DNA from: Candidatus Altiarchaeota archaeon | GTDB lineage: Archaea > Altiarchaeota > Altiarchaeia > IMC4 > SCGC-AAA252-I15 | Assembly (NCBI GenBank): GCA_043800255.1 | Contig: JAZDNF010000009.1 | Location: 1 to 64,000 of the forward strand | Direction of reading: 5' to 3' | DNA: 64,000 nucleotides | Shown: positions 1-64,000 of the stretch, piece by piece | How the letters are laid out: each line of letters opens with the position of its first letter | How positions within the stretch are numbered: the first letter of the stretch is position 1 | Position numbers and translations under genes: made by a program | Notes under the pieces: generated by a model | The model's input: only the letters and a program-made list of their open reading frames with translations | Told to the model about the DNA's origin: nothing | Databases searched by the model: none

Positions 1-139
1 CGACGTAACCTCAGACAGAACCTGGACCTGGACCGACATAAGCAACATGAACGTCGAAGCCAGATTCATAAGAACCGGAGGCACAGACAACATAGACTGG
101 TACGTAGACACCCTATGGACAAGAATATGCCACACATAA
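1..139 (+). CDS. 3' end of an upstream, probably surface/pilin-associated protein (partial)
   Basis: Frame from nt 2 reads DVTSDRTWTWTDISNMNVEARFIRTGGTDNIDWYVDTLWTRICHT* and overlaps the next start; not in the ORF track. Confidence 0.55.
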   Translation, partial: DVTSDRTWTWTDISNMNVEARFIRTGGTDNIDWYVDTLWTRICHT

Positions 140-657
140 AAACAAAAAAAGGACAGATTAGCACTTTGGACCTAGTTCTAGCATCGTCTATCTTCATCGG
201 AATACTCCTCATAAGCATGACCACATGGAATGACGTGCTCATGAGAAGCTACCGTTTCGAGAACAAGAGGGAGATAAACCAGAAGGCGATGGACGTGTCG
301 GAGCTGCTGGTTCTGACCGGAGGCGACCCAGCATACTGGCATCTCTTCCCTATCGAAGACGTGAACGCAGACAATGTGACGTCGATCGGCCTTGCTGCGG
401 AGCCTAACTTCCTTGACAGGGACAAGATAGAGAAGATGGCGCAGGTGAACTATGACACGCTCCGCGACATCATGGGACTCAGCAAGGAGGACTTCAACAT
501 AACCATATACAACTCAACGAACCAGGCGGTCTATACGATGGGAATCGGGGAGAGCGAGGCCACAGTCGTTATGAGAAGGTACGCCCTCCTGGACGGCGAC
601 AACACGAGGATAGAATTGAGGCTGTTCTATAACATAAGCAGCGGATTGACGACATAA
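127..657 (+). CDS. Class III signal peptide (archaeal type IV pilin-like) protein
   Basis: KKG|QISTLD followed by a hydrophobic helix; start ATG 127 (alternative 115). Confidence 0.75.
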   Translation: MPHIKTKKGQISTLDLVLASSIFIGILLISMTTWNDVLMRSYRFENKREINQKAMDVSELLVLTGGDPAYWHLFPIEDVNADNVTSIGLAAEPNFLDRDKIEKMAQVNYDTLRDIMGLSKEDFNITIYNSTNQAVYTMGIGESEATVVMRRYALLDGDNTRIELRLFYNISSGLTT

Positions 658-658
658 G

Positions 659-1042
659 ATGACAGGACTGTTCACGTTGGACACGATACTGGCGATTACG
701 GTAGCCTTCAGCATGATAACCGCATCCTATCTCCTGCTAGCAGGCCAGAAAATAGACAACAGGGAGCACCTGTTCCAGACTTCGGCAGACATACTGACAA
801 TAGCCGAGAAGAACGGCAGACTGTCAAGAGCTATTGACGGCGACAAAAGCGGCATAAACGAGTATAAAGGCCTCCTCTCAAGCGGCGTATGCTTCAGCCT
901 CGACATAGAGAACACCTCAGGCAGCATCATCTCGCACGATGACACTGGATGCGATATGCCTGACTCCTATGCCATAGCAAGGAGGACAGTATACCATAAC
1001 AGGCAATTCTACATATCAACGCTGAGAGTGTGGTACAGATGA
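659..1042 (+). CDS. Minor pilin-like protein
   Basis: MTG|LFTLD plus hydrophobic helix; tandem with other pilin-like ORFs. Confidence 0.65.
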   Translation: MTGLFTLDTILAITVAFSMITASYLLLAGQKIDNREHLFQTSADILTIAEKNGRLSRAIDGDKSGINEYKGLLSSGVCFSLDIENTSGSIISHDDTGCDMPDSYAIARRTVYHNRQFYISTLRVWYR

Positions 1043-1857
1043 GAAAAGGCATACTCTTCACGATGCTGACGGTCCTGCTCCTGCTGTCAGTGTTCATACT
1101 GGCTTCGTACTTCTCAAAGCCTGATAGTAACAGGGACATACAGGGAGAGAAGACGAGGCTGATATACGATGACATACGGTCCGACTTTGAGGATATAACA
1201 GGCATTACGGTGACAGTAAACCAGACTTCCGACACGATAACAATCTCAGACAGGTTCCCCCTCGAAAACGGCACAGGACTGTTCGAAAGGTATGAGAGCT
1301 TCATAAACACCACATACGCTGGAAAATGGAACACGAACATAACACTGGCGAACGTGGGCGACCCGGCATTCTGGATATTCCCCTACTGGCTGAAGTACGA
1401 ATACGACAGCCTCAACAAGACGCTCCTAAGAGTTTACAACGCCAGCGGGAACGCGGACTACGTCGCAGGATACAACATAACGCTCGTATTCCACGGGAAC
1501 ATCGTCAACGTCTCGGAGAGCACGAACGGCGGCACATTTGAATTCTACCTGAACGCGACATTCGCGAACGGCTCCCATGCGTTCTCAGGGAACATAGCAA
1601 GAGACCAGAACTCGACCTGGTTCTTCGACTTCGGAACTTCGAACTTCACCATGCAGGCAGGCAAGAACGTGATAGCTGGGGAGGAGAGGAACAGCACACT
1701 CTCCTACAGGATAAACGGCTCAGAGGTAACCTCCCAGATTGCGATAAAATTCCAGGCAACAGAGGCAAACATAGGGATGAGACCGAACCTGTTCATAAAC
1801 ATAACCGACAAAGTGAAGAAGGCAGACTACGTCTGGATAACGCCGCCAACACCGTAG
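1039..1857 (+). CDS. Pilin-like/adhesin surface protein, many N-x-S/T sequons
   Basis: MRKG|ILFT plus hydrophobic helix; ATGA overlap with the previous gene; Ser/Thr-rich frame continues past the TAG. Confidence 0.65.
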   Translation: MRKGILFTMLTVLLLLSVFILASYFSKPDSNRDIQGEKTRLIYDDIRSDFEDITGITVTVNQTSDTITISDRFPLENGTGLFERYESFINTTYAGKWNTNITLANVGDPAFWIFPYWLKYEYDSLNKTLLRVYNASGNADYVAGYNITLVFHGNIVNVSESTNGGTFEFYLNATFANGSHAFSGNIARDQNSTWFFDFGTSNFTMQAGKNVIAGEERNSTLSYRINGSEVTSQIAIKFQATEANIGMRPNLFINITDKVKKADYVWITPPTP

Positions 1858-1898
1858 ACGGCGGAAAGCACTACGTCAACTAGCACAACAAGCACTGC

Positions 1899-2033
1899 AT
1901 GACCTGCCAGCAGGCCTGCTCAAATGGAGGATACACACTCTGGCAGTGCAGAAACGGATGCGGAGGACAGTATCCAATATACGAACCAAGCGGAGACCCA
2001 AATTGCACACCAAAAATATGCTGCTGCGGATAG
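1899..2033 (+). pseudogene. 44-aa 8-Cys module, detached C-terminal domain of 1039..1857 or a small coupled ORF
   Basis: MTCQQACSNGGYTLWQCRNGCGGQYPIYEPSGDPNCTPKICCCG*, followed by a T-tract at 2035-2040. Confidence 0.55.
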
Positions 2034-2065
2034 GTTTTTTATCCTGATATCAATAGTTAACAAGC

Positions 2066-3067
2066 ATGCCAAACCAAGAAACCGTAACCGAAAGCAGAAA
2101 CCTGCGGCAGGAGTTTCTAGAGCTTATCTTCAAGGCCCGCGCGGTTAGGCTGGGCGAGGCGTGCAAGGCCCTTGAAATACCGAAGAACACCGGCTGGGAG
2201 TGGGCTGTCCAGCTGAAGAGAGAGGGCCTCATAGAAGTCAGAACGCATCTTCTAAGGGATACTAAGCTCGTCAGGAGGGAGGATGCGCACATACCGAACT
2301 TCGGCAGCTGCACTGTGATAGCAGTGTCAAACCAGAAGGGAGGGGTCGGGAAGACGATAACCGCGATGAACCTCTCAGCTGCCCTCGCCCTCAAGGGAAA
2401 AAAGACCCTGCTTGTTGACTCTGACCCGCAGGCTAACACGACATCGGGCATAGGATTCGACAAGCACGGCATAAGATACAGCATATATGATGGCATAATC
2501 AGGGACAGGCCGCTCGACGACATACTGCTGCCGACCAACATCAAGAACCTGCATCTTGTGCCGTCGAACGTCGACCTCGCTGGAGCTGAGATAGAGATGG
2601 TCCCATTGGAGTACAGAGAAACCAGGCTAAGGCACCTTCTGTACGGCATAAGGGAGAAGTACGATTACATCATCATAGACTGCCCGCCGTCGCTTGGACT
2701 GTTGACTTTGAACGGGCTCACAGCCTCAGACTCGGTTCTCATCCCCGTACAGTGCGACTACTATGCGATGGAGGGGATGAGCCAGCTCCTCTACACCATA
2801 GACCTGGTCAAGAACAGGCTGAACCCGGGGCTGAAGCTGGAGGGGATACTGCTCACCATGTATGATCCCAAGATAAAGCTGTCAGTCCAGGTCGCCGACG
2901 AAGTCAAACACCATTTCAAGGACAGAGTGCACACTACGATCATACCGAGGAACGCGAAACTCGGCGAGGCTCCCAGCTTCGGGAAGACGATACTGGAGTA
3001 CGACAAAAACTCTCCGGGAGCTAAAGCGTACATGGAACTGGCAAAAGAGGTAATAGAAAATGGCTGA
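2066..3067 (+). CDS. parA: ParA/Soj family ATPase with N-terminal winged-helix-like extension
   Basis: Deviant Walker A NQKGGVGKT, DSDPQANTT, IIIDCPPSLG, IPRNAKLGEAPSFG; about 75-aa N-terminal extension. Confidence 0.9.
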   Translation: MPNQETVTESRNLRQEFLELIFKARAVRLGEACKALEIPKNTGWEWAVQLKREGLIEVRTHLLRDTKLVRREDAHIPNFGSCTVIAVSNQKGGVGKTITAMNLSAALALKGKKTLLVDSDPQANTTSGIGFDKHGIRYSIYDGIIRDRPLDDILLPTNIKNLHLVPSNVDLAGAEIEMVPLEYRETRLRHLLYGIREKYDYIIIDCPPSLGLLTLNGLTASDSVLIPVQCDYYAMEGMSQLLYTIDLVKNRLNPGLKLEGILLTMYDPKIKLSVQVADEVKHHFKDRVHTTIIPRNAKLGEAPSFGKTILEYDKNSPGAKAYMELAKEVIENG

Positions 3068-3257
3068 CAAAGTTTTGGGTAAGGGAATACGCGCCTTAAT
3101 CCCCGAGAGGCTTGAGACAGAGGACGAGGACGTGAGAAAGGTCCTGAGGATGTTGGACAACCTCCTTGAGAAGCTGCCGGACGATGCCGTGAAGGAATTC
3201 GCAAACTCTGAGGATTTCAGGCTATATGAGAAGGTTCTCAGAAAGTACGGGATATAA
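3060..3257 (+). CDS. Small protein with ParB/Spo0J-type N-terminal ParA-activating peptide
   Basis: MADKVLGKGIRALIP resembles the LG(K/R)GL.AL motif; overlaps parA by 8 nt and the next gene by TAATG. Confidence 0.75.
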   Translation: MADKVLGKGIRALIPERLETEDEDVRKVLRMLDNLLEKLPDDAVKEFANSEDFRLYEKVLRKYGI

Positions 3258-5611
3258 TGGGCTTAAGGGATAAGGCAAAAAAGCTGAGGGATGAAAAAAC
3301 CAAGACTCCGACTGCAAAGGCAGACAAGCCGCGAAAGGAGCTTAATGAACAGTCCTTTCTGAGCGTGATGCCTGAGTTCGGGAGGATAACCCTCCAAGAG
3401 ACTGTTGATAAGCTGGGTTGCCCTCCTGCAGAGATTAAGAAAGTCGCGAAAGAACTGGACAAGAAGCAGCTCATAAAAATACAAAAACACATAAGGGGGG
3501 AGACTGAATTCTGGGTGACCAGGAAACTCTACGACAGCAGGCAGGAGAAGCCGAAGAAGGAAAAGGAGAAAGCAGAGGAGCTCGGGAAACCGGCGGAGAA
3601 TGGAAGAATCGAGACCGATGAAACGAAAATCCGGCTCAGGGACATCGTGCCGTCTGAGGGAAGCCTGAGGCTGAGAGACGCCTGCAGCCAGCTTGGAATA
3701 GACAATACGCAGGGCAAAAAGCTCGCGAAGGCATTATACAATGACGGCTATGTCAGGGTTAGACTGCACTTTATGGGCGGCAGGGAGCTGCTGGCAACAA
3801 AAAAGCTGGTAACGTACCGGAAGGATCTCGAGGACTACGACAAAGCCAAGGCAGACGAGAGGCGCAGGGACGAAATCGCGAGTGTAGACAGGATAAACAC
3901 GCAGTTGGACGAGATCATCAGAGTGTTGAACAACAGGGGGAACGCCACAGTCTCCCAGGTATCCGAGTTGTTGAAGATTGAGCCTGACATGATACTGAGT
4001 TTCGCCAGGATTATGCCAAAGCTGGTGGATGTGGAATACCCTGCCAACATACTTGCCAGCCCAGTCCTGAAAATCAAGAAGAAGCTAGTATCGGCGGAGA
4101 GCCCCTTCCCCGCTGGGGAGATGCTGGACAGCTATACAGTGAACGCCGACAACGTCCCTGCCAAGATATTCATGATAGACACTCCCGAGGATTCGATGCC
4201 GCTTTATGTAATGAGGATACCGACGCCGGGGCCGGGAACGCGGGAGGCCGTAAGGTTCCTCTCAGACAAGCTCAGCGACGAGATAACAATACAATCCGAG
4301 GAGATAACAGACCCCAAGAGGATGGCCGAACTGAGGAAGAAGTTCGGCGACATCTCGACAAAGCTTGTCGAAAATTACATACCAGCCGGACAGGATGAGA
4401 AGAAAATCCTGGCGGGGATGCTGCTGCACAGGACATTCGGGCTGGGCTATGTCGAGCTGATGATGAACGATGACTGGCTTGAGGAGGTCTGCGTCAACAC
4501 AAGCCACACGCCGCTGACAGCATACCACAAGAAGTTCGGATGGTCTATGACCAACATGTTCCTGGAGGACGAGAACATGATATACAATTACGCCTCCCAG
4601 ATTGGCAGGAAAATCGGGAAGGGGATATCGAACCTGGACCCGATAATGGATGCCCACCTGCTCACCGGGGACAGGGTGAACGCCACACTGTTTCCCATAT
4701 CGTCTTTGGGGAACACGATAACCATACGGAAGTTCGCGAGGCAGCCGTGGACGATAACCCATTTCATATCCCCGGAATATCTGACGCTGTCGAAGGAGAT
4801 TGCCGCGTTCCTGTGGCTCTGCCTGCAGTACGAGCTTAACATCATAGTCGGCGGTGGAACAGCATCCGGAAAGACGAGCGTCCTCAACTGCCTGCTGTCG
4901 CTGATACAGCCAACGCACAGGATAATAACCATCGAGGACACGAGGGAGATAAACCTCCCAAAATTCCTGTACTGGAACTGGATTCCGCTTACTACGAGAG
5001 ACCCGAACCCTGAAGGCAAGGGCGAGGTATCGATGCTCGACCTGATAGTGACGTCACTCAGGATGAGGCCTGACAGGGTGGTCTTGGGCGAAGTCAGGAG
5101 GCGGAACGAGGCTGAAGTCATGTTCGAGGCGATGCACACCGGCCACTCCGTCTACGGCACCATGCACGCTGACACGTCAAGAAACCTGAAGAGGAGGCTG
5201 CTTGAGCCGCCCATAGAGCTGCCGGCGCAGGAGGTCGAAGCCCTCCACCTGATACTGATACAGTACAGGGACAGGACTACGGGGAAGAGGAAGACGTTCG
5301 AAGTCGCTGAGATAGTGCCTGGCACCGAGTCGAAGGAGTTCGACCTCAATTATCTGTACAGGTGGAACCCAAGAACCCAGAGCTTTTCAAAGATCAATGA
5401 AAGCCAGAGAGTATACAACGAGCTTAACCTGCACACCGGCATGGACAAGGACGAGATCGAAAAAGACCTGAAGGAGAAGGAGGAAGTGCTGCAGTGGATG
5501 CTCGACAAGAGGATAGACACCATAGACGAGGTCGGCCGCGTGATGGACAGATACTACAAGAACAAGAACAGGCTGCTTGACATTGTAAGAGCGAAGAAGG
5601 ATTTAGAATGA
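3257..5611 (+). CDS. Type IV pilus/Tad secretion ATPase (CpaF/FlaI/VirB11 family) with long N-terminal wHTH-like repeats
   Basis: GGTASGKT, ITIEDTRE, LRMRPDRVVLGEVR, MHTGH. Confidence 0.9.
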   Translation: MGLRDKAKKLRDEKTKTPTAKADKPRKELNEQSFLSVMPEFGRITLQETVDKLGCPPAEIKKVAKELDKKQLIKIQKHIRGETEFWVTRKLYDSRQEKPKKEKEKAEELGKPAENGRIETDETKIRLRDIVPSEGSLRLRDACSQLGIDNTQGKKLAKALYNDGYVRVRLHFMGGRELLATKKLVTYRKDLEDYDKAKADERRRDEIASVDRINTQLDEIIRVLNNRGNATVSQVSELLKIEPDMILSFARIMPKLVDVEYPANILASPVLKIKKKLVSAESPFPAGEMLDSYTVNADNVPAKIFMIDTPEDSMPLYVMRIPTPGPGTREAVRFLSDKLSDEITIQSEEITDPKRMAELRKKFGDISTKLVENYIPAGQDEKKILAGMLLHRTFGLGYVELMMNDDWLEEVCVNTSHTPLTAYHKKFGWSMTNMFLEDENMIYNYASQIGRKIGKGISNLDPIMDAHLLTGDRVNATLFPISSLGNTITIRKFARQPWTITHFISPEYLTLSKEIAAFLWLCLQYELNIIVGGGTASGKTSVLNCLLSLIQPTHRIITIEDTREINLPKFLYWNWIPLTTRDPNPEGKGEVSMLDLIVTSLRMRPDRVVLGEVRRRNEAEVMFEAMHTGHSVYGTMHADTSRNLKRRLLEPPIELPAQEVEALHLILIQYRDRTTGKRKTFEVAEIVPGTESKEFDLNYLYRWNPRTQSFSKINESQRVYNELNLHTGMDKDEIEKDLKEKEEVLQWMLDKRIDTIDEVGRVMDRYYKNKNRLLDIVRAKKDLE

Positions 5612-6492
5612 GAATCCCCTTTATGATAGTGCCGGCGAAGAGCGTCGTAGTCCGCGCCCAACGTTGGAGAGGCATAACCTGCAGGATCTCCAACCTGATA
5701 CCCCAGCTGGAAACCAGCCTCAAGAGGACTGACGTGAGGATAAGGGCTGAGGACTACATCAGCGCCGCCATAATCAATTCCATAATCTGGGGGCTGCTGT
5801 TTTTCATACTAATATACGCGCTTCTTACGGTAGTGGGAGAAGGCTACAACAGGGCTATGCTGATGTCTGCCGGCGCGTTCCTGCTGGCGTTCGGGCTTTT
5901 TCTGGTAGTGCTGCTCCTGTACCCGAGGATTATGGCAGGGAAGAGAGCTGAGAGCGTTAACAAGGATCTCGCATACGCCCTGAAGGACATGTTGCTGGAG
6001 GTGAGCGCAGGCTCATCATTGTATGACGCGATGCTTAACATCGCAAAATCAGACTACGGAGTCGTCTCCGAGGAGTTCGGCCTGATAGTAAAGAAGGTCG
6101 ACACCGGCGTTCCTTTGGACGATGCCATGGAGAGCCTCGCCCTCAGAACCAGCTCGGATTACCTGAGGAACGCGACATGGCAGATGATAAACGCCCTGAA
6201 GGCAGGCTCCAACATCGAGAGCACCTTGAGGGAGATCGTCAGGATGCTGATCGATAATCAGAGGAACATGATAAGGAACTACGCCCAGGAGCTGAACGTC
6301 CTGTCCCTCATATACATGCTCTTCGCCGTGGTCATCCCGACGATAGCGTCGACGATTGCCATAATAGTGGCGCCGTTCCTGGGCATAGCAGCCGGGCCCA
6401 GGATATTCTACTTCATACTCCCTTTAACGTTTTTCATACAGATCGCATTGCTTGAGCTTATCAAAAGCAGGAGACCGGTGATACACCTCTGA
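5608..6492 (+). CDS. Type II secretion system F family (TadB/C, FlaJ-like) membrane platform protein
   Basis: TM helices flanking a cytoplasmic domain (DYGVVSEEF...); ATGA-coupled to the ATPase. Confidence 0.85.
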   Translation: MRIPFMIVPAKSVVVRAQRWRGITCRISNLIPQLETSLKRTDVRIRAEDYISAAIINSIIWGLLFFILIYALLTVVGEGYNRAMLMSAGAFLLAFGLFLVVLLLYPRIMAGKRAESVNKDLAYALKDMLLEVSAGSSLYDAMLNIAKSDYGVVSEEFGLIVKKVDTGVPLDDAMESLALRTSSDYLRNATWQMINALKAGSNIESTLREIVRMLIDNQRNMIRNYAQELNVLSLIYMLFAVVIPTIASTIAIIVAPFLGIAAGPRIFYFILPLTFFIQIALLELIKSRRPVIHL

Positions 6493-6494
6493 AA

Positions 6495-7460
6495 ATGCTG
6501 AACAGGATTTTCATCACAGCCTCGAAGGTCTATCCTAAGGGGTACAGGAACGGCGTTCGGAAGAACCTGGGATACGCCGGCATCGAGACTCCGGTGGAGA
6601 TTTGGCTGGGGCAGTCCCTCTTCATAGGATTCTTCGTCCTCATCGCCATCTCGGCTCTCGCAAGATTCGGAAACCCTGTCCTGTTTTACACCCTGGCTTT
6701 CCTCTCGTTCATGATATACCAGGTTGGCTCCTATTCGATACCGTACTTTCAGGCTATGAACCGCTCAAATGCTGTCGACGAGATGCTTCCTGACCTGTTG
6801 AGACTGATGGCGACCGATATCAGGGCGGGGATGACGCCCTTCCAGGCAATAAAAGTCTCTGCGAGGGATGAGTTCGGCATCCTCAAGCACGAGCTTGACA
6901 GGGCAAGCGCAAAATCCCTCGGCATAGGCTCATTCAATGAGGCCCTGCTTGAGATGTGCGACAGGCTCAATTCATACGCGCTGAACAGGGCCATGAGATT
7001 GTTCATCAGGAGCATGGAGGGCGGAGGACAGCTTGCGAACGTCTTGGACGAGACAGCGAGAGACATCTCAGAGAACCTTTCGCTCAAGAAAGAGCTTCTG
7101 TCAGCGACCAGGACCTACACCATCCTCATACTGGTGAGCGTCCTCATTGGAACGCCCCTGCTGCTGACGATCTCGATACACTTCACTGAGAGGGTCAATG
7201 AGATGCGGGAGTCGCTTAACGTCTCTGACATGGAGAACTTTGATCTGGGGATGCTGCTGAACATGGGCTTCGACCCAGCGGTGTTGGAGAACATATCAGC
7301 CATAACAATTCTGGTAACGACTTTGATAGCCTGCATGCTGTTCGGCGTCATAGTGGAGGGCAAGGAAAAATACGGCCTGAAGTACGCCTTCTTCCTGGTG
7401 CCGCTGTCGCTGATACTGTTCTACGCGTTCAGGCTGGCGAGCAAGATAATACTGAAATAG
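6495..7460 (+). CDS. Second T2SS-F family membrane platform protein
   Basis: LPDLLRLMATDIRAGMTP, EFGILKHE, GGQLANVL motifs; multiple TM helices. Confidence 0.85.
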   Translation: MLNRIFITASKVYPKGYRNGVRKNLGYAGIETPVEIWLGQSLFIGFFVLIAISALARFGNPVLFYTLAFLSFMIYQVGSYSIPYFQAMNRSNAVDEMLPDLLRLMATDIRAGMTPFQAIKVSARDEFGILKHELDRASAKSLGIGSFNEALLEMCDRLNSYALNRAMRLFIRSMEGGGQLANVLDETARDISENLSLKKELLSATRTYTILILVSVLIGTPLLLTISIHFTERVNEMRESLNVSDMENFDLGMLLNMGFDPAVLENISAITILVTTLIACMLFGVIVEGKEKYGLKYAFFLVPLSLILFYAFRLASKIILK

Positions 7461-7461
7461 C

Positions 7462-7506
7462 TTATATAGGCTTAAATCTAATAGGATTTAACGTAATCGG
7501 AGGTGA
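7462..7506 (+). promoter_or_regulatory. Putative TATA box and strong Shine-Dalgarno for the pilin gene
   Basis: TTATATA at 7462-7468; GGAGGTGA at 7499-7506, 7 nt before the ATG. Confidence 0.5.
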
Positions 7507-7513
7507 AAAGCAT

Positions 7514-7957
7514 ATGAGGAAAGCACAGGCGTCGACCGAGTATCTGGTAATCCTTGCAGTTGTCATTATCATAGCTTTGGTCGTTGTGGCCGTATTAGGA
7601 GGTTTTATAGACATTGGAAGAGGAGCTGACGCTCAGGCTGCCAAGTCTTATTGGAGGATAGCCGACATCGGACTCGTGGACTGGAACCAGGATGCAACCA
7701 CTCTGACAGTTGTTGCCAGGAACAACCAGGACTACAAGATTGCCATAAGCGCTATCAGCCCTGACGGCGGTGTGACTAATTCGTCAGCCAATTCGGGGCC
7801 GATACAACCAGGCGGAACGAAGACCTTCACGATAACCAAGTCTTGCAGTAGCGGTGACACGTACAGTTACCCGATGACGGTTTACTACAACGACACCCAG
7901 CATGGCATAAACAGCAAGATCTTCACCGGCGCGAAAGACGTAATTGGGACCTGCTAG
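7514..7957 (+). CDS. Archaeal type IV pilin, probable major pilin
   Basis: MRKA|QASTEYLVILAVVIIIALVVV canonical class III signal with E+5. Confidence 0.88.
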   Translation: MRKAQASTEYLVILAVVIIIALVVVAVLGGFIDIGRGADAQAAKSYWRIADIGLVDWNQDATTLTVVARNNQDYKIAISAISPDGGVTNSSANSGPIQPGGTKTFTITKSCSSGDTYSYPMTVYYNDTQHGINSKIFTGAKDVIGTC

Positions 7958-7966
7958 TTCCAATTA

Positions 7967-7983
7967 TTCTTTTTTATTTTTTT
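7967..7983 (+). terminator. Oligo-T archaeal terminator
   Basis: TTCTTTTTTATTTTTTT just after the pilin stop. Confidence 0.6.
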
Positions 7984-7999
7984 ATGCTAATAGGTTAAT

Positions 8000-8371
8000 A
8001 TGACATTCGTTGCGGTCAGTTCCACGGAGCTCGTTCTGAACGTGGTTAACCTCGTTCTCGCATTCGCATGCGTCATAGAATCGGCCCTCATATTCCAGAT
8101 AATAGTCAACAAGGAGTTCAGGCAGAACATGAGGAAAAAGTCGATAAGCATAATGGAGCTCATAATAGCATGGCGGAGGATAATCATGGGCATCGTCTTC
8201 TTCGCCATCGTCCAAGCCTACTACCTTCTGTCGAAGTACGGCGAGAGGAGCATCTCACTCGCATATGAGCTGTTCGTGACAGCCTTCCTTTTCCTGCTCG
8301 TTACCGGGCTCTTCGAATACTATAATGCGCTGAAGAAGGTCAGGGACATGATGACAGCAGAAGGCGAATGA
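8000..8371 (+). CDS. Hypothetical membrane protein
   Basis: Three hydrophobic segments; ATGA-coupled to the next gene. Confidence 0.6.
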   Translation: MTFVAVSSTELVLNVVNLVLAFACVIESALIFQIIVNKEFRQNMRKKSISIMELIIAWRRIIMGIVFFAIVQAYYLLSKYGERSISLAYELFVTAFLFLLVTGLFEYYNALKKVRDMMTAEGE

Positions 8372-8787
8372 ACCTCTTAGCCCACGTTCTGCTGTCATAC
8401 AGGATAGCCTCCTATTTTACGGCAGACCCTGTTCTAATGGCTGCTGCCGTCTTATTGGGAGTGCTGCCGGACGTCGACCACCTGTCCCATATTCCAAAGG
8501 CGCTGAAAACGCTCAGGTTCGGCTCAGCCTCAAGGTCAAGATTCCACGAACTGTACGGCCTGAGCGTCAGCACCATACTCTTAGCCATGCTGCCGGCGGG
8601 CATTATGCCCATATTGTTCTTCCCACTGCTCTCTCATTACGTGTTGGATTTCTTCACAAGGGAGACGCGCCCCTTTTATCCGAGAGACAGAACAGAGTTA
8701 TACGTGGGCTGGTATCCTAAAGGCCTGAAGATGAGGACGTTATCTGACATCATACTTACGGGAGGTCTGCTTCTATGGGTTTTATAG
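8368..8787 (+). CDS. Membrane-bound metal-dependent hydrolase (YdjM/DUF457-like)
   Basis: H, LPDVDH, RSRFHE and SHYVLD motifs. Confidence 0.7.
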   Translation: MNLLAHVLLSYRIASYFTADPVLMAAAVLLGVLPDVDHLSHIPKALKTLRFGSASRSRFHELYGLSVSTILLAMLPAGIMPILFFPLLSHYVLDFFTRETRPFYPRDRTELYVGWYPKGLKMRTLSDIILTGGLLLWVL

Positions 8788-9179
8788 GAGTACACTCCAG
8801 GTTCACGAACCTGAGGAAAATGCTGGGCCTGAACGTCCCGGTAGACCCCAGAACGGTTTCCGCACTGAGCGTGCTAGTCTCTCTTGGAGTAATATACAAC
8901 CTCAGTTACACCCTGGTAGTAGTCCTTCTCTTGGACCTGCTGGACGGGATGATATCCAGAGGCAGGGAGATGGCATCCAGAGACGGTCTTCTCATGGACT
9001 ATGCCTGCGACAGGTACTCGGAGTTCATCATATTCGGATACCTGGCAGTCTCCAATCCAATCCTGCTCACACTCCCTGTTCTGAACACGCTCATAACCTT
9101 TAAGAACATCGAGGACAAGAGATTCATCATACTGCCGCTGAGGCAGCTCCTCCTCCTGGTAAAGCTGCTCGGCCTATAG
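8775..9179 (+). CDS. CDP-alcohol phosphatidyltransferase family protein
   Basis: DLLDGMISR...G..MDYACDRYSE signature. Confidence 0.75.
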   Translation: MGFIGVHSRFTNLRKMLGLNVPVDPRTVSALSVLVSLGVIYNLSYTLVVVLLLDLLDGMISRGREMASRDGLLMDYACDRYSEFIIFGYLAVSNPILLTLPVLNTLITFKNIEDKRFIILPLRQLLLLVKLLGL

Positions 9180-10127
9180 TCTTTCGACTATTGCACCTTT
9201 ATTGTCAGCCGCGGCAACAAATGCTTTCGCAGGTATTCTCTTTAGCTTCAGGAACTTCTCAACTCCGCCGGCTATCCTGTTGCTGTCCTTCTTCTCCGTG
9301 AGGGCGTAGACTGTTGGTCCCCAGGAGCTCTGGCCTGCGCCGTAGCATCCTATGCCCAGCAGGAAATCGACCAGGTCGCTGGTCGCGTCGCCCATGTAGA
9401 TGCCTGACTGCTCGCCTTTGAAGTATGAGCCGACGAGACGGTCTATCTCGACAAGCGATTTCCCGAATGCCTGGATGTCCTCCTCGACCAGCGAAGGCAG
9501 CATCCTCATCTGGAGCAGCCAGGATATCCTGGATGCAGTCCTCTCGGAGGCTGGAACTATGTTCGCGAAGGCCTCCAGCTCCTTGAGGCCGTGGAAGCCT
9601 TTGCCCACCTTCGGAACGACGACAATGAACTCCCAATCCTTTGGAAAATCCCTGTGGAAGGTCACAGGAGGCAGCGAGGCTGACATGCTCTTGTGGCCTC
9701 CGTCGACGACGAAGCCGCCATGCCTGAAGACGGCAGCACCGACTCCAGATACATGACCCCGCCCAGACATCAATGCTACCTCCTTGGGCTTGAAATCCAA
9801 GCCGTAAAGCTCTGATATTCCAGTGCCAACAGCAAGCGCAAGCTGTGTTCCTGAGCCGAGCCCCACATGCTCAGGTATCGTTTCCAATGCTCTGATGCCG
9901 ACGCCGCCCTTAAGGCTGAAGGCATCAAGGAACAATCTCGCATATGACCGCACAGTCCCTCCGTTTTTTCCTGAGACAGCCACTCTCTTGGATTTCTTGA
10001 ACTCTAGAATGTTGTTCGGTTTGGCAAGCGCTACCCCAATGCCGCCGTAAAGCCTCCCAAGCCTCCCGCTCATGTCGATTATGCCGAAATGCAGCCTCGA
10101 CGGCGTCTTAACCCTTACCTTTGTCAT
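9174..10127 (-). CDS. mptG: Beta-ribofuranosylaminobenzene 5'-phosphate (RFA-P) synthase
   Basis: TPSRLHFG, PEHVGLGSGTQ, GGFVVDGG, GQSSWGPT (GHMP-like family). Confidence 0.85.
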   Translation of the reverse strand: MTKVRVKTPSRLHFGIIDMSGRLGRLYGGIGVALAKPNNILEFKKSKRVAVSGKNGGTVRSYARLFLDAFSLKGGVGIRALETIPEHVGLGSGTQLALAVGTGISELYGLDFKPKEVALMSGRGHVSGVGAAVFRHGGFVVDGGHKSMSASLPPVTFHRDFPKDWEFIVVVPKVGKGFHGLKELEAFANIVPASERTASRISWLLQMRMLPSLVEEDIQAFGKSLVEIDRLVGSYFKGEQSGIYMGDATSDLVDFLLGIGCYGAGQSSWGPTVYALTEKKDSNRIAGGVEKFLKLKRIPAKAFVAAADNKGAIVERL

Positions 10128-11293
10128 CTTCCGGATACTATCTTGATAACGTCCCCGTCCTGTAGGATGTACTCTCTGCCGACTCTCATCTTCGTCGAAC
10201 AGTTTATCGCGCCTATGAATTTGTCGCCCAAATCCGTGTGAACGGCATAAGCGAGGTCGACTGCTGTCGAGCCTCTCTTGAGGAGGTAAGAGTCAGGCAG
10301 CACGTTGCCCTTCGAATCCGTCAGCCTGTTCTCGTTCTCGACGGGGTAGACTACGATGCGGTCGAGTATGCTGAAAACAGCCCTGTCAAGGCAGTCCTGG
10401 ACTCCGGTCGAGCCGTGCTTTTCGAGGATTCTCTTCCTGACGAAGTCGAGAGCCTTCGCCTGCTTCTCGCCCAAGTCGCCTGCGACCTCGAAACCTCCAC
10501 CGCCTGGGATGTAGCTGACAAGGGACTTAGCGTCAGCCTCGCGGAGGGCTAGCTCGGCTTCGGCGCAGACAGGAACCATCTCATATCTTCCCTTCAGCCG
10601 CTCATAGTTTCCTACGTCAAGGTCTATCTTGTTCGCGGCGATGAGTATGGGCTTTGATATCTCCCGAAGCCTGACCGCGAATTTCCTTATCCCCTCCTCA
10701 GACCAGTCTGCCTTCGCCTCGAACCCCGCGTCCTTCAACGCCTCCTTTATCTGGGAGTCCTTTATCTGCAGCCCTGAAAGCTGGCCTGAAAGTTCCTTGA
10801 CGAAGTCCTTGGACTCGTACTTAACCTTGGAGGATATCTTGGCCAGGTTCTTGCCTATCACGCTCGCAAACCATAGGTCGATCTCCTCCTTCAGGAACAC
10901 TATATCATCCTCTGGGTCGTGGCCGCTGGCAGGCTCTCCCTTCTCGTCAGTCCTGCCTGAGACGTCAATAACGTGTATGAGAACGTCAGCCTGGCGCAGG
11001 TCGTCGAGAAATTGGTTTCCCAGGCCCCTGCCCTCGTGGGCGCCTGGAACAAGGCCGGCGACGTCTATGAGCTTGACAGGCGTGAAGCGGAAGCCGCTCC
11101 TGCAGTATGAGTTCTTGGGCTTGCAGTTCAGGCTGAACTTGCGGTCAACGCAGATGCTCTTCGCGTATCCGACGCCTATGTTCGCCTTTATGGTCGTGAA
11201 AGGGAAATCAGCTATCTCCGCGTCTGCAAGAGTCAGCGCCTTGAAGAATGTCGACTTTCCGACGTTCGGCTTTCCGACAACCCCTACAATCAT
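10124..11293 (-). CDS. ychF: Obg-family YchF-like ATPase/GTPase
   Basis: GKPNVGKS, FPFTT, DVAGLVPGAHEGRGLGNQFL, NKID, C-terminal TGS domain. Confidence 0.9.
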   Translation of the reverse strand: MIVGVVGKPNVGKSTFFKALTLADAEIADFPFTTIKANIGVGYAKSICVDRKFSLNCKPKNSYCRSGFRFTPVKLIDVAGLVPGAHEGRGLGNQFLDDLRQADVLIHVIDVSGRTDEKGEPASGHDPEDDIVFLKEEIDLWFASVIGKNLAKISSKVKYESKDFVKELSGQLSGLQIKDSQIKEALKDAGFEAKADWSEEGIRKFAVRLREISKPILIAANKIDLDVGNYERLKGRYEMVPVCAEAELALREADAKSLVSYIPGGGGFEVAGDLGEKQAKALDFVRKRILEKHGSTGVQDCLDRAVFSILDRIVVYPVENENRLTDSKGNVLPDSYLLKRGSTAVDLAYAVHTDLGDKFIGAINCSTKMRVGREYILQDGDVIKIVSGR

Positions 11294-11324
11294 CCTGTAA
11301 AATATTGTCCCGCATCACTAAAAG

Positions 11325-12398
11325 CTAGGTTTTCCAGAATCTGGCCAGTATGTAGGACGATGCGAGGAGCGACAGCGCTAGTATTCCCACTGTCAGGAGG
11401 TTGTCCAACCTGCGTTTGACTGGTATGTCCGCCAGGTAGATTATGCCGTCCGCCGAGACTAGGATCATCTGTCCTCCGTTGACAATTATCTTGGTAATCC
11501 TGCTGCTCGTCTCATACTCGCGCCTGAGAACGCCATGGCGGCTTAGCACATAAACCTTGTTGTTCAGCGTTGACGCGATGACCCCCTCATCCGAGATTGC
11601 AAAAGAGATTACGCTGCCGTTGACAGCCCGCTCCCAGCTGACATTCCCGCCGATTTCCATGGCTAGGATCATGCCGTCACGTGTTCCGACATAGGTCCTG
11701 TTTCCGCTTGAGATTATCGCAACGGCTGGGTCCTGCACGTTGAGCGAGGAAACAGTCATCCCAGACAGTGAAATCCGGTGCAAATGCTCATCGCCGGTTG
11801 AGATGATTATGCCCTCAGGAGAAATCTCAGACCCTATGATATAACTTTCGAAAGGGAGCCGCTCCAGCAGGGCGCCGTCGCCTGAGAGCACATAGACCGC
11901 CTTGTCCGACACCGCTAAGACCCTGTCGCCGACAATCTTCACATTGATGACATATGCGTCTGTCTTGTACGTCCAATCCAAACTGCCGTCTTCGTTCATT
12001 AACAGGATGTTGCCTTGCATGTCGCCGACCAGAATCCTGCTGCCGTCAGAGTACAGAGCCTGCTCGTATCCCACATAGGATGGCAGGCTAACCGTCCACC
12101 TGAGGCTGAAATTCCTGTCATAGAGTCTCAGGGTTCCGGAACTCAGGGCAACGACTATCGAATCCCCGGTCAGGTAGGATGCCGACACGTTATCGCTTGG
12201 TGAGTAGTTTGTCAGATAGGTCAGCGGCTTCCTGAAGTGGTAAATGGTCTCCAATCCGCCGACAAGATAGTCCTCATCCAAAGAGCTCAACGTTCTCGCA
12301 TCCTCTCCTATCCTGTATTGACTTTTGGGATAAAGCCTCGACCCGGTTGCAGCGCCTGAGAGCAGCAAAGCTATCAGGATTATGCCGTAAAGCCTCAT
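11325..12398 (-). CDS. Membrane-anchored PQQ-like beta-propeller protein
   Basis: Signal peptide, repeated G...W blades, C-terminal TM helix. Confidence 0.7.
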   Translation of the reverse strand: MRLYGIILIALLLSGAATGSRLYPKSQYRIGEDARTLSSLDEDYLVGGLETIYHFRKPLTYLTNYSPSDNVSASYLTGDSIVVALSSGTLRLYDRNFSLRWTVSLPSYVGYEQALYSDGSRILVGDMQGNILLMNEDGSLDWTYKTDAYVINVKIVGDRVLAVSDKAVYVLSGDGALLERLPFESYIIGSEISPEGIIISTGDEHLHRISLSGMTVSSLNVQDPAVAIISSGNRTYVGTRDGMILAMEIGGNVSWERAVNGSVISFAISDEGVIASTLNNKVYVLSRHGVLRREYETSSRITKIIVNGGQMILVSADGIIYLADIPVKRRLDNLLTVGILALSLLASSYILARFWKT

Positions 12399-12462
12399 GT
12401 TAAAGTTTCCCGCCCATAATAGGATATTGCATTTATAGATGAACTCTCATTCTTAAAACAGT

Positions 12463-13251
12463 ATGGCAAAGGAGAATTCCAAGGAGAAGGAGTTTATGCC
12501 GGTCAGGGTGTCGACTTTCGACAAGCTGATAACAAACGGCGGGATTGAGAGGGGGAATACTGTGCTGCTCTCTGGGGGGTGCGGTTCCGGGAAAACAATA
12601 TTCGGAGTCCAGTCGGTATACAATGCCGTCTTAAACAACGAGAAAGCAGTCTACATAACATTGGAGGAGACTGCGGAGAAGATCAAACGGCACATGAAGA
12701 GGAACTTCGGCTGGGATTTGGATGCGCTGGAGGAGAGGGGCAGCCTGTCGATGCAGTACATAGACTCAGTCGAGCTTGCAAAAGACATAGAGCAGACGCT
12801 GGATGAAGGTGATCTGAGGGACAAGTCATCGATTGAGCTGATACTCGAAAAACATCCTGAGATATCTCTGATAGACTCGAGGAGGGTTGGACTGCCGTTC
12901 AAGCCTGACAGGATCGTCGTCGACTCGCTGACAGCTCTTTCAAGCTCTTTCTCAGACCTGAAGAAGTACAGGCTTTACCTGCAGGTTATGGTCGACTCGC
13001 TGAACAAGCACGATTCCGTGAACATCCTGCTCGGCGAGACTGACCAGGACCCTGTGAAATACAGCTCGCACGGGCCGGAGGAATTCCTCGTCGACGGCGT
13101 GGTCGTGCTCTACAACATCAGGAAGGGGCAGCTGAGGAGGAGGGCCATAGAAATCGTAAAGATGAGATGCTCGGACCACGTGAAGGAGCTTATCCCTTAT
13201 ACGATAGACAAGAGCGGTTTCAAGATAATGCCCTCTGACAAACTTTTCTAG
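12463..13251 (+). CDS. KaiC/RAD55-like single-domain ATPase
   Basis: GGCGSGKT, YITLEE, VVDS, EEFLVDG, KMR. Confidence 0.85.
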   Translation: MAKENSKEKEFMPVRVSTFDKLITNGGIERGNTVLLSGGCGSGKTIFGVQSVYNAVLNNEKAVYITLEETAEKIKRHMKRNFGWDLDALEERGSLSMQYIDSVELAKDIEQTLDEGDLRDKSSIELILEKHPEISLIDSRRVGLPFKPDRIVVDSLTALSSSFSDLKKYRLYLQVMVDSLNKHDSVNILLGETDQDPVKYSSHGPEEFLVDGVVVLYNIRKGQLRRRAIEIVKMRCSDHVKELIPYTIDKSGFKIMPSDKLF

Positions 13252-13424
13252 CCGAATCTCCTGTAGAGCAGATAGGCTATCACGCCCAGGATTATCATCT
13301 CGTCCAAAAACGCTATCAGTATCTTCAGAGTGTCCTTCAGGCTTATTCCAGGCCTGTAATCCGGGTCTCTGATGATCTCGCCGCCTAATTCCTCAAACAA
13401 CGGAATCTCCGATTTCTCGCTCAT
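13248..13424 (-). CDS. Small 58-aa membrane protein (below the ORF track cutoff)
   Basis: MSEKSEIPLFEELGGEIIRDPDYRPGISLKDTLKILIAFLDEMIILGVIAYLLYRRFG*. Confidence 0.55.
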   Translation of the reverse strand: MSEKSEIPLFEELGGEIIRDPDYRPGISLKDTLKILIAFLDEMIILGVIAYLLYRRFG

Positions 13425-13466
13425 CGTATGGAAAAGATTAAAATTGGGGGAATAAAAGGCGTCAAC

Positions 13467-13982
13467 CTAGCTGTGTCTCTTCTGTCTTGCGATGCAGTAG
13501 GGGCATGCTCTTGAGTCCAGTGGTATCTCCTTCCCGCATCTCAGGCATTCTTTCACCTCAAACACTTTCAGCTTGTGCGGGTGGACCAGGCCAGCCTTCC
13601 GGGTTATCCTGTGCAGCAGCCGCCTCATGCTCCGATACATGCTGCTGTGCTTGACCTTGACCTCGAATTCCCGGTATCTTTTGTTTCTCCGGAGTATCTT
13701 CTTGACGATGAATGAGAAGATCATGTAGTGTATCCTGTGCAGCATCAGCATCAGGCTGCCGTAGACGTAGGACACTAGCGGCAGGCCTGCGAGGAACGCA
13801 AAAATAGTGAACAAGAGACTGATTATTAGGGCCATGAGGCCTGTGAAATAGGATACAATGAGGACAGACAGGCCGAATATCCCAACATCCCGGAATGATG
13901 GAGGCCGATAGTAGGCAAGCAATAGGATGGCGAAGAGCGACAATCCGAACACCAGTCCCAGAACCTTTCTATTGTTTTTCAT
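13467..13982 (-). CDS. Membrane protein with C-terminal zinc ribbon
   Basis: TM region, basic helix, CLRC...CPYC; paralog at 57933..58457. Confidence 0.7.
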   Translation of the reverse strand: MKNNRKVLGLVFGLSLFAILLLAYYRPPSFRDVGIFGLSVLIVSYFTGLMALIISLLFTIFAFLAGLPLVSYVYGSLMLMLHRIHYMIFSFIVKKILRRNKRYREFEVKVKHSSMYRSMRRLLHRITRKAGLVHPHKLKVFEVKECLRCGKEIPLDSRACPYCIARQKRHS

Positions 13983-13983
13983 C

Positions 13984-14562
13984 CTAGCAGATTATCCAAT
14001 CGCAGACTTTTTCTTTTCTCACGCATCTGGCCTCAAAGCATGACTTTTCAGGGCAGAAGTACGTTTTTATGCAGGTCTCGGCCGAGGTGCAGGTGTCGAC
14101 AACCTCCGGCTCTTTTAGCAGGACGCATGTTGCATTAGGATAGCCGGGACTGAGACACTGATAGTTGACGAGGTGGCGCAGAACCTGGGTCTGGTCTTCG
14201 GAGCAGACCGGGCTCGCATAATGCTCGACGCCGCAGTCCGAGTCTGAGAAACATTCTGAATCGCACGGCTCGCACTGGCTGCCGCAGTCGACTCCCAGCT
14301 CGTCCTGATTCCTCCTGAGGTCAGAGCAATTGGGGCACGGCTTGCACGGCCCGCCGCAGTCGACTCCAGTTTCGTCCTGGTTTCTCCTCTCGTCGAAGCA
14401 GGTGAGCTCATGCATTGAAGTGGTGGTAGAGAATGACATGTCGAGGGGGAACGGCGCTACTGAGACGGTTGACATCGTGGTCGTCTGATTCCTGCTTTCA
14501 ACTCCTATGCAGCCTGAAGTCAGGAGAGAAAGCAGTAGAACGCTTGAAACGAGCTCTCGCAT
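13984..14562 (-). CDS. Secreted/lipoprotein Cys-rich protein
   Basis: Likely start MRELVSSVLLLSLLTSGC (lipobox-like), Thr-rich linker, two CxDxxxNQDExGVDCG repeats. Confidence 0.7.
   Translation of the reverse strand: MRELVSSVLLLSLLTSGCIGVESRNQTTTMSTVSVAPFPLDMSFSTTTSMHELTCFDERRNQDETGVDCGGPCKPCPNCSDLRRNQDELGVDCGSQCEPCDSECFSDSDCGVEHYASPVCSEDQTQVLRHLVNYQCLSPGYPNATCVLLKEPEVVDTCTSAETCIKTYFCPEKSCFEARCVRKEKVCDWIIC
14263..14400 (-). repeat. Two 66-nt Cys-rich coding repeats
   Basis: CFDERRNQDETGVDCGGPCKPC (14335-14400) and CSDLRRNQDELGVDCGSQCEPC (14263-14328). Confidence 0.8.
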
Positions 14563-14590
14563 TTTATAGTATACTATCACATTCTTATAT

Positions 14591-15184
14591 ATGAATCTGC
14601 TTGTCATCGACAACATCGACTCCTTCGTATATAATCTGGTCCAGTATGTCGGAGAGCAGGGCGCAAATCCGATAGTCGTTGAGAACACCGAAAAATACGG
14701 CAGGGTGAAGGACCTCATAAAAAAGAAGAGAATCAGGGGCATAATAGTCAGCCCAGGCCCGAAGACGCCCAAGGAGGCGGGAGTGTCGAACAGTATCATA
14801 TTGGATTACGGCCCAACCATACCGATCCTCGGCGTCTGCCTCGGCCACCAGTGCATAGGCCACGTCTACGGAGGCAGGATCAGGCAGGCCAGACGCCTCA
14901 TGCACGGCAAGACGAGCATGATAGAACATGACGGAACAGGCGTGCTTAAAGGCGTGCCAAGCCCCTTTGAGGCCACGAGATACCATTCGCTTGTCGTTGA
15001 CGATAAGGCCCTCCCAGAGGAGCTGAAGGTTACAGCCCGAAGCCTGGACGATAAGGAGATAATGGGATTGAAACACGTTGATTATCCGACCTACGGGCTG
15101 CAGTTCCATCCTGAATCCATACTGACGCCATACGGCAAGAAGATAGTCAGAAATTTTCTAAGGATAGTCGAACATGGAGCATAG
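14591..15184 (+). CDS. trpG: Anthranilate/aminodeoxychorismate synthase component II (glutamine amidotransferase)
   Basis: IDNIDSF, SPGP, GVCLGHQ, RYHSL, QFHPES. Confidence 0.88.
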   Translation: MNLLVIDNIDSFVYNLVQYVGEQGANPIVVENTEKYGRVKDLIKKKRIRGIIVSPGPKTPKEAGVSNSIILDYGPTIPILGVCLGHQCIGHVYGGRIRQARRLMHGKTSMIEHDGTGVLKGVPSPFEATRYHSLVVDDKALPEELKVTARSLDDKEIMGLKHVDYPTYGLQFHPESILTPYGKKIVRNFLRIVEHGA

Positions 15185-16463
15185 CCGGCTGAAGGAGAAG
15201 GATGAGGGCATAAACTCCTTTATCGTCTTCGATGAGAAGGGGCTATGCGGGGAAGGCCAGGCCAAAAAGGGCGGCCTCAAGGGCCTGACCGTCGGAGTGA
15301 AGTCCAACATATGCGTGAGAGGCCTCCTCACCTCTGCAGGCTCGAAGACGCTTGAGAACCACATCTCAACGTACGACGCCACCGTGGTTGAGAGGATAAA
15401 AGAGAGTGCGGGTTCTATCGTCGGTATGACGAACATGGACGAGTTCGCCTGCGGAAGCAGCGGCGAAACGTCATACTACGGTCCCACAGACAACCCTGCC
15501 GCGAGAGGCCGCATACCGGGCGGTTCATCGTCAGGTTCTGCGGCTGCAGTCGCAGCGGGCATCGTCGACTGCGCGATAGGCAGCGACACGGGAGGGTCTA
15601 TAAGGAACCCATGCTCGCACTGCGGCGTCGTCGGATTCAAGCCGACATACGGCGCAGTCTCAAGGTACGGTCTCATAGACCTCGCCATGTCGCTGGACCA
15701 GATAGGGCCTATCGCGAAAGACGTCAGAACTGCTGCACTGCTCCTGGAGGCGATAGCAGGACACGACCCCAGAGACGGCACCTCCCTTAAGCTTGAGAGC
15801 GGCTTCTACGGTTTCACTAGGAACCTGGAAACAAACCTTAAGGATGTCAGGCTCGGCTATGCGAGGGAATTCGACGAGCACATCGCAGACGATGGGATAA
15901 GAAAGCTGATGCACAAAGCCAGAGACAAGCTGGCCGGCGAGGGAGCGGAGATAGTCGAGGTAAGGCTTCCCAACCTGAGGATAGCCTTGCCAACCTATTA
16001 CCTGAACGTCTACGTTGAGTTCTTCTCGGGAACCAGGAAATACGACGGCAGGAGATACGGACACAGGATAGAAGAGGCCTGCGGCGAAGAGGTGTTGAGG
16101 AGGATCCTGCTTGGGAAGTACATATCCCAGAAGGAATACAGCGGAAAATACTACAGGAAGGCGCTGCAGGCGAGGTCTGTCATAAGGAACGAGCTGACAG
16201 AGGCTCTGAAGAACGTTGACGTTCTCATAGGCCCGACCGTGCCTAAACTGCCGCACAAGATAGGGGAGGACATGTCAGACCCGCTTGTAATGTACGCCTA
16301 CGATGTCTTCACAGTCCCAGCCAACCTGGCCGGGCTTCCAGCAGGCGTTGTGCCTGCAGGAGAGGTGAACGGAATACCGACAGGTCTTCAGGTCACTGGG
16401 GCGCCGCTCAAGGATCAGGCGGTTTTGGATGTGATGGGCGGCTTCGAAGCCATAAATTTATAA
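15174..16463 (+). CDS. gatA: Asp/Glu-tRNA amidotransferase subunit A
   Basis: NMDEFACG, PGGSSSGSAAAV, GSDTGGSIR amidase signature. Confidence 0.88.
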   Translation: MEHSRLKEKDEGINSFIVFDEKGLCGEGQAKKGGLKGLTVGVKSNICVRGLLTSAGSKTLENHISTYDATVVERIKESAGSIVGMTNMDEFACGSSGETSYYGPTDNPAARGRIPGGSSSGSAAAVAAGIVDCAIGSDTGGSIRNPCSHCGVVGFKPTYGAVSRYGLIDLAMSLDQIGPIAKDVRTAALLLEAIAGHDPRDGTSLKLESGFYGFTRNLETNLKDVRLGYAREFDEHIADDGIRKLMHKARDKLAGEGAEIVEVRLPNLRIALPTYYLNVYVEFFSGTRKYDGRRYGHRIEEACGEEVLRRILLGKYISQKEYSGKYYRKALQARSVIRNELTEALKNVDVLIGPTVPKLPHKIGEDMSDPLVMYAYDVFTVPANLAGLPAGVVPAGEVNGIPTGLQVTGAPLKDQAVLDVMGGFEAINL

Positions 16464-16482
16464 AGGACATAATAGATACGAG

Positions 16483-17199
16483 ATGGAAAAGGACAATCTG
16501 GAGAGGATTCCGACTGGCATACCAGGGTTTGACGAGATGATAGAGGGCGGAATCGAGAAGAGTAGCACAGTCCTCGTCATAGGAGGCTGCGGAAGCGGGA
16601 AATCCACGCTGTGCATGCAGTATATCATCAACGGGTGCAGGATAGGACAGCCAGGAGTCTACGTGAGCATGGAGGAAAGCCCTGACAAGATAAAAAAGCA
16701 TATGAGACGCTTCGGCTGGGACCTCGAGAAGTACGAGAAGAACGGCCTTCTGAGAATCATAAGAATAGGTCCTAAAGACGCGCTCCAGGTCATAAAAGAG
16801 GATTACGGCCAAATAGCGAACGCAATAACAGACCTGAAGGCTGAGAGGATGGTCATCGACTCTATCAGCAGCCTGGAATCACTTCTTGAAACAGACCACG
16901 ACATAAAGGAGAATGCTGTGCGCCTGGTCGAATGGCTTAACAAGAAGAACTGCACAACCCTGATAATCTCAGAGTCTGAGGAGACGATAGGCGAGTACAC
17001 CCGCCACGGCATAATGGAGTTCGTAGTCGACGGCGTCATAGTGATGTACAACATGCAGAAGGGAAACGTGAGGGAGAACGCTTTGGAGGTTTTAAAGATG
17101 CGGGGCACAAAACACCTGAAGATGATAGTCCCCTTCAAGATTGACAAGGGCATAGAAGTGTTCCCGCACGAGCAGGTCTTCGGAGAATGCGAGAGATAA
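16483..17199 (+). CDS. KaiC/RAD55-like ATPase
   Basis: PTGIPGFD, GGCGSGKS, VIDS, LKMRG. Confidence 0.88.
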   Translation: MEKDNLERIPTGIPGFDEMIEGGIEKSSTVLVIGGCGSGKSTLCMQYIINGCRIGQPGVYVSMEESPDKIKKHMRRFGWDLEKYEKNGLLRIIRIGPKDALQVIKEDYGQIANAITDLKAERMVIDSISSLESLLETDHDIKENAVRLVEWLNKKNCTTLIISESEETIGEYTRHGIMEFVVDGVIVMYNMQKGNVRENALEVLKMRGTKHLKMIVPFKIDKGIEVFPHEQVFGECER

Positions 17200-17202
17200 A
17201 AC

Positions 17203-17544
17203 TCAGCCTTTGAGGTCTATTATCGCCTGGGCGATGTCGCCTTTCGCGTCCTGGAGCGCCTTCAGAGCGTCAGACTCTGGGACGTTCGCCTGCTCGGCGA
17301 CCATTCTTACGTCTTCTTCGCTGATTTCAACGTCAGCCTCTATGTCGGATTTCAGAATCTTGCCTGATATTTGGAACATCTCCTTGCCCTGGACGACCGT
17401 CCGTATCACCTGAGGCTCGGTTATCCTGATCTCAGCGTCCAACCCCCTGATGATGACCTCCTCGGCAGGGACCTCGTCCATCTTGACGCCCATCCGCTGC
17501 ATCATCTTCTTCATCTGCTTGGGGTTCATTCCGCCAGGTAACAT
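17203..17544 (-). CDS. nac: Nascent polypeptide-associated complex protein
   Basis: MNPKQMKKMMQRMG N-terminus, C-terminal UBA GDIAQAI. Confidence 0.92.
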   Translation of the reverse strand: MLPGGMNPKQMKKMMQRMGVKMDEVPAEEVIIRGLDAEIRITEPQVIRTVVQGKEMFQISGKILKSDIEADVEISEEDVRMVAEQANVPESDALKALQDAKGDIAQAIIDLKG

Positions 17545-17580
17545 GGTAGATTATTATTGGCGCATGTATAAAAGTCTAAC

Positions 17581-18129
17581 ATGAGAGTTTTCGCAGCCAT
17601 AGAGTGTCCGGACGAGATTAGGGGTCGGCTGGCGGCGCTCCAGCAGGAATTGAAAAAATTCGGGAGCATGAGGCTGGTCGAGCGGGGTAACATCCACCTG
17701 ACGCTGAAATTCTTCGGAGAGGTTGACAGGGAAACGATGGAAGACGTTGACGGCAGGCTGAAGTCGTTGGATAGGATGGAAGCATTCGAACTCTCTCTGA
17801 AATCTGTCGGCGTCTTCCCGAAAGCGGACTACGCGAGGGTCGTGTGGGCCGGAGTCGACAGGGGCGGCGATAACGTGCTCAAAGCGAACGCGGCGATAGA
17901 GGAATCCGTTTCAGGGCTTGGATTCGAAAGGGACGGAGGATTCCACCCCCATGCCACGCTGGCCAGGGTGAAGGCTATTTCAGACAAGGCAGGATTCCTA
18001 TCGTTCCTGCAGTCGAAAAAGGGCGAGGATTTCGGCCAATTTACAGTTGAGAGGATAGTGCTGATGGAAAGCAAGCTCACCCCGGCAGGGCCGGAGTACA
18101 ATACCAGGGGAGAGTACTACCTCAAATAA
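17581..18129 (+). CDS. thpR: RNA 2',3'-cyclic phosphodiesterase (2H family)
   Basis: HLTL and HATL 2H motifs. Confidence 0.9.
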   Translation: MRVFAAIECPDEIRGRLAALQQELKKFGSMRLVERGNIHLTLKFFGEVDRETMEDVDGRLKSLDRMEAFELSLKSVGVFPKADYARVVWAGVDRGGDNVLKANAAIEESVSGLGFERDGGFHPHATLARVKAISDKAGFLSFLQSKKGEDFGQFTVERIVLMESKLTPAGPEYNTRGEYYLK

Positions 18130-18159
18130 CATTTTATACCCTCTAACACATAAGTTACC

Positions 18160-18864
18160 ATGGAAAGAGTGGAGTCGGGAATCGAAGGCCTTGACAAGAT
18201 GCTGGACGGAGGGTTCCTGAAAGGCAGACCATACATCATAACAGGCGGCCCAGGCGCGGGGAAAACGGTGCTGTGCATGCAGTTTCTGATGGCTGGCGCT
18301 AAAAAGAAGGAGAAAGGCATTTACATCGCGCTGGAGGAGCAGGCTGCCGAGCTCAGGGAGGACATGGCCCAGTTCGGCTGGGACCTTCACAATATCAAGA
18401 TTGTTGACACCGTGCAGGAGATATCGTCAGGCGTGTGGGCGCTGAAAACAGACAGCGTCATCTCAAGGCCGGAACTCAACATATCGAACATAGCCAAGAT
18501 GATAGAGAACAAGATAGAGAACTACTCCGCTTCACGGGTTGTGATAGACTCTGTCACGACCATCAGGATGCTCGCATCGAACAGCAGTTCGGTCAGAAGC
18601 GACATACTCTCCCTGATAAACTTCCTCAAAAAGAAGGACTGCACTACCCTGCTGACGCTGGAGACTGAGGACGCCAACAGAGTGCTGATGGAGGAGTTCC
18701 TCGTCTCGGGCGTGATAAAACTTCATAACATACAAAAGGACGGGGAGTACGTCAGCGCGTTGAGCATAGAAAAGTTCAGGGGCTCATCATTCGACAAGCA
18801 CCTCAGGCCCTTTAAGATAACATCCAGTGGGATGAAAGTCTTCTCAGACCAGACTCTTATCTGA
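18160..18864 (+). CDS. KaiC/RAD55-like ATPase
   Basis: SGIEGLD, GGPGAGKT, EEFLVSG, KFRG. Confidence 0.88.
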   Translation: MERVESGIEGLDKMLDGGFLKGRPYIITGGPGAGKTVLCMQFLMAGAKKKEKGIYIALEEQAAELREDMAQFGWDLHNIKIVDTVQEISSGVWALKTDSVISRPELNISNIAKMIENKIENYSASRVVIDSVTTIRMLASNSSSVRSDILSLINFLKKKDCTTLLTLETEDANRVLMEEFLVSGVIKLHNIQKDGEYVSALSIEKFRGSSFDKHLRPFKITSSGMKVFSDQTLI

Positions 18865-19251
18865 TTACTCTGCTTCAGCCACAGGAGGGCCTGCATGGGC
18901 TATCCGCATACCGTTTGGCACAACAAGTATCTTCTCATCGGATATCTTGCCCAGGTCGCCGTCGATTTCTATGCAGGCGTCCCTCAGCTCGTGCACTATG
19001 TCCTTAAGGAGAACCCGGTTATGCATGAGAGCGCTGACGTTCAGGACAACGATGTTGTTCTTCTCCAGCTCGGCTATGACCTGGCCTATGCCCTTGCCTT
19101 CAGCCGTGAGGGCGACAGGCTTGACGTAAGTGACGCCCTCAGTCTCGATTATCTTACCCTCACGTATGGTAAGCTCGTTAAGATAATCCTCGATATCAAT
19201 CTCGCCTCTAATGCTTTCCTTTCCTCCCCCGAATAACCTCTTGAATGGCAT
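18865..19251 (-). CDS. sepF: Cell division protein SepF
   Basis: NIVVLNV, IDGDLGKI, KILVVP pattern of archaeal SepF. Confidence 0.75.
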   Translation of the reverse strand: MPFKRLFGGGKESIRGEIDIEDYLNELTIREGKIIETEGVTYVKPVALTAEGKGIGQVIAELEKNNIVVLNVSALMHNRVLLKDIVHELRDACIEIDGDLGKISDEKILVVPNGMRIAHAGPPVAEAE

Positions 19252-19347
19252 TTTTAATCCCCCAATATCAATCTAACAATTTGCTTAAACAAGTATAAAT
19301 ATATGCTAATGTAAGTTCTTATTCCAAAAACCGGTGGTTGGTCTGCT

Positions 19348-20613
19348 ATGATTAAGAGTTTGTTCGAAGAGGAGCTGGCTGATAGGGCCATATTCAAGGA
19401 TTTGAAGGTTCTTTCGCCCCATTACATCCCAGACAACCTGCCGCACAGGAAGCAGGAGAGCAAGCAGATCATCAGGATACTGGCCCCGATCCTGAGAAAC
19501 GAGAAGCCCAACAACGTATTCATCTACGGCAAAACGGGGACAGGAAAGACGTCTGTGGTGAGGCACGTCATACGCGAGCTTGAGAGCATCGTCGCAGACC
19601 CGGCGAGGAACAAGAACAATTCAAAGGTAGCCTCGGTGTACATGAACTGCGGCCTCGGTTACAAGTCGAAATACCAGGTTCTGATAAAGATACTGGAGGA
19701 TGAGAAGCTTAACGCGGAAGGCCTTAAGGATGCGCCATTATCCGACAGGGGTAACAAGGGCCGCCTTATGGGCCAGACGCCGGCTGAACTGTACGAGCGG
19801 CTGAAGAAGCTGGTGGAGGCCAACAGCCTGAGCCTGATACTCGTCCTCGATGAGATAGACCTCATCAGGCAGGTTGACAGTCTGCTCTACCTTCTTACGA
19901 GGATAAACGACGACATAAAGGCAGGCAACGTCAGCACCATAGGCATCTCGAACAAGTACACGTTCAAGGATTACCTGGATTCTAGAAGCAAGAGCACGTT
20001 GTGCGAGGAGGAGCTGGTGTTCAGACCCTACAACGCCAACCAGCTTAAGACAATCCTGGCGCACAGGGTGAAGCTCGGCTTCAGGAGCGGGAGCATCTCG
20101 AAATCGAACATCGCCCTGATAGGGGCCTACGGCGCCCAGACCAACGGCGACGCAAGATACGCCTTAAAACTGTTGCAGAAGGCCGGCGAAATAGCGCAGA
20201 ACGCCGGCAGGAAGAGGATAAGGACTGACGACGTGAAAGATGCTAAAGTCAAGGTGGAGGAGGACATAATCTACGAGCTCATCTCAACCCTCCCAGACCA
20301 CCAGCAGATAGTCCTTTACACCATAGCCGAGACCGTTGTGAGGGGGGGACAGTACAAGAGGCTTTCGAACACGCCGAACGACATACTCTCTTCCGGCGAA
20401 GTCTACGAGTCCTATGAGAAAATCTGCAAGCAGATGGAAGTCAAGTGCAGGACCATGCGATGGTTCAGGGAGTACTTGAACGAGCTGGAGATGCTGGGCC
20501 TGATAACACTGACAATCTCAGGTAAGGGAATAAGAGGCAACACAACACTCATACGATTGGGCAGCCAGCCTGAGGAGGTCAAGAGCATAGTCGCCCAGAG
20601 CCTGGGATTCTAG
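19348..20613 (+). CDS. cdc6: Orc1/Cdc6 replication initiator
   Basis: LPHR, GKTGTGKT, VLDEID, GDAR, C-terminal wHTH (ELEMLGLI...GIRG). Confidence 0.92.
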   Translation: MIKSLFEEELADRAIFKDLKVLSPHYIPDNLPHRKQESKQIIRILAPILRNEKPNNVFIYGKTGTGKTSVVRHVIRELESIVADPARNKNNSKVASVYMNCGLGYKSKYQVLIKILEDEKLNAEGLKDAPLSDRGNKGRLMGQTPAELYERLKKLVEANSLSLILVLDEIDLIRQVDSLLYLLTRINDDIKAGNVSTIGISNKYTFKDYLDSRSKSTLCEEELVFRPYNANQLKTILAHRVKLGFRSGSISKSNIALIGAYGAQTNGDARYALKLLQKAGEIAQNAGRKRIRTDDVKDAKVKVEEDIIYELISTLPDHQQIVLYTIAETVVRGGQYKRLSNTPNDILSSGEVYESYEKICKQMEVKCRTMRWFREYLNELEMLGLITLTISGKGIRGNTTLIRLGSQPEEVKSIVAQSLGF

Positions 20614-20618
20614 CAGGA

Positions 20619-21386
20619 TCAGACTATTCCCTTCTTTATCGCTGAAGCCACTTTAAGGCCTTTTCCTGTGAACTCCAAGGTCATCGGCTTGAGGGAGTGC
20701 TTCGTCAGGCGCATCTTCCTTATCCTGATGGTCCTCGTGTCCAACGCCTCGTTGGCCTTAAGGATTATGACCCCATCGGTCACGTACTCTTCGATTTCAT
20801 ACTTTGAGATGCCGTCATCCTCAACGGTCTCAGATATCATAATGGCCGTGAGCCCGTGGTTCTTGAGCTCATAGTTCATGTTCACGAGCAGCTTCCTCAG
20901 GTTGAACTTGTCCTGCATGAGCACGTCTATCGCCGGCAGGCTGTCTATGATAACCCTCTTAGCGCCTATCTTCTTCGCAGTCTCGCATGTGATCTTGGTT
21001 ATCTTCTCCAGATCGAACTCGCCTGGCAGCAGGGAGAAGCTCTTCTTCGGCGTTATCGGCACGTCAACGACGAAGTCCTTCAAACCTACCTTTGACAGGC
21101 TCGTGTCTATTATTATGATCTTGCCGCTCTCTTCCAGCTTAGTCAGGTCAAGACCGTATGCGAGCATGTCATTTTTTATCTCGGACGCGGACTGCTCAAG
21201 AGTCAGGAGAACGCCCGGCTCGTTGTACTTTTCAGCCCCGTTCACGAGAAATTGAACCGCTAATGTCGTCTTGCCTGTTCCGCAGCCTCCTGTGAGCAGT
21301 ATGCACCTGCCGCGGGGGAATCCTCCGCCAACAAGCTCGTCTAAGCCTTCTATCCCTGTCTGACATCTTTCAACGGATTGCGCCAT
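20619..21386 (-). CDS. KaiC/RAD55-like ATPase
   Basis: TGIEGLD, GGCGTGKT, IIDS, EEYVTDG, KMR. Confidence 0.88.
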   Translation of the reverse strand: MAQSVERCQTGIEGLDELVGGGFPRGRCILLTGGCGTGKTTLAVQFLVNGAEKYNEPGVLLTLEQSASEIKNDMLAYGLDLTKLEESGKIIIIDTSLSKVGLKDFVVDVPITPKKSFSLLPGEFDLEKITKITCETAKKIGAKRVIIDSLPAIDVLMQDKFNLRKLLVNMNYELKNHGLTAIMISETVEDDGISKYEIEEYVTDGVIILKANEALDTRTIRIRKMRLTKHSLKPMTLEFTGKGLKVASAIKKGIV

Positions 21387-21461
21387 ATTGTAACACCATA
21401 ATACATTAGATTAGACCTTAAAAATATTCGAATTGCGGGAAAATGCATGTCCGGGACGCTA

Positions 21462-21533
21462 TGTAAACAACCGCTGGTCTCTGACCGGCGGTTGTTACAC
21501 GCATATCCCACCGGTCAAAGACCGGTGGAATAT
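21462..21533. repeat. Two adjacent inverted repeats with a shared GGTC-N3-GACC core
   Basis: aacaaccgctggtc-tct-gaccggcggttgtt (21466-21496) and atatcccaccggtc-aaa-gaccggtggaatat (21503-21533). Confidence 0.8.
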
Positions 21534-21570
21534 CGCGTTTAAATATGCTGGATTCTAATATTAAGGAATC

Positions 21571-21924
21571 ATGTATCACGGCAAAAAAAACGAGCACAGG
21601 AAAAAGAGAAAGTACGAGGTAGGCAGGGAGTTCATAGAGCCTGAGATCGGAGAGAAGGCTATAAAGACCGTCAAGACAAAGGGCGGTGGGACGAAGGTTA
21701 AACTCTTGAGCGCGAAATTCGCGAACGTGCTGGCCAACGGGAAGAACATCAGGTGCGAGGTAATCAGCGTGACCCAGAACCCGGCTAACAAGGATTACAC
21801 CAGAAGGAACATCATAACGAAGGGCGCGATACTGAATGTGAAGACTCCCGACGGCAGGGACATCAAGGCCAAGGTAACGTCGCGTCCAGGCAACGACGGC
21901 GTACTCAACGCTATCTCGATCTAA
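21571..21924 (+). CDS. rps8e: 30S ribosomal protein S8e
   Basis: KKRKYEVGRE, NPANKDYTRRNIITKGA, VTSRPG. Confidence 0.93.
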   Translation: MYHGKKNEHRKKRKYEVGREFIEPEIGEKAIKTVKTKGGGTKVKLLSAKFANVLANGKNIRCEVISVTQNPANKDYTRRNIITKGAILNVKTPDGRDIKAKVTSRPGNDGVLNAISI

Positions 21925-21937
21925 ACTGGTTTTTAGG

Positions 21938-23815
21938 ATGACGATAGACAAAAAGGACCTGCTTATTGAGAAGTGCACAGATGATGGTTTCGAACGGCTT
22001 AAGAACCTCAGGAATCCGAAGCTGATCGAGTTTGTCGCGGAATACGTGGGGCACTGCAGCCCTGATTCCGTCTACGTCTGCTCTGACACTGAAGAGGACT
22101 TTGATTGCGTCAGGAGACAGGCCCTTGAGAATGGCGAGGAGGTGAAACTGGCTTTGGAGGGGTGCACAGCCCACTTCGACGGCTACCATGACCAGGCCAG
22201 GGACACGAAGAACACCAAGATACTTATCCCAAAAGGGACTGAGATAAAAGGCATCAACACGATGCCGAGGGAGGACGGCCTCCCCGAGGTCACGGGAATA
22301 CTGAAGGACATCATGAAAGGCAGGCAGATGTATGTGATGTTCCTGTGCCTGGGGCCGAGGGATTCCGAGTTCTCGATACCATGCGTGCAGCTCACAGATT
22401 CTGCGTATGTAGCCCATAACGAGATTCTCCTGTTCAGGCCAGGCTATGACCAGTTCATGAAGCTGAAAAACAAGGATAACTTCTTCAGGTTCGTGCACAG
22501 CGCCGGCGAGTTGGATGAGAGGAAAACGTGCAAGAACATCGACAAACGCAGGGTTTATATCGACCTCGAGGGCGGCACAGTCTACAGCACGAACACACAG
22601 TACGGCGGCAACAGCATAGGCTTGAAGAAGCTTGCCATGCGCCTCGCGATAAAGAAGGCTTCCACGGAGGGCTGGCTCACTGAGCACATGTTCGTCATGG
22701 GAGTCCACGGCCCGAAGGACAGGGTCACATATTTCACCGGAGCCTATCCGAGCATGTGCGGGAAGACGGCGACCGCGATGATGCCTGGCGAAACCATAGT
22801 CGGGGATGACATAGCCTACCTCATAGCAATCAACGGGAAAGTGCGGGCGGTCAACGTCGAGAAGGGGCTTTTCGGAATAATAAAGGACGTGAACTCAAAG
22901 GACGACCCATTGATCTATGAGGCCCTGACGTCTCCAGCTGAGACGATATTCTCCAACGTCCTCATAGACGAGAGCAATAACCCCTACTGGATTGGCAGGG
23001 ACGGTAAGGTTCCTAATCGAGGTGTGAACCATTCTGGAGAGTGGTTCCCAGGGAAGAAGGACGAAAAGGGCAGCGAGATTACGCCATCGCATAAGAACGC
23101 GAGATTCACCATCGCGATAGAAAGCCTGAAAAACGCCGACCCCGCAGTCCACGACCCAAAAGGCGTCGAAATCGGCGGCATCATATACGGAGGCAGGGAT
23201 TCTGACACAACTGTCCCAGTAGAGCAGTCTTTCGATTGGAGTCATGGTATACTGACGAAGGGCGCGACACTGGAGTCTGAAACGACTGCCGCAACTTTGG
23301 GCCAGGAAGGCGTCAGAAAGTTCAACCTCATGTCCAACATCGAGTTCGTTTCCATCCCGCTGGGCAGGTACATTCAGGACAACCTTGACCTTGGTTCAAA
23401 GGCGGAGAAGCCGCCGCTGGTCTTCTCTGTGAACTATTTCCTGAAGGGTAAGGACGGGAAGTTCCTGAACAGCAAGGAGGATAAGCGGGTTTGGTTGAAG
23501 TGGATGGAATTGAGAGTGCATGGCGAAGTCGGCGCCCTCAAGACACCTACAGGCCATAGCCCAAAGTACGATGACCTTAAGCGGTTGTTCAAGGAAGTCC
23601 TGAAGAGGGATTACAGCAAGCAAGACTACGAGGAACAGTTCAAGTTCAGAACCCTGGAGCATCTGGCCAAGATCGACAGGATAGAAGTCATCTACAAGCA
23701 GAAGATAGACGACACTCCCAAGGCACTGTTCAAAGCACTGGACGAACAACGCAAAAGGATAGAAGCTGCCAGAGAAAAATACGGAGACTACATACTGCCG
23801 GAAAAATTCGCCTGA
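21938..23815 (+). CDS. pckG: Phosphoenolpyruvate carboxykinase (GTP)
   Basis: YGGNS, WLTEHM, YPSMCGKT, VGDDIA, HKNARF. Confidence 0.92.
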   Translation: MTIDKKDLLIEKCTDDGFERLKNLRNPKLIEFVAEYVGHCSPDSVYVCSDTEEDFDCVRRQALENGEEVKLALEGCTAHFDGYHDQARDTKNTKILIPKGTEIKGINTMPREDGLPEVTGILKDIMKGRQMYVMFLCLGPRDSEFSIPCVQLTDSAYVAHNEILLFRPGYDQFMKLKNKDNFFRFVHSAGELDERKTCKNIDKRRVYIDLEGGTVYSTNTQYGGNSIGLKKLAMRLAIKKASTEGWLTEHMFVMGVHGPKDRVTYFTGAYPSMCGKTATAMMPGETIVGDDIAYLIAINGKVRAVNVEKGLFGIIKDVNSKDDPLIYEALTSPAETIFSNVLIDESNNPYWIGRDGKVPNRGVNHSGEWFPGKKDEKGSEITPSHKNARFTIAIESLKNADPAVHDPKGVEIGGIIYGGRDSDTTVPVEQSFDWSHGILTKGATLESETTAATLGQEGVRKFNLMSNIEFVSIPLGRYIQDNLDLGSKAEKPPLVFSVNYFLKGKDGKFLNSKEDKRVWLKWMELRVHGEVGALKTPTGHSPKYDDLKRLFKEVLKRDYSKQDYEEQFKFRTLEHLAKIDRIEVIYKQKIDDTPKALFKALDEQRKRIEAAREKYGDYILPEKFA

Positions 23816-23844
23816 GATTTAATGCCGTATTCCCTGTTTATTAC

Positions 23845-24648
23845 ATGGTTCTGAAATCCGTGAGAGGTAAACCGGGTATCCCAGAGGGCGATGATTTCTC
23901 AAAGATTGAGACTAAGAAGGTTAACACCGCGTTTGCAGATGCTGTGAATGCTGTGATGGAGTCGCCTCAAGCTTCCGTGGAAAAAGATTATCTCAGCGAG
24001 TTCGTAAGATACGCTGTCACGAGGTTCCAAAACTCTGAACATGGCGAGTTTTCAGTTCATTTCGGCGCGGGACACAGTAGTATCCCGGTAATCGACGCCG
24101 TGTGCGGTAAAAGGACATACATTTTCGAAAATGACATGGACGTCAGCCATTCTGTTGCCAGTTGGAAGCGTATCATGGATAGTAGGATAGACGCCAGCGG
24201 CGGGTGCCTGTGGCTCACCCACATGGACAGGTTCTTCGAAAAATATCCTGAAGTTGATCACGTGACAGTCAGGAACGTTTTCAATTACATCCCGCCTTCG
24301 AGAACCGGGTCGAGCTTCGATGGTTATGCTGCCCTGCTTGAGGACATGATGTCAGACCCGTATTACCGGGGAGATGCTGTCAAAGACTGCAATACCCTGT
24401 TAGACCATCTGAAAGATGGGGGCACGATTCTAGTCGACACCGCGACATGGGGTAAAGGACAGTTCTCTCAGACAGAATTTGAGAATGAAACTCTGGAGGA
24501 GTTCAAGAAAAAAGAGTTTGAGCTGACAGGCGACAAGGTGCTGATACAGGCCGCGAAGAGGAGGGATATCAAACTGACGGAATTGGACGAGTTTACCCTA
24601 CCCTCAAACTACAACCAACGGGCTAAACTCTTCAGAATACAGAAATAG
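23845..24648 (+). CDS. Hypothetical protein, possible degenerate class I SAM-methyltransferase fold
   Basis: VHFGAG motif-I-like, RNVFNY, HLKDGGTILV. Confidence 0.45.
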   Translation: MVLKSVRGKPGIPEGDDFSKIETKKVNTAFADAVNAVMESPQASVEKDYLSEFVRYAVTRFQNSEHGEFSVHFGAGHSSIPVIDAVCGKRTYIFENDMDVSHSVASWKRIMDSRIDASGGCLWLTHMDRFFEKYPEVDHVTVRNVFNYIPPSRTGSSFDGYAALLEDMMSDPYYRGDAVKDCNTLLDHLKDGGTILVDTATWGKGQFSQTEFENETLEEFKKKEFELTGDKVLIQAAKRRDIKLTELDEFTLPSNYNQRAKLFRIQK

Positions 24649-24792
24649 ATACCACTCGCAGACTGGTTTTATCAACTTAATTACTGTGAGGTATTTTACT
24701 TCCAATCACTCGCACCTAGACTGGCAGAGGTTACTGTTTGGATTTAAGGGAACGTTGTGAATAGGTATAGGGAACGTAGGGTGTAGGCAACT

Positions 24793-25602
24793 ATGGATGA
24801 TGTTCTTGTCTCTGTTTTGTTGGGTGTTGTGGAGGGTTTGACCGAGTTTCTGCCTGTTTCCTCAACCGGTCATCTGATTCTTGTTAACAATTTTCTCGGT
24901 TTCACAGGCGAGTTCGCCAATACCTTTGATATAATCATACAGCTTGGCGCCATCCTTTCGGTAGTCGTGTACTTCAGGAAAAAGCTTCTTCCGTTCGGAA
25001 AAGACAAATCGGCAGATGAGAGGAAAGAGGCGCTGATTTTATGGAAAAAAACGCTGGTAGGAGTAATTCCTGCAATATTTGTCGGAGCGGCCTTAGGCAA
25101 ACAGATTGAGGAACTGCTCTTCAATCCCGTCACCGTAGCAAGTGCCTTACTGATCGGAGGGCTCGCTTTGATACTGATCGAGAGAAAGAAGAGGATAGCG
25201 CATATCGATTCAGTCTCCTCGCTAACCTATAAAACGGCATTCATGATCGGAGTGATCCAGTGCCTGGCAATGGTCCCAGGCACGTCAAGGTCTGCGGCAA
25301 CTATTATCGGGGCGATGCTCTTAGGAGCATCAAGATTGGTTGCTGCTGAATTCTCCTTCTATCTGGCGATACCCACCATAACGGCGGCATCAGCATACTC
25401 CCTGTTGAAAACAGGGATGACACTAAGCAGCAAGGAGATGCTGCTGTTGGCTATCGGATTCACTGTCTCGTTCTTAGTCGCATGGGCCGTTATTGCCGGC
25501 TTCATGGGTTACATAACAAAGAAGGATTTCAAAGCCTTCGGATACTATAGGATAGCACTGGGGCTTGCAGTTCTGGCGTATTTTGGAATATTAGGAGTAT
25601 AG
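24793..25602 (+). CDS. uppP: Undecaprenyl-diphosphate phosphatase (BacA/UppP)
   Basis: GVVEGLTEFLPVSSTGH, PGTSRS, AEFSF. Confidence 0.92.
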   Translation: MDDVLVSVLLGVVEGLTEFLPVSSTGHLILVNNFLGFTGEFANTFDIIIQLGAILSVVVYFRKKLLPFGKDKSADERKEALILWKKTLVGVIPAIFVGAALGKQIEELLFNPVTVASALLIGGLALILIERKKRIAHIDSVSSLTYKTAFMIGVIQCLAMVPGTSRSAATIIGAMLLGASRLVAAEFSFYLAIPTITAASAYSLLKTGMTLSSKEMLLLAIGFTVSFLVAWAVIAGFMGYITKKDFKAFGYYRIALGLAVLAYFGILGV

Positions 25603-25618
25603 TTACTCAAAAAGTGGT

Positions 25619-26575
25619 TCATCCTCGTTGTATTATGAGAGCCACGTATGCAGCATACAGCAGCAGGAAGGTTATTCCCTCCTTCCGGTCAATCTTGTGT
25701 TGGGTGATGCTGAACACCAGCAGCAGTATTGTCGTTATTAACAGAACCGTAAAGTCGAAGTTAATCCCAGCTGGAACAGCCAGGGGAGATACCAGCGCAC
25801 TCACCCCCAGTATGAGGAATATGTTGAAAATATTCGAACCGACGATGTTGCCAACAGACAAGTCCATCTCCTTTTTGACGGCAGCGACCACGGACGTGGC
25901 CAGCTCCGGCAGAGACGTGCCCCCTGCGACGATGGTTGACGCTATCAATAATTCGCTCACGCCGAGCTGACGTGCTATGGCAACCGCCCCGTCAACCGTG
26001 AGCATGCCCCCAAAAAACAGGGCGACCAGTCCGCCAACTATCAGGGAAAGGATTTTCAGTTTGGAATGCCCGCCAGCCTCTGGGATTGTTTTGCTGACAT
26101 CATGCCCCTCATTCACCAATCTGCGCATGTGGTTAAGGTATGCGACAAAGAATAGCGTCAGGATTATCCCGTCCGTCCTGGACAGCATGCTGCTCCCCCC
26201 GCCATAGAAGGACTGCTCGTTAGACGCTGCAAACAGGACAATCACCGCAAGCAACGCGAATGGAATCTCCTTCCGCACTATTGAACTCCGAATCTCCAGC
26301 GGCATTATCGTCGCCGCAGCGCCGAGGATGAGAAGTATGTTGAAAATGTTGCTCCCCAGTATATTGCCGTAGGCGACGTCAGCCTTACCCTGAAACGATG
26401 CGAACAGGTTAACGATCAACTCAGGCATCGACGTCCCGAAGGCAACTATCGTCAGACCGACCACAAGAGGCGGGACTCCAGCCCGCCTGGCAAGGGAAGA
26501 GGAACCCCCAACCAGATAATCAGCACCCTTATACAGCAGGGCAAGCCCGAAAACAACCGAGAGATACTCATTCAT
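25619..26575 (-). CDS. Ca2+/Na+ antiporter (YrbG/NCX family)
   Basis: Two alpha repeats GTSMPE...GSNIFN and GTSLPE...GSNIFN. Confidence 0.9.
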   Translation of the reverse strand: MNEYLSVVFGLALLYKGADYLVGGSSSLARRAGVPPLVVGLTIVAFGTSMPELIVNLFASFQGKADVAYGNILGSNIFNILLILGAAATIMPLEIRSSIVRKEIPFALLAVIVLFAASNEQSFYGGGSSMLSRTDGIILTLFFVAYLNHMRRLVNEGHDVSKTIPEAGGHSKLKILSLIVGGLVALFFGGMLTVDGAVAIARQLGVSELLIASTIVAGGTSLPELATSVVAAVKKEMDLSVGNIVGSNIFNIFLILGVSALVSPLAVPAGINFDFTVLLITTILLLVFSITQHKIDRKEGITFLLLYAAYVALIIQRG

Positions 26576-26599
26576 GGCGTTATACTTTCAGCCGGCAGG

Positions 26600-27385
26600 T
26601 CATTCGCAGACCGGCTTTATCTTGTCTTTCAGCTTTGTCTCCAGGTTTTCGTTCATTGTTTCGATTACGTTGCTAACAACGTTTTCAGCGTCTGTTTTCA
26701 GCTTCTGATTCTGCTTGAAGAACTCGTTATCTTCTTTGGTGTCATAGAGTGCCCCATGGGTTGAGTAGGTGAATCCATAAGGCGCGAGTATGCAACCAAG
26801 CTGCTGGAAGTATATGAAGATGTCCATGGCGGTCTTCAGCGCGCCATCCTCATGGCCGTTGATGAGGATTCCCACAACTTTTCCGACAGTCAGGCTCTTC
26901 TTTCCCAATAGGACCTGGTTCTGTATGCATGTCAGCCTGTCAAGGAAGACCTTCAGCTTGGAGGTCATGTTATTCCAGTTTATGGGAGACGTGATGATTA
27001 CCGCCTTCGAGTCTACTACCATCTTGTGAAGGGCTGACGCGTCGTCCAACTGGTTCCTGCAGGGGTAGGTGCATGCTGAATTTCTCATTGTGTAGCAGCA
27101 CCAGCAGTGCTGTACGTTCAACTCCGAGAGGTTGAACCTCCTGTAGCTGACCTTGCTCTTCTTGAGGGCGTCTTCTGCTGTGTCAGCCAGCAGTGAAGTG
27201 TTATGCGCCCTGTGGGCGCTGCCATTCACCAATAGGACGTCGAACTTCTTGCCATCGTAGGACAGTCTCTTCCTCTCCGTTTTCTCTGAGAATTCTCCCG
27301 GCCCGCTGCTGCACCTGGGGCACTCTTCGGGCGGCTTTGCGCCCGAAAACTCGTAACCGCAGACGCTGCAGACCCACAATGCCAT
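26600..27385 (-). CDS. Rubredoxin-like domain fused to flavodoxin-fold (iron-sulfur flavoprotein/FMN reductase-like) domain
   Basis: WVCSVCGY...CPRC N-terminus; NGS...NT, CWCC...CTYPC, SPINW, LKVFLDR. Confidence 0.75.
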   Translation of the reverse strand: MALWVCSVCGYEFSGAKPPEECPRCSSGPGEFSEKTERKRLSYDGKKFDVLLVNGSAHRAHNTSLLADTAEDALKKSKVSYRRFNLSELNVQHCWCCYTMRNSACTYPCRNQLDDASALHKMVVDSKAVIITSPINWNNMTSKLKVFLDRLTCIQNQVLLGKKSLTVGKVVGILINGHEDGALKTAMDIFIYFQQLGCILAPYGFTYSTHGALYDTKEDNEFFKQNQKLKTDAENVVSNVIETMNENLETKLKDKIKPVCE

Positions 27386-27495
27386 TTTATGATTTGGATA
27401 ACATATTACATGTCTTCCTTAAAGTTCAGGGGGCATTCAATCCAAATGCCTTATTAGGAGGTAAGACTATAGGTTAAAATCCGATTAGAGTACAA

Positions 27496-28464
27496 ATGTA
27501 CGCGATAGAAACCGAGAACCTGACAAAAAAGTATGACGGGCTGGTCGCATTGGACGGCCTAAACCTTAATGTCAGGGAGGGGGAGATTTTCGGGCTGCTG
27601 GGCCCGAATGGGGCTGGAAAGTCCACGACGCTGCTCATGCTTACAACGCTGAGGCAGCCGACTTCAGGAACCGCGAGGGTGAACGGCTTCGACATCGTCA
27701 GGCAGCCTAGTGAGGTGAGAGAGTCCATAGGTATTGTCTTCCAGGACCCGAGCTCGGATGAGATACTCACAGGCTACGAGAACCTGAAACTCCACGGATG
27801 GCTATATGACATGCCAGATAACCTGAAGGAGAAAAGGATAAACGAGGTTCTCGAGCTGGTGGAGCTGACAGACAGGAGAGACGACCTCCTGAAAACATAC
27901 TCGAGCGGCATGAGGAGGCGATTGGAACTCGCGAGGGGGCTGATGCACCACCCTAGGGTTCTGTTCTTGGACGAGCCGACCATCGGCCTCGACCCGCAGT
28001 CGAGGGAGCGCATCTGGGATTTCATAAAAAAGCTCGCCGCTGATGAGAAAATAACGGTCGTCATCACGACACATTACATGGACGAAGCGGACAGGCTGTG
28101 CGACAGGCTGGGCATAATAGACCACGGAAGACTTGTGGTTGTGGACTCCACTGAAAAGCTGAAGGAGGATGTCGGAGGGGACATAGTCAGGCTGAAAGCC
28201 GCTAGACTCGACATAAAATCTCTGGAGGAGTTGGACTACGTGAAGGAGGTTAAAGCCTGCGACGGCGAAGTATGCCTCACAGTCTCAGACGCCGACAGGC
28301 ATCTGCAGGAGATACTGGACACTGCCGGGAAGGTGGAATCGGTCGAAGTCCGCTCGCCGACGTTGGATGACGTCTTCTTATACCATACCGGCAGGCAGAT
28401 TAGAGAGGACACGCCAGAGGGAGGGTGGGGTCAGAAGGCCATGCAAGCGAGGTCTAAAAGATGA
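27496..28464 (+). CDS. ABC-2/DrrA-type exporter ATP-binding subunit
   Basis: GPNGAGKS, YSSGM, FLDEPT. Confidence 0.9.
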   Translation: MYAIETENLTKKYDGLVALDGLNLNVREGEIFGLLGPNGAGKSTTLLMLTTLRQPTSGTARVNGFDIVRQPSEVRESIGIVFQDPSSDEILTGYENLKLHGWLYDMPDNLKEKRINEVLELVELTDRRDDLLKTYSSGMRRRLELARGLMHHPRVLFLDEPTIGLDPQSRERIWDFIKKLAADEKITVVITTHYMDEADRLCDRLGIIDHGRLVVVDSTEKLKEDVGGDIVRLKAARLDIKSLEELDYVKEVKACDGEVCLTVSDADRHLQEILDTAGKVESVEVRSPTLDDVFLYHTGRQIREDTPEGGWGQKAMQARSKR

Positions 28465-29231
28465 AAGCGCTGAGAGGCATTTATGCATTATGGTACAGGG
28501 AGTTCAAGGTCTTCCAGAGGGAAAAATCCAGGGTGGTTGCATCTATCGTGAACCCGATGCTTTGGTTTCTTATAGTAGGTGGCGGTATCGGCTCGGTGGT
28601 CTCGTTCAGCGGCATCAACTATCAGACGTTCATATTCCCAGGCATCCTAGTACAGTCCATACTCTTCTCCTCGATATTCTTCGGAGTGTACATCGTCTGG
28701 GACAAGAAGATAGACTTTCTCAAGGAGGTTCTGGTATCGCCTTTGTCGAGGACTACGATATTCGTAGGGAAGATGCTCGGAGGCTCGACTGACACCCTCA
28801 TACAGACGTCCATATTGATGTTCTTAGGTTTCATCTTTTCGAGAGTGGGCATGATGGAGGGCCTCCAGCTCACTCCGCTATCCATGCTCATATCAGCTGC
28901 GTTCCTCTTCATGACAACTGCTGGAGCGGTCAGCATAGGGCTTATAATAGGCTCGCAGATGGAGAGCATCGAAGGCTTCCAGCTTGTGGGCAGCTTCGTC
29001 GTGTTCCCCATGTTCTTCCTCTCCGGCGCCCTCTTTCCAATAGACAACCTGCCCAAGTGGCTGGCCCCGTTCGTATACTTGGACCCGGTGACATACTCGG
29101 TCGACGGCCTAAGGGGAGCCCTCCTGGGAGCCTCCACCTTCCCCATCATCTTCGACTTCACGGTCATCACAGTATTCTCAGCGCTGATGGTAATAATCGG
29201 CACCTACGCCTTCAAGAAGATGAAAATCTGA
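28461..29231 (+). CDS. ABC-2/DrrB-type permease
   Basis: Six TM helices, PMFFLSGALFP, DPVTYSVDGLR. Confidence 0.9.
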   Translation: MKALRGIYALWYREFKVFQREKSRVVASIVNPMLWFLIVGGGIGSVVSFSGINYQTFIFPGILVQSILFSSIFFGVYIVWDKKIDFLKEVLVSPLSRTTIFVGKMLGGSTDTLIQTSILMFLGFIFSRVGMMEGLQLTPLSMLISAAFLFMTTAGAVSIGLIIGSQMESIEGFQLVGSFVVFPMFFLSGALFPIDNLPKWLAPFVYLDPVTYSVDGLRGALLGASTFPIIFDFTVITVFSALMVIIGTYAFKKMKI

Positions 29232-29257
29232 GGGGCAAACCATCACGAACATCCGTA

Positions 29258-29265
29258 TTTTTAAA
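29258..29265 (+). promoter_or_regulatory. Putative TATA box for the leader/leuA transcript
   Basis: TTTTTAAA ending 27 nt upstream of the leader ATG at 29292. Confidence 0.45.
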
Positions 29266-29291
29266 CTAGTCTTACATTATATTGTATCAGA

Positions 29292-29387
29292 ATGGGTTCC
29301 TTTGTGTATCAGACGGTTGGTTTCGAGGATTTCGTTAGTGGGAACCCTCTTCAGTTGCTGTTGCTATTGCTTAGGCTGCGAGAGTAA
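29292..29387 (+). CDS. Putative leucine-sensing leader peptide (31 aa)
   Basis: MGSFVYQTVGFEDFVSGNPLQLLLLLLRLRE*; Leu codons TTG CTG TTG CTA TTG CTT at 29355-29372, directly upstream of leuA. Confidence 0.7.
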   Translation: MGSFVYQTVGFEDFVSGNPLQLLLLLLRLRE

Positions 29388-29405
29388 GCTTAGCTTATGT
29401 CTCGC
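29378..29405 (+). promoter_or_regulatory. Hairpin overlapping the leader stop codon (candidate attenuator element)
   Basis: gcgaga-g-taagc-tta-gctta-tg-tctcgc, followed by an A/T-rich tract. Confidence 0.55.
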
Positions 29406-29456
29406 GCGAACAGGATTATTATATTACTTTAGTTTACACATTATTTGGTGTTCGAC

Positions 29457-30932
29457 ATGACAAAAAAGATAAAAGTGTTCGATACGACGCTCAGGGACGG
29501 GGAGCAGACGCCGGGAGTCGCGTTAACCCCTGAGAAGAAGCTTGAGATAGCTAAGGCTCTGGATGAGCTTGGCGTTGACATCATAGAAGCAGGGTTTCCC
29601 ATAAACTCCGAGGGCGAGTTCAACGCGGTCAGGCAGATTGCGAGAGAGGTTGACACTACAGTATGCGGCCTCGCAAGGGCCTTGAAGCCTGACCTTGACA
29701 GGTGCATTGAAGCGGAGGTTGACTTAGTCCATGCTTTCATATCCACTTCACCGCAGCATCTCAAGTATCAGATGGAGAAGACGGAGGATGAGGTGTATGA
29801 GATGGCGGTGGATGCAGTACAATATGTGGTAGACCACGGCCTCCCATGCCTTTTCTCGCCTATGGATGCCACTAGGAGCGACATCGACTATCTTATAAGG
29901 GTGTGCAAGGGCGTTGAGGAGGCTGGAGCCAAGATCATCAACATACCTGACACTGTCGGAGTCATGTACCCGTCCGCCATGAGAGAGCTCATCTCGAAGG
30001 TGAGGAAGGCCGTGAAGGTTGACATCGACGTCCACTGCCATAATGACTTCGGGATGGCGGTCGCTAACACGCTGGCTGCTGTAGAGGCCGGCGCCAACCA
30101 GGTTCAGGTGGCAGTCAACGGCCTCGGGGAGAGGGCAGGCAACGCAGACCTGGAGCAGGTTGTGATGGCCTTGAAGGTGTTGTACGGCAGGGAGACGAAC
30201 ATAAGGTATAAGAACATCTACGCCACCAGCAAGCTTGTTGAAAGGCTGACAGGAGTCAGAGTCATGCCCAACTTCCCGATAGTGGGGGACAACGCGTTCG
30301 CTCATGAGTCAGGCATACACGTTCACGCAGTATTGAAGAATGCTGAGACCTTCGAGCCCCTGAAGCCTGAGATGGTCGGGGCGAGAAGGCGCATCGTCCT
30401 CGGAAAGCACGTTGGAGTCCATGGGATAGAGGCGAAACTGAAGGAGCTGAAGATCAGGGTCAGTCAGGAGCAGCTGATGGAGATAACGAAGAAGGTTAAG
30501 GACCTCGGGGGAAAGGGCAAGAGGATTGTGGAGGAGGATCTTGTCGCCATCGCAGAGGACGTCACCGGGAAACTTCCGAAGGAGAAGAGGGTTTTAGAGC
30601 TCATAGACTTGAAGCTGACTTCGAAGCTGAACAAGAACCCGGTGGCAACCGTAAAACTGAAAGTTAGGGGCAAGCAGAAGGAGGCCACTGAGGAGGGTGT
30701 AGGCCCTGTGGACGCCACACTGAACGCGATAAGAACTGCCATAGGCGACAGGAAGATAACCTTGGAGGAGTATCATCTTGACGCGATAACCGGCGGCTCG
30801 GATGCATTAGCTGATGTCACAGTCAGAGTCGCCAAGGGAGCGGATGTGACCCTGGCCAGGGGAGTCCACGAGGATGTGGTCATGGCGAGCATCATCGCCT
30901 TCATAAACGGTTTAAACAGGCTGCTCAAATAG
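29457..30932 (+). CDS. leuA: 2-isopropylmalate synthase
   Basis: DTTLRDGEQ, EAGFP, CGLAR, INIPDTVG, HCHNDFG, HESGIH, C-terminal regulatory domain (GVGPVDA); these motifs fit LeuA better than CimA. Confidence 0.82.
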   Translation: MTKKIKVFDTTLRDGEQTPGVALTPEKKLEIAKALDELGVDIIEAGFPINSEGEFNAVRQIAREVDTTVCGLARALKPDLDRCIEAEVDLVHAFISTSPQHLKYQMEKTEDEVYEMAVDAVQYVVDHGLPCLFSPMDATRSDIDYLIRVCKGVEEAGAKIINIPDTVGVMYPSAMRELISKVRKAVKVDIDVHCHNDFGMAVANTLAAVEAGANQVQVAVNGLGERAGNADLEQVVMALKVLYGRETNIRYKNIYATSKLVERLTGVRVMPNFPIVGDNAFAHESGIHVHAVLKNAETFEPLKPEMVGARRRIVLGKHVGVHGIEAKLKELKIRVSQEQLMEITKKVKDLGGKGKRIVEEDLVAIAEDVTGKLPKEKRVLELIDLKLTSKLNKNPVATVKLKVRGKQKEATEEGVGPVDATLNAIRTAIGDRKITLEEYHLDAITGGSDALADVTVRVAKGADVTLARGVHEDVVMASIIAFINGLNRLLK

Positions 30933-31023
30933 CTCAGTGTGGATGAGCGAAGCGAAACAGCAGACCGAGGGTCTGGTGTGTGTCTGAGATGATATCTCAG
31001 CCACATCCCGCACATGTTTTCGC
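30932..31023. other. Multi-hairpin intergenic element (candidate structured RNA)
   Basis: Stems gctca/tgagc, cagacc/ggtctg, ctgagat/atctcag, closing gcgaaac/gttttcgc. Confidence 0.45.
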
Positions 31024-31101
31024 CATCTGTTTATTAAAAGGCTGGGGTTGAACAGGCTGTTGAAGTAATCTTATATAAGCCGTTGCATGTAATATTTTCC
31101 T

Positions 31102-31854
31102 ATGGATTTATCAGGCAATCTGCTGGTGGTCAATTTTAAGACTTATGATGAGAGCACCGGCGACAATGCTCTTGAACTCTTGAGGGTCTGTGATAGGGTC
31201 GCTTCTGAGTCAGGCGTTGCCATAGTGGCTGTGCCCTCTCTCCTTGATTTGGAGAGGTGCTGCAGGACTGCCGCGGACGAGGGCCTCAATGAGGTAGTAA
31301 TCTTTGCCCAGCACGTTGATCCGAGCTTCAGGGAGGGGAAGCTGGGGAACAATACCGGCAGGATTCTGGCAGCGAAACTGAAAGAACTTGGAGTCCAAGG
31401 CTCACTCCTGAACCACTCGGAGAGGAAGCTCACCAGGAGAGCAGGCAATGACATGGACGTTAGCGAAATACAGGCGCGCGTCAGCGCCCTCAAGGCTGAG
31501 GGCCTGAAGTCGATAGTCTGCTGCGGGTGGGAGGCTCAGGACCTAACCATAAAGGAGGGCAAACTGATAGCAGCTTCGAATCCTGATTACATCGCAGTCG
31601 AGCCTCCGGAGATGATAGGAGGCGACGTCTCTGTCACGACAAAGCCTGAGCTGATAACCGGTTTCGTGAAAGCCATAATGGACGTGGACAGGGACATCAA
31701 AGTTTTGACAGGCGCTGGCGTTAAGAACGGGGAGCACGCCGCCAAGGCCATTGAGTTGGGCACCAAAGGGGTTCTCGTCGCCTCGGGCATAGTGAAGCCC
31801 AAGGATGGCGCCCAGGAGGAGGCTCTGACTGAGATGGCAGGAGGGTTGAAATGA
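31102..31854 (+). CDS. tpiA: Triosephosphate isomerase (archaeal type)
   Basis: VNFKTY, AQHVD, LNHSE, AVEPPE, GAGV, LVASG. Confidence 0.92.
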
Positions 31855-33500
31855 GGTCTGACATTATAAAAAAGGGGGTTGAGAGGGCGCCGAACAGGGC
31901 GCTGCTTTATGCTACAGGGATCACAAAGGAAGACATGCGCAAACCTTTCATCGGCGTCGCATCATCTTTCACTGACCTGATCCCAGGCCACATTGGAATG
32001 CGAGAGCTGGAGAGGGCCATAGAGAATGGAGTTTACGCCGGAGGAGGGCGGCCGTTCATCTTCGGGGTTCCGGGAATATGCGACGGCATCGCGATGGGCC
32101 ATGAGGGCATGAAATTCTCTTTACCCTCGAGGGAGCTGATAGCTGACGAGGTTGAGGCTATCGCAAGCGCCCACGCGTTGGACGGTCTCGTGCTGTTGAC
32201 GAACTGCGACAAGATTACGCCCGGGATGCTGATGGCAGCCGGCAGGCTTAATATCCCGTGCATAGTTGTCACAGCAGGTCCCATGTTAGGCGGTTATCAT
32301 AATAACAGGAGGCTTTCGCTGGTGAGGGACACCTTCGAGGCTGTCGGACTCTACCAGGCTGGGAAGATAAAAGCTGAGGAGCTGGCTGCGCTGGAATGCG
32401 AGGCCTGCCCCGGAGCAGGCTCATGCCAGGGGATGTACACCGCAAACAGCATGGCCTGCGTAACCGAGACGATGGGGATGTCATTGCCAGGCTGCGGCAC
32501 TGCCTTGGCGGGAACGGCAAAGAAGAAGAGGATAGCATTCGACTCAGGCAGGAGGATAGTAGAGCTCGTGCGCAGGAAGGTTACAGCGCGGAAGATCATA
32601 ACAAAGAATTCAATCTATAATGCGGTTGTCGTGGATAACGCCTTCGGCGGCTCCACCAATACTGCACTGCACATTCCGGCAATCGCGTACGAGGCCGGCG
32701 TGCCGATAAAACTTGACCTCTTCGATAAGGTCAGCAGGAGGACGCCGCATATCGTGAACATGCGCCCAGGCGGGGAGACGTTCATGGAAGACCTCGAGCG
32801 GTCTGGCGGAATCCCGGGAGTCTTGAACAGGCTCGCAGGCAGGCTGAAACCTAACACAACAGTCTCAGGCAGGAACATCAGGGAAATCGCCAGAACAGGC
32901 ATCATAGTAGAACCTGAAATAATCAGGCCTCTGAATAGACCCTACCATAAGGAGGGCGGGATGGCTGTCCTCAAAGGCAACCTCGCTCCTGACGGCTGCG
33001 TCGTCAAGCAGAGCGCTGTTTCACAGAAGATGATGAAGTTCACAGGCAAAGCCAGGATATTCGAACGGGAGGAGAACGCCATGAGGGCGATCCTCGCCAG
33101 AAGGATAAAAAAGGGTGATGTAGTGGTCGTAAGGTATGAGGGGCCGGCAGGCGGTCCAGGCATGAGGGAGATGCTGAGCCCGACCTCAGCCATAGCTGGC
33201 ATGGGACTGTCAGACTCTGTCGCACTGATAACGGACGGCAGGTTCTCAGGCGGAACCCGTGGACCGTGCATAGGCCACATCAGCCCTGAAGCCGCCAGGG
33301 GCGGGCCGATTGGAATCATAAGAGAGGGTGACAGGATTCACATTGACATCCCAAAGAGGAAGCTGGAGTTGCTCATACCTGCAAAAGAGTTCGCAGCCAG
33401 GATGCGAAACTTTAAACCGAAAAAGAAGAAGCTCAGAGGCTACCTGAAGAGGTATGCTGAGGCTGTCTCCTCAGCTGACAGGGGCGCGATTCTGGCGTGA
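31851..33500 (+). CDS. ilvD: Dihydroxy-acid dehydratase
   Basis: [28 protein letters not shown]. Confidence 0.95.
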
Positions 33501-34013
33501 GTAGTGTTCTGCAAGATCCAGTAGGGTCCAGGGCTTGCATTCGCTCTTCTTGAAACCGAGGAGTTTCACATACTTTAGGAGGGTCTCATCGTCTTCTGCT
33601 TCGATTTCCAGGAACTCTGGTATGGAATCGTAGGGCTGCGAGTACAGGTCCAGTTCGAAGTGAACTTTCCCCAGCTTGTAGGATGTCCTCTGCTTCTTCG
33701 TAGTCAGCCACGATGCCATCCCCAGCGATTCCAACATGTGTTTCACCTTGTCGAAGTCTGAGACTTCTACCTCATGCTCCTGCCTGACCTTCATGCTGTC
33801 ATGCTCTACGAACTCCTTGAACGTCAGATACGATCTGTCGCCGACCTTCCGCAGCCTGAAGGTGCCCTTCGACTTTTCAATCCGCCTGTCCCTGAAGTCG
33901 AAGTAGACAGCAAAAACCTCGCCGTCAAACACTTTCTCAGCCCCTAGCTGAGCGAGCTTTTTTTCTATCTTCTTCCTGTCGACTTCCAGTATCTTGACTT
34001 CAGTCTCCCTCAT
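33471..34013 (-). CDS. cyaB: CYTH family (class IV adenylate cyclase-like) protein
   Basis: ETEVK, FRLR, LTFK, FLEIE; start MRETEVK. Confidence 0.8.
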
Positions 34014-34056
34014 CAGCTTACTACTTTTATTCAACTGTTATTAAGAGTTTAACCTG

Positions 34057-34803
34057 ATGCTAGCGACAGCCGAAAAGGCAGCGTTGGATGGCGGGAGAGT
34101 CCTACAGGACAATTTCGGAAGAATCCGCAGGGCAACGCACAAGCAGAAAAAGGACCTAGTGACAGAGGCTGACATACTCTCTGAGAAAAAAATCCTCTCA
34201 ATAATACGGAAAGGATACCCCCACCACAATATCCTTTCGGAGGAGAGCACGCCCATAGACGAGGATTCAGAGTATACTTGGGTTGTCGACCCATTGGACG
34301 GCACCCACAACTTCTACTATGGGATGCCATTCTGGGGAGTTTCAGTAGCACTCTTTAGGAGGGAGAAACCGCAGCTGGGTGTCATCTATCTTCCGAACGA
34401 GGGCGAACTCTACCATGCGGTCAGGGGAAAAGGCGCCTACTGCAACGGAAAAAAGCTGAAGGTCTCGGGAAGGACTATGGACGATGCGATGCTCATGTTC
34501 GGAGTCCGCTTCTTCCAGGACAGTTCAACGTTCTCCACCTTCAGGAAGCTGGTCACTAGGACGTTCAGCGTGCGGATGCTCTCCGTGGCAGTAACCAGCT
34601 TCGCATACGTCGTCCAGGGGAAAGCAGACGCCTACGTCGCCCAGTCCCTGAAACCCTGGGACTATGCAGCAGGATGCCTGCTTGTCGAAGAAGCTGGCGG
34701 AAAGTCGACAGACTTCGGCGGAAGGGAATGGAAACTCGACTCCGGCAGCATAGTCTGCTCCAACGGAAGAATACACAAACAACTGCTTGAGGTTATCCGA
34801 TAG
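34057..34803 (+). CDS. Inositol monophosphatase family protein
   Basis: SEE, WVVDPLDGT, PWDYAAG...EAGG. Confidence 0.9.
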   Translation: MLATAEKAALDGGRVLQDNFGRIRRATHKQKKDLVTEADILSEKKILSIIRKGYPHHNILSEESTPIDEDSEYTWVVDPLDGTHNFYYGMPFWGVSVALFRREKPQLGVIYLPNEGELYHAVRGKGAYCNGKKLKVSGRTMDDAMLMFGVRFFQDSSTFSTFRKLVTRTFSVRMLSVAVTSFAYVVQGKADAYVAQSLKPWDYAAGCLLVEEAGGKSTDFGGREWKLDSGSIVCSNGRIHKQLLEVIR

Positions 34804-34850
34804 GATATAGCCCATACTACAGCTTAACTTAACACTAGCTAATAAGTTAT

Positions 34851-36395
34851 ATGCCCAATAGGAGGATCATACTTATTGTTAGAGACGGCTGGGGCTACAG
34901 TGAAGAAGTTAAAGGCAATGCTGTGCGCGCTGCCAAGACGCCGAACAACGACAGATACGAGAGAGAGTATCCTTGGATCACATTAAAGTGCAGCGGCAAC
35001 GCCGTCGGCCTCCCGGAGGGCACCCAAGGAGGAAGCGAGCCAGGACACCTGACTATAGGAGCCGGCCGGGTGGTCTGGCAACCGTATGAGGACATCAACC
35101 GGAAGATAAGAAGCGGGGAATTCTACAAGAATAAGGCACTTCAGAAGGCTGTCAAGAACTGCAAGAAGAACAACTCCTCATTGCATCTGATGGGACTGTT
35201 CTCGGACCAGGGGATACATGCCACCACAGAGCACCTCTACGCGCTGCTGAAGCTGGCGAAACAGAACAAGCTCGAAAAAGTCTACATCCACGCCTTTTTG
35301 GACGGCAGGGACGTGCCTGAGAGGAGCGCTGACAGGTTCATAAAAGAATGCCTGCAGAAGATGAAAGAAGTTGGAGTAGGGAGGATAGCCTCCCTGGTGG
35401 GCAGATACTATGCAATGGACAGGGACACCAACTGGGAGAGGACGAAAAGAGCATATGACCTGCTGACACTGGGAGAAGGCTTCAGGGAAAAAGACCCCCT
35501 GAATGCCTTAGAAAATGCCTACAGGAGAGGGGACGAGACAGACTACTATGTTAAGCCCATAACGTTGGTAGATGATAGTGAGAAACCCATTGCCACGATA
35601 AAAGACAGCGATTCCGTAATATTCTGGAACTTCCGCTCAGACAGGACGAGGCAGCTGACCTACGCGCTCACAGAGAAGAATTTCGGCAAGTTCGAAAGAA
35701 AGGTCTTTCCGAAAGTCTGCTTCGTGTGCATGAGCGAATACGACAAGAACCTGGACCTGCCAGTCGCATTCCCCCAGCAGACAGTGGAGAACAACCTCGG
35801 GCAGGTTTTGAGCAGGAATGGGCTGAAACAGCTCCGCATAGCGGAGACGGAGAAATACGCGCATGTGACGTTCTTCTTCAACAGCCAGGTGGAAGAACCC
35901 AATCCTGGAGAGGAGAGGATAATGGTGCCTTCACCCAAAGTCCCATCCTACGATCAGAAGCCGGAGATGAGCGCCTATGAGATTACTGAGAAGCTGCTGC
36001 CGCAGATAGAAAAGGACTACTATGATTTCATCGCCGTCAACTTCGCTAACGGAGACCTGGTAGGCCACTCCGCGAAGCTGGACGCAGGGATGAAAGCCTG
36101 CGAGGCAGTAGACGAATGCATCGGAAGGATAGTGGAAGCCGGCCTGGAGCACAACTATGTCATACTCATCACAGGAGATCACGGCAACGTGGAGATAATG
36201 TTCTATCCTAACGGAGAGCCATGCCCTGCGCACGGCACAAACCCGGTCCCGTTTTCCATAATCAACGGAGAAAAGCTGAAGAATGTTAAGCTGAAGGAGG
36301 GTAGGGGCTTGGACTCCATCGCCCCCACCATATTAGAGCTGATGGGTCTCAAAAAGCCGGATGAGATGACAGGAGAATCACTGATTGCTAAGTAA
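34851..36395 (+). CDS. gpmI: 2,3-BPG-independent phosphoglycerate mutase (GpmI type)
   Basis: DGWG, GRYYAMDRD, AETEKYAHVT, DLVGH, DHGN. Confidence 0.93.
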   Translation: MPNRRIILIVRDGWGYSEEVKGNAVRAAKTPNNDRYEREYPWITLKCSGNAVGLPEGTQGGSEPGHLTIGAGRVVWQPYEDINRKIRSGEFYKNKALQKAVKNCKKNNSSLHLMGLFSDQGIHATTEHLYALLKLAKQNKLEKVYIHAFLDGRDVPERSADRFIKECLQKMKEVGVGRIASLVGRYYAMDRDTNWERTKRAYDLLTLGEGFREKDPLNALENAYRRGDETDYYVKPITLVDDSEKPIATIKDSDSVIFWNFRSDRTRQLTYALTEKNFGKFERKVFPKVCFVCMSEYDKNLDLPVAFPQQTVENNLGQVLSRNGLKQLRIAETEKYAHVTFFFNSQVEEPNPGEERIMVPSPKVPSYDQKPEMSAYEITEKLLPQIEKDYYDFIAVNFANGDLVGHSAKLDAGMKACEAVDECIGRIVEAGLEHNYVILITGDHGNVEIMFYPNGEPCPAHGTNPVPFSIINGEKLKNVKLKEGRGLDSIAPTILELMGLKKPDEMTGESLIAK

Positions 36396-36399
36396 CTCG

Positions 36400-36864
36400 C
36401 TATTCTACGATTAGGAGACCGTCGCCCAGCCACTGCGGCGACCCATCTTTTCGAGTATAATACATTGTGAAGTTGCCGGACTCGTTGGCAACGAAGGTTA
36501 CAGTCTCATACCTCTGCGGGTAAACCTTCTGCGAGATGTCATAACCTCTTATTCCGAAACTGAAGGATATTTCGCTGCCCGTCAGATGCAGGATGACAGT
36601 GTCGCTGCGGGCGACGGTGAGAACATTGGGGACGATACTGTTCCTCTGAAGCATTATCGTGAACTCCCTGACCTCAGGCCCGGCAGGCAACGTGGTGGTA
36701 GGCTCCACAGTGGACGTAGTAGACTGCACCGTTGAAGTCTCCTCCACAGTCGTGGTCGGCTGCAGGGTAGTTGTCACAGCAGGAGCCTCATCCCGAGTGC
36801 AGCCGGACGCGATCAGGACTAACGTAAGAGCCAGAAGCGGATAGAATCTCATTTTGTCATTCAC
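36400..36864 (-). CDS. Lipoprotein with Thr-rich linker and cupredoxin-like domain lacking obvious Cu ligands
   Basis: IASGC lipobox, TTT linker, TFVANESGNFTMY; alternative start 36852. Confidence 0.6.
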   Translation of the reverse strand: MNDKMRFYPLLALTLVLIASGCTRDEAPAVTTTLQPTTTVEETSTVQSTTSTVEPTTTLPAGPEVREFTIMLQRNSIVPNVLTVARSDTVILHLTGSEISFSFGIRGYDISQKVYPQRYETVTFVANESGNFTMYYTRKDGSPQWLGDGLLIVE

Positions 36865-37010
36865 CTAGGTTATATATCCCCCCACACTATTAAAAAAAGA
36901 AGCGGTAATGTCATCGAGGCATGGAGTCTGAGAAGGCATAATATGGCAGAGTGGCTGAAGCAGCGAAGCCGCCGAACGCCGCCCATTTCACGGCCGGAAA
37001 TTCGGCCCAA

Positions 37011-37171
37011 CGGACCTGCTGGGATTCGAACCCAGGTCCCGGGGTAACTTTGAGCCCTGATCCACCCTATTGTGCGGTTCCCTTTCTTTTTGGGATGAAG
37101 CACTTTTTCTTTCGGGAAAGAAAAAGGGCTCTCCGAAGCCCCGTAGGATATCCAAGCTACCCCACAGGCCC
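37011..37171 (-). tRNA. tRNA-Arg(UCG) with an 87-nt intron at position 37/38
   Basis: Exon 1 37133-37171 (GGGCCTG...CGGGG CT TCG G), exon 2 37011-37045 (A CCCCG GGAC CTGGG TTCGAAT CCCAG CAGGTCC G); A20 and G73 fit Arg; BHB-like junction. Confidence 0.9.
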
Positions 37172-37335
37172 TTTTGTGTATTAGTGATAGGTGGCGCTAG
37201 GTTATATTTGTTCAGAGGGGCTGGAGCAGAGCAGAATGCCCATCCTTTGCGAGCCGTAGTAAGGCTTGGGGGATATCCAGGTTATCTCACAGGCCCGATA
37301 GTTTGTGGTTTATTATTTCGTTCTTAATGTATTAC

Positions 37336-39387
37336 ATGGTAAGGGCGTCTATTATATTTGTTGTTCTTCTGCTGTTGGCTTCCTATTGTGAGGCTGCTTT
37401 CAGGGATTATATGGAGTTGAGCTGGAATTCGACGATGAAGGAGGTTTTGAGCGGCCTTGTTTCTGCTGATTTGAACGGGGATGGGAATGCTGAGGTCGTT
37501 GTGAGCACTTCCACTGAGGGGGCGGTGTACGCTTTCGACAGCAAGGGCAAGAAGCTGTGGATGTATAATACGATGGGCTATGTGAATGATGTGATAGCCT
37601 CTGATTTGGATGGGGATTCCTACAAGGAGATTATAACGAGCACGTCAGGCCACGTCTATGCCATAAACCACAGGGGCGAGAAGGTCTGGTCTTTCCTGAT
37701 GAGCAGGAACGATGCCCGAAATCTTGGGGTGGGAGATTTGGACGGCGATGGAAGTAAGGAGGTCATAGTCGGGCCTTACGCTTCGAACTGCAAGGAGAGC
37801 ATAATATTCGTCATCAACGCTTCAGGCAACAAGTTCTGGTCTTATTCTCTTGGGAACTATTACGGGAACGTGATCGCCTCAGGAGACTTGGACGGCGACG
37901 GCAAGGATGAGGTTATAGTGGGGACTATGCTGAGGGCTTTGGATTCCAGCAGGATGATGTGCGACCCGTCCAAGACATCCCCTGCCAAGATTGTCGCAAT
38001 AAAGGGGGACGGCAAAAAACTCTGGGAGTATGGCACCGAAGGTGGGGTTACTGTGCTGGAGGTGTCTGATTTGGACGGCGACGGGATGAGGGAGGTTATC
38101 GCAGGCTCATATCCTAAGCTGTACGTTATCGACTATACTGGGAAGCTGGTGTGGGACTATAAGGCTGTCACCAAGGTCGATTCGATAGCCGTCGGCGACC
38201 TGGAGGGGGACAAACTCAAGGAGGTAATAGTCGGGGCGAACAACGTCTACGCTTTCAACAACATGGGCGTTTCGCTCTGGTATGGCGCGACCAACGACAG
38301 AGTCTACAATGTCGAGGTCGCCGACCTGGATAACACAGGATTTTCAGAGGTTATAGCTGCATCCGACAAAGTGTACGTGTTCGACAAGGTTGGCGAGCTC
38401 CTGTGGAACAGCGAACCGCTGAGGACCGTCCACAAGCTCGATATCTCAGACTTCGAGAGCGACAACTACAGGGAGATAGTGGCGGGGGCTATAGAGGAGG
38501 TTATAGCCTATAAGACAGGCTCTAAGGCGAGGAGGAACTACGCTGACGAATACCTTCAGAAGGCTAAAGACGACCTAGCAGCCGGCAGATACGAGAAGGG
38601 CTTGGACAACGCGATAAACGCCAAGGGGCTCTACTCCAGATTGGGTCTGATGAACGACGTCTCAACTGCCATCGAGCTGATTGACAGTCTCAACAGATCA
38701 GCCTCTATGCTAAGGAGCGAGAGTGAGCAGGCTGACAAATCCTTCAAGATTGCGAAAGAGTCGTTCGACGCCGGAGACTTCTGGAACGCGAGCAATTATG
38801 CGATGATCGCAAGGAGCAAATACTCAGCCCCTGAGATAATGAACAGGACATTGATTGGAGAGTGCGAGGGCATCATCAACAGGTCCAACGAGGCCCTATA
38901 CGAGAACGCCACCTTCTATTATAATAAGGCTCTTGCCGACTTCCAGGAGGGCAGACTGGATTCCGCCCTCCAGCAGGCGGGAGTGTCGGCAGAGATTTTC
39001 AAACACCTGAGGGATGACGAGGGAGTTAAGGGCTCAGAGTTTCTGATATCGCAGATACAGGCGAAGGCGAAATCAAAAATCAACCTGAAGGGTGTTTCCA
39101 GCAGGCTCAGGATGCCTAACCTGGACGGTAGCCCCTACGTCGGGGTCATAGTCTCGGCAGTAGTATTGCTGGTTTTCGTGCTATTGGTGGCCTATTTTAT
39201 CGTGAAAAAAGTCAGAACGCCGAAGATGTCCAAGGAGGAGATAAGAAGCCACCTGCAGGAGACTGCAACACAGCAGAACAGGAAAGTAGAGACTGAGCAT
39301 CTGAAGCCTAAAGTCATGAGGGAACGGCCGAAATTCACGAGAGACCATCACAGGAGGATCGGCAAAGCAATACCCAGAAAAAGATGA
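37336..39387 (+). CDS. Membrane-anchored FG-GAP/Ca-binding beta-propeller protein with TPR-like helical stalk
   Basis: Signal peptide, eight D(L/F)xxDxxxE-like repeats, helical region, C-terminal TM; start uncertain (37327/37336). Confidence 0.75.
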   Translation: MVRASIIFVVLLLLASYCEAAFRDYMELSWNSTMKEVLSGLVSADLNGDGNAEVVVSTSTEGAVYAFDSKGKKLWMYNTMGYVNDVIASDLDGDSYKEIITSTSGHVYAINHRGEKVWSFLMSRNDARNLGVGDLDGDGSKEVIVGPYASNCKESIIFVINASGNKFWSYSLGNYYGNVIASGDLDGDGKDEVIVGTMLRALDSSRMMCDPSKTSPAKIVAIKGDGKKLWEYGTEGGVTVLEVSDLDGDGMREVIAGSYPKLYVIDYTGKLVWDYKAVTKVDSIAVGDLEGDKLKEVIVGANNVYAFNNMGVSLWYGATNDRVYNVEVADLDNTGFSEVIAASDKVYVFDKVGELLWNSEPLRTVHKLDISDFESDNYREIVAGAIEEVIAYKTGSKARRNYADEYLQKAKDDLAAGRYEKGLDNAINAKGLYSRLGLMNDVSTAIELIDSLNRSASMLRSESEQADKSFKIAKESFDAGDFWNASNYAMIARSKYSAPEIMNRTLIGECEGIINRSNEALYENATFYYNKALADFQEGRLDSALQQAGVSAEIFKHLRDDEGVKGSEFLISQIQAKAKSKINLKGVSSRLRMPNLDGSPYVGVIVSAVVLLVFVLLVAYFIVKKVRTPKMSKEEIRSHLQETATQQNRKVETEHLKPKVMRERPKFTRDHHRRIGKAIPRKR

Positions 39388-41952
39388 TTATTTGCCCTTA
39401 AGCCGCAGTATTATGCTAACCCTTCTCAGGACGCAGTCTGCAAAGTACATGAGCAACGCGGCGACAGCCAGATAATGCCATACCGGCGTTTCCTCGACCC
39501 TGTTTACGGTCGATATCCTCCTGGCGTAGTCCAGGAGGTCGGCTTCAAGCTGCGAAACCTGCTGGTGCGTGTAATATGAGCCTCCGGTGGCTCCGGCGAT
39601 GCTGGACAGGGTCTTAGAGTCAATGCCAAGCTGGTTCAATTCAACAGGATAGTTGACCGCCAGCGCGTCAACGTCAGAGTCTGAGCCGAGTATCGCTTTG
39701 ACAGCGTACAATCCGGCCCTGTTGGGGTTGAATGTGCCGACAAACGAGTCAAGGGAGTCCTGCTTCAGAGCCACCTCGGGAATGATCCCGGACTCGGAGT
39801 GCTTTACTATCAGCTCAGGTTTAGACTGTGCCTCGACCTTTATAAGAGCCTCGTTTCCAACGTAAGCGTTGCCCGTCTTCAGGAGCACGCTCCTGCCTTT
39901 CTCAAGGTCTCCTATGATCCAGTTGGTCAGCGCTGAGATGAGCTTTCCGTTGCCAGCCTCGTACATGCGGGGGCTCCACTCCATCCCATTGTCTGTGGTG
40001 ATGGACGCGACCCTCCCCAGGCCGAACCACCATACTGTGATGACAGGCTGCTCGGCCTTCGTTGACACGACCATCCTGGATATGGACTTCTCGTAGACTG
40101 TGTTATAGTTGCTGATCTTGACGTCGCTAAGCTCCATCCCCTCTGTTATGAAATGGTACCGGTCATAAATCTTCAAAGTGAAGCCCTCATCGCCCTTCTC
40201 CTCCTCGCTGAACCTCAACAGAAGGCGCTCATGCTCCCTCTCGCTTGGGCCATAATAGAGGCCATTGCCCCTGCGCGCGAACTCGACCATCCTGGACTCG
40301 GACTTGGGTATGGGATTGTCTGGATTGCTTCCCAAGACGGAAGCGCCCCCGCCGACTCCGATGAAGTTGGACTGTATGCCCTTGTCAGCCATCGTCTCCA
40401 GCTTATAGTACAGTGAATCGATTGAATTCTTCTGCCTGTAGATTTCGCCGTCGGTGAACATGAATATGAACTTCTTTCCTTCGAAGCCTGACAGCATCCT
40501 CTCAGCCTCATCCAGGCTAGAGTAGGCGTCAGTGCCGGCCTCGCCGAGAAGGCATGCCTGCAACCTGAGTATCCTGTCCTCGAGCGCCTCCCTGTCCAGG
40601 TACTCGAACTGCGTGAAATCCACGACAGTGTAGGGGTCTACGTTAAAGGCTATGAGCCCTATGCTGTCCCTGGGGTCGAGCTGCCTCATTACGTTTATCA
40701 TAAGCGCCTTCGCTATCTCGTCAGGCTCCGTCTGCCCCAGCCCGGGAGCGGCGAAACTGCAGGACAGGTCCATGAGGAAGACTACGCCGATAGGCTGCCT
40801 CTCCTTGGTAGGTTTTTTCCCGGATTTCACGGGCAGCAAGCTTTCGAAGTAGCTGTTATTGTAGCTGCCGTACTCGTAGGAGTTGTCGCCTCCGACGGCG
40901 ATAATGCCGTTGCCTGCCAGCACGTAACGCTTGTACTTTTCGACGAGGTCTCCGTCCAAGTCATCGGAATTTATGTTGTCCAGGACGACGGCCGGGTATC
41001 CGGAGATTTCCTCGTTTACGTTGGTTGTGAACTTGACATCGTATATCCTGCTCAGCACCTTGAGGAGGGGCGTGTCGGTCTCGGAGCCGATGACGAGGAG
41101 TTCAGGCCTTTCGACCACGTCAACCTTCTTGTAGAATCGGTTATTGTCCGGGAAGAAGTCGTCAGTGCCAGGCACCAGGTTTATCACTATCTCGTGGACG
41201 CCGGTCTCGGAGAACATCAACGTTTTGTTGATGTACTGTGTCAGGCCTGTCTGGGAGACTGTCTCCTCATGTATCCTGGAGCCGTCGACCGTTATCTCGA
41301 CCGTGTATCTGGCCCTCTCCTGCGACGTCTTCTCGACCTTCAGGACCATATCGTATTCGGCGTTCACCGGAGTCTTGTCGTCTCCCATCACGTCGCTTAT
41401 CCTGATGTCATCCTTCAGAACTCGGGGGGATATCGTGAAAACGGTTATGTTCATGGGAGCCAATACTGCGGCAACGCTCACAGGCTCCCTGCCGAAGTTG
41501 TTCCTGCCGTCCGAGAGCAGGATGACAATCTGATTGCCCTCCAGCGACTTCAGCCTCGTCCTGTAGAGGGTGTCGCCTATGGCGGTCTTGTTGCCTGAGA
41601 AGAACTCTATGTTGACGTCAGCCTTGCCGGTCGCGTTCTTGACGACGCTGTTTATCTCATTGTAGAGCCTGTTGCCCAGAGCCTCGGAGTCGAAAAGGTC
41701 CATGCTGGGGGAGGCGTCCTCGATGATGGTTATGGGTGGAAGGTCTCCGAGGACCTCCTTCTTGGTTAGGATATGCGGCGAAGCGAGGGCAACCACCAGC
41801 AGACATATGAGGACCGTCCTAACGATGAGGAACCTGACCTTCCGTCTGTCGAATCCACCGCGCAAGACGTAGTAGAAGAGCAGCAACAGCAGAGGAGCTG
41901 CCCAGGCCAGCCTCAGGGGATGGTCGAATGCTATGCTCTCTAGAGTAGGCAT
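39388..41952 (-). CDS. Membrane vWA-domain protein with glutamine-amidotransferase-like domain
   Basis: Likely start MPTLESIAF (TGATG overlap); DASPSM and DLSCS MIDAS-like motifs, LLSDG, FTDG, LESLLPV-like motif, GLGRV. Confidence 0.78.
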   Translation of the reverse strand: MPTLESIAFDHPLRLAWAAPLLLLLFYYVLRGGFDRRKVRFLIVRTVLICLLVVALASPHILTKKEVLGDLPPITIIEDASPSMDLFDSEALGNRLYNEINSVVKNATGKADVNIEFFSGNKTAIGDTLYRTRLKSLEGNQIVILLSDGRNNFGREPVSVAAVLAPMNITVFTISPRVLKDDIRISDVMGDDKTPVNAEYDMVLKVEKTSQERARYTVEITVDGSRIHEETVSQTGLTQYINKTLMFSETGVHEIVINLVPGTDDFFPDNNRFYKKVDVVERPELLVIGSETDTPLLKVLSRIYDVKFTTNVNEEISGYPAVVLDNINSDDLDGDLVEKYKRYVLAGNGIIAVGGDNSYEYGSYNNSYFESLLPVKSGKKPTKERQPIGVVFLMDLSCSFAAPGLGQTEPDEIAKALMINVMRQLDPRDSIGLIAFNVDPYTVVDFTQFEYLDREALEDRILRLQACLLGEAGTDAYSSLDEAERMLSGFEGKKFIFMFTDGEIYRQKNSIDSLYYKLETMADKGIQSNFIGVGGGASVLGSNPDNPIPKSESRMVEFARRGNGLYYGPSEREHERLLLRFSEEEKGDEGFTLKIYDRYHFITEGMELSDVKISNYNTVYEKSISRMVVSTKAEQPVITVWWFGLGRVASITTDNGMEWSPRMYEAGNGKLISALTNWIIGDLEKGRSVLLKTGNAYVGNEALIKVEAQSKPELIVKHSESGIIPEVALKQDSLDSFVGTFNPNRAGLYAVKAILGSDSDVDALAVNYPVELNQLGIDSKTLSSIAGATGGSYYTHQQVSQLEADLLDYARRISTVNRVEETPVWHYLAVAALLMYFADCVLRRVSIILRLKGK

Positions 41953-43889
41953 CACAGCAATCCCCTCCGCCTGTAGAGGAAAGTCTCGGCAAATAGTATG
42001 AAAAGCGCGAAGGCTATGAGTATTGAATAGAAATACCTCCTGGTTTTTTCGCTGGCGATATCCAGGCCGACGACCTTCTCGTACTCCCTGAACTCCGTAG
42101 CGCTTATGTTCGACTCCATCTCGTTGAGCAGGTTGACAGAGAACGTTTTGGTGAAGTTCCCGGCTGCGATATCGTAAACTCCCGCATCGTCGAGGAAGAA
42201 CACCGTCGACTCTATGTCCTCGCCGGCCGGCGTTGTGAGTGTGGCGTTCATCTCCAGCGAGAGGTACTCGCCAGAGTTGTAGGAGCTTATGATCCCAAAC
42301 GAGTCGTCCCCGGTGAGAAACAGCATGATCTTGTATAAGAGGATTGGAAATTCCGAGCTCATCCTGAAGTTGCTCCACCTCTCGTCAGGGTTTATGCCCA
42401 GATATAGCACCCTCCCACGGCCGTATTCCTGGTAAGAGATGAGAGGGTATTTTCCCGTTGATACGACGGTTATGGAGTTGTTCTTAGCGGCCGCCCTGAA
42501 GTACCTTAAGGCTGTAACCCCCGAGAAGCCTATCTCCTCCTTCCCCTCCCTCCCCACAATCTCATGGTAGGGTATGTCAGAGTATATGAGGCCTGTCCCT
42601 GACACGATATCCTCGAAGACGACCGGGCTCATCTCGTAGAAGACGCTTTCCCCTATCTGAGCAGTAAAATCGTAGGGCACCATTATGAATGAGCCGCCGC
42701 CTCTCGTGAAGAGTGAGATGTCCCTGAGGGTTCCGGGCGGGATGTTGACGTTTGACACGCTTCCAAGTATGATAAGGTCGTATTTGCCGAATTCTGGGAT
42801 GACAGGCACCTCTGCAACATCCAATACGTTGTTCGGCAGGGACTGGAGAGCCAGCCTCAGATAGCTGTCCATCCCCTCAGAGGAGATGAGAAGCGTCTTA
42901 AGCGTCCTGATGCCCTCGACGACCGCATAGGCTGAGTCGTCAACAGCCAGGTCGTCGCCTCTCGTAAGTTCCACCCTGACAAGCTGGCTCTCATCAGGTA
43001 TGCTGTACTCGCCCTGATAGAAGAGGTCAGAGTACGCTTTCATGGTCCGTTCCTGCGTGTCCAGCAACTCCCGGTTAGATTGTATTTTGAACTGGACGGT
43101 ATGCTCCTCAGGGTCGTAGTTCCTTATGGTCACGGTCACCATGAGCTTCCTGGGGTTCTTGGAGGACCTCCACGCGGAAAAGTCTATGACGCCGACGTTC
43201 CTGCCGCTGGATCCGAATTTCACGAATTTCACCTTTATGTCGTTCAACTCGGCTATCTTCTTGGCTAGCGACGGGTCCATGCCCTCGTTGTCTGAGAAGT
43301 CGGAGAGGACGTGGATTACCTTGCTCTTGCTCTCTCCGACGATCATGTCCTTTGCCAGTATGATGGAGTCCCCGATGTTGGAGGACGTGTCAGCCGCCTT
43401 CAGTTTTCCCAAAACCAGCCTAGCCTGTTCTACGCTCCCCTTGTCCAGCAGGGTTATGGGGATGTTCTCGGCGAGTATTATGCTGACTGAGCTCTTCCTG
43501 TTGGCGCGTTCCAGTATTTCATCAGCCTCCGCCAGCGCGCTGCTAAACCTGTCAGGCCTCATGTCCTTGGCCTGCATGCTCGCTGACGCGTCGACCACTA
43601 TGGCGATTGCCGACTCGACGCCGCCTTCAGCGTCTGAGGAGATGAACGGCTTAGCTAACGCAACCGCGAGGAGGATGATGACCAGCAACTGCGTCAGAAG
43701 TATCGGATCCTTTATGAGCCTGTCAAAAAGGGAGGCGAACCTCCTGTTCCGTTCTATGTTCTTTATGAACATCAAAGTTGGGAGCCTGACTTCCTTAGGC
43801 TTCGGCTTCAGGAGGTAGAGTATTATTATCGGTACCAGCAGCAGCAGGCCAAATAGCAGGAGCGGCGTTTCAAAGAGTCTTTCAAACAT
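41952..43889 (-). CDS. BatA N-terminal + vWA domain membrane protein
   Basis: PIIILYLLKP...PTLMF...LAKPF BatA pattern; DASASM MIDAS; VLSDF. Confidence 0.82.
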   Translation of the reverse strand: MFERLFETPLLLFGLLLLVPIIILYLLKPKPKEVRLPTLMFIKNIERNRRFASLFDRLIKDPILLTQLLVIILLAVALAKPFISSDAEGGVESAIAIVVDASASMQAKDMRPDRFSSALAEADEILERANRKSSVSIILAENIPITLLDKGSVEQARLVLGKLKAADTSSNIGDSIILAKDMIVGESKSKVIHVLSDFSDNEGMDPSLAKKIAELNDIKVKFVKFGSSGRNVGVIDFSAWRSSKNPRKLMVTVTIRNYDPEEHTVQFKIQSNRELLDTQERTMKAYSDLFYQGEYSIPDESQLVRVELTRGDDLAVDDSAYAVVEGIRTLKTLLISSEGMDSYLRLALQSLPNNVLDVAEVPVIPEFGKYDLIILGSVSNVNIPPGTLRDISLFTRGGGSFIMVPYDFTAQIGESVFYEMSPVVFEDIVSGTGLIYSDIPYHEIVGREGKEEIGFSGVTALRYFRAAAKNNSITVVSTGKYPLISYQEYGRGRVLYLGINPDERWSNFRMSSEFPILLYKIMLFLTGDDSFGIISSYNSGEYLSLEMNATLTTPAGEDIESTVFFLDDAGVYDIAAGNFTKTFSVNLLNEMESNISATEFREYEKVVGLDIASEKTRRYFYSILIAFALFILFAETFLYRRRGLL

Positions 43890-44763
43890 GACTGCGACCT
43901 CCGCCCAGCAGGCTCACGAAGCAGTCGAATATGGGAGTGTTGGTTCTGACGGAGTGGAAGTCAGCGCCGACGTCGTCGCATATCCCGTTGAGCTCCTTGA
44001 TGTGCTCTGTGACGCGCTCATTATACTCTTTCTTGAAGTTTGGGCTTAGGAACGTCCGCTTATGTCCCCCAGACTCCATGTCCTCGAAGTTTACGTCCTC
44101 AGACCATTCGAGGTTTACCTCGCCTGGGTCGAGTACCTGTATCATTATCAGCTCCTTCGACTGTTTGGCTATCCTGAGGATGCCCTCCTTGAGGGAGTCC
44201 ATAGGCTCCAGGAAGTCGGACAGCACTACGATGAACGATTTCGACTTTATCATCCTGCTGTACTGGGAGGTGGCAGTTCCGAAGTTAGTCTCCCCCTCCA
44301 ATTTCGCGTTGTTCAATATGTCTATGGTCTGGAAAAGGTGGGTTTTGGTCCGCTCCGCCCCCAGCGTCTGCATAAGCTGCTTCGAGTATAAGCCTATGCC
44401 AAACTCCTCGTTGTTCACTACAGTGAGGAAGCCGAAACCTGCCGCCAGGTTGCTCGCGTAGTCGAACTTCCTGTTCCCCTTCAGGCCGAAGTCCATGCTC
44501 TTGCTGGAATCGACCAGCAGATGCAGGATGAGGTTCTTGTCCTCCTCGAAGCGCCTGATGTACAGTTTCTCCGTCCGCCCGTAGACCTTCCAGTCTATGT
44601 TCCTGAAGTCGTCTCCCGGGAAGTACTCCCTGTAGTCCAGAGGCTCGATGCCGCTCCCGTATTTGGTGGAGGGCCTGCCGCCAGTATACAATGCCGAGAC
44701 CTTCTTCCGAATCACAAAATGCAGGTGCTTGACCTGGTCCAGGAAGGAGGCATCAACTGCCAT
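43882..44763 (-). CDS. DUF58 family vWA-like protein
   Basis: YREYFPGDDFRNIDWK, DSSKSM, VLSDF. Confidence 0.88.
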   Translation of the reverse strand: MAVDASFLDQVKHLHFVIRKKVSALYTGGRPSTKYGSGIEPLDYREYFPGDDFRNIDWKVYGRTEKLYIRRFEEDKNLILHLLVDSSKSMDFGLKGNRKFDYASNLAAGFGFLTVVNNEEFGIGLYSKQLMQTLGAERTKTHLFQTIDILNNAKLEGETNFGTATSQYSRMIKSKSFIVVLSDFLEPMDSLKEGILRIAKQSKELIMIQVLDPGEVNLEWSEDVNFEDMESGGHKRTFLSPNFKKEYNERVTEHIKELNGICDDVGADFHSVRTNTPIFDCFVSLLGGGRSHV

Positions 44764-44764
44764 C

Positions 44765-45882
<1,118 letters not shown>

Positions 45883-45883
<1 letters not shown>

Positions 45884-46791
45884 TACGTCTCACCAACAAC
45901 TTTTTCAAAATATTTTCTGACGATTTCCTCATACTCAGGCCCGATAACGCATTCGTCGCACGTTTCCGCAGACCTGACGGAATCGAGTGTGAAGTCGACC
46001 TTGTCCTTCGCCTCCGCTGTGTCGTGTATCTCAATGTCGCCGCCGTACTCAGGATGGAGTTTGAAGTTGACGTCCTTGCCGTAGAGATTCGCTGCTGAGG
46101 CGTCGCCGAATATGTTCGGGTTCTCCTCGCCTCCCGCACCCCATCCCCTCCCGGGAATAGGCCCCTCAGAGTAGCCTGGCTTCTCTCCCCCGGGTTCGGC
46201 GCCGAGCTTCTCAGGCTCCTTCAGCTTGTATATCTCGTCCGAAGACTCCCATGAGCTGCCGTCTTTGCTGCTGTCGATATTCAGCCTGCCCTCGTCCATG
46301 AGGCTGGTCATGCTGTCCAGCAGCCTGCTGCTCCTCAGCAGGTCAGAGCCCAAATCCATCAGGTCGAATGCTGTGAAGGTTAGCAGCACGAACATCAGCA
46401 CGATCACCATCACGACCCTGCTGGCGAATGTCTTCGGCTCTATGAACGATGAAGTCTCCAGGTCGTTCAAAAGGGCTGAGACGTCGGACTTCAGGTCTTT
46501 GACGATGAGATTGTCCTCGTTTATGTTATCCTTCGCGGTCTTGAGCCTCTCCCTGAGGTTGGCGTTCTTCTCCTCTATGACCGAGACCACGTCAGATTCT
46601 TTGAACTTGCGCGACAGCACGAGCAATGTGGTGATAATGGTCGGGACAACGGCGAATACTATAGATACCCTTACTATCTGGAGCACTATCGAGAATATGA
46701 GGAATGTTATCAGAAAATCCAGTATGGCCTCGTATATCCTTATCCCAAGAAAGACCTTCTCCGCCTCGTTTATCCTCTGCGCCAGCCTCAT
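45883..46791 (-). CDS. Membrane protein of the MoxR operon
   Basis: Three TM helices, LRERLKTAKDN, Gly-rich linker, C-terminal EIVRKYF. Confidence 0.7.
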
Positions 46792-46800
46792 CTTATGCCC

Positions 46801-47520
46801 TTAGATATCCTCTACGCCCGTTATTATAGCATTCACCTGCGACTGCAAGTCGTCAAGCTTCCTCTCCAGGCTGTTGAGGTCGCTCTTCATCTTCGTGACG
46901 TCGCTCTCAAGCTGTCCCCTCAGGTCAGAATCTGTGACCTGGCTGACTTTGCTGTCGATTGACTCCGCAGTGCCTTCAACATCGCTGGCCTTGCTCTTGG
47001 CGCTGGTCATCGTGGACGAGAGCTCGGAGCCCGTGTTCCTCATGTTGGTTGTGATGCTCGTTATCCTCTGGATTTCGATTGTAGCAGTGTTCAGTTGCGC
47101 TGCCTTCCTGCCGAGGTCGGTGCTGCACACGTCATACTCCTGCTTCGCATCATAGTAGAGGCCAGACAGCCTCTCCTTCTCGTACAATGTCGTGTTAAGG
47201 TCCTGCTCCAGTCCAGTCTTCTCGTCCTTCAGCTCGGTGAAGTGCTCGCCGAAGAAGCTCTCCCTCTCCTTCGACAGGTTGAGCTCGCCCATATAAGAGG
47301 AAAGCTGCTTCTCTTTGGCGTTGAGAAGCTCCTCCTTGGCCTTCGCCTCCCTCAGTGTCGAATTAAGGTCCTGGGCGACCTTGTTAACGTCAGATATGGC
47401 GTCCCGGTAGCGGGTATTAAGCTTCATGTAGGTTGACCGGTAGTATAGGCCCAACAGTAGCATGGATATTATCGTCAGAAGCAGCAGCCCGAACAGAAGG
47501 AAATTCACGTTATGCTTCAT
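46801..47520 (-). CDS. Membrane-anchored coiled-coil protein
   Basis: N-terminal TM followed by a long heptad-rich region. Confidence 0.7.
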   Translation of the reverse strand: MKHNVNFLLFGLLLLTIISMLLLGLYYRSTYMKLNTRYRDAISDVNKVAQDLNSTLREAKAKEELLNAKEKQLSSYMGELNLSKERESFFGEHFTELKDEKTGLEQDLNTTLYEKERLSGLYYDAKQEYDVCSTDLGRKAAQLNTATIEIQRITSITTNMRNTGSELSSTMTSAKSKASDVEGTAESIDSKVSQVTDSDLRGQLESDVTKMKSDLNSLERKLDDLQSQVNAIITGVEDI

Positions 47521-47553
47521 CTTTAATTAAATAGAACTGAGGGTTAAATACAT

Positions 47554-48102
47554 TCAAAGCCTGTGGACGATTTCCCGCTCGAGGAAGCTGAGCTGCTGCT
47601 CGTTGAACACTTTCGGGTTCGCGGAAAGGAGGAAACAGCAACTGCTTGTTGAGATGCTGTCGTTTATGTGCTCTATGAGCTGCTCGACGCTCCTGAAGTC
47701 GTTATTGTTTATCAAGTATTCAACGCCCTCGAGGAAGATGACCCCGTTTTTGGTGTGCTCAATGAACTCGTCTATGTTCACCGCCACCTGCCCCAGGTCT
47801 GTCGACAGTATGAAAGGAAGGTCTGATGGAGTGCCCCTCAGCCATATTATCGGCGTCTTCGTGAACTTGTACCTCTGCCTGATCTCGTTCGGGTTTCTCC
47901 TGATGATGCACAAGCCAGGCATGTTGTTGTTAACGGCGTCGGAGAATATTTCGAAGCCGATATTAGGAGTCGTCTCCTCCACAAGGTAGCTCAGCCCGGA
48001 CTTCAAATCGAACCTCGGATTACTCCGCGTCTTCTTCTCAGGCTCTACTGATATGAGGGGGATGACAGGCTTCAGCTCCGTCTCCTCTCCTTTCTTTTCC
48101 AT
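47554..48102 (-). CDS. DUF835 family (inactive KaiC-like) protein
   Basis: GLCIIRRNP, IIWL, IFLEGVEYLINNNDF. Confidence 0.75.
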   Translation of the reverse strand: MEKKGEETELKPVIPLISVEPEKKTRSNPRFDLKSGLSYLVEETTPNIGFEIFSDAVNNNMPGLCIIRRNPNEIRQRYKFTKTPIIWLRGTPSDLPFILSTDLGQVAVNIDEFIEHTKNGVIFLEGVEYLINNNDFRSVEQLIEHINDSISTSSCCFLLSANPKVFNEQQLSFLEREIVHRL

Positions 48103-48135
48103 TTTATTAACAATAAGGTTTAAATAAGAAATACT

Positions 48136-49287
48136 ATGTCAGACCAGAAGAAAAAGACTCTCTGGACCCTGTCGGGAGCTTCCTTTCTCAACGACTTCGG
48201 CTCTGACATGATTTACCCGCTCTGGCCGGTCTTCGTCACCTCAGTTTTAGGCGCTAACATGACCGTCCTTGGATTCATTGACGGCCTAGGTGACGCTCTC
48301 GTCTCGATCTCGCAGGCGGTTTCAGGCTACCTGTCAGACAGGTCCAAGAAGAGAAAGATCTTTATCTGGTTAGGATATCTTTTCGGCTCTGTCTCGAGGA
48401 TAGGCTACGCATTTTCGACCGCCTGGCAGCATCTCATCCCATTCAGGGTGTTGGACAGGGCCGGGAAGATGAGAGGCGCCCCAAGAGATGCCATCATAGC
48501 TGACATTTCAACCGACAGTAACCGGGGAGGGAATTTCGGCCTCCTGAGGGCCATGGACAACCTCGGGGCAGTATGCGGGATAATAGCATCGATAGTGTTG
48601 TTCGGCTTCCTCGGTTACAGGAGGCTTTTCCTTTTGGCTGCGATACCGTCGCTAATAGGCGCGGCGCTCATAATACTGAACGTCGAAGACTCCGGCTCCA
48701 AAAAGGTTTACCGGGGCTTCAGTTTAAGGAACCTCAGCAGAGACTATAAAGTGTTCCTCCTGCTGAGTTCCGTGTTCGCATTAGGGTGGTTCAGCTACTC
48801 TTTCCTGCTGATTTCAGCCAAGGACGCCGGGTTTAATGTCACGACAATACCGATACTTTACCTTATCTTCACGGTCGTCGCGTCTGCCACTTCAATATAC
48901 TTCGGGAGGCTGGCTGACAGAATCGGCAGGAGAACAGTATTAGGCCTCTCGTTCATCCTCTTCGGCCTCATGTGCCTGGGTTTCATGTTCTTGGAGAATA
49001 CCCTAGCAATAGTGATGTTGTTCGTAGTCTACGGCCTGCATATGGCCTCAATAGAGCCTGTGAGAAACGCCATGGTCTCCGAATTCTCGACAGAGGATCA
49101 GAGGGCCACGATGCTTGGAACCTACAGGATGGTGGTAGGAGTATTGGCTCTGCCTGCCTCGCTGATTGCTGGCCTCCTCTGGGAGAGCATAGGCCATTGG
49201 GCCCCGTTCATGTTCTCGTTCCTGATGTGCGTCATAGCGACTTTCCTGCTGTCGTTCATGAGGGAGCCTAGGCCCTCACCATCATAG
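48136..49287 (+). CDS. MFS transporter
   Basis: About 12 TM helices; GYLSDR, GRLADRIGRR motif A. Confidence 0.9.
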   Translation: MSDQKKKTLWTLSGASFLNDFGSDMIYPLWPVFVTSVLGANMTVLGFIDGLGDALVSISQAVSGYLSDRSKKRKIFIWLGYLFGSVSRIGYAFSTAWQHLIPFRVLDRAGKMRGAPRDAIIADISTDSNRGGNFGLLRAMDNLGAVCGIIASIVLFGFLGYRRLFLLAAIPSLIGAALIILNVEDSGSKKVYRGFSLRNLSRDYKVFLLLSSVFALGWFSYSFLLISAKDAGFNVTTIPILYLIFTVVASATSIYFGRLADRIGRRTVLGLSFILFGLMCLGFMFLENTLAIVMLFVVYGLHMASIEPVRNAMVSEFSTEDQRATMLGTYRMVVGVLALPASLIAGLLWESIGHWAPFMFSFLMCVIATFLLSFMREPRPSPS

Positions 49288-50038
49288 AGAGCAGCTTCTC
49301 CCTCTCGGGAGAAATCATCAGCGCTGTCCCGACCAGGAAGGCGTCAGGCTTTCGCTGACATTTCTCTTTCAGCATCCTTATGTCATCAGGCTTCTCGATG
49401 CCGCTTTCCACAACAAAGAGCTTTCCCTCTGGAACGTGTTGGGACAGGTTGATGGATGTCTTCAAGTCAACCTTCAATGTCCTGAGGTCTCTGTTGTTGA
49501 CTCCTATCATCTTAGCACCGCAGTCCACAGCAACCTTTATCTCATCCCCGGTGTGCGTCTCGACCAGAGCCCACATGCCCTTCGAGTTACAATAGTCAAG
49601 CAGGCCTGCCAGCTCTGCCCCCAGGACCGACACCATGAGAAGCACGCCGTCGGCATTATATGCTAAAGCCTCGTCAACCTGGAATCTGTCGACTATGAAG
49701 TCCTTCCTCATCAGGGGTATGCTGACCTTCGGCCTTATCTTTTCGATGCTGGCAAGGGAGCCTCCGAAGTGCTTTTCTTCGGTCAGCACTGACAATGCCA
49801 TAGCCCCTGCTTTGGCGTATTCTAAGGCAACCTTCTCAACGTCTGCGGAGCTTATATGCCCTCTCGACGGCGAGGAGGGCTTGATTTCAGCGATTATTGT
49901 GTTGAATTCCGCGCTCCTTTTGAACTGCAGTGGCCTGTAGCCTTCATCCTGCCTTTTTCGTATGAGTTTGACATATTCCCTGTCATTTTTCCTCTCAGAG
50001 ACCTGTCTCCTGGACTCGGCAACGAGTTTTTCGAGCAT
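49268..50038 (-). CDS. trpC: Indole-3-glycerol phosphate synthase
   Basis: IAEIKPSSPS, SVLTE, RKDFI, GVNNRDL, ESGI. Confidence 0.93.
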   Translation of the reverse strand: MLEKLVAESRRQVSERKNDREYVKLIRKRQDEGYRPLQFKRSAEFNTIIAEIKPSSPSRGHISSADVEKVALEYAKAGAMALSVLTEEKHFGGSLASIEKIRPKVSIPLMRKDFIVDRFQVDEALAYNADGVLLMVSVLGAELAGLLDYCNSKGMWALVETHTGDEIKVAVDCGAKMIGVNNRDLRTLKVDLKTSINLSQHVPEGKLFVVESGIEKPDDIRMLKEKCQRKPDAFLVGTALMISPEREKLLSMMVRA

Positions 50039-50096
50039 CCTATTATAATATGGCTGCCAGTATTTATCTGAGGCCGCTTGATTTCTGCTGGAAAAG

Positions 50097-50120
50097 AACG
50101 TGTAAACTAGTTGACACGTT
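50097..50120. promoter_or_regulatory. 24-bp near-perfect palindrome, candidate operator
   Basis: AACGTGTAAACTAGTTGACACGTT, one mismatched pair, next to TATA-like TTATATAAA between divergent genes. Confidence 0.6.
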
Positions 50121-50213
50121 ATTTCTTATATAAATCTTAAGGAGAAAAATGGGAAAAACGAGGGGAATACGCCCAATCTAACCTTTAAAAAGGACGAAGA
50201 GTAAAGAGATAAC

Positions 50214-51062
50214 ATGAAAACAAGAATCGCATTACTGGCAATGATATTTCTGATAACAGCCGTTCAGGCCAAAAGCCAGAACAACATAGTACTGCTCGCG
50301 AATTCCATAGACTTCGAAGAGAACGCCGACTTCTACGGGTTCCTGACGAATAGCGGGATAAACGTGATATACGCTGGAGCCGACAACTTCTCAGACTACC
50401 ACGGAGAGAAGTTCATAGTGATACTGGGCGGCCAGAACGCTCCAGAAGGCGTCGGGGAGATAGTAAACGGCCTGCTGTCCGATGATGATGAGGAATCACT
50501 GCTCGAGTCAACAACGTCCAAGAAGATGTTCACGAAAACCAATGTCTGGATTCAGGGGCAGGTAGTGAGGATACTAGCAGGCTACGAGAAGCAGCAGACG
50601 AAGGAGATGGCTGACGAGAGGAAGGACAAAGTAGTGCAGGACAGTGCAGAATACTGCGAAGCAGACTCGGACTGCGTTCCAAGCTCATGCTGCCATCCCA
50701 GCAGCTGCGTGACAACATCCTTCGCGCCAGACTGTGAGGGAACGTTCTGCACGGCATCGTGCGAGGGCCCGCTGGACTGCGGCGCAGGCTCCTGCGGCTG
50801 CGTAAGCAACAGGTGCAGGATAGTCCTGCCGAAGAAGGCGGCTGAGCTGGTGTGCGAGACCACGGCAGACTGCGCTAAGGACAGTTACACCTACAAGTGC
50901 TCAGGCAGGGACGTCGTAAAGCAGATAAGAAAACACCTGTGCATAAACAACGTGTGCGTCGAGAAGCACAGCCAGGAGACGGTCGCAAAGTGCAAGACGA
51001 GCGAGAAGTGCATCGACGGGCAGTCATGGTGCGTCAGGAAGACCGCCATGGAAGCCTCTTAA
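50214..51062 (+). CDS. Secreted protein: S-layer/cell-wall-binding-like domain plus Cys-rich modules
   Basis: Signal peptide, IVILGGQNAPEGVG, CEADSDC...CCHP..C and further Cys clusters. Confidence 0.65.
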   Translation: MKTRIALLAMIFLITAVQAKSQNNIVLLANSIDFEENADFYGFLTNSGINVIYAGADNFSDYHGEKFIVILGGQNAPEGVGEIVNGLLSDDDEESLLESTTSKKMFTKTNVWIQGQVVRILAGYEKQQTKEMADERKDKVVQDSAEYCEADSDCVPSSCCHPSSCVTTSFAPDCEGTFCTASCEGPLDCGAGSCGCVSNRCRIVLPKKAAELVCETTADCAKDSYTYKCSGRDVVKQIRKHLCINNVCVEKHSQETVAKCKTSEKCIDGQSWCVRKTAMEAS

Positions 51063-51986
51063 TAGGAGCACGAAGAGAGAGACTGCTATAAGGTCGGCGG
51101 TCGTGCCAGGGTTGAGCATGTTACCGTCTTCCCTCAACTTTCTGTCAAATTCTTCAACGCTGGATTTTCCGGCAGGAGTGTATATTCCGCCTCTTTCAAG
51201 CGCATCCGCAGCCCAGGCTGAGACCTCCTCCGCCCTCTCCAGGCCGGCTTTCCTGGCTATGAGAGTGTCAGGCATGTTCGCCAATAGGGAGAGGCTGGCC
51301 TGGACGACAGCCATGCTGATATCCTGGAAACTTCCGGAAAGTTTTCTGATCATGGGCGCTACGATACCAAATATAATAGGCATGCCATTAACAAGCTCCT
51401 CTGCAATCCTGTCACGCTCTGAGGACATCCTCATAAGGTAATGGAATGTCAGCCCCTCTGAGATAAGCCTCTCCTTCGAGAGCTCATCACGCGCATCATA
51501 TTCTGATTCCCCGAGGCCGCCAGGCCGGGCTGCCCTGATAGCATCGTACAGGTTGAGAGCGTCCTCCACCGTAGAACTCTCAACGACCTTTCTGATATTA
51601 TGCTGCAGCAGAACCAGGTTACCGTTTCTCTCATATGAGAATCCGGCGGCGGCAGCTATGGGCACGAACAGCATCAGTATCCCAAGGTGAGTGTTACCTC
51701 CACCGTGGGACTTCCTGACCCTGCTGACACCATCATTTATCAGCTCTCCAATCCCGACATTTCTCAGATTCTTGTCATCTTTGATGCCGTAACCTCGCAG
51801 GGCAGCCTCACGGATTACTGGCCTGATGGACTCAGAACCCAGGACATAATCATCGTATGTCGTGTCGCCGAAATCCTTCCCAGGGCTGATGTTGCCAGGC
51901 TTGTCAGCCCCAACCTCAAGCAGACACGCCCTCACAGCGCAGTCAGCTATAAAATCCAATCTCCTCAGCTTCTCAAGATCAGACAT
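51024..51986 (-). CDS. citG: Triphosphoribosyl-dephospho-CoA synthase (CitG family)
   Basis: KPGNI, NTHLG, DTLIARK, NPGTTADL. Confidence 0.82.
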   Translation of the reverse strand: MSDLEKLRRLDFIADCAVRACLLEVGADKPGNISPGKDFGDTTYDDYVLGSESIRPVIREAALRGYGIKDDKNLRNVGIGELINDGVSRVRKSHGGGNTHLGILMLFVPIAAAAGFSYERNGNLVLLQHNIRKVVESSTVEDALNLYDAIRAARPGGLGESEYDARDELSKERLISEGLTFHYLMRMSSERDRIAEELVNGMPIIFGIVAPMIRKLSGSFQDISMAVVQASLSLLANMPDTLIARKAGLERAEEVSAWAADALERGGIYTPAGKSSVEEFDRKLREDGNMLNPGTTADLIAVSLFVLLLRGFHGGLPDAP

Positions 51987-52222
51987 GCGAAGAATATTAG
52001 ATTACAGACAAAAAAACTATTTTCTAGCAGTCCGATACACCTAAGACATTCTTCGTTTTAGTGCGAGTGGGAGCCGCTCATTTTATGGATTTCCTTCGAA
52101 TCGCGGACTGTGATGGATAAGGGAGGATAGTGTCTGAGGCATGCATTAGGGGGCAGCATTTCGCCCGAACAGCCTCATGAAAGATAGGCTCTATTTTTAT
52201 GCTGTGAATCTAGGTATGGTAT

Positions 52223-53173
52223 ATGTTAAAGGTCGTGCAGCCACCCGGAGAGCCGCCTCTCCCTGATGAGATGCCGAATTTCAAGCCTAAGAAGTCCACA
52301 GTCGTGAATGTTGAGGGCATCCGAGCGGAAGTAGTACGCAGGAAGTCCGATTATCCGGGATACGTCCGCGCCGACATAACATTCAACGACATATACCAGA
52401 GCGACTTGTTTGAAAACCACGGGTGGACTGAGGAGCAGGTGAGATCGTTTGACACCCAACTGGCCTCCAAGCTTAAGGGCATGAAGGCGAATGTCGAGTG
52501 GGAGGACAAGGAGCTGTTCCATGTTGACGTGCCTGCGACGGCAACGAGGGACGCCGTCTCAGACGTTGCTGAGGCTGTGAAGTCGCTGATTCAGAAGCCG
52601 TTAACTGATGTTGAAATCAAGGGTGCGGCGGACGAGGTGAAGGCGGCTGCGGAGGCGGCCAAGGAATCGCTGACGAGGATGATGTCTGAAACCAGCAGCA
52701 AAGAGAATCTTTTCCAAGCATACAAGGACCCGAACCCGGAAAAAACATGGGAACACAACGGCTACTGCGCGGTTAAGAGGACGACTTTTGCAAAAGCTGG
52801 AGGGATAGGATACGAGGACGGCGAATTCCTGGGGAGGGAATACCGTAGGACTGCGACGAAAAAGGGGATGTGCATTCTTGACATCTCACTCAGCGGCGAA
52901 CCGTTTCACTGCCTCTACGGGGGCAGAGAGATTGTGGAGGGCAGATTCGGCTTCCCTGAACAGTACAGCAGCGAACTGTTGGGGATTGTATCGGGTATGG
53001 CGGCGCCGGGAGAAGTGGTTAAATCGCAGGCGCAGATTAGCGCCAGAAAAGGGAGTCTGGCCGACGGAGAACACGTGAAGCTGCTGTGCACGAAGGATTT
53101 CTCGGAGAAGGTAGTTACCTCGCTTAAGGCAAGGTACAGTGACCTGCAGGACACAGCCCAGCAGAAGAGATAA
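52223..53173 (+). CDS. Hypothetical protein (no recognisable family)
   Basis: 316-aa open frame with coding-like composition. Confidence 0.6.
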   Translation: MLKVVQPPGEPPLPDEMPNFKPKKSTVVNVEGIRAEVVRRKSDYPGYVRADITFNDIYQSDLFENHGWTEEQVRSFDTQLASKLKGMKANVEWEDKELFHVDVPATATRDAVSDVAEAVKSLIQKPLTDVEIKGAADEVKAAAEAAKESLTRMMSETSSKENLFQAYKDPNPEKTWEHNGYCAVKRTTFAKAGGIGYEDGEFLGREYRRTATKKGMCILDISLSGEPFHCLYGGREIVEGRFGFPEQYSSELLGIVSGMAAPGEVVKSQAQISARKGSLADGEHVKLLCTKDFSEKVVTSLKARYSDLQDTAQQKR

Positions 53174-53194
53174 ACGGCCTCGCAAACTTCAGGA

Positions 53195-54820
53195 CTATTT
53201 CTCTGATAGTATTCCAACACTTCTGAGGTATTCTTCTTGCTGCTTTGAGCCGGATTCCCTGAACGCTTCCATATTCTGCATTAACGTTTCAGGATTAACG
53301 TCCACGGTCGCGGTTTTCGCGTATGCTTCGCAGTTCCTCCTCAGAACATTGGAGTCGACTTGGATATCCTTTGTCCTAGCGTATGCCTCAAGCATCCTCC
53401 TCAACGTCTCAGCGTCAACCGTTGGGAGAGGCTCAACGCGGATAGTACCCCCCTCTTGAGGCCCAATCCGCTGAGAAGGATCAAGCCTAGTTAGGAATTC
53501 TTGAGGGGGTAGTGATTGTGGTTTTATCTGAGAATCATCGATTTTAGGCAGGGAATCCCTCATAGCCTTCTGAGCACGCTCAAAAACCTTAGGATCAACG
53601 TCAATGGATTCGCCGCCTTCTCGTCTGAAAACCGCGTACATGTTCCGCACGACAGTCTCAGCATCAAGTTGACCCTCGATATGAAAACTAGCCTCTCCGA
53701 CTGTTCCTGTTCGAGTCAAAGTCCCACCCTTAAGAACACTACCGTCTTTAGCAGGACGAGACTCTCCGGCTTGAGCTCTGATATCAATAGTCCCGCCTCT
53801 ATTAGCAACGGCAGCCTCGTCGAATTTTCGCGTGCGAGTCACAGTCCCATCCTTAAAAACAGTACCGTCATCAACAGGAACAAACTCCTCAACCTTTCCT
53901 GTGCGGGTCAAGGTCCCGCCCTTAAGAACGCTACCGTCTTTAGCAGGACGAGACTCTCCAGCTACTCCTGTACTGGTAAAAATCCCATCCTTAAAAACAC
54001 TAACAGGTTCAGCACTTTCACCAGGTTTTATTTCACCAGGCTTTAGAGTATACTCTCTCGGAGTTCCCAAATCCCCTTTCACATGGATTGTCACACCCTC
54101 GGCACCCGCGTACTTTCGTGCGAATTCTTCAGGAGATAAAATCGTATCAGGCTTGCCATTTTCACTGACTCTGATCTTGCCTTCAGGACCCATGGGAAAG
54201 CCGAACGGCTTACTTTCTTCGGGCCCTGTGAAGCTACCCCCAGGACCCATACGAAAGCCAAAGTGAGTGGGCCCACCACCCAATAGGGTTCCTACACTGC
54301 CGTGTACTGTGTACGTGCTAGTCTTACCATCTAATATGAATCTTTCTGTTTGACCTTTCAAACCGTTGATTTGAATCTGTTTATCGCCATATTTGGTGTT
54401 AGGCGCCTTCCTACTGTAGTCGACGAACCCCCTACTGAATTCGCTGAACATGGCCCCGCCATCTATCCCACATGCTGTAACATCAAGTGTAACATCGCCT
54501 TCGCTCCTCTGGACTGCGGCGCTGATTGACCTGATAGCCTTCTCCTGAAAGTCGACATCGCCTTTAAAGGTGGGTAATGTTTCGGAAACGAACTTCTGCA
54601 GGGTCTTCTCATTTATGCCCTTCACCCCAGCATCATCCAATATTCTGACGAACGAATCAGGAACCGCCCTTATTGGACCAACATTCCCAGATTCGATAGG
54701 ACTGTCAGCACGCACACCTTCAAAACTCTTGTACATGTGTTCTAAAGCCTCCAAATGAGCTCGATTAATAGGTTGCAGTTCCTTCGGGCCTCCGAGCCCG
54801 CCAAATTCTTTTTGCACCAT
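53195..54820 (-). CDS. Hypothetical repeat-rich protein
   Basis: 541-aa ORF with several internal repeat types. Confidence 0.7.
   Translation of the reverse strand: MVQKEFGGLGGPKELQPINRAHLEALEHMYKSFEGVRADSPIESGNVGPIRAVPDSFVRILDDAGVKGINEKTLQKFVSETLPTFKGDVDFQEKAIRSISAAVQRSEGDVTLDVTACGIDGGAMFSEFSRGFVDYSRKAPNTKYGDKQIQINGLKGQTERFILDGKTSTYTVHGSVGTLLGGGPTHFGFRMGPGGSFTGPEESKPFGFPMGPEGKIRVSENGKPDTILSPEEFARKYAGAEGVTIHVKGDLGTPREYTLKPGEIKPGESAEPVSVFKDGIFTSTGVAGESRPAKDGSVLKGGTLTRTGKVEEFVPVDDGTVFKDGTVTRTRKFDEAAVANRGGTIDIRAQAGESRPAKDGSVLKGGTLTRTGTVGEASFHIEGQLDAETVVRNMYAVFRREGGESIDVDPKVFERAQKAMRDSLPKIDDSQIKPQSLPPQEFLTRLDPSQRIGPQEGGTIRVEPLPTVDAETLRRMLEAYARTKDIQVDSNVLRRNCEAYAKTATVDVNPETLMQNMEAFRESGSKQQEEYLRSVGILSEK
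53704..53959 (-). repeat. 64-nt direct repeat, 192-nt period
   Basis: 53704-53767 and 53896-53959, both encoding GESRPAKDGSVLKGGTLTRTG. Confidence 0.85.
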
Positions 54821-54866
54821 CAGGAATCAACTCTACGTTAATGATAGAGTAAACATTGTTTAAATA

Positions 54867-55736
54867 TTAGTCTCTGAGCCGTATCTTATGCTTCCCCAGC
54901 CTGCCGCCGTAGTTGCCTGCTGAGATCTTTATCAGGCCCCTGACATCGGAAGCTGCTTTTATGCCCTCATGCATGGCCTTCTCGACCGATTTCACGTCCC
55001 GGCCGTCTATGACGATCTCGATGACAGAGTTGACATTGTCAGGAAGCTCACAACCTTCAAGCTCCTTCAACGTTGGGCACAGGGTATGATGGGTTGACGC
55101 TACCATGAACTTGTACTTTGACCCTACCTTGGAGCCGGAAGCGCAGAGGCCGCCCGGGAAGGGGGTTATGACACCGCCTATGCTGTTGATGCGTCCGATG
55201 ACCCTCTCGCCGGCTTCGAGAGCCGAATCCTGCGAATCAGCCATAAGCCACAGGTTGCCGCCCATGACACCATCGGCGTAGCCTATCTTCTCCTCGATGA
55301 GGAACTCCCCCAACATTATCGGGATGGACACCATCCGCCTCCCGTATTTTTCAACAATCTTCTGGTGGCCGTCGCCGAAGAAGCCGACCTTCTTCCCGAT
55401 ATCAAACTCATTGCCGGAGGTTGCGTTGTAGACTGACGCTGTCGGGCAGGTCAGGATCGAATTGCCTATCCTGTGAATCAAAACCAGCTCCAGCTTCCTC
55501 ACAGGGTCTTCCAGGAACTTGGGCACGTGGAACTGGACCAGCGCCCCTATTCTGCCGTCGGGGGTGTCGTCTGCCAGCCTATCGAGGCCTGCCTCGCAGT
55601 CGCAGCCTATTGAACTGGAGGCGTTGCCTGTGACAGCCTCCACCGCATGATTAAGCCACTTCCCGTTCTTGGCTGTGATTAGAACCTCAGAGTAATAGCT
55701 TCCGAAAGCCTCAGCATAGGTGTCTTCGACTTCCAT
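54867..55736 (-). CDS. ftr: Formylmethanofuran:tetrahydromethanopterin formyltransferase
   Basis: DTYAEAF, TPDGR, LTCPT, FFGDG, GSKVGS, ISAGNYGGRLG. Confidence 0.92.
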   Translation of the reverse strand: MEVEDTYAEAFGSYYSEVLITAKNGKWLNHAVEAVTGNASSSIGCDCEAGLDRLADDTPDGRIGALVQFHVPKFLEDPVRKLELVLIHRIGNSILTCPTASVYNATSGNEFDIGKKVGFFGDGHQKIVEKYGRRMVSIPIMLGEFLIEEKIGYADGVMGGNLWLMADSQDSALEAGERVIGRINSIGGVITPFPGGLCASGSKVGSKYKFMVASTHHTLCPTLKELEGCELPDNVNSVIEIVIDGRDVKSVEKAMHEGIKAASDVRGLIKISAGNYGGRLGKHKIRLRD

Positions 55737-55742
55737 GTCCTA

Positions 55743-56156
55743 TTATAGAATTTCAAGTTTAATATTTAGCTCATGCCCCTGTTTCAGACTATCCACGAGC
55801 TTTCTGCTGAAATCCGAAGCCGATTTGTCTGCTCTGACAGCCAGCGTCCGCGGGCAGACGTACTCGCTCTTCCGCACCACCATCTCAATGGGGTTCGAGA
55901 ATGTCAACCCAGGATGGCCCCATGCGTTGACCTCCTCGATGAGGCCGTCGCACTCCAATGTTATCATCAGCCTGCAGCCGTCCCGCAGCTTCCGCTTGAA
56001 CTCCTTGGAGAAGTCGTTCATCCCCCTGTCAGCAGACACGGCGACGATGCAGTCGCCCCTCACAGTGAGATGATGCTCGCGCGTGAATTCAAAAGTCGTT
56101 TCATGCTTCGCGCGCAGGTTAGGATGGCCTCTGGCTGTTATGCGTTCAGATATCAT
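55743..56156 (-). CDS. DUF371 family protein
   Basis: ARGHPNLRAKHETTFEFT, RGDCIVAVSAD. Confidence 0.85.
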   Translation of the reverse strand: MISERITARGHPNLRAKHETTFEFTREHHLTVRGDCIVAVSADRGMNDFSKEFKRKLRDGCRLMITLECDGLIEEVNAWGHPGLTFSNPIEMVVRKSEYVCPRTLAVRADKSASDFSRKLVDSLKQGHELNIKLEIL

Positions 56157-56869
56157 TCCATTATGGATTTCAGGACTTCCGGCGCGTTAGCCTCCACGCC
56201 CCGCTTTCTGAAGAACTTGCATATGTGCTCAACATCACGCTCCAAGAGCTTGCCGGAAATCTGGCTCTTGTCAGTGACTCCCATCGAAAAGTCTATGAAA
56301 ACCGGCCTCTTATGGTAGAGGATGTTGTACTCGCTCAGGTCCCCGTGCACCAGACCCCCCTTGTAGAGTTTCCGCATGCTGCCGACCACATCCTCGAATG
56401 CTTTCTTAGGGTTCTCAAGCTTTGTGTCCTTCAGCGGCGGGGCTGGGCCTCTTTCATCGCCGACGTAATCCATGACAAGTATGTTATCGACGACAGCATA
56501 CGGTTTCGGGCATTTTATCAGCCTGCTCGCAATAGTCTGATTCCTGTACTCCCTCTGAGCCCACTGGTAGACTATCTTCCTCTTATGTCCTCCGATGCTG
56601 AACCTCGGGTCGTTTCTGATGTAGTCTGCCATGTTCCTGAAGTCTGATGCCTCGATTAGGTATATTTTAACAGCAACCCGCTTCTTCTTCCTCAGCCCCA
56701 AGTAGACGTTGGATTCCTTCCCTGTTTTTATGATGCCGACCAGCCTGTCCAGCTGGCCCTTCTTCAGCAGGTCATAGAGGGCCATCATAGTCGGCCTGTC
56801 GAAGACGCCCTGACTTATCTTGTCCTGCTCTATGAAGTGGTGCAGTTTCTTGTCAAGTGTTTTGGACAT
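56153..56869 (-). CDS. rio1: RIO1 family Ser/Thr kinase
   Basis: TGKESNVY, AVKIY, LVHGDLSEYNIL, IDF. Confidence 0.9.
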   Translation of the reverse strand: MSKTLDKKLHHFIEQDKISQGVFDRPTMMALYDLLKKGQLDRLVGIIKTGKESNVYLGLRKKKRVAVKIYLIEASDFRNMADYIRNDPRFSIGGHKRKIVYQWAQREYRNQTIASRLIKCPKPYAVVDNILVMDYVGDERGPAPPLKDTKLENPKKAFEDVVGSMRKLYKGGLVHGDLSEYNILYHKRPVFIDFSMGVTDKSQISGKLLERDVEHICKFFRKRGVEANAPEVLKSIME

Positions 56870-56881
56870 GTTAGGAGAAGG

Positions 56882-57217
56882 CTATTCGATTTCAAGGCCC
56901 TTGAGATGGCCTTTTCGCTGGAGCCAGTCAGCCTGCTGGTGCGTGTACCTCCAGAGGATGTCACCGCGCTCGTTGGTCTGAACAGACCAAGGCTCTATGA
57001 GGACGATGTTCCCTTCTTTTATCCAGATGCGCCGTCTTATCTTTCCCGGAATCCTGCACAGTCTCGTGTGACCGTCAATGCATTTGATGAGCATCCTCCT
57101 GTCGCCGAGAAGCTGCTCGACCTCTCCAAGGAGTTGGCCGCGCCTGGGCAACCTCACCCTGGTTATAACACCCTCCTCGGTGCGCTCCTCACCAGTATTG
57201 TCAAAGTCCTCTTCCAT
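56882..57217 (-). CDS. eif1A: Translation initiation factor aIF-1A
   Basis: RVRLP, CRIPGKIRRRIWI, GDILWRY. Confidence 0.93.
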   Translation of the reverse strand: MEEDFDNTGEERTEEGVITRVRLPRRGQLLGEVEQLLGDRRMLIKCIDGHTRLCRIPGKIRRRIWIKEGNIVLIEPWSVQTNERGDILWRYTHQQADWLQRKGHLKGLEIE

Positions 57218-57254
57218 GGTATGAGTTAATAATTTAATATGCCATTATTTAAAC

Positions 57255-57641
57255 ATGTTTCCGTTTGATAGGCTTAAATTTAGAAGAGTCGACGGAATCG
57301 ACGGTCTTGTGACCGTTGTCGCCCAGGATTGGAAGACTAATGATGTTCTGATGGTTGCTTACGCTAATAGGGAGGCGATCGAGAAGACTCTCAAGACCGG
57401 CAGAGTCCATTACTATTCGACAAGCAGGAAGAGGATATGGTTGAAGGGGGAGAATTCAGGGCACACGCAAGCTGTGAAGGGAATCCTGGTGGACTGCGAC
57501 GGCGACGCGCTCCTAATCAAGGTGGAACAGAAGGGTGGAGCATGCCACACAGGATACAGGAGCTGCTTCTACAGGAAGGTCAGGGGAGAACGGCTGGAAG
57601 AGCAGGGGAGGAGGGTGTTCGACCCTGAGAAGGTCTACTGA
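57255..57641 (+). CDS. hisI: Phosphoribosyl-AMP cyclohydrolase
   Basis: [21 protein letters not shown]. Confidence 0.93.
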
Positions 57642-57642
57642 T

Positions 57643-57936
57643 ATGGAAAACCTCGATGTGCTGGAACGGCTCTGGAATATCATCGAAGACAGGCGCAAGA
57701 ACCCGACGGCAGGCTCATACACTGCCAAGATGATGGCAGACAGGGAAAGACTCTTCGAGAAGCTTCAGGAAGAGCTTCAGGAGATTATAGAGGCCGCGAG
57801 GAATGGGAAAATGGAGGGCAAGGACTCCCTCAGCTGGGAGACTGCGGACTTCCTCTACCACCTGCTCGTCCTGCTGTCGCTCGAAGGCTTAGACCCGGAT
57901 ATGGTCCTCTCCGAGCTTGAAGGCAGGATGAGATGA
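57643..57936 (+). CDS. hisE: Phosphoribosyl-ATP diphosphatase
   Basis: Start MENLDVLE; SYTAK, KLQEE, ETADFLYH. Confidence 0.88.
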   Translation: MENLDVLERLWNIIEDRRKNPTAGSYTAKMMADRERLFEKLQEELQEIIEAARNGKMEGKDSLSWETADFLYHLLVLLSLEGLDPDMVLSELEGRMR

Positions 57937-58457
57937 AAAAGAAGGCTAAGGAGCGCATACTGCAGAAATATGTCTTCATCGCCATTCTGGTCGTCGCAAT
58001 ACTGGCCTACTACTTCAGCTCGGACTCGATAAGGCGGCTGAGGTTCACGGTAGCAAGCGTATTCTTCCTTGTCGTCGCGTACCCCATAGGGCTGCTGAGC
58101 CCGCTGCTGTCTATACTGTTCACCCTGTTCTCGTTCGCAGTGTCGTTGCCCATACTCTCTACGCTGTATCTGATGGTAGCCTACACGCTGTCAAACATAC
58201 ACTACATCATAATCAGCATAGTTGTGAAAGGCGTCCTGAGGAGGATTCCAGCATATGGTAGGCTGGAGATAAAGGTCAGGGACTCTAAACAGTACAAGTG
58301 GCTTTCCAAGAAGCTCAGCAAGCTGTCGAATGAAGTCGGGCTCGTGGAACCCAGGAAAGTGAGGTTCCTAGAGATGATAACCTGCGACTACTGCGAGAGG
58401 TACATAACAAGGGGGAGCAAATATTGCGGCTTCTGCGGAAAAGAGCAGTGGCTATGA
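57933..58457 (+). CDS. Membrane protein with C-terminal zinc ribbon (paralog of 13467..13982)
   Basis: TM region, basic helix, CDYC...CGFC. Confidence 0.7.
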   Translation: MKKKAKERILQKYVFIAILVVAILAYYFSSDSIRRLRFTVASVFFLVVAYPIGLLSPLLSILFTLFSFAVSLPILSTLYLMVAYTLSNIHYIIISIVVKGVLRRIPAYGRLEIKVRDSKQYKWLSKKLSKLSNEVGLVEPRKVRFLEMITCDYCERYITRGSKYCGFCGKEQWL

Positions 58458-59942
58458 GCCGTTCTGCTCCAGCTTGATGCCCTCCTTGATCTCAGCTATG
58501 ACCGACTTCGGGTTCGTCTGATATCTTTGGAGGTAGGTTATCACGTCCTTGTTCTCTTTTATGCCCTTCTTCAGCATGTACTCTAGGACTTTCTCCCTGA
58601 TGTATATCTCAGTGTTAAGCCTCTTCTTGGATATGCCGCATGTTTTGGCGATCTTCTCCTTCAGCATTATAGGATACTCTGTCCTGTTGATCTTGTCCTC
58701 AGTCATGTTCCAACTGTAGATGTCTCCCATCTGCACGACGTCCTTTTCGACGCCAGTGATCTCGGCAACCTGCGTGACCCTCCTCATGAGGCCCCTGCTC
58801 CTGTCGAATATCCTGTTCACGACCACTATCATGTCAATCAGAGGTATCATCCGGATCGGGACGTCCATGGGCGCCTCCATCATCCTGATGGTAGTCTCCC
58901 TCGCGTTGTTCGCGTGGATCGTGCCCATCGAGCCGTTCAAGCCGATGTCCATGGCAACCAGGAGAGTCTCAGCCTCCGCGCCTCTGACTTCGCCGACCAT
59001 CACCCGGTCAGGCCTCATCCGGAGGGAGTTCTTCAATAGGCTGTGCAGGTCCAGGCGGCTGCTGTCGCTGGTCGCATAGGGCGAGCCCTCCAATGCGACC
59101 CAGTTTTCTATGAATGAGAAGTTCAACTCCAGAGTGTCCTCCACAGTGACGATTCTCTCGGTGTTCGGTATGCACATGGCAAGCGCGTTCAACAGGGTTG
59201 TCTTCCCGCTGCCAGCGCCTCCCGCGATCAGTATGTCAAGCGGCTCGATTCCGAAGCCCTCCACCGCAACCCACAGGAACGCGGCAAGCTCCGCGCTCAG
59301 GCTGCCCAACTCTATGAGGTTCACGATGTTGTAGGGTATCTTCTTGAACTTTCGGATGGTGATTGCCGGACCATAGGGAGCTGCAGGCGATACCACGACG
59401 TTGGCTCTGCTGCCGTCCGGCATGTGGGCGTCAAGCAGGGGGGATTTGTCGTTGACCTCCCTGCCAGCGTACCTTGAAAGCCAGTTTATGATGCTATTGA
59501 TCTGCTCTATGGACTTGCACTGGAGGTTAGTCACGCACATGCCGTGCTTGCGGTGGAAGACGTATATCGGCACCTTTATGCCGTTCACCATAATCTCTTC
59601 CAATGCATCGTCTCTCATCAGCTCGCCCAGGATGCCGTATCCCAAGAAGACCTCGTCCATCACGATGGAAACGAGCCGGTCGATGTTCTTCTGGGAGACG
59701 TTCCTGCCCTCAAGCTGCTTTTGCAGATAGTCTCTGAGGAACTTCTCCTTGTCGGTTGACGATTTTATAGTCTCAAGGTCCTTCATGACGGACTTGAAGT
59801 CGGAGACCAGAGTCCGGGGGTCGGATATTATGAGCTTCTCGTCGTCGTTGAACTCTGGCTTTAGCAGAACGTACTTGGGGAGAGATTCCTCGTCGGTTTT
59901 TACAATCTTAACGTTCCCGTATGAGTCTATGACATCAGGCAT
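58452..59942 (-). CDS. Stand-alone CpaF/VirB11 family secretion ATPase
   Basis: EEIMVNG, GGAGSGKT, VEDTLE, LRMRPDRVMVGEVRG, TIHAN. Confidence 0.9.
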   Translation of the reverse strand: MPDVIDSYGNVKIVKTDEESLPKYVLLKPEFNDDEKLIISDPRTLVSDFKSVMKDLETIKSSTDKEKFLRDYLQKQLEGRNVSQKNIDRLVSIVMDEVFLGYGILGELMRDDALEEIMVNGIKVPIYVFHRKHGMCVTNLQCKSIEQINSIINWLSRYAGREVNDKSPLLDAHMPDGSRANVVVSPAAPYGPAITIRKFKKIPYNIVNLIELGSLSAELAAFLWVAVEGFGIEPLDILIAGGAGSGKTTLLNALAMCIPNTERIVTVEDTLELNFSFIENWVALEGSPYATSDSSRLDLHSLLKNSLRMRPDRVMVGEVRGAEAETLLVAMDIGLNGSMGTIHANNARETTIRMMEAPMDVPIRMIPLIDMIVVVNRIFDRSRGLMRRVTQVAEITGVEKDVVQMGDIYSWNMTEDKINRTEYPIMLKEKIAKTCGISKKRLNTEIYIREKVLEYMLKKGIKENKDVITYLQRYQTNPKSVIAEIKEGIKLEQNGS

Positions 59943-59973
59943 AGATATTAATTCGAATCAGGTTAAAAAAACG

Positions 59974-60557
59974 CTACTGACAGGTGTTGACGCCCTCATA
60001 GCACTTGAGGGTGCCGCCGCATTTCTCAACAGGGGATTGGAATGCCGAATATGTCCGCCATTCCCCCACAAGTACTGTGCTAGGGTCCCTGCAGACCGGC
60101 TTATCCTGTCTCAGGTTGAGGAAGTGCTGGGGATAGGGGGTGTGGATTCTTCCGCAGTTATTGACGTCTCAGAGCGGTTCTCGGTTTTGTCGCACAAAGA
60201 GTTCGAATTCAAGTCCAAGCAGCATCCGCCGCCGTCCCTGATGTAGGGAGGGTTGCATATCACTGCAGGGGTCTTGCTCTTGGGCTCTGACGGCGACAGA
60301 AGGGCTGCCAGAAGGGCTATTAGTATTACGATAATGACAGCGACGCCGGCATAGGCTAAGGGCTTTCGGTTCTTAACCTCACCAACCGCCTTTGGCCTGG
60401 GCTTCCCCTCGCTCAATCTCAGGTAGTTCTCATAGGCGTCAAAGCTCGTGAAGACTATGGGCTGGCCCTTGTAACCGCAACTGTTGCACACGTATGTTCC
60501 GTCTTCTCCCTTTGACAGGCTGGTGCCGTTACACTTCACGCAAACTTCGACTGCCAT
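59974..60557 (-). pseudogene. Zinc-ribbon/TM/Cys-rich surface protein with an apparent -1 frameshift near 60114
   Basis: MAVEVCVKC...CNSC, TM, Cys module, S/T linker to TGA at 60111; the -1 frame continues LRQDKPVCRDP...EKCGGTLKCYEGVNTCQ* to 59974. Confidence 0.6.
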
Positions 60558-61375
60558 TTTCTTATGCCATCTGCGTTCAAGCCTATCAGAGGCTGGAATA
60601 CAGGCAGATTGGATTCTAATATTCTCGCATTCTCGCCGGATACTAGGGCATCGCATTCCTGCTCGGATGCCATCCTCTCGGCCTTATTAATGCCAACGCT
60701 TCCCTTAAGAATGAATGATTCGCTCCCATCGGAGTAGTATCTGACCTTTTCCCTGTTCTCTTCCCTGTCAGTCACTCCGACCAAGCTGCACCCCCTCCTC
60801 AGCATCATAAGCGCTGCGGTTAGGTCAGAGTCAGTATGGAGGAGAGCGAGAACCCTTCCCTGAGTCCCGACTGGGAGCCCTCCCATCCCATCAATCCTTT
60901 TGGAGTAGACGTATGCTGTATCGCCTGAGACGTCGATGCTGACAGTCACGTCAGGGTTTTCCAGGTCTACCTTGGCTTTGCAGTTCACCCGTATTATGTC
61001 GCCAACCTCCGACTCAATAGCTCTCCCGGATATGCTCCGGTCTCCCATCTTGTTGACTCGTACTGCGAACGTGTCGCCCTCTGAGAGCTCAGCCTTGGCC
61101 AGCCTCAGGGCAGCATCATTCAACCCGCTGACCTCGGACTCCAGGGACGGGCTCGTTGATGTTACGCCAAAGGCCCTGGCAGCCCGCTCAGCCACCCTCC
61201 CAGGGTCATCGGCCTTTATGTAAATCCTGTGCCTCTTCTGGTACAATCTCGCGTCCAAGCCCTCCTTCTCCAGGGAATGCTGTAGGTTCCCTGAGAGCTT
61301 GTCCATGAACCGTCTCCTCACCGGATCGCTCTTCAAGAAAATCTCGCCATACCTTACGATAACGGTGTCGTACAT
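60536..61375 (-). CDS. THUMP-domain ThiI-like protein with degenerate PP-loop
   Basis: VRYGEIFLKS, VDLENPD, GMGGLPVGTQG; SGGxDS replaced by HTDSD. Confidence 0.78.
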   Translation of the reverse strand: MYDTVIVRYGEIFLKSDPVRRRFMDKLSGNLQHSLEKEGLDARLYQKRHRIYIKADDPGRVAERAARAFGVTSTSPSLESEVSGLNDAALRLAKAELSEGDTFAVRVNKMGDRSISGRAIESEVGDIIRVNCKAKVDLENPDVTVSIDVSGDTAYVYSKRIDGMGGLPVGTQGRVLALLHTDSDLTAALMMLRRGCSLVGVTDREENREKVRYYSDGSESFILKGSVGINKAERMASEQECDALVSGENARILESNLPVFQPLIGLNADGIRKWQSKFA

Positions 61376-61390
61376 TCGAACTGAGAAGAA

Positions 61391-61750
61391 TCAACCAGCA
61401 TCCTTCGGCTTCGAGTATCCTTTCAAGGCGCCTTCAAGCTCCTCGCGCATCTCCTTCGACTTCTCAGTCAGCTTGGCTTCCTGCTTCTCGATGAGTTTTA
61501 TGCGCGCGTCGTTCGTCTCCCTGGTCTCCTTGACGTCCTTCTGGCTCTCATCCTTGCGGGTCTCGATGAAAAGCGGGCCGGAAGCCTTGTAAACTTTGCC
61601 GACGCCCGGCTTTTCCAGCTCGCTTGCGGCGTTCTCAAGCTCGTTGTTCTGCATTATGAGCTGCTGCTTCTGGTAGACTATCATCTGCAGCTGGTTCTGG
61701 ATGTTCTGGAACTGCATCAGCCTGTCCTGCACCTGTTTTGGTAGGTCCAT
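61391..61750 (-). CDS. pfdB: Prefoldin subunit beta
   Basis: LPKQVQ...Q-rich coiled coil, VYKASG; conserved operon context. Confidence 0.9.
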   Translation of the reverse strand: MDLPKQVQDRLMQFQNIQNQLQMIVYQKQQLIMQNNELENAASELEKPGVGKVYKASGPLFIETRKDESQKDVKETRETNDARIKLIEKQEAKLTEKSKEMREELEGALKGYSKPKDAG

Positions 61751-61751
61751 C

Positions 61752-61982
61752 TTATCTCACTATATCGCCCGCCATCATCACCCACCTGAGGTAGGTGTTA
61801 AGCGACGCCCTGAGGGCGTGTAGGTCGTCGGCTGTGATGTCCAACTGCAGGCCGTCGCCAAGCGGTGTTACTTTGACGGCCGACCGGCGCTGCATGTCGC
61901 TCCCAGCCTCCAACGCCAGCGCGGACGCGATTATCTTCGCGTCCGAAGCCGGCATGCTAATCTTGATGTCAAGTTCGTTCAT
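61752..61982 (-). CDS. pcc1: KEOPS complex subunit Pcc1
   Basis: ITADDLHALRASLNTYLRW; start MNELD overlaps the rpo12 stop (ATGA). Confidence 0.85.
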   Translation of the reverse strand: MNELDIKISMPASDAKIIASALALEAGSDMQRRSAVKVTPLGDGLQLDITADDLHALRASLNTYLRWVMMAGDIVR

Positions 61983-62131
61983 CTGGCTATTATGGACTTC
62001 ACGACGTTTGTCGGCCGCTTCTTGACCCAGATGTTCGACCTCTTCTCCTTGCACTTCGAGCACTTAAGCTTGTTTGACAATATCTTCGCGTAATCTTCCT
62101 CTGATCCGCATTCCATGCAAACGTAACTCAT
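61979..62131 (-). CDS. rpo12: RNA polymerase subunit P (Rpo12); not in the ORF track
   Basis: MSYVCMECGSEEDYAKILSNKLKCSKCKEKRSNIWVKKRPTNVVKSIIAR*; canonical position between rpl37ae and pcc1. Confidence 0.82.
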   Translation of the reverse strand: MSYVCMECGSEEDYAKILSNKLKCSKCKEKRSNIWVKKRPTNVVKSIIAR

Positions 62132-62373
62132 TCTGTCTCCTCCACTGATTTAGTCTCACGGGTTAAGAGGAACGCTCCGCCTGAGAACCTGTTCTTGCAT
62201 GACCTGCACTCCCAGATTCCCTTCGACACCCTCTTGATCTTGATCTTCCCGCAGGAGGGGCATCTGACGTTCTTGGACTTCTCCTCTATCTTGAGGTTCT
62301 GGTCTCTGAGCTTCCTGCCCACCCGGATACCATACCTCCCCATGCTGCCTACCTTTTTCGTGTGGCTGTACAT
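62128..62373 (-). CDS. rpl37ae: 50S ribosomal protein L37Ae
   Basis: TKKVG..GRYG, CPSC, GIWECRSC, FSGGA. Confidence 0.92.
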   Translation of the reverse strand: MYSHTKKVGSMGRYGIRVGRKLRDQNLKIEEKSKNVRCPSCGKIKIKRVSKGIWECRSCKNRFSGGAFLLTRETKSVEETE

Positions 62374-62412
62374 TTTCTAGTCCTATAATTTAAGGAAAGG
62401 GTATTAAAAAAC

Positions 62413-63186
62413 CTAACCTTCGACCAGTTTCCTTATATCGGCTGCCTTTTCGAACGCCATATCGATGATGCTCTCTATTTCAGCCTCCGTGAACGAGCCG
62501 TCGCCCCCCTTCTGCATCGCGTTTATTGTGTCGCTGGTCGCAACGGTCAGCCTCGCATCTGTCGCATATTCCTCGTCCAGGTTAGGGTCGAAAAGCACCC
62601 TGCCAGCTATCTTAGAGGCTGTGACCGAGAGAGGCAGGCACGTCAGGTTCAGGTCCCTGTCAGGCTCTCTCACCACAATGCCGTCCTCGAATTTCGGGAT
62701 TTTCGCATTGTACAATGCCGTTACAGAAGCCATGTTCGCTGCATCAAACAGGTTCCCGTCGTTATCGAGAACGTGTATGTCCAAGTAGACGACCCAGACA
62801 TTCTCATCGTCTATCTTCAGCTTCTCGAAGTCTATCGCTCCAGACTCGCGGATGCCCCTGTCGACTACCCTCGCAAGCTCTATCGAATCCTCCCTCGGAG
62901 GACCGGTCTCGAAATTCGGATCCGCTAAGGGTCTGAGTTCGACACTGGTCGTAAGAACGCCCGAATCCGGCGAATCAGAGTACGGTTCCCCGGCATCGAA
63001 GCTGACTCCTGCAAGAACCTGCGTGTCGCCCAGTTTCACGAGGGCTGAGCCCTCAGCCTTAGACTCCACGTAGTCCTTTAATAGTTCTATCCGGCGGAAC
63101 TCGTCCATAGCCCTGCCGTCGACCCTTTTTCCGTCCAGCACAATGTTGGTTATGTAATCCTTTTTAAGGTGTTTTTCGATGTTCAT
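62413..63186 (-). CDS. rrp42: Exosome subunit Rrp42
   Basis: [34 protein letters not shown]. Confidence 0.93.
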
Positions 63187-63914
63187 TCTTGCTCACCCTC
63201 GTTTTTCAGACTCTCGCACAGAGCCGCATTCTGCAGCTCGTTTATCTTCCTGCAGCCGTCCAGCGCCATGCCGAACGCCTTCTTGAACTCGTCCTTCGAA
63301 AGCTTCCCGTCCATCTGAAGCAGGACTATCTCCCCCGTATGGGGGTTCAAGGCTACGGGGACGTCGCTTTCGCCGAAGTTGTCCTCCTCCTTAGCGAGGT
63401 CGACTACTATTTCACCGCCCACCTTGCCTGCAGCGCAGGACGCGATTATGCCCTTCATAGGGATTCCGGCATCCACCAGCGCGAGGGCTGCGGTCGTCAG
63501 GCCGGCGCATCTCGTGCCAGCGTCAGCTTGCAGTATCTCGATGAAGACGTCAACGACGGCGTTCGGAAAACGTTCCAAAAGCACGACGTTGTTCAACGCC
63601 TCAGTCGTTATCTTCGATATCTCAACGGACCTTCGGTCAGGCCCAGGCCGCTTCCTGTCGTCCACAGAGAACGGCGCCATGTTGTAGACGCACCTGACGA
63701 TGCACTTCGTCGGGTCCTGCAGGAACTTAGGGTACAGGTAGCGGGGACCGTATACGGCAGCCAGCACCTTGTTGTTGCCCCATTCAACGTAGGCGGACCC
63801 GTTAGCCCTCTTCAGCACGCCCACCTTCATCTTAACATCCCTTAGCTCGTCAGGTTTCCTTCCGTCCAACCTGACTCCGTCCTTTATCAGGACAATGTCA
63901 TGTTTCTTTGCCAT
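63183..63914 (-). CDS. rrp41: Exosome subunit Rrp41
   Basis: [33 protein letters not shown]; start 63914 (alternative 63929). Confidence 0.93.
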
Positions 63915-63918
63915 CTTA

Positions 63919-64000
63919 TTACCTCTCATCTAATAATCGTGATATTCTGTCTGTCAGGCCTGAACTCTGCGCCTCAGCCTCTATCTTCTTGACGACTGAC
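63919..64000 (-). CDS. rrp4: Exosome RNA-binding subunit Rrp4, C-terminal end (partial)
   Basis: ...[25 protein letters not shown], immediately upstream of rrp41. Confidence 0.75.

Follow-up and report, generated by a model that had tools for sequence, protein, structure and literature searches.

A Soj-like ParA and a small partner lie inside an archaeal type IV pilus operon

We analysed a 64,000-nucleotide stretch of DNA from a Candidatus Altiarchaeota archaeon (GCA_043800255.1, JAZDNF010000009.1:1-64000; referred to as the window). The open reading frames (ORFs) from parA to the pilin at 7514-7957 are all on the + strand, with pilin-like genes on both flanks. Their positions match the coordinates in an initial annotation of this DNA as well as the successive overlaps of 8, 1 and 4 nt that it listed between parA, a 65-aa ORF (here termed the adaptor), the pilus ATPase and the first platform gene. 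A GAGGT site lies 9 nt upstream of the adaptor start. The features are:

115..657, + strand: pilin-like gene 1, 180 aa; N-terminus KKGQISTLDLVLASSIFIGILL, class III signal-peptide-like by eye; ortholog in the same place in five relatives
659..1042, + strand: pilin-like gene 2, 127 aa; hydrophobic N-terminus; syntenic orthologs in five relatives with 35-37% identity
1030..1857, + strand: pilin-like gene 3, 275 aa; stop codon TAG at 1855-1857
1899..2033, + strand: Cys-rich ORF, 44 aa; the C-terminal domain of pilin-like gene 3, split off and in another frame
2066..2311, + strand: ParA N-terminal extension, ~82 aa, winged-helix-like
2312..3067, + strand: Soj-type ParA ATPase core, residues 83-333 (AAA_31, 5e-66); the whole parA, 2066-3067, encodes 333 aa
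3060..3110, + strand: ParB-like peptide for ParA interaction; residues 1-17 of the adaptor, the 65-aa ORF at 3060-3257
3126..3257, + strand: three-helix C-terminal domain, adaptor residues 23-62; labelled PF27359 TP_0179 in precomputed annotation
3257..4246, + strand: N-terminal module of the pilus ATPase, a conserved MGLxxKA helix and three winged-helix domains
4247..5611, + strand: FlaI/TadA-like secretion ATPase core (T2SSE, 1.1e-29); the whole ATPase, 3257-5611, has 784 aa
5608..6492, + strand: platform protein 1 (T2SSF; PF00482, 5e-18)
6495..7460, + strand: platform protein 2 (T2SSF; PF00482, 6.9e-16)
7514..7957, + strand: pilin, 147 aa; Class_IIIsignal E-value 0.0018, below the cut-off; one or two copies in relatives

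The operon thus encodes type IV pilus components of archaeal kind (a T2SSE ATPase, a pair of T2SSF proteins and a weak Class_IIIsignal match, with genes 1-3 pilin-like by eye), confirming the proposed location of parA amid pilin genes and two T2SS-F genes. Pilin-like gene 1 had no match in a Pfam scan, and no gene for a prepilin (class III signal) peptidase was found within the part of the operon inside the window. Because the window begins at a contig end, the operon may extend further upstream. By eye, the 147-aa pilin has its own TATA-like box, a Shine-Dalgarno site and an oligo-T tract past its stop codon. The 208 nt upstream of parA were considered as an empty gap, and this was rejected: they contain the remnant Cys-rich domain of pilin-like gene 3. 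In relatives, gene 3 carries on beyond this point, with a linker rich in Thr followed by a Cys-rich domain. By eye, the translation of the 44-aa ORF resembles this Cys-rich end as it occurs in L020-L023.

The arrangement is conserved in four genera and patchily distributed

The order of three pilin genes, parA, adaptor, ATPase, two platform genes and a pilin occurs in 7 of the 21 family genomes, across four genera: in the genome of the window and in 6 of the 20 other family genomes, which add three further genera. Such recurrence in six further genomes goes beyond chance; the triplet of parA, small ORF and ATPase, for which the initial annotation had proposed a gene-neighbourhood survey, is conserved in relatives, contrary to the refuting outcome it had named. 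The system was found in none of 40 genomes searched from elsewhere in the phylum, and parA in none of the 48 metagenome loci that encode the nearest relatives of the ATPase and include at least 1.5 kb of upstream sequence. Because of this patchy distribution, we regard the ParA/adaptor system as an accessory and not a core part of the pilus.

The ParA core is of Soj type

In a Pfam scan, the ParA core scored 222 bits against AAA_31 (cut-off 27). Its best solved relatives are Myxococcus xanthus ParA (8RAY, 2.7e-87, aligned without gaps), T. thermophilus Soj (1WCV, 3.2e-64) and H. pylori Soj (6IUB, 1e-61), and the core has 50-63% identity with bacterial Soj, compared with 36-46% for its own operon orthologs. 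The motifs that the initial annotation had quoted in favour of Soj rather than MinD are found in the translation, and the assignment held: the MinD models fall well short of their cut-offs (minD_arch 85 bits against ~201-202; minD_bact 55 against 213). TadZ/CpaE was likewise rejected as an identity (CpaE_hom 26 bits against 154), as were the NCBIfam equivalogs ParA_partition (103 against 180), RepA (126 against 348) and SopA (54 against 725).

The deviant Walker A motif and the other catalytic residues are present (K91-G-G-V-G-K96-T97, D118, D120, N124 and D205) and are kept in all five full-length operon orthologs, except for N124S in L023. For M. xanthus ParA, the available part of PMC12462528 describes a hydrophobic pocket and acidic/aromatic residues that receive the N-terminal helix of ParB. 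The pocket residues V116, L150, L152, L155, L187 and L192 correspond to I176, L210, L212, L215, L247 and L252 in the window ParA, and the cluster of Y81, E82, D110 and E117 corresponds to Y141, D142, D170 and E177. The non-specific DNA-binding patch of T. thermophilus Soj (R182, R194, R208 and R211; available part of PMC6393308) is matched by K269, K281, R295 and K298, all basic. Across the operon ParAs, the window included, these positions are basic in six of six (K281), five of six (R295), three of six (K298) and one of six (K269), and each operon ortholog has just one to three of the four. Since conservation of the patch among the orthologs is only partial, the nucleoid as a matrix is uncertain for part of the clade. 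Its sequence marks the window ParA as a deviant Walker-A ATPase of the Soj type, with catalytic motifs, a ParB-peptide pocket and a candidate DNA patch.

A tree in which the six operon ParAs are held together lies 14 log-likelihood units above the free quick tree (p-AU 0.73), and would be compatible with a single old origin of these proteins. The operon ParA is the only Soj-like ParA of its genome. No ParB/Srx domain (PF02195) was detected in that genome, which is 93% complete (the control was positive in 10 of 14 known genomes), and no parS site within one mismatch of the consensus was found in it. Because neither a ParB domain nor parS was found in the genome alongside this sole Soj-like ParA, a classical partition role would have to do without its partners.

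The adaptor joins a ParB-like peptide to a putative pilus-operon domain

We compared all 30,807 six-frame segments of the genome with a profile built from 49 bacterial ParB N-termini, and the adaptor N-terminus ranked first (12.6 bits). Its residues L7, K9, I11, L14 and I15 correspond to L11, R13, L15, L18 and I19 of M. xanthus ParB, the ParA-interaction residues given in the available part of PMC12462528, so that all four hydrophobic positions and the basic one between them agree. In all six adaptor orthologs the top-scoring stretch is also N-terminal, with scores from 11.1 down to 1.9 bits, and in four of them the motif is weak (4.1, 2.8, 2.5 and 1.9 bits). The likeness to ParB is confined to the first ~17 residues; the other ~45 form a three-helix domain, with helices at residues 23-37, 41-48 and 51-62 in the structure model (pLDDT 77). 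The alignment of the operon orthologs has 11 invariant columns at 41-48% identity.

The adaptor had no Pfam or NCBIfam match among the models scanned, which did not include PF27359; its TP_0179 label comes from precomputed annotation and the ESM Atlas. Our own profile of the C-terminal domain retrieved 2,557 representatives, in which the domain lies chiefly at the C-termini of proteins, and the same peptide and the same domain are joined in P0013, P0024, P0039, P0066, P0030, P0008, P0003 and P0007. An identity as a ParB was rejected, the 65-aa protein being without the ParB/Srx CTPase domain, the parS helix-turn-helix (HTH) and the C-terminal dimerisation domain. The description of this ORF as a mini-ParB therefore survives for the ParA-interaction motif in the first ~17 residues and fails for the remainder, which is not a shortened ParB. 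With a ParB-like N-terminus and a domain shared with pilus-operon proteins of a sister family, the adaptor is therefore chimeric. Its predicted contact with ParA is well supported at the sequence level.

The winged-helix module of the ATPase and its counterpart in a sister family

The ATPase core scored 257 bits against the FlaI model over residues 327-769, which is below the cut-off of 550. As had been proposed for this extended ATPase, its N-terminus is modelled (pLDDT 79.6) as winged helices, at residues 31-87, 121-180 and 216-273, preceded by a helix at 3-15. The best Foldseek matches are the tandem winged-helix proteins TFIIIC tauB, UFL1, RPC62 and ScpB. The full N-terminus of MGL helix and three winged helices occurs in 7 of the 49 genomes of the order, exactly the seven with parA and adaptor. 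A winged-helix extension as such is not tied to ParA: another pilus ATPase with a single winged helix is encoded elsewhere in the genome of the window, and the winged-helix module is also present in operons of the sister family without parA.

In the sister family, the adaptor-type C-terminal domain sits at the end of coiled-coil proteins. Of 15 loci that encode a protein with this domain in tandem, 12 have a gene for a protein of the MGL-winged-helix type directly downstream, and in the one locus checked the pilus ATPase follows it. The MGL-winged-helix module is thus a separate protein in the sister family and is fused to the ATPase in the family of the window. On this gene context, the C-terminal domain of the adaptor is, we submit, native to this type of pilus. 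The contact between adaptor and ATPase we infer only from gene order and the fusion.

A ParA/adaptor system may position the pilus motor

We lean towards the reading that the locus encodes a dedicated ParA/partner system whose cargo would be the cytoplasmic motor of the archaeal type IV pilus, and infer that this system positions the motor. Partners of ParA/MinD ATPases contact the ATPase through an N-terminal peptide and the cargo through the remainder, and gene neighbourhood predicts the cargo (available part of PMC10241942). In our working model, ParA dimers with bound ATP would occupy the nucleoid by way of the Soj patch and/or the winged helix, and the C-terminal domain of the adaptor would bind the pilus ATPase or its MGL-winged-helix module. 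The N-terminal peptide would thereby be offered to ParA, stimulating ATP hydrolysis and releasing ParA. As with McdAB, ParABS and PomXYZ, pilus machines would as a result be placed or spaced relative to the nucleoid, or their number limited. Pilus motors are membrane-anchored, which counts against positioning to the extent that a nucleoid-based ratchet must allow for it.

More tentatively, this uncultured archaeal lineage may have turned a bacterial-type Soj/ParB pair into an appendage positioner consisting of ParA and, of ParB, only the ParA-activating peptide of ~17 residues, grafted onto a motor-docking domain. If so, the nucleoid would act as a ruler for placing or counting archaeal pilus machines. 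In the sister family a similar peptide is present on a coiled-coil protein of 770-820 aa, apparently a second graft, which suggests that new ParA cargos may come from the peptide moving between proteins.

Winged helices and alternative readings of the locus

The N-terminal extension of ParA (2066-2311) matches residues 112-179 of the ATPase, a stretch modelled as a winged helix, in BLASTP (2e-5). It was found in all five full-length operon orthologs and is missing from bacterial Soj and from the ParAs of the sister family. By eye, its wing contains a conserved basic motif, and a T-rich TATA-like box lies ~25 nt upstream of parA. These features would also fit a regulatory role, for which type Ia plasmid ParAs (P1 ParA, F SopA) provide a model of operator repression by a ParA: the winged helix would bind an operator and repress the pilus operon in a nucleotide-dependent manner, with the small protein as co-regulator through its ParB-like peptide. 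We consider such a transcriptional switch unlikely. The surroundings of the operon showed neither inverted repeats nor an iteron array, the scores of the SopA and RepA models are well short of their cut-offs, and winged helices of the same type, occurring three times in the ATPase and also in sister-family proteins other than ParA, fit a scaffold better; moreover, the pilus-operon domain on the partner would be left unexplained.

Four winged helices (one in ParA, three in tandem on the ATPase), together with the Soj-type patch residues in the window ParA, could instead hold DNA at the motor of a machine that imports or exports DNA, in keeping with the DNA link raised in the initial annotation. 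We judge this quite improbable because the operon lacks genes for a nuclease, a translocase, a ComEC-like channel or DNA processing, the winged-helix module occurs in the sister family without ParA, the patch has decayed in half of the orthologs, and the best structural matches of the module are tandem winged-helix scaffolds, many of them protein-binding (ScpB, ESCRT-II, UFL1, RPC62). Finally, a soj-spo0J pair gained by horizontal transfer might have decayed where it stands, with no functional meaning to its location in a pilus operon. This would accord with the patchy distribution and with a ParA core nearer to bacterial Soj than to its own orthologs, but is very improbable given a position and overlapping frames maintained in four genera, the strict co-occurrence of parA and adaptor with the extended ATPase, the invariant columns and folded non-ParB domain of the small ORF, and the tree that groups the operon ParAs.

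Comparison with known systems

The motor-positioning system proposed here resembles bacterial chromosomal ParABS (Soj-Spo0J) in the identity of its ParA core, the retained catalytic motifs and ParB-peptide pocket and, for the window ParA, the candidate DNA-patch residues. The partner gene also lies directly 3' of parA and opens with an LG(K/R)G..AL(I/F)P motif shared with ParBs; of the 76 bacterial parA ORFs examined, 67 had such a ParB downstream. It differs from ParABS in the domains that the adaptor lacks, in the missing ParB_N and parS matches in the genome, in the winged helix added to ParA, and in the location of the genes in a pilus operon and not by the origin. The suggested co-option of a soj-spo0J module therefore stands as far as a Soj-type ParA and a partner with a ParB peptide in a pilus operon are concerned, while that partner is not a ParB. 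Type Ia plasmid ParAs (P1 ParA, F SopA) have an N-terminal DNA-binding extension; the window ParA shares the presence of an extension and departs from them in its low SopA and RepA scores.

TadZ/CpaE are ParA/MinD-superfamily ATPases of Tad pili loci, and Haloferax MinD4 is one tied to a type IV filament locus. MinD4 is also cited in PMC13705601, and ParA/MinD-family ATPases in archaeal type IV pilus loci (FleN/MinD arCOG00589, arCOG05608) appear in the available parts of PMC4858521 and PMC13705601. Like TadZ/CpaE, FlhG/FleN, archaeal FleN/MinD and MinD4, the system has a ParA/MinD-superfamily ATPase at a type IV filament or flagellar locus. Unlike all of these, which are of MinD/FleN type, its ParA is of Soj type. 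It also has a ParB-peptide adaptor and a ParA N-terminal winged helix, neither of which is mentioned in the available parts of those two papers. We found no description of this architecture, in line with the initial annotation, although the presence of ParA/MinD ATPases in archaeal pilus loci is already known from the same two papers.

SegA and pNOB8 ParA illustrate that ParA homologs occur in archaea (available part of PMC6393308); unlike in SegAB and pNOB8, the window parA has no neighbouring gene for SegB, ParB or an AspA-like protein that binds DNA site-specifically. With McdA-McdB of carboxysomes, PomXYZ, ParC and FlhG, the system shares a peptide directed to the ATPase, a remainder directed to the cargo, and genes beside those of the cargo (available part of PMC10241942). 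It differs from these pairs in its proposed cargo, an archaeal type IV pilus motor, in an adaptor of just 65 aa, and in a peptide of the canonical ParB type where theirs are system-specific.

Organization and conservation of the operon

The window opens a 358-kb contig, covering its first 64 kb, in a genome of 1.75 Mb that is 93% complete. Three DNA sequencing runs from one study contain 0.19–0.35 of the sampled words, with no RNA run among those listed. The operon comprises the following nine genes.

115–657, 659–1042 and 1030–1857, plus strand: three pilin-like genes
2066–3067, plus strand: parA, 333 aa (Pfam AAA_31, 5e-66)
3060–3257, plus strand: small ORF, 65 aa (candidate adaptor)
3257–5611, plus strand: secretion ATPase, 784 aa (Pfam T2SSE, 1.1e-29)
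5608–6492 and 6495–7460, plus strand: two platform genes (Pfam T2SSF, both)
7514–7957, plus strand: pilin, 147 aa (sub-threshold match to the Pfam class III signal peptide)

These coordinates bear out the overlaps of 8, 1 and 4 nt that the initial annotation had described for parA, the small ORF, the ATPase gene and the first platform gene. The operon is flanked by housekeeping genes (for a GHMP-kinase-type enzyme, an Obg-like GTPase and a KaiC-like ATPase), and the locus is therefore chromosomal. No iteron or centromere-like array was found in window positions 1–9200, where the repeats are short scattered matches only. The KaiC-like ATPase gene lies at 12463–13251 (1.4e-46), 4.5 kb downstream of the operon; excerpts of PMC4858521 report an association of KaiC/FlaH-like ATPases with archaeal T4P loci.

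In four relatives (loci L020–L023), the third pilin-like gene extends into a Cys-rich domain with CCC at its end, and in three of the four a Thr/Ser-rich linker precedes this domain. In the window, a TAG at 1855–1857 and a frame change detach the Cys-rich part, which is present as a 44-aa ORF at 1899–2033; the gene is either truly split (or a pseudogene) or misassembled at this point.

A ParA homolog (E ≤ 1e-20) was detected in 12 of 40 relatives, and in six of these 12, all from the window's family and representing three further genera, parA lies inside an equivalent operon. All nine genes are present in these six relatives where the contig allows (locus L024 is a 3-kb contig with only part of parA, the small ORF and the ATPase gene). 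A profile of the small ORF gave full-length matches only in the seven operon genomes among the 61 genomes of the phylum-level group, and the full N-terminus of the ATPase, consisting of an MGL-motif helix and three winged helices, is present in exactly these seven among the 49 genomes of the order. The parA/small ORF/ATPase triplet is conserved in this survey as a unit, though a rare one of seven genomes. A metagenome scan with the whole ATPase, using search patterns drawn mostly from its catalytic part, returned 80 loci with 43–59% identity and mostly unextended ATPases; an ATPase ORF was present in 78, and upstream sequence of 1.5 kb or more in 48. Because parA was found upstream of the ATPase gene in none of these 48 loci, the scan added no further copies of the operon.

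Two of the relatives show local peculiarities. In L022, a short run of N at about 8940–8948 interrupts the record where parA ends and the small ORF begins, so that the start codon of the latter is not visible. In L020 (4569–5630, minus strand), the ATPase ortholog has an extra acidic C-terminal tail of ~350 aa with a repeated KMSPTMKAM motif.

The operon ParA is of the Soj type

The M. xanthus ParA construct that was crystallized (8RAY, 2.7e-87) aligns without gaps to residues 83–333 of the operon ParA, and these residues also match the Soj proteins of T. thermophilus and H. pylori. The best segments from 80 bacterial genomes are 50–63% identical to the window ParA. Family models for MinD, FleN/CpaE, SopA and RepA scored far below their cut-offs, in agreement with the initial assignment of the protein to Soj rather than MinD. 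Using the numbering in excerpts of PMC12462528 and PMC6393308 for residue mapping, we found that the window ParA has kept the signature lysine of Walker A, Motif 2 (D118, D120 and N124), the pocket for the ParB helix (I176, L210, L212, L215, L247 and L252) and the group of residues by which the central Arg/Lys of the ParB peptide is sensed (Y141, D142, D170 and E177). Basic residues (K269, K281, R295 and K298) also occupy the four positions that make up the DNA patch in Soj; in the alignment, half of the operon ParA orthologs have this patch in degraded form, which counts against a simple nucleoid ratchet. Residues 1–82 form an extension that has no counterpart in bacterial Soj and is similar by BLASTP (2e-5) to winged helix 2 of the pilus ATPase. 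This conserved N-terminal winged helix may replace the DNA patch or act in regulation.

Among the bacterial parA ORFs examined, 67 of 76 are directly followed by a gene for a 278–320-aa protein with a ParB-like N-terminus. Neither another Soj-like ParA nor a ParB_N domain nor a site resembling parS was found in the 93% complete genome studied here.

The small ORF combines a ParB-like peptide with a TP_0179-like domain

Six-frame translation of the whole genome gave 30,807 stop-to-stop segments of 30 aa or more, and among these the small ORF ranked first (12.6 bits over residues 5–17) against a profile of 49 distinct N-termini of ParBs encoded next to bacterial Soj genes. Its residues L7, K9, I11, L14 and I15 correspond to L11, R13, L15, L18 and I19 of M. 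xanthus ParB, for which mutation showed a role in ParA binding and activation (PMC12462528, in excerpt). In a structure model (pLDDT 77), a one-turn helix (residues 10–13) and a linker precede a three-helix bundle (residues 23–62). The earlier description of the protein as a mini-ParB therefore holds for the N-terminal peptide and fails for the bundle, which has no ParB counterpart.

A Foldseek comparison of the model with the PDB returned nothing at E ≤ 0.001; the bundle carries the label PF27359 (TP_0179) in precomputed annotation and in the ESM Atlas. A profile of the seven orthologs matched 2,557 cluster representatives (E ≤ 0.001). These proteins vary in length, and the TP_0179-like domain nearly always forms their very C-terminus; eight short proteins among the 150 best matches (the database proteins P0013, P0024, P0039, P0066, P0030, P0008, P0003 and P0007) also start with a ParB-like motif. 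Of ten long proteins with the domain, nine had no Pfam family and one had unrelated carbohydrate-binding and TSP3 domains. In the metagenome scan, one of the 48 loci with at least 1.5 kb upstream contained an ORF with this domain. Word-indexed protein searches with the 65-aa protein and with ATPase residues 1–330 matched the query alone, which is no measure of rarity. Altogether, the protein can be read from its sequence as a ParB peptide joined to a putative cargo domain of 45 residues.

Gene order and fusion link the adaptor domain to the pilus motor

Pilus loci of the sister family (L035–L049, e.g. L037 574–2629) encode coiled-coil proteins of 330–490 aa that end in two tandem copies of the domain found at the C-terminus of the small protein. 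In 12 of 15 of these loci, the next gene encodes a ~315–420-aa protein with an MGLxD(K/R)xKK motif at, or at most 13 residues from, its called start and a winged helix at its end, and in the one locus read through, a pilus ATPase gene follows. Neither the tandem-domain coiled-coil protein nor this MGL-wHTH protein matched a family in the copy of Pfam searched. In the window's family, the ATPase itself carries the MGL-wHTH module as a fusion, and the protein encoded upstream is reduced to a single copy of the domain behind a ParB peptide. The domain is thus connected with the N-terminal module of the motor by gene order and by this fusion, and on this basis we refer to the small protein as an adaptor, that is, a candidate contact of the motor. 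A complex prediction for the ATPase N-terminus and the adaptor scored 0.09 against a mark of 0.32 and speaks neither way.

Foldseek grouped the ATPase N-terminus with tandem winged-helix proteins, including TFIIIC tauB, UFL1, RPC62 and ScpB, and many of these proteins are protein scaffolds. The ATPase starts (window 3257–3300) with MGLxxKA followed by a Lys/Arg-rich helix (residues 3–15); this start is invariant across both families while the remaining N-terminus has diverged, and it may serve as a peptide for the docking of either the TP_0179 domain or a MinD-type ATPase. The same genome encodes a second pilus ATPase (contig C8, L003 1489–3165), which has a single N-terminal winged helix, no adjoining parA and a preceding gene for a 446-aa pilin-like protein.

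The pilus motor as candidate cargo of ParA

ParA/MinD ATPases are general cargo-positioning devices of prokaryotes. To our knowledge, many of their adaptors have yet to be identified, and the placement of archaeal pili is poorly understood. The best-supported reading of the operon is that ParA and the adaptor work as a ParA/partner pair whose cargo is the pilus motor. This reading follows a general rule for ParA/MinD partners, stated in excerpts of PMC10241942, by which the N-terminal peptide addresses the ATPase and the remainder addresses the cargo; accepting the rule here, the peptide of the adaptor would address ParA and the rest of the protein the motor. A DNA link or an operator-binding switch explains the data less well, each giving a poorer account of the chimeric adaptor and of the strict co-occurrence of the parts than does the motor as cargo. 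The same two observations are also poorly accounted for if the system is a decaying leftover.

FleN/MinD-type ATPases are reported in or near archaeal T4P loci in excerpts of PMC4858521 and PMC13705601, the latter also citing the positioning of the Haloferax archaellum by MinD4, whereas the operon described here has a Soj-type ParA and a ParB-peptide adaptor. In the excerpts covered by a literature search, there was no mention of this combination in an archaeal pilus operon; the supplementary tables of PMC4858521 and PMC13705601 may list such loci. Because the adaptor is legible from sequence, the operon offers a minimal three-protein system that is testable in vitro, and the candidate adaptor would be a clear example of a new ParA cargo evolving through peptide grafting. 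For TP_0179, a widespread domain of unknown function, docking in accessory proteins of the pilus motor is a first candidate role.

Phylogeny of ParA and variation among orthologs

In a quick maximum-likelihood tree (89 rows, 263 columns; bacterial rows picked by likeness to the query), the 76 bacterial Soj proteins grouped together (SH-aLRT 91), with the long-branched archaeal ParAs outside this group; a bacterial donor was sought in this tree and none can be named. With the six operon ParAs constrained to group together, the tree gained 14 log-likelihood units over the free search (p-AU 0.73), and a single origin of the operon ParAs is therefore compatible with the data. The window has the operon ParA least diverged from Soj and the adaptor with the most ParB-like peptide.

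In L023, Glu replaces the central basic residue of the adaptor peptide (residue 3; Lys/Arg in the others), and position 142 of ParA is Lys, while it is the acidic Asp in four of the six others and Gly or Asn in two. This pair is possibly a charge swap between ParA and adaptor, and as a single case is an anecdote. Two sister-family genomes (L018 7899–11215 and L017 2482–5651) encode a Soj-like ParA that is 49–51% identical and does not have the N-terminal winged helix. Downstream lies a gene for a 770–820-aa coiled-coil protein, the N-terminus of which (KSKxLExLIP) has a weak likeness to the ParB motif (0.5–2.5 bits), and this protein may be a second, different candidate ParA cargo adaptor in the phylum.

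Follow-up and report, generated by a model that had tools for sequence, protein, structure and literature searches.

The window analysed here, a 64,000-nt stretch of an archaeal contig, carries a gene for a ParA ATPase followed at once by an ORF for 65 aa, and the question is what so small a protein could couple ParA to. ParA/MinD ATPases position many cargos, and to our knowledge the partner that couples ATPase to cargo is mostly not known and archaeal examples are few.

A 65-aa gene overlaps parA and an ATPase gene

The initial annotation had described an ORF directly after parA, and its coordinates and sequence stand as first noted; it is confirmed as a real gene. The features of the locus, all on the forward strand, are as follows.

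115..1857, +: three pilin-like ORFs (115-657, 659-1042 and 1030-1857) with N-terminal hydrophobic segments, from reading of the sequences
2035..2042, +: TTTTTTAT box, a possible archaeal TATA box ~27 nt before the parA ATG
2066..2311, +: ParA residues 1-82, a winged-helix module with homology to winged helix 2 in the ATPase extension (hhalign, phmmer)
2312..3067, +: ParA residues 83-333, a Soj-type deviant Walker A ATPase (AAA_31, 222.5 bits)
3047..3051, +: GAGGT, a Shine-Dalgarno-like box 8 nt 5' of the ATG of the small ORF, read from the sequence
3060..3257, +: the 65-aa gene, ParB-type peptide plus TP_0179 domain (ORF list, homologues, profile match, model)
3069..3107, +: its residues 4-16, KVLGKGIRALIPE, a ParB-type ParA-interaction motif with central K8 (top genome match of the ParB N-terminus profile)
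3123..3254, +: its residues 22-65, TP_0179 domain (PF27359), three helices, acidic with pI 4.9 (annotation, atlas names, alignment, model)
3257..3301, +: ATPase residues 1-15, MGLRDKAKKLRDEKT, a conserved basic N-terminal helix with pI 10, where TP_0179 is proposed to dock
3347..4075, +: ATPase residues 31-273, three winged-helix domains with long helices between them (AlphaFold2, pLDDT 74.8)
4244..5611, +: FlaI/TadA-like type IV filament ATPase core (T2SSE, 103.7 bits)
5608..7460, +: two single-domain T2SSF platform genes, TadB/TadC-like (5608-6492 and 6495-7460; PF00482, 65.7 and 58.8 bits)
7514..7957, +: pilin with a class III signal peptide-like N terminus (PF04021, E 0.0018, below its cut-off)

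The ATG of the small ORF (3060-3062) lies within the last codons of parA, which stops at TGA 3065-3067, and its own stop (TAA, 3255-3257) overlaps the next ATG by a single base (3257). As stops and starts overlap in the window, translational coupling across parA, the small gene and the ATPase gene is suggested. Orthologues of 59 to 70 aa occupy the same locus position in six other genomes of the family, with 38-57% identity. Short as the ORF is, the chance that it is a fortuitous frame in the parA/ATPase overlap is negligible against these orthologues, 629 homologous representatives, a three-helix model called confident, and the Shine-Dalgarno-like box.

A word-index homologue search with the small protein retrieved the query itself only, PDB sequences (E up to 10) gave only designed helical bundles and a weak unrelated match at E 0.0038, and an Rfam scan of the window gave no matches.

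The N terminus resembles the ParA-interaction motif of ParB

A profile of ParB N termini was made from 54 distinct N-terminal blocks of bacterial ParBs, such a ParB being present at 74 of 80 Soj loci, and was used to rank the genome's ORFs of 40 aa or more. The small ORF comes first among 10,938, matching over residues 4-16 with 13.0 bits versus 6.4 for the next ORF. Because the profile is short and the E-value of this match only 0.06, the weight of the motif lies in its rank, its N-terminal position and its adjacency to ParA together. Bacterial ParBs encoded behind the closest Soj genes begin alike, for example at loci L021 and L074. The peptide had been assigned to the ParB type from the outset, and its rank, beside a Soj-type ParA that keeps the ParB pocket, bears this out.

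Conservation of the motif among homologues, on which the initial annotation had made its reading depend, holds in part. Among the 150 TP_0179 representatives listed, four others carry it (21.5, 17.7, 10.7 and 10.1 bits; the next-best score is 2.7), but four of the seven family orthologues have a degenerate version, scoring 2.3 to 4.7 bits on the ParB profile; one of these (L003) has E at the expected K/R position.

As in chromosomal ParB/Spo0J, the N terminus is unstructured, with aliphatic residues around a central K/R (LGKGIRALIP here); residues 1-20 of M. xanthus ParB exemplify such a motif in the available text of PMC12462528. Otherwise the resemblance to ParB/Spo0J (PF02195, HTH and dimerisation domain) ends. 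Pfam and NCBIfam match no family in the 65 aa, so the protein has no ParB/Srx CTPase domain, with its GERR box, and no HTH, as had been noted, and the whole genome (93% complete) has no match to ParB_N PF02195, which was found in 10 of 14 named genomes as a control. An HTH parS-binding domain and parS sites are likewise missing, as the protein ends at residue 65, its model has three helices, and no repeat array lies near the locus. In place of CTPase domain, HTH, parS and clamp there is a 44-residue TP_0179 domain.

The neighbouring ParA is of Soj type and carries a winged helix

The ParA of the window scores 296 bits against the ParA of PDB 8RAY, shares 51-63% identity with 20 bacterial Soj proteins, and aligns at its C terminus to the end of Soj. 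It has the deviant Walker A (KGGxGKT), Motif 2 and the Walker B loop, with K91, K96, D118, D120 and N124 kept. At position 298 there is K in the window ParA, R or K in 17 of the 20 bacterial Soj proteins, and A, T or E in four relatives; in B. subtilis work this position has a DNA-binding role, and the window ParA may have ATP-dependent non-specific DNA binding. Like the ParA of chromosomal ParB systems, that of the window keeps both a pocket (L210, L212) and a K/R site (Y141, D142, D170, E177), which match M. xanthus L150 and L152, and Y81, E82, D110 and E117, the six ParA residues assigned to ParB binding in the available text of PMC12462528.

A scan of genome contigs with this ParA retrieved bacterial Soj loci only, and the genome's own MinD-like paralogues score no more than 23 and 17 bits against it. 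In a phylogenetic tree, the 20 bacterial Soj proteins sampled have the window ParA as their sister (100/98), and the other family ParAs fall outside. The bacterial rows were picked as best matches and some branches are long, and for this reason no direction of transfer is claimed.

ParA also has an N-terminal winged helix of its own, which had been passed over in the initial annotation. Aligned by hhalign, the ParA winged-helix alignment matches that of the ATPase extension with 96.0% probability and E 4.2e-9 (ParA 14-69 to ATPase 124-179), and phmmer matches also support this homology.

The C-terminal domain, labelled TP_0179, is widespread, acidic and modelled as three helices

That the remainder of the protein is a small helical domain agrees with its AlphaFold2 model (38-row alignment, pLDDT 74), in which a short helix at residues 10-13 is followed by helices at 23-37, 41-48 and 51-62. 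Residues 22-65 are homologous to the TP_0179 domain (PF27359) of other proteins; 629 representative clusters match at E up to 1e-3, their best stretches ending at the C terminus. The PF27359 label is taken from precomputed annotation and atlas clusters, the rows of the latter being "under the bar". The domain always sits at the extreme C terminus of its carriers, which include many non-DNA proteins, and it occurs in bacteria too. Its alignment shows conserved D33, L35, L39, P40, F47, S50, L55 and Y56. The small protein as a whole has a pI of 5.1.

Structure searches with the small-protein model returned nothing by Foldseek (best E 8.4) and, by VIA-align wide, a generic helical match at best (Z 4.0). 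A literature search found no paper on PF27359 function; of 12 papers with "TP0179", the 11 listed are, by title and abstract, treponemal genomics and one unrelated study. PF27359 is named after a Treponema pallidum ORF and is widespread.

Most TP_0179 genes examined precede genes whose products start with MGLxxK

The order ParA, small gene, ATPase is seen at all seven family loci that have the small gene. Among 21 family genomes, the same 7 have Soj-type ParA, the small gene (E below 1e-9) and the full ATPase extension, and the remaining 14 have none of these three; in one of the 14 (G012), a 590-aa frame matches residues 213-329 of the extension only. Two loci without a TP_0179 gene (L105, L107) and one with only a weak 55-aa match (L106) were excluded from the counts.

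A closer look at the gene behind TP_0179 reveals a regular pairing, scored outside bacteria. For 47 of the 49 TP_0179 genes examined, the next gene, at -1 to +76 nt, encodes a product starting MGLxxK, which in the window is the pilus ATPase. In the other direction, of the 34 ORFs in 427 kb that have an MGL start, 33 come immediately after a TP_0179 gene, with a genome background of MGL starts of 4/1590. The loci were all retrieved by their similarity to TP_0179, and they are not independent, since one archaeal order contributes many of them and some are duplicates; the 45 listed junctions that fit the pattern comprise 38 distinct ones. Synonymous codons vary, indicating that the constraint on MGL acts on the protein. 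Of 15 loci outside the family, 12 have a gene for a coiled-coil protein that carries two TP_0179 domains, then an MGL-accessory gene and then the ATPase gene; at these loci and at metagenome loci, TP_0179/MGL pairs occur without Soj ParA. Both this gene pairing and the co-occurrence of ParA, small gene and ATPase are new here.

The genes are part of a pilus operon

By its gene content, the locus is an archaeal Tad/Epd-like pilus operon. The three pilin-like ORFs upstream of parA match no Pfam family, and secreted or pilin-like genes precede parA in relatives as well. The ATPase scores 256.8 bits with the FlaI model and 158.1 bits with a TadA-family model, both under the curated cut-offs, and its stop overlaps the start of the first T2SSF gene (ATGA). 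The pilin that follows has orthologues after tadC at L104 and L108. A spacing rule relates the TATA box to the start of leaderless archaeal transcripts; a leaderless parA-small gene-ATPase-tadBC transcript from the upstream box is possible.

At the N terminus of the ATPase, M1, G2, L3 and K6 are invariant in seven orthologues, and residues 3-15 are modelled as a helix with disordered residues 16-30 behind it. A word-index homologue search with the extension retrieved the query itself only. Foldseek matches its array to tandem winged-helix proteins, namely TFIIIC tauB (1.1e-5), UFL1/DDRGK1, RPC62, ScpB and ESCRT-II.

A proposed two-module adaptor between ParA and the pilus ATPase

On balance, and with a little better than an even chance, the 65-aa protein is a two-module adaptor whose ParB peptide is predicted to bind ParA and whose TP_0179 domain is predicted to bind the N terminus of the pilus ATPase. 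The ParA system to which it would belong has no ParB and forms part of an archaeal type IV pilus operon. The first module, residues 4-16, would contact ParA and stimulate its ATPase; after a short acidic linker, the second module, the acidic three-helix domain of residues 22-65, would dock on the basic helix MGLRDKAKK... of the FlaI/TadA-like ATPase, a helix that appears to sit on a disordered tether ahead of the three winged-helix domains. The pilus motor would thereby become a ParA cargo, and ParA could place, count or gate pilus machines, a cellular outcome that may be likened to those of TadZ/CpaE, FlhG and ParC-ParP elsewhere.

The initial annotation had proposed an adaptor that attaches ParA to a protein cargo. 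The motif, the missing ParB domains and the helical domain all speak for it, and it now has a candidate cargo: as the TP_0179/MGLxxK pairing is near-universal, the likely cargo is the pilus ATPase encoded by the next gene. The charges are complementary, with a pI of 4.9 for TP_0179 and of 10 for the ATPase N terminus. The degeneracy of the peptide in the majority of family orthologues weighs on the other side. A complex prediction for the small protein with ATPase residues 1-340, run without controls, scored 0.05 and 0.00 versus a mark of 0.32 and is weighed on neither side.

Two further points are counted against an adaptor. ParA would be nucleoid-bound, whereas the cargo is a membrane machine. 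The winged helix of ParA, which is homologous to those of the ATPase, leaves room for a direct link from ParA to the ATPase or to DNA.

Such a direct link is the basis of the best-surviving alternative, which we consider unlikely, in which the small protein is a minimal ATPase activator, TP_0179 dimerises or binds the ParA winged helix, and ParA acts through that winged helix on DNA or on the winged helices of the ATPase. It would make use of the N-terminal winged helix of ParA and of the tandem array on the ATPase, some structural neighbours of which bind DNA (MarR, TrmBL2, RbkR), and it fits an operon that probably starts at parA; on DNA, ParA might for instance repress the pilus operon, much as ParAs of type Ia do with their own. 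However, the array is closest in structure to protein scaffolds (ScpB, ESCRT-II, UFL1, RPC62), and because TP_0179 remains paired with MGL genes at loci without any Soj ParA, ParA is unlikely to be the partner of TP_0179.

We find it more doubtful still that TP_0179 and MGL genes are paired because the downstream protein is assembled co-translationally or chaperoned, the ParB-like peptide of this family being a relic or only weakly functional. Most of the 45 junctions are overlaps or gaps of a few bases, as such a role would favour, though some gaps measure 22-76 nt, and the degenerate orthologues would be accounted for. Yet the peptide is retained exactly where Soj-type ParA occurs, the ParA pocket residues are kept, and canonical versions of the peptide recur among metagenome representatives.

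That ParA and the small protein, as a SegB-like or ParG-like centromere binder, segregate the chromosome is very improbable: a Soj-type ParA, a small gene in the usual parB position and an Orc1/Cdc6 gene 16 kb off (19348-20610) would suit it, but the protein is acidic and all-helical in its model with no ribbon strand, repeats near the locus are short matches of two to four copies, the genes are inherited together with the pilus operon in which they lie, and TP_0179 is carried by many non-DNA proteins.

The adaptor may be one instance of something broader, which we advance only tentatively. TP_0179 and the MGLxxKAxK N terminus might form an undescribed, general two-part docking code, in which a C-terminal domain binds the N-terminal helix of the next gene product. 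In archaea, and perhaps in spirochaetes too, such a code would wire coiled-coil, zinc-ribbon and membrane scaffolds to type IV filament ATPases, to platform proteins and to giant proteins that lack annotation. One archaeal family would have put ParB's ParA-activating peptide in place of the scaffold, and its Soj-type ParA, which is close to the bacterial Soj proteins, would have gained a winged helix like those of the ATPase extension, giving ParA-driven positioning or gating of the pilus motor. The locus itself offers a candidate function for PF27359.

Relation to known ParA systems

The small protein would belong with the known protein-cargo partners of ParA-like ATPases, given in the available text of PMC11407121 as ParP (for ParC), McdB (McdA), TlpT (PpfA) and PomX (PomZ). 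Like these, the small protein is encoded beside its ATPase and is co-inherited with it (seven of seven loci, the same 7 of 21 genomes), and it is predicted to have an N-terminal ATPase-engaging peptide and a separate part for a protein cargo. Unlike these, it has a canonical chromosomal-ParB-type peptide, a TP_0179 cargo module, a length of only 65 aa and an archaeal host, and its proposed cargo is a type IV pilus ATPase. It would be a minimal coupler, with about 13 residues of ParB peptide and a 44-residue domain, both predicted contacts being short.

Sulfolobus SegA/SegB (available text of PMC8682754) likewise combine an archaeal ParA with a small partner that is not ParB and is encoded downstream; the present protein is set apart from SegB in being acidic and all-helical, with no PDB sequence match of note. 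FleN/MinD-like ATPases (arCOG00589) are P-loop ParA/MinD ATPases found with archaeal pilus operons and presumed to be regulators, whereas the window ParA is Soj-type; the available text of PMC4858521 makes no mention of a ParB-peptide partner for them.

As in TadZ/CpaE systems, a ParA/MinD-family gene precedes genes for a TadA-type ATPase and TadB/TadC. TadZ, in the available text of PMC13170226 and PMC6668835, combines a receiver-like N-domain with an atypical Walker A and an amphipathic helix at its C terminus, and has no separate peptide partner. In contrast, the window ParA is Soj-type with a winged-helix N-domain and a Soj-like end, lacks the TadZ/CpaE features, and scores 25.7 bits with the CpaE-type NCBIfam model CpaE_hom_Actino versus a cut-off of 154.45. 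A precedent for ParA/MinD proteins around a Tad ATPase is the CpaF hexamer surrounded by CpaE dimers (available text of PMC13170226). The locus links the Tad/Epd-like pili of archaea to regulation of the ParA type, which has a bearing on how TadZ/CpaE arose. The locus also suggests that ParB's ParA-activating peptide can move between proteins as a portable module; a second case of the peptide is found in a coiled-coil protein of 770-820 aa from the same archaeal order.

The small gene lies in a pilus operon

The open reading frame at 3060..3257 (+) was recovered in an ORF listing, with the same 65 residues as those quoted in the initial annotation. It starts inside the final codons of parA, which stops at 3065-3067, and has a GAGGT box 8 nt 5' of its ATG; at the other end, its TAA and the following gene's ATG (3257) have one base in common.

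Genes of the operon, in order
115-1857: three pilin-like ORFs, upstream of ParA
2066-3067: ParA (AAA_31, 222.5 bits)
3060..3257 (+): small gene, between ParA and the ATPase
From 3257, after the small gene: ATPase of 784 aa (T2SSE, 103.7 bits; the closest NCBIfam models are FlaI and TadA-family, each scoring under its cut-off)
After the ATPase: two single-domain T2SSF genes of the same make-up as TadB and TadC
After the T2SSF genes: pilin whose N terminus resembles a class III signal peptide

From parA through tadC, the stop/start pairs overlap or almost touch. The remaining genes of the window are chromosomal housekeeping genes (Orc1/Cdc6, SepF, NAC, PEPCK, and several KaiC-like ATPases), and a repeat search found no candidate centromere repeat array near the locus. 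Orc1/Cdc6, NAC, the class III signal peptides, and the FlaI-type ATPase mark the gene content as archaeal. The setting of the small gene is thus an archaeal type IV pilus operon rather than a partition cassette.

Four KaiC-like ATPase genes fall inside 9 kb (12463-13251, 16483-17199, and 18160-18864 (+), and 20619-21386 (-)), surrounding SepF (18865-19251) and Orc1/Cdc6 (19348-20610); an association of KaiC-like ATPases with archaeal pilus systems has been reported (PMC4858521). Among the pilin-like ORFs, one of 275 aa (1777-2036 (+) region) terminates just past WITPPTP. Beyond its stop, an S/T-rich stretch (TAESTTSTSTTSTA) runs in the same frame up to a second stop, followed in a different frame by a Cys-rich 44-aa ORF (1899-2033) with a CCCG end. 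As loci L002, L003, L005, and L008 of relatives have the W[IL]TPP motif and the Cys-rich end within a single ORF, separated in L002 and L008 by an S/T-rich linker, a stop and a frameshift have apparently divided the window's copy, either through gene decay or through an assembly error.

A ParB-type peptide on a protein that is not a ParB

The initial annotation held that the product begins with the ParA-activating peptide of ParB and lacks its CTPase and HTH domains, and both statements are borne out. We collected 80 bacterial Soj loci, in 74 of which a ParB carrying both GERR and an LG(K/R)GL-type start was found (for example 'MAIKRKALGKGLSALIPEELEQED' in locus L021), and a ParB-N profile was made from 54 distinct N-terminal blocks of bacterial ParBs. 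The window's ORF ranks first among the 10,938 ORFs of at least 40 aa in its own genome, matching at residues 4-16 with 13.0 bits versus 6.4 for the second-best. Because the profile is short (E 0.06), the match counts as rank evidence, which gains weight from its N-terminal position and from the adjoining ParA, the genome's only one of Soj type. Neither a CTPase nor an HTH feature was found in the product, and ParB_N (PF02195) has 0 matches in the window's genome (1.75 Mb, 17 contigs, 93% complete), the same search being positive in 10 of 14 control genomes. With the peptide as its one defining ParB feature and the other two absent, the product is not a ParB.

How well the motif is kept varies within the family. 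Of seven orthologues, those in the window, G011 (11.8 bits), and G001 (10.6 bits) score well, and those in genomes G002, G016, G018, and G020 have a degenerate version (only 2.3-4.7 bits); these four genomes also have the most divergent ParAs.

Over its ATPase part (residues 84-333), ParA shares 50-63% identity with chromosomal Soj from Bacillota, Atribacterota, Bacteroidota, and other groups (51-63% against 20 sampled). The two MinD-like paralogues in the genome give 23 and 17 bits against this ParA. Of the solved relatives, 8RAY matches it best (296 bits, without gaps). The 8RAY chain has Ala in place of the Motif 2 D60, consistent with the Myxococcus xanthus ParA-D60A of PMC12462528, and this match fixes the residue numbering. 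According to that paper, L150 and L152 are assigned to ParB binding, and Y81, E82, D110, and E117 to the central Arg or Lys of the ParB peptide, this position being Lys in about half of chromosomal ParBs (PMC12462528). At the ParB-binding positions, the window's ParA has L210, L212, Y141, D142, D170, and E177, and its catalytic positions carry K91, K96, D118, D120, and N124. Judged by these residues, it looks capable of reading a ParB-type peptide.

The TP_0179 domain is paired with MGL-type starts

The rest of the small protein, previously described as a small helical domain, is modeled by AlphaFold2 (38-row alignment) as three helices (23-37, 41-48, and 51-62; pLDDT about 81-84), preceded by a flexible N terminus with a one-turn helix at 10-13. 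Fold searches with this model gave no informative match. Our own search of Pfam and NCBIfam assigned the product no family; it bears the precomputed label PF27359 in a protein database, named TP_0179 in an atlas. A full HMMER scan places this domain in 629 representative clusters (E up to 1e-3), nearly always at the far C-terminal end of carriers of 48 to 942 aa that otherwise consist of coiled coils, zinc ribbons, TPRs, or nothing. The canonical ParB peptide occurs in four of the 150 representatives listed (21.5, 17.7, 10.7, and 10.1 bits). A literature search found no paper on the function of the domain.

To describe its neighborhood, we compiled 49 TP_0179 genes from the window, loci of relatives, and 24 metagenome loci located by the TP_0179 pattern. 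In 47 of them, the next gene lies -1 to +76 nt away and its product starts with MGL followed by basic residues (MGLRDKAKKLRDEK in the window); the two that do not fit are L112, whose contig ends too soon to judge, and L093, where the MGL start is absent. At the DNA level, 38 of 45 pattern-fitting junctions are distinct, the remainder being duplicates, and the Gly and Leu codons vary synonymously, indicating that the constraint acts on the protein. Downstream products with this start include T2SSE ATPases, T2SSF platform fusions, a DUF2226 protein, accessories of 270-330 aa, and unannotated proteins of 1003-1664 aa. In the reverse test on 427 kb of the same sources, 33 of 34 ORFs (at least 100 aa) starting with MGLxxK/R/Q lie directly 3' of a TP_0179 gene, the sole exception being 2.5 kb away from one in L093. 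As background, a lenient motif occurs in 4 of 1590 long ORFs of the window's genome, and the full motif only in the pilus ATPase. TP_0179 has an acidic pI of 4.9, the MGL peptide a basic one of 10. Every locus in the sample was located via TP_0179, many are related, and bacteria lie outside it. The pairing points to the ATPase N terminus as a candidate docking site. That it represents a general docking code is a more novel reading that we consider somewhat improbable.

Large proteins (L114:5159-10027, L115:5141-8149, L117:5137-10128, and L129:202-4578), ranging from 1003 to at least 1664 aa, are encoded after metagenome TP_0179 genes; they start MGLR(E/Q)KA(R/K)K and match no Pfam family, and several TP_0179 genes of this group have an N-terminal zinc ribbon.

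ParA, the small gene, and the extended ATPase are inherited together

Among the 21 family genomes, the small gene (E < 1e-9) is present in seven, namely, the window's, G001, G002, G011, G016, G018, and G020, and in all seven it sits between the winged-helix ParA and the long ATPase. Exactly the same seven have a Soj-type ParA (E up to 1e-30) and the full N-terminal ATPase extension. This extension is modeled as a helix (3-15), a disordered segment (16-30), and three winged-helix domains, resembling tandem winged-helix scaffolds such as TFIIIC tauB, UFL1/DDRGK1, RPC62, ScpB, and ESCRT-II.

In the order's other families (15 loci), the product of the TP_0179 gene is a coiled-coil protein that carries the domain twice, except in L093, L096, and L103, where the domain is on a different body (with a membrane segment in L093). 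At 12 of the 15, the next gene encodes an accessory of ~320 aa and precedes a T2SSE ATPase gene, in many cases accompanied by TadB and TadC. None has a Soj-type ParA beside the TP_0179 gene; the domain is associated with the pilus motor also in the absence of ParA. Winged helix 2 of the window's ATPase extension has a homologue in the C-terminal winged helix of this accessory (hhalign 94.7%), which implies that the accessory is fused to the ATPase in the window's family. The N-terminal 82 residues of ParA are likewise homologous to winged helix 2 (96.0%, E 4.2e-9) and may touch the ATPase array directly as well, or else bind DNA.

A 590-aa ORF elsewhere in the window's genome (contig C8:3280-5052 (+)) shares the winged-helix module of the ParA N terminus (phmmer, residues 6-59, E 1.7e-4). 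At a second G002 locus and in G012, open frames of 583 and 590 aa match the ATPase extension at residues 213-329 only. These ORFs may represent a second, shorter pilus ATPase paralogue. In one relative, the orthologous ATPase (L108:4172-7429 (-)) has an additional acidic C-terminal tail of ~300 aa in which a KMSPTMKAM-like motif recurs. In one sister-family genome, a 243-aa MinD/ParA-family ORF (L095:20-751 (+); CbiA 1.2e-16) lies directly 5' of a two-TP_0179 coiled-coil gene, a different P-loop partner occupying the position of the window's ParA.

A putative adaptor between ParA and the pilus motor

The locus thus brings together a Soj-type ParA whose peptide pocket is intact, a ParB-type peptide, TP_0179, and a pilus ATPase with a tethered, conserved N-terminal helix; the three genes are inherited together, and the gene-pairing rule applies. 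In the mechanism we propose, the peptide of the small protein would bind and activate ParA while TP_0179 docks on the MGL helix of the ATPase, which would turn the pilus motor into a ParA cargo. Pilus machines might then be placed or spaced along the ParA pattern; alternatively, motor recruitment might be gated. CpaE offers a precedent for gating, as in the Caulobacter Tad machine the CpaF hexamer is ringed by six CpaE dimers (PMC13170226).

In its predicted mode of action, the small protein resembles ParP, McdB, TlpT, and PomX, protein-cargo partners of ParA-like ATPases (reviewed in PMC11407121), but it differs in peptide type, cargo module, proposed cargo, and host. Archaeal pilus loci are known to be accompanied by FleN/MinD-like ATPases (PMC4858521), and profile similarity between TadZ and archaeal pilus components has been noted (PMC6668835). 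The window's ParA has the same operon position as TadZ but is nevertheless not a TadZ. Neither the arrangement nor the TP_0179/MGL pairing was described in the literature searched, a scope that left aside subscription journals and Pfam annotation text.

In three sister-family genomes (L146:2482-4794 (-), L147:6353-8815 (+), and L134:3-593 (-)), a Soj-type ParA that lacks the winged helix and has 49-52% identity to the window's ParA is followed by a coiled-coil protein of 770-820 aa. These proteins have no ParB domain and begin with a ParB-like peptide (KGLETLIP, KDLEALIP, or MGLDILIP), on which the ParB-N profile scores weakly (3.3 bits) or not at all; they would be a second transplant of such a peptide.

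Follow-up and report, generated by a model that had tools for sequence, protein, structure and literature searches.

Layout of the leader upstream of leuA

The window (the whole stretch of 64,000 nucleotides that was analysed) carries a leuA gene that is preceded by a self-contained leader element of about 170 nt, in which a short upstream open reading frame (uORF) with a run of leucine codons is combined with two RNA helices, here called P1 and P2. The features are the following, given by their positions in the window.

29258..29265, + strand: TATA box TTTTTAAA of the leader promoter, 34 nt 5' of the uORF ATG (read from the sequence)
29292..29387, + strand: leader uORF, 31 codons plus stop, with the product MGSFVYQTVGFEDFVSGNPLQLLLLLLRLRE (sequence and translation)
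29294..29301, + strand: 5' arm of P1, GGGTTCCT (GGGTTCC(T)), beginning at the G of the start codon (pairing; RNAalifold)
29340..29347, + strand: 3' arm of P1, GGGAACCC, 7 nt 5' of the Leu run (pairs with 29294-29301)
29349-29351 and 29376-29378, + strand: extra Leu codons outside the run (sequence, translation)
29355..29372, + strand: run of six Leu codons, TTG CTG TTG CTA TTG CTT, the putative sensor codons (sequence, translation)
29378..29405, + strand: P2 hairpin, with outer stem GCGAGA/TCTCGC and inner stem TAAGC/GCTTA (fold, covariation)
29385-29387, + strand: uORF stop codon TAA, within the 5' strand of P2
29406..29456, + strand: AT-rich spacer, without a T run of at least four (sequence)
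29416-29423, + strand: TATA-like TTATTATA in the spacer (7/8 match)
29447-29450, + strand: Shine-Dalgarno-like GGTG in the spacer (sequence)
29457..30932, + strand: leuA, encoding 2-isopropylmalate synthase, the putative controlled gene (NF002085, 670.3 bits against a cut-off of 517)

A previous reading of this DNA, made from the sequence only, had singled out the TATA-like box, the ORF, the uneven distribution of its leucines and a run of six Leu written with four different codons, and all of these are found where it had placed them: the first 19 codons contain no Leu, and the last 12 contain eight. The pairing that it saw between GGGTTCC and a GGAACCC region is likewise present, and could be extended to the P1 arms given above. 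The hairpin across the stop codon also holds up; it comprises 12 pairs or, in a further fold that adds two pairs beneath, 14 pairs (29376-29408; -16.8 kcal/mol), and it covaries in relatives. leuA begins at 29457, 69 nt after the uORF stop (70 nt in the previous reading).

As far as can be judged by sequence comparison, this leader element exceeds what chance would produce, since its run matches the gene behind it and the element recurs before leuA in relatives. In three scans over the whole 1.75-Mb genome, the uORF in the window was the sole short intergenic ORF whose amino-acid run fits the next gene. A Val-rich ORF (contig C7, 293829-293951) and a Thr/Ile-rich ORF (C9, 40074-40172) have no same-strand gene behind them and were judged to be chance, as were the remaining short intergenic ORFs with runs in this genome, whose runs mismatch their downstream genes. 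Searches against Rfam gave zero matches at gathering score across the whole window, and between 29230 and 29480 there was just one chance match, to a snoRNA model (12.8 bits, E = 6).

Recurrence of the leader in Altiarchaeota

The sequence-only reading had proposed a scan upstream of leuA in related genomes, and the Leu uORF element was indeed recovered there. Of the 61 genomes of the phylum, 18 contain a single match each to a covariance model of the element (R1) at E<=0.001, and a degenerate copy lies before leuA of a further genome (G007). The training sequences of R1 come from 15 of those 18 matching genomes, which leaves three independent ones (G002, G003 and G013), each with leuA downstream of the match. 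Within the window, R1 matches 29331-29415 with 83.3 bits. Throughout the model matches in the phylum the element is present as a single copy per genome, each time upstream of leuA. Five weak matches (L052-L056; E 0.003-0.01) were rejected, since none of them precedes leuA and all are located in long open frames or in coding sequence of low complexity.

On a wider scale, a pattern scan of the genomes of 185,579 species yielded nine copies confirmed by the model, every one of them in the same Altiarchaeota lineage. The other 15 of the 24 pattern matches (13 bacterial, one in Woesearchaeota and one in Undinarchaeota) score no more than 19.6 bits with R1 and were attributed to chance, for which a hand-calculated estimate predicts about nine matches; for the Woesearchaeota and Undinarchaeota matches, the genomic context is also wrong. 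With leuA of family f5, a family without a leader, the leuA gene in the window shares 72-81% identity, and with leuA of its own family only 56-64%; the leader is nevertheless of the f1 type.

Seventeen leaders from Altiarchaeota relatives, including the one in the window, were parsed in detail. All 17 have a frame of 24-40 codons that runs from an ATG through the Leu run to a stop codon, and the same frame was read by eye in two further leaders. Leu takes up 120 of the 204 codons in the last 12 positions and 21 of the 344 earlier ones, compared with a Leu share of 6-9% in leuA itself. The run comprises 5-8 consecutive codons, and each leader uses three to five different synonymous Leu codons. 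A lack of conservation of the Leu run had been named beforehand as something that would refute a role in leucine sensing; instead, the run is kept in every parsed leader, with its synonymous codons varying. Codon choice within the leaders is skewed relative to leuA, with TTG making up 33% of the Leu codons (15% in leuA) and CTC only 1% (20% in leuA); CTT and CTC are usually decoded by one tRNA.

Two close relatives (L023 and L024) share 83% identity in the 5' part of the uORF, much like the 82% at the third positions of leuA. The peptide outside the Leu run thus drifts, by this comparison of sequences, at approximately the synonymous rate, meaning that the peptide itself is not conserved. A second small ORF, starting from an ATG in the 3' strand of P2, was considered and rejected by eye, being 4-11 codons long and unconserved.

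Helices, promoter and spacer

In the alignments, P2 covaries strongly, and the support for P1 is weaker and modest. For P2, 92.8% of the cells in alignment A2 are paired, compared with 82.4+-1.5 in shuffles and 30-48% in slid controls, and 8 of its 13 pairs in this alignment are altered on both sides. The duplex reaches z < -2 in 16 of the 17 leaders. Its base lies between -7 and +4 nt from the end of the Leu run, with a median of 2 nt past it, and the stop codon is inside P2 in all parsed leaders, the geometry of P2 being constant. The spacer between the end of P2 and the leuA ATG, on the other hand, ranges from 37 to 140 nt.

P1 forms a helix of 7-11 bp in 15 of the 17 leaders and is also predicted by RNAalifold on an unsupervised alignment. 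The two leaders of family f3, which are congeneric, have P1 arms with a sequence wholly different from the others and retain the pairing, and they are three compensatory double changes apart from each other in these arms. Per-sequence shuffles, however, match the P1 helix in 3 to 437 out of 500 cases, and the duplex has a mean z of only -0.59. Pairs were not counted on an alignment fitted to P1, as this would be circular with a helix chosen beforehand. Between P1 and P2, the linker with the Leu codons is single-stranded in the folds of all leaders. Taken as a single sequence, the leader RNA in the window folds no better than its shuffles (z = -0.94); the support for structure is comparative. 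A K-turn carries a tandem G-A motif, and a K-turn in the internal loop of P2 was rejected by eye, because its strands are without that motif.

In 17/17 leaders, a match of 6-8 out of 8 to TTTTTAWA is located at -30 to -38 from the uORF ATG. Genome-wide, TATA boxes cluster between -38 and -27 relative to the first ATG of long ORFs, a pattern suggestive of leaderless mRNAs being common in this genome, and the boxes of the leaders fall inside this peak. Due to the constant placement of the TATA box 30-38 nt before the ATG, the uORF is probably leaderless, with its AUG at or near the 5' end of the transcript, although this is deduced from sequence without mapping of transcription start sites. In most relatives the Shine-Dalgarno sequence of leuA is retained, which, in a genome with TATA boxes commonly around 30 nt from the ATG, is consistent with a long 5' UTR for leuA. 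The host genome, assembled from a metagenome of an uncultured organism, encodes TBP, which marks it as archaeal.

Could leuA instead be transcribed on its own? The sequence-only reading had itself cautioned that a TATA-like stretch near 29416-29424 might give leuA its own promoter. In the window this cannot be excluded; the match is not conserved in position, however, and is absent from the spacer of L026, the leader of a GC-rich relative. If such a promoter were used, the uORF and P2 could form a separate small unit, either a gene for a hydrophobic peptide or a short RNA, and leuA would be left unregulated by the leader. A 7/8 TATA-like match is indeed present in the spacers of 5 of the 17 leaders, the window (29416-29423) among them, and the spacers of L023 and L024 are identical at 51 of 53 positions, compared with 82% at synonymous sites, so that the AT-rich spacer may contain a second promoter or some other element that went unrecognised. 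Moreover, a T10 tract and, near leuA, a separate TATA-like box come after the Leu/Arg-rich uORF of family f2 (L016). Across the relatives, however, the spacer matches range from 4 to 7 out of 8 and are scattered from -9 to -127 relative to the leuA ATG, with L026 reaching 4 of 8 at best, and from a box at -41 the transcript would start on, or downstream of, the GGTG Shine-Dalgarno sequence retained in most relatives. A peptide gene is further opposed by the near-synonymous rate at which the peptide evolves outside the Leu run. Finally, the element is found as one copy per genome, invariably 5' of leuA, and it stayed put although the leuA in the window is of another family's type. As such, we regard two separate units as improbable.

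A putative leucine sensor and its output

The earlier inference that Leu-tRNA sensing controls leuA is supported by the comparison, as the ORF, the TATA box, the Leu run and the stop codon within the hairpin are each found in 17/17 leaders; the regulatory output is inferred. We estimate a probability of roughly 70% that this cis-acting element serves as a translated sensor of Leu by which leuA is regulated, on sequence evidence and without data on transcript ends, ribosomes or the response to leucine.

What, then, could the output be? No terminator-like site is present between 29100 and 29600, in agreement with the claim that a classical hairpin with a U tract is lacking, and there is no T run of four or more after P2 in the window. 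In the relatives a conserved oligo-T tract after P2 is equally absent: T runs of at least five occur in 1 of the 17 spacers, and runs of at least four in 10 of the 17 at varying positions. Alternative pairing among five leader segments (eight pairs besides P1 and P2) gave a mean z between -0.09 and +0.29, with none of the 17 leaders below -2 for any pair, and constrained folds revealed no recurring alternative structure. Since no alternative pairing among the segments is conserved, the classical antiterminator logic is absent. To our knowledge, archaeal RNA polymerase is not known to use hairpin-dependent intrinsic termination, and the output step must therefore differ from that of bacterial attenuators. 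The genome encodes aCPSF1/FttA (899.8 bits).

The following sequence of events can be proposed. Judging from the placement of the TATA box, the transcript would begin at or a few nucleotides before the uORF AUG, and the first ribosome would load on this nascent 5' AUG ahead of the closure of P1. With ample Leu-tRNA, the ribosome would reach the stop codon within P2 and depart, upon which P1 and P2 could fold. The RNA with P2 closed would represent the state of low expression, through premature termination or cleavage in the region of P2 and the spacer; as no oligo-U tract is conserved, this step would probably be factor-dependent (aCPSF1/FttA). When Leu-tRNA is scarce, the ribosome would linger on the Leu codons and, once at roughly the third or fourth of those in the run, would occupy the 5' strand of P2 with its leading edge. 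With P2 thus kept unfolded, RNA polymerase would continue into leuA. P2 would, however, stay intact if the ribosome stalled as early as the first or second Leu codon, so that the sign of the switch is an inference based on physiology rather than on structure. For this output, in which the ribosome masks P2 and a termination route does the rest, our confidence falls short of even odds, and it is put forward tentatively.

A variant of this main reading moves the target from P2 to the U-rich linker between P1 and P2, which a stalled ribosome would shield from aCPSF1/FttA or another RNase, following the logic of TnaC versus Rho. The linker is suited to this in being single-stranded between the helices in all leaders, in the preference of its codons for the U/G-rich TTG and their avoidance of CTC, and a candidate nuclease, aCPSF1/FttA, is encoded. 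There is no evidence here on the binding preferences of FttA, however, and shielding alone leaves both the fixed place of the stop codon in P2 and the strong covariation of P2 unexplained. We therefore give this variant little weight.

The ribosome might also act on translation, as in the mycobacterial poly-Cys or erm-like systems, where a structure would hide the ribosome binding site (RBS) of leuA until it is freed by a ribosome that stalls at the Leu codons. In mycobacteria, poly-Cys sORFs are described as leaderless and sensory, and the stalled ribosome reportedly blocks a structure that sequesters the RBS (10.1101/834739). The front end is shared with the system as described there, in that an sORF, here probably leaderless, carries cognate codons in a run, and no terminator backs a transcriptional output in our case. 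However, the segment of the spacer with the RBS has no excess complementarity to the Leu linker, the P2 strands or the 5' region (the z values given above, with 0/17 below -2), the predicted unpaired probability of the leuA Shine-Dalgarno-AUG region is the same with or without a ribosome mask (means of 0.42, 0.42 and 0.40 over the 17 leaders), and P2 stops 37-140 nt short of the leuA ATG. We consider translational attenuation of this type to be quite improbable. A +1 frameshift in the Leu run was also considered. It would take place at CUU AGG C, the DNA form of which (CTT AGG C) is the yeast Ty1 +1 frameshift heptamer, and in the window it would enter a frame that has no stop over 29 codons, counted from the last Leu codon, until a TGA that overlaps the leuA ATG (ATGA); this could couple leuA translation to Leu scarcity. 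The frameshift can practically be set aside, as none of the other 16 leaders has a shifted frame, +1 or -1, that ends over the start of leuA. Most of these frames stop 10 to 192 nt before the ATG, the +1 frames of L021 and L026 overrun it by 29 and 59 nt, and the heptamer varies among leaders (AGA, CGG and GGA codons).

Returning to the reading of a translated Leu sensor with P2 as its output, the arrangement may amount to a ribosome-mediated attenuation in archaea that is built unlike the bacterial one: a leaderless sensor ORF, with a Leu linker clamped by two helices and without a competing hairpin or intrinsic terminator, in which the position of a single ribosome would set whether the stop-codon hairpin folds and thereby leads to factor-dependent (aCPSF1/FttA-type) termination or cleavage before leuA. 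This is a possibility that we raise without holding it to be established, or even the likelier outcome. Leader-peptide attenuation, the textbook regulatory use of transcription-translation coupling, is considered a bacterial mechanism. Coupling exists in archaea as well, but there the polymerase resembles that of eukaryotes and the termination factor is CPSF73-like. The remark in the sequence-only reading that this is not an established archaeal mechanism agrees with our literature searches, which turned up no published case of amino-acid attenuation by a leader peptide in archaea. If true, ribosome speed would serve as a metabolic signal in archaea too, and, with the bacterial output parts missing, there would have to be unknown signalling from the ribosome to transcription or RNA decay. 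Being short and self-contained, the element can be transferred to a tractable archaeon, which makes the question directly testable.

Classical bacterial leader attenuators include leuL-leuABCD, trpL, hisL and pheL of E. coli, and the Rfam family Leu_leader (RF00512). Like the leuL type, the Altiarchaeota leader has a short ORF with codons for the pathway's own amino acid directly before the biosynthetic gene, as well as flanking helices and a stop codon that is fixed relative to a hairpin, and its presumed signal is the speed of the ribosome on hungry codons. Unlike that type, it resides in an archaeal host behind a TATA promoter, its uORF is probably leaderless, and it consists of two non-overlapping helices with no conserved switch between antiterminator and terminator. 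P2, the counterpart of the GC-rich hairpin, covaries but is without a following U run. The leader also differs from Leu_leader and the other leader families in that it matches no Rfam model. From the mycobacterial poly-Cys sORFs (10.1101/834739), it is set apart by the lack of RBS complementarity or of a shift in accessibility in silico. For Deinococcus deserti, leaderless leader peptides have been predicted (PMC4007540). With these bacterial leaderless sensory sORFs (10.1101/834739, PMC4007540), the Altiarchaeota leader shares an ORF at the 5' end of the transcript (here predicted) without a Shine-Dalgarno sequence, a tract of cognate codons and control over the operon behind it (here inferred).

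The leuA leader and its recurrence in Altiarchaeota

29258-29265, + strand: TATA box, TTTTTAAA, read directly from the sequence
29292 (ATG) to 29385-29387 (stop TAA), + strand: leader uORF of 31 codons, peptide MGSFVYQTVGFEDFVSGNPLQLLLLLLRLRE, from sequence and translation
29294-29301, + strand: GGGTTCC(T), 5' arm of helix P1, complementary to GGGAACCC at 29340-29347, from sequence
29355-29372, + strand: six consecutive Leu codons, four different codons, from sequence
29378-29405, + strand: hairpin P2 with the stop codon inside; 12 pairs, -16.8 kcal/mol (RNA folding)
29457-30932, + strand: leuA, start at 29457; NF002085, 670 bits
31102-31854: triose-phosphate isomerase gene, between leuA and ilvD
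31851-33500: ilvD, downstream of leuA

The TATA box, uORF, Leu run, pairing arms, stop-codon hairpin and leuA described in the sequence-only reading are all present as stated there, which confirms that observation. Within the uORF, codons 1-19 contain no Leu and the last 12 contain eight, and a second fold gives P2 14 pairs, with two extra pairs below 29378-29405. An ABC-2 transporter pair upstream of the leader ends at 29231, and no ORF of at least 80 aa overlapping 29232-29440 was found on either strand. The genome encodes TBP, and is therefore that of an archaeon.

The proposed check, a scan upstream of leuA in relatives for a Leu-codon-rich uORF, was run on the loci of the best 30 of 40 relatives. 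A uORF with GNPxLxLLLLLRLR[EA] directly before its stop codon was flagged at 14 of these 30 loci, the window included, and two further ones were seen by eye, one with an interrupted Leu run (L028) and one degenerate (L025). No comparable uORF was flagged at the 13 loci L002-L014 of families f5 and f7; L002 has just 58 nt of upstream sequence, leuA follows the ribosomal protein S8e gene in L005, and, judging by a shared protein tail, leuA apparently lies behind S8e at most other f5 loci too.

A covariance model built from the 92-nt leader core (R1) matched 18 of 61 species genomes of the phylum at E<=0.001, with exactly one match per genome. These lie in family f1 (14/20, plus the window's genome, which groups with it), f3 (2/2) and f4 (1/1), with none in f5 (0/22), f2, f6 and f7 (0/1 each), f8 (0/4) or f9 (0/8). 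Fifteen of the 18 are training sequences, matching by construction; the three others (G002, G003, G013) are new, and leuA lies downstream of each. In G007, leuA is preceded by a degenerate copy (E = 0.0018). Among f1 genomes without a match, the contig of G005 ends 56 nt upstream of leuA, and in G006, G009, G012 and G017 (completeness 89%, 71%, 90% and 67%) only the 44-48% paralogue was found. A scan of 185,579 species' genomes with an IUPAC pattern covering the Leu run plus the P2 arm yielded 24 stretches, nine of them confirmed by the model and all nine within the Altiarchaeota lineage. Five of these nine records are titled Candidatus Altiarchaeota or Altiarchaeales, the other four 'Euryarchaeota archaeon SCGC AAA252-I15', 'Methanobacteriota archaeon' and, twice, 'uncultured archaeon'.

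Separately, the f2 locus L016 carries at 1143-1450 a 43-codon uORF ending SLLLRLRLKLRALLK. A T10 tract comes after it, and a separate TATA-like box lies near leuA; this uORF is not detected by R1 and may represent the leader in diverged or decoupled form.

Compared with L002-L030, the window's leuA is closer to leuA of f5 and f7 (72-81% identity) than to that of its own family f1 (56-64%), and it is without the f1-type N-terminal extension of 15-17 residues (MDQFWYDKK...). It nonetheless sits behind an f1-type leader, which suggests that the gene was replaced and the leader retained. In L015, L027, L028 and L030 the ORF directly after leuA resembles ilvD, judged by eye from a beginning like that of the window's ilvD and without a family scan, which leaves it possible that ilvD too is under the leader's control in some genomes.

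Leu codons and helices of the leader

Seventeen leaders were parsed by script; L028 and L050 were skipped because their Leu codons are interrupted, and were read by eye. All 17 have a match to TTTTTAWA (6-8/8) at -30 to -38 from the uORF ATG, and TATA-like boxes in the window's genome are most frequent at -38 to -27 relative to the first ATG of long ORFs, which makes it probable that the uORF is leaderless. The Leu run and its mixture of synonymous codons are conserved: Leu makes up 120/204 of the last 12 codons, against 21/344 of the earlier codons and 6-9% in leuA, and within any one leader 3-5 different Leu codons occur. The runs in the linker are 5-8 Leu codons long (3 in the degenerate L025), with TTG enriched (33% vs 15% in leuA) and CTC avoided (1% vs 20%). 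ARAGORN reports 6 tRNA genes in the window's genome without introns and 36 with introns allowed, from which most seem to carry introns, bearing in mind that intron mode can give false calls. The tRNA-Leu anticodons seen are GAG, UAA and UAG, the latter two in genes with predicted introns.

In the alignment used for P2 covariation (A2), 92.8% of cells are paired versus 82.4+-1.5 in shuffles, 0/500 of which are as high as the observed value; 8/13 pairs have changed on both sides, slid controls give 30-48%, and the duplex z is below -2 in 16/17 leaders. The start of P2 lies between -7 and +4 nt relative to the point where the Leu run ends. The stop codon, which begins 7-12 nt into the 5' strand, is paired within P2, and the bases facing it change to match TAG, TAA or TGA. 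For P1, which joins nucleotides after the uORF ATG to the stretch before the Leu run, support is modest: depending on the leader, between 3 and 437 of 500 single-sequence shuffles do as well as the observed helix, and the mean duplex-energy z is -0.59. It is found as a contiguous 7-11 bp helix in 15/17 leaders (first 32 nt against the 26 nt before the run), and RNAalifold, run on nine leaders aligned without supervision, predicts it. The f1 leaders place the 5' arm at one of two ORF positions, in both cases paired with the same 3' arm. In the two f3 leaders the arms are of unrelated sequence (AGAGCCAA/TTGGCTCT and GAGCACCAC/GTGGTGCTC), and three compensatory double changes separate the arms of one from those of the other.

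In the close pair L023 and L024, 55/66 positions (83%) are identical in the 5' portion of the uORF, much as at leuA third positions (82%), so by this measure the leader peptide as such is not conserved. Identity reaches 58/60 in the promoter, 30/33 from the Leu run to the stop and 28/31 on the 3' side of P2. Kept in the leader are the reading frame, Leu codons, helices and stop position, which, as far as sequence comparison can tell, is the pattern predicted of a sensor ORF, not of a functional small protein.

The spacer between P2 and the leuA ATG measures 37-140 nt, and a Shine-Dalgarno before leuA is kept in most relatives. The 53 nt before leuA are 51/53 identical in L023 and L024 although synonymous sites are 82% identical; judged by this, the spacer of the pair is under constraint, from an element not identified. 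L029 and L046 have ~100 extra nt here, with long, very stable hairpins that are possibly inserted repeat elements.

A probable leucine gauge and its output step

We consider it probable, at roughly 0.7, that the leader is a ribosome-read leucine gauge for leuA. The earlier inference of a Leu-tRNA-sensing leader controlling leuA is thereby supported by comparison. A ribosome that is slow to leave the later Leu codons would hold the P2 5' strand in the mRNA channel, leaving P2 unfolded; one finishing quickly would depart at the stop codon and let P2 close, and closed P2 would favour factor-dependent termination or cleavage before leuA. This route is the most economical mechanism fitting the fixed geometry, with every dynamic step and the sign of the switch inferred, and the output mechanism is unresolved. 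The archaeal termination/cleavage factor considered for this step, aCPSF1/FttA, is encoded in the window's genome. A second, weaker aCPSF1-model match outside the window, on contig C7 of this genome (170319-171656; 327.8 bits, below the cut-off, three internal stop codons), could represent either a paralogue, for instance aCPSF2, or a disrupted gene.

The claimed absence of a classical terminator holds, as no hairpin with a T run was found in the window's leader region; among the 17 spacers a T run of at least five occurs in one and of at least four in 10, at varying distances. None of eight segment pairs of the leaders other than P1 and P2 has excess complementarity that would indicate competing structures.

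The uORF and P2 could also form an independent small unit, with leuA transcribed from its own promoter. The suspected box in the window's spacer, at -41, cannot be excluded, but such TATA-like matches (4-7/8, between -9 and -127 relative to the leuA ATG) have no conserved position, and the GC-rich spacer of L026 has none. Occlusion of the linker by the ribosome is another candidate output step. Translational control of leuA by the leader is disfavoured by modelling, in which the leuA ribosome site is predicted to be as accessible without a ribosome as with one near the beginning or the end of the run (0.42, 0.42, 0.40). Frameshifting from the Leu run into a frame ending at the leuA start could draw on the window's CTT AGG C (29370-29460 region), which we take to be the yeast Ty1 +1 frameshift heptamer, and on an open +1 frame of 29 codons whose TGA overlaps the leuA ATG (ATGA), but a +1 frame ending over the leuA start is absent from the other 16 leaders.

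Comparison with known systems

Full-text searches of Creative Commons PMC papers and bioRxiv found no archaeal leader-peptide attenuator, subscription journals and supplements being outside this scope. In the available part of PMC13158618 attenuation is treated in general terms with bacterial references, and in that of PMC2965389 archaea appear solely in the reference list. Within these limits, the leucine leader is a variant of a known control type, in a domain for which we found no report. Its nearest published analogues, as far as the accessible portions of these sources go, are both bacterial: the leaderless sensor ORFs of Deinococcus deserti (PMC4007540) and the mycobacterial poly-Cys leaderless sensor sORFs (10.1101/834739).
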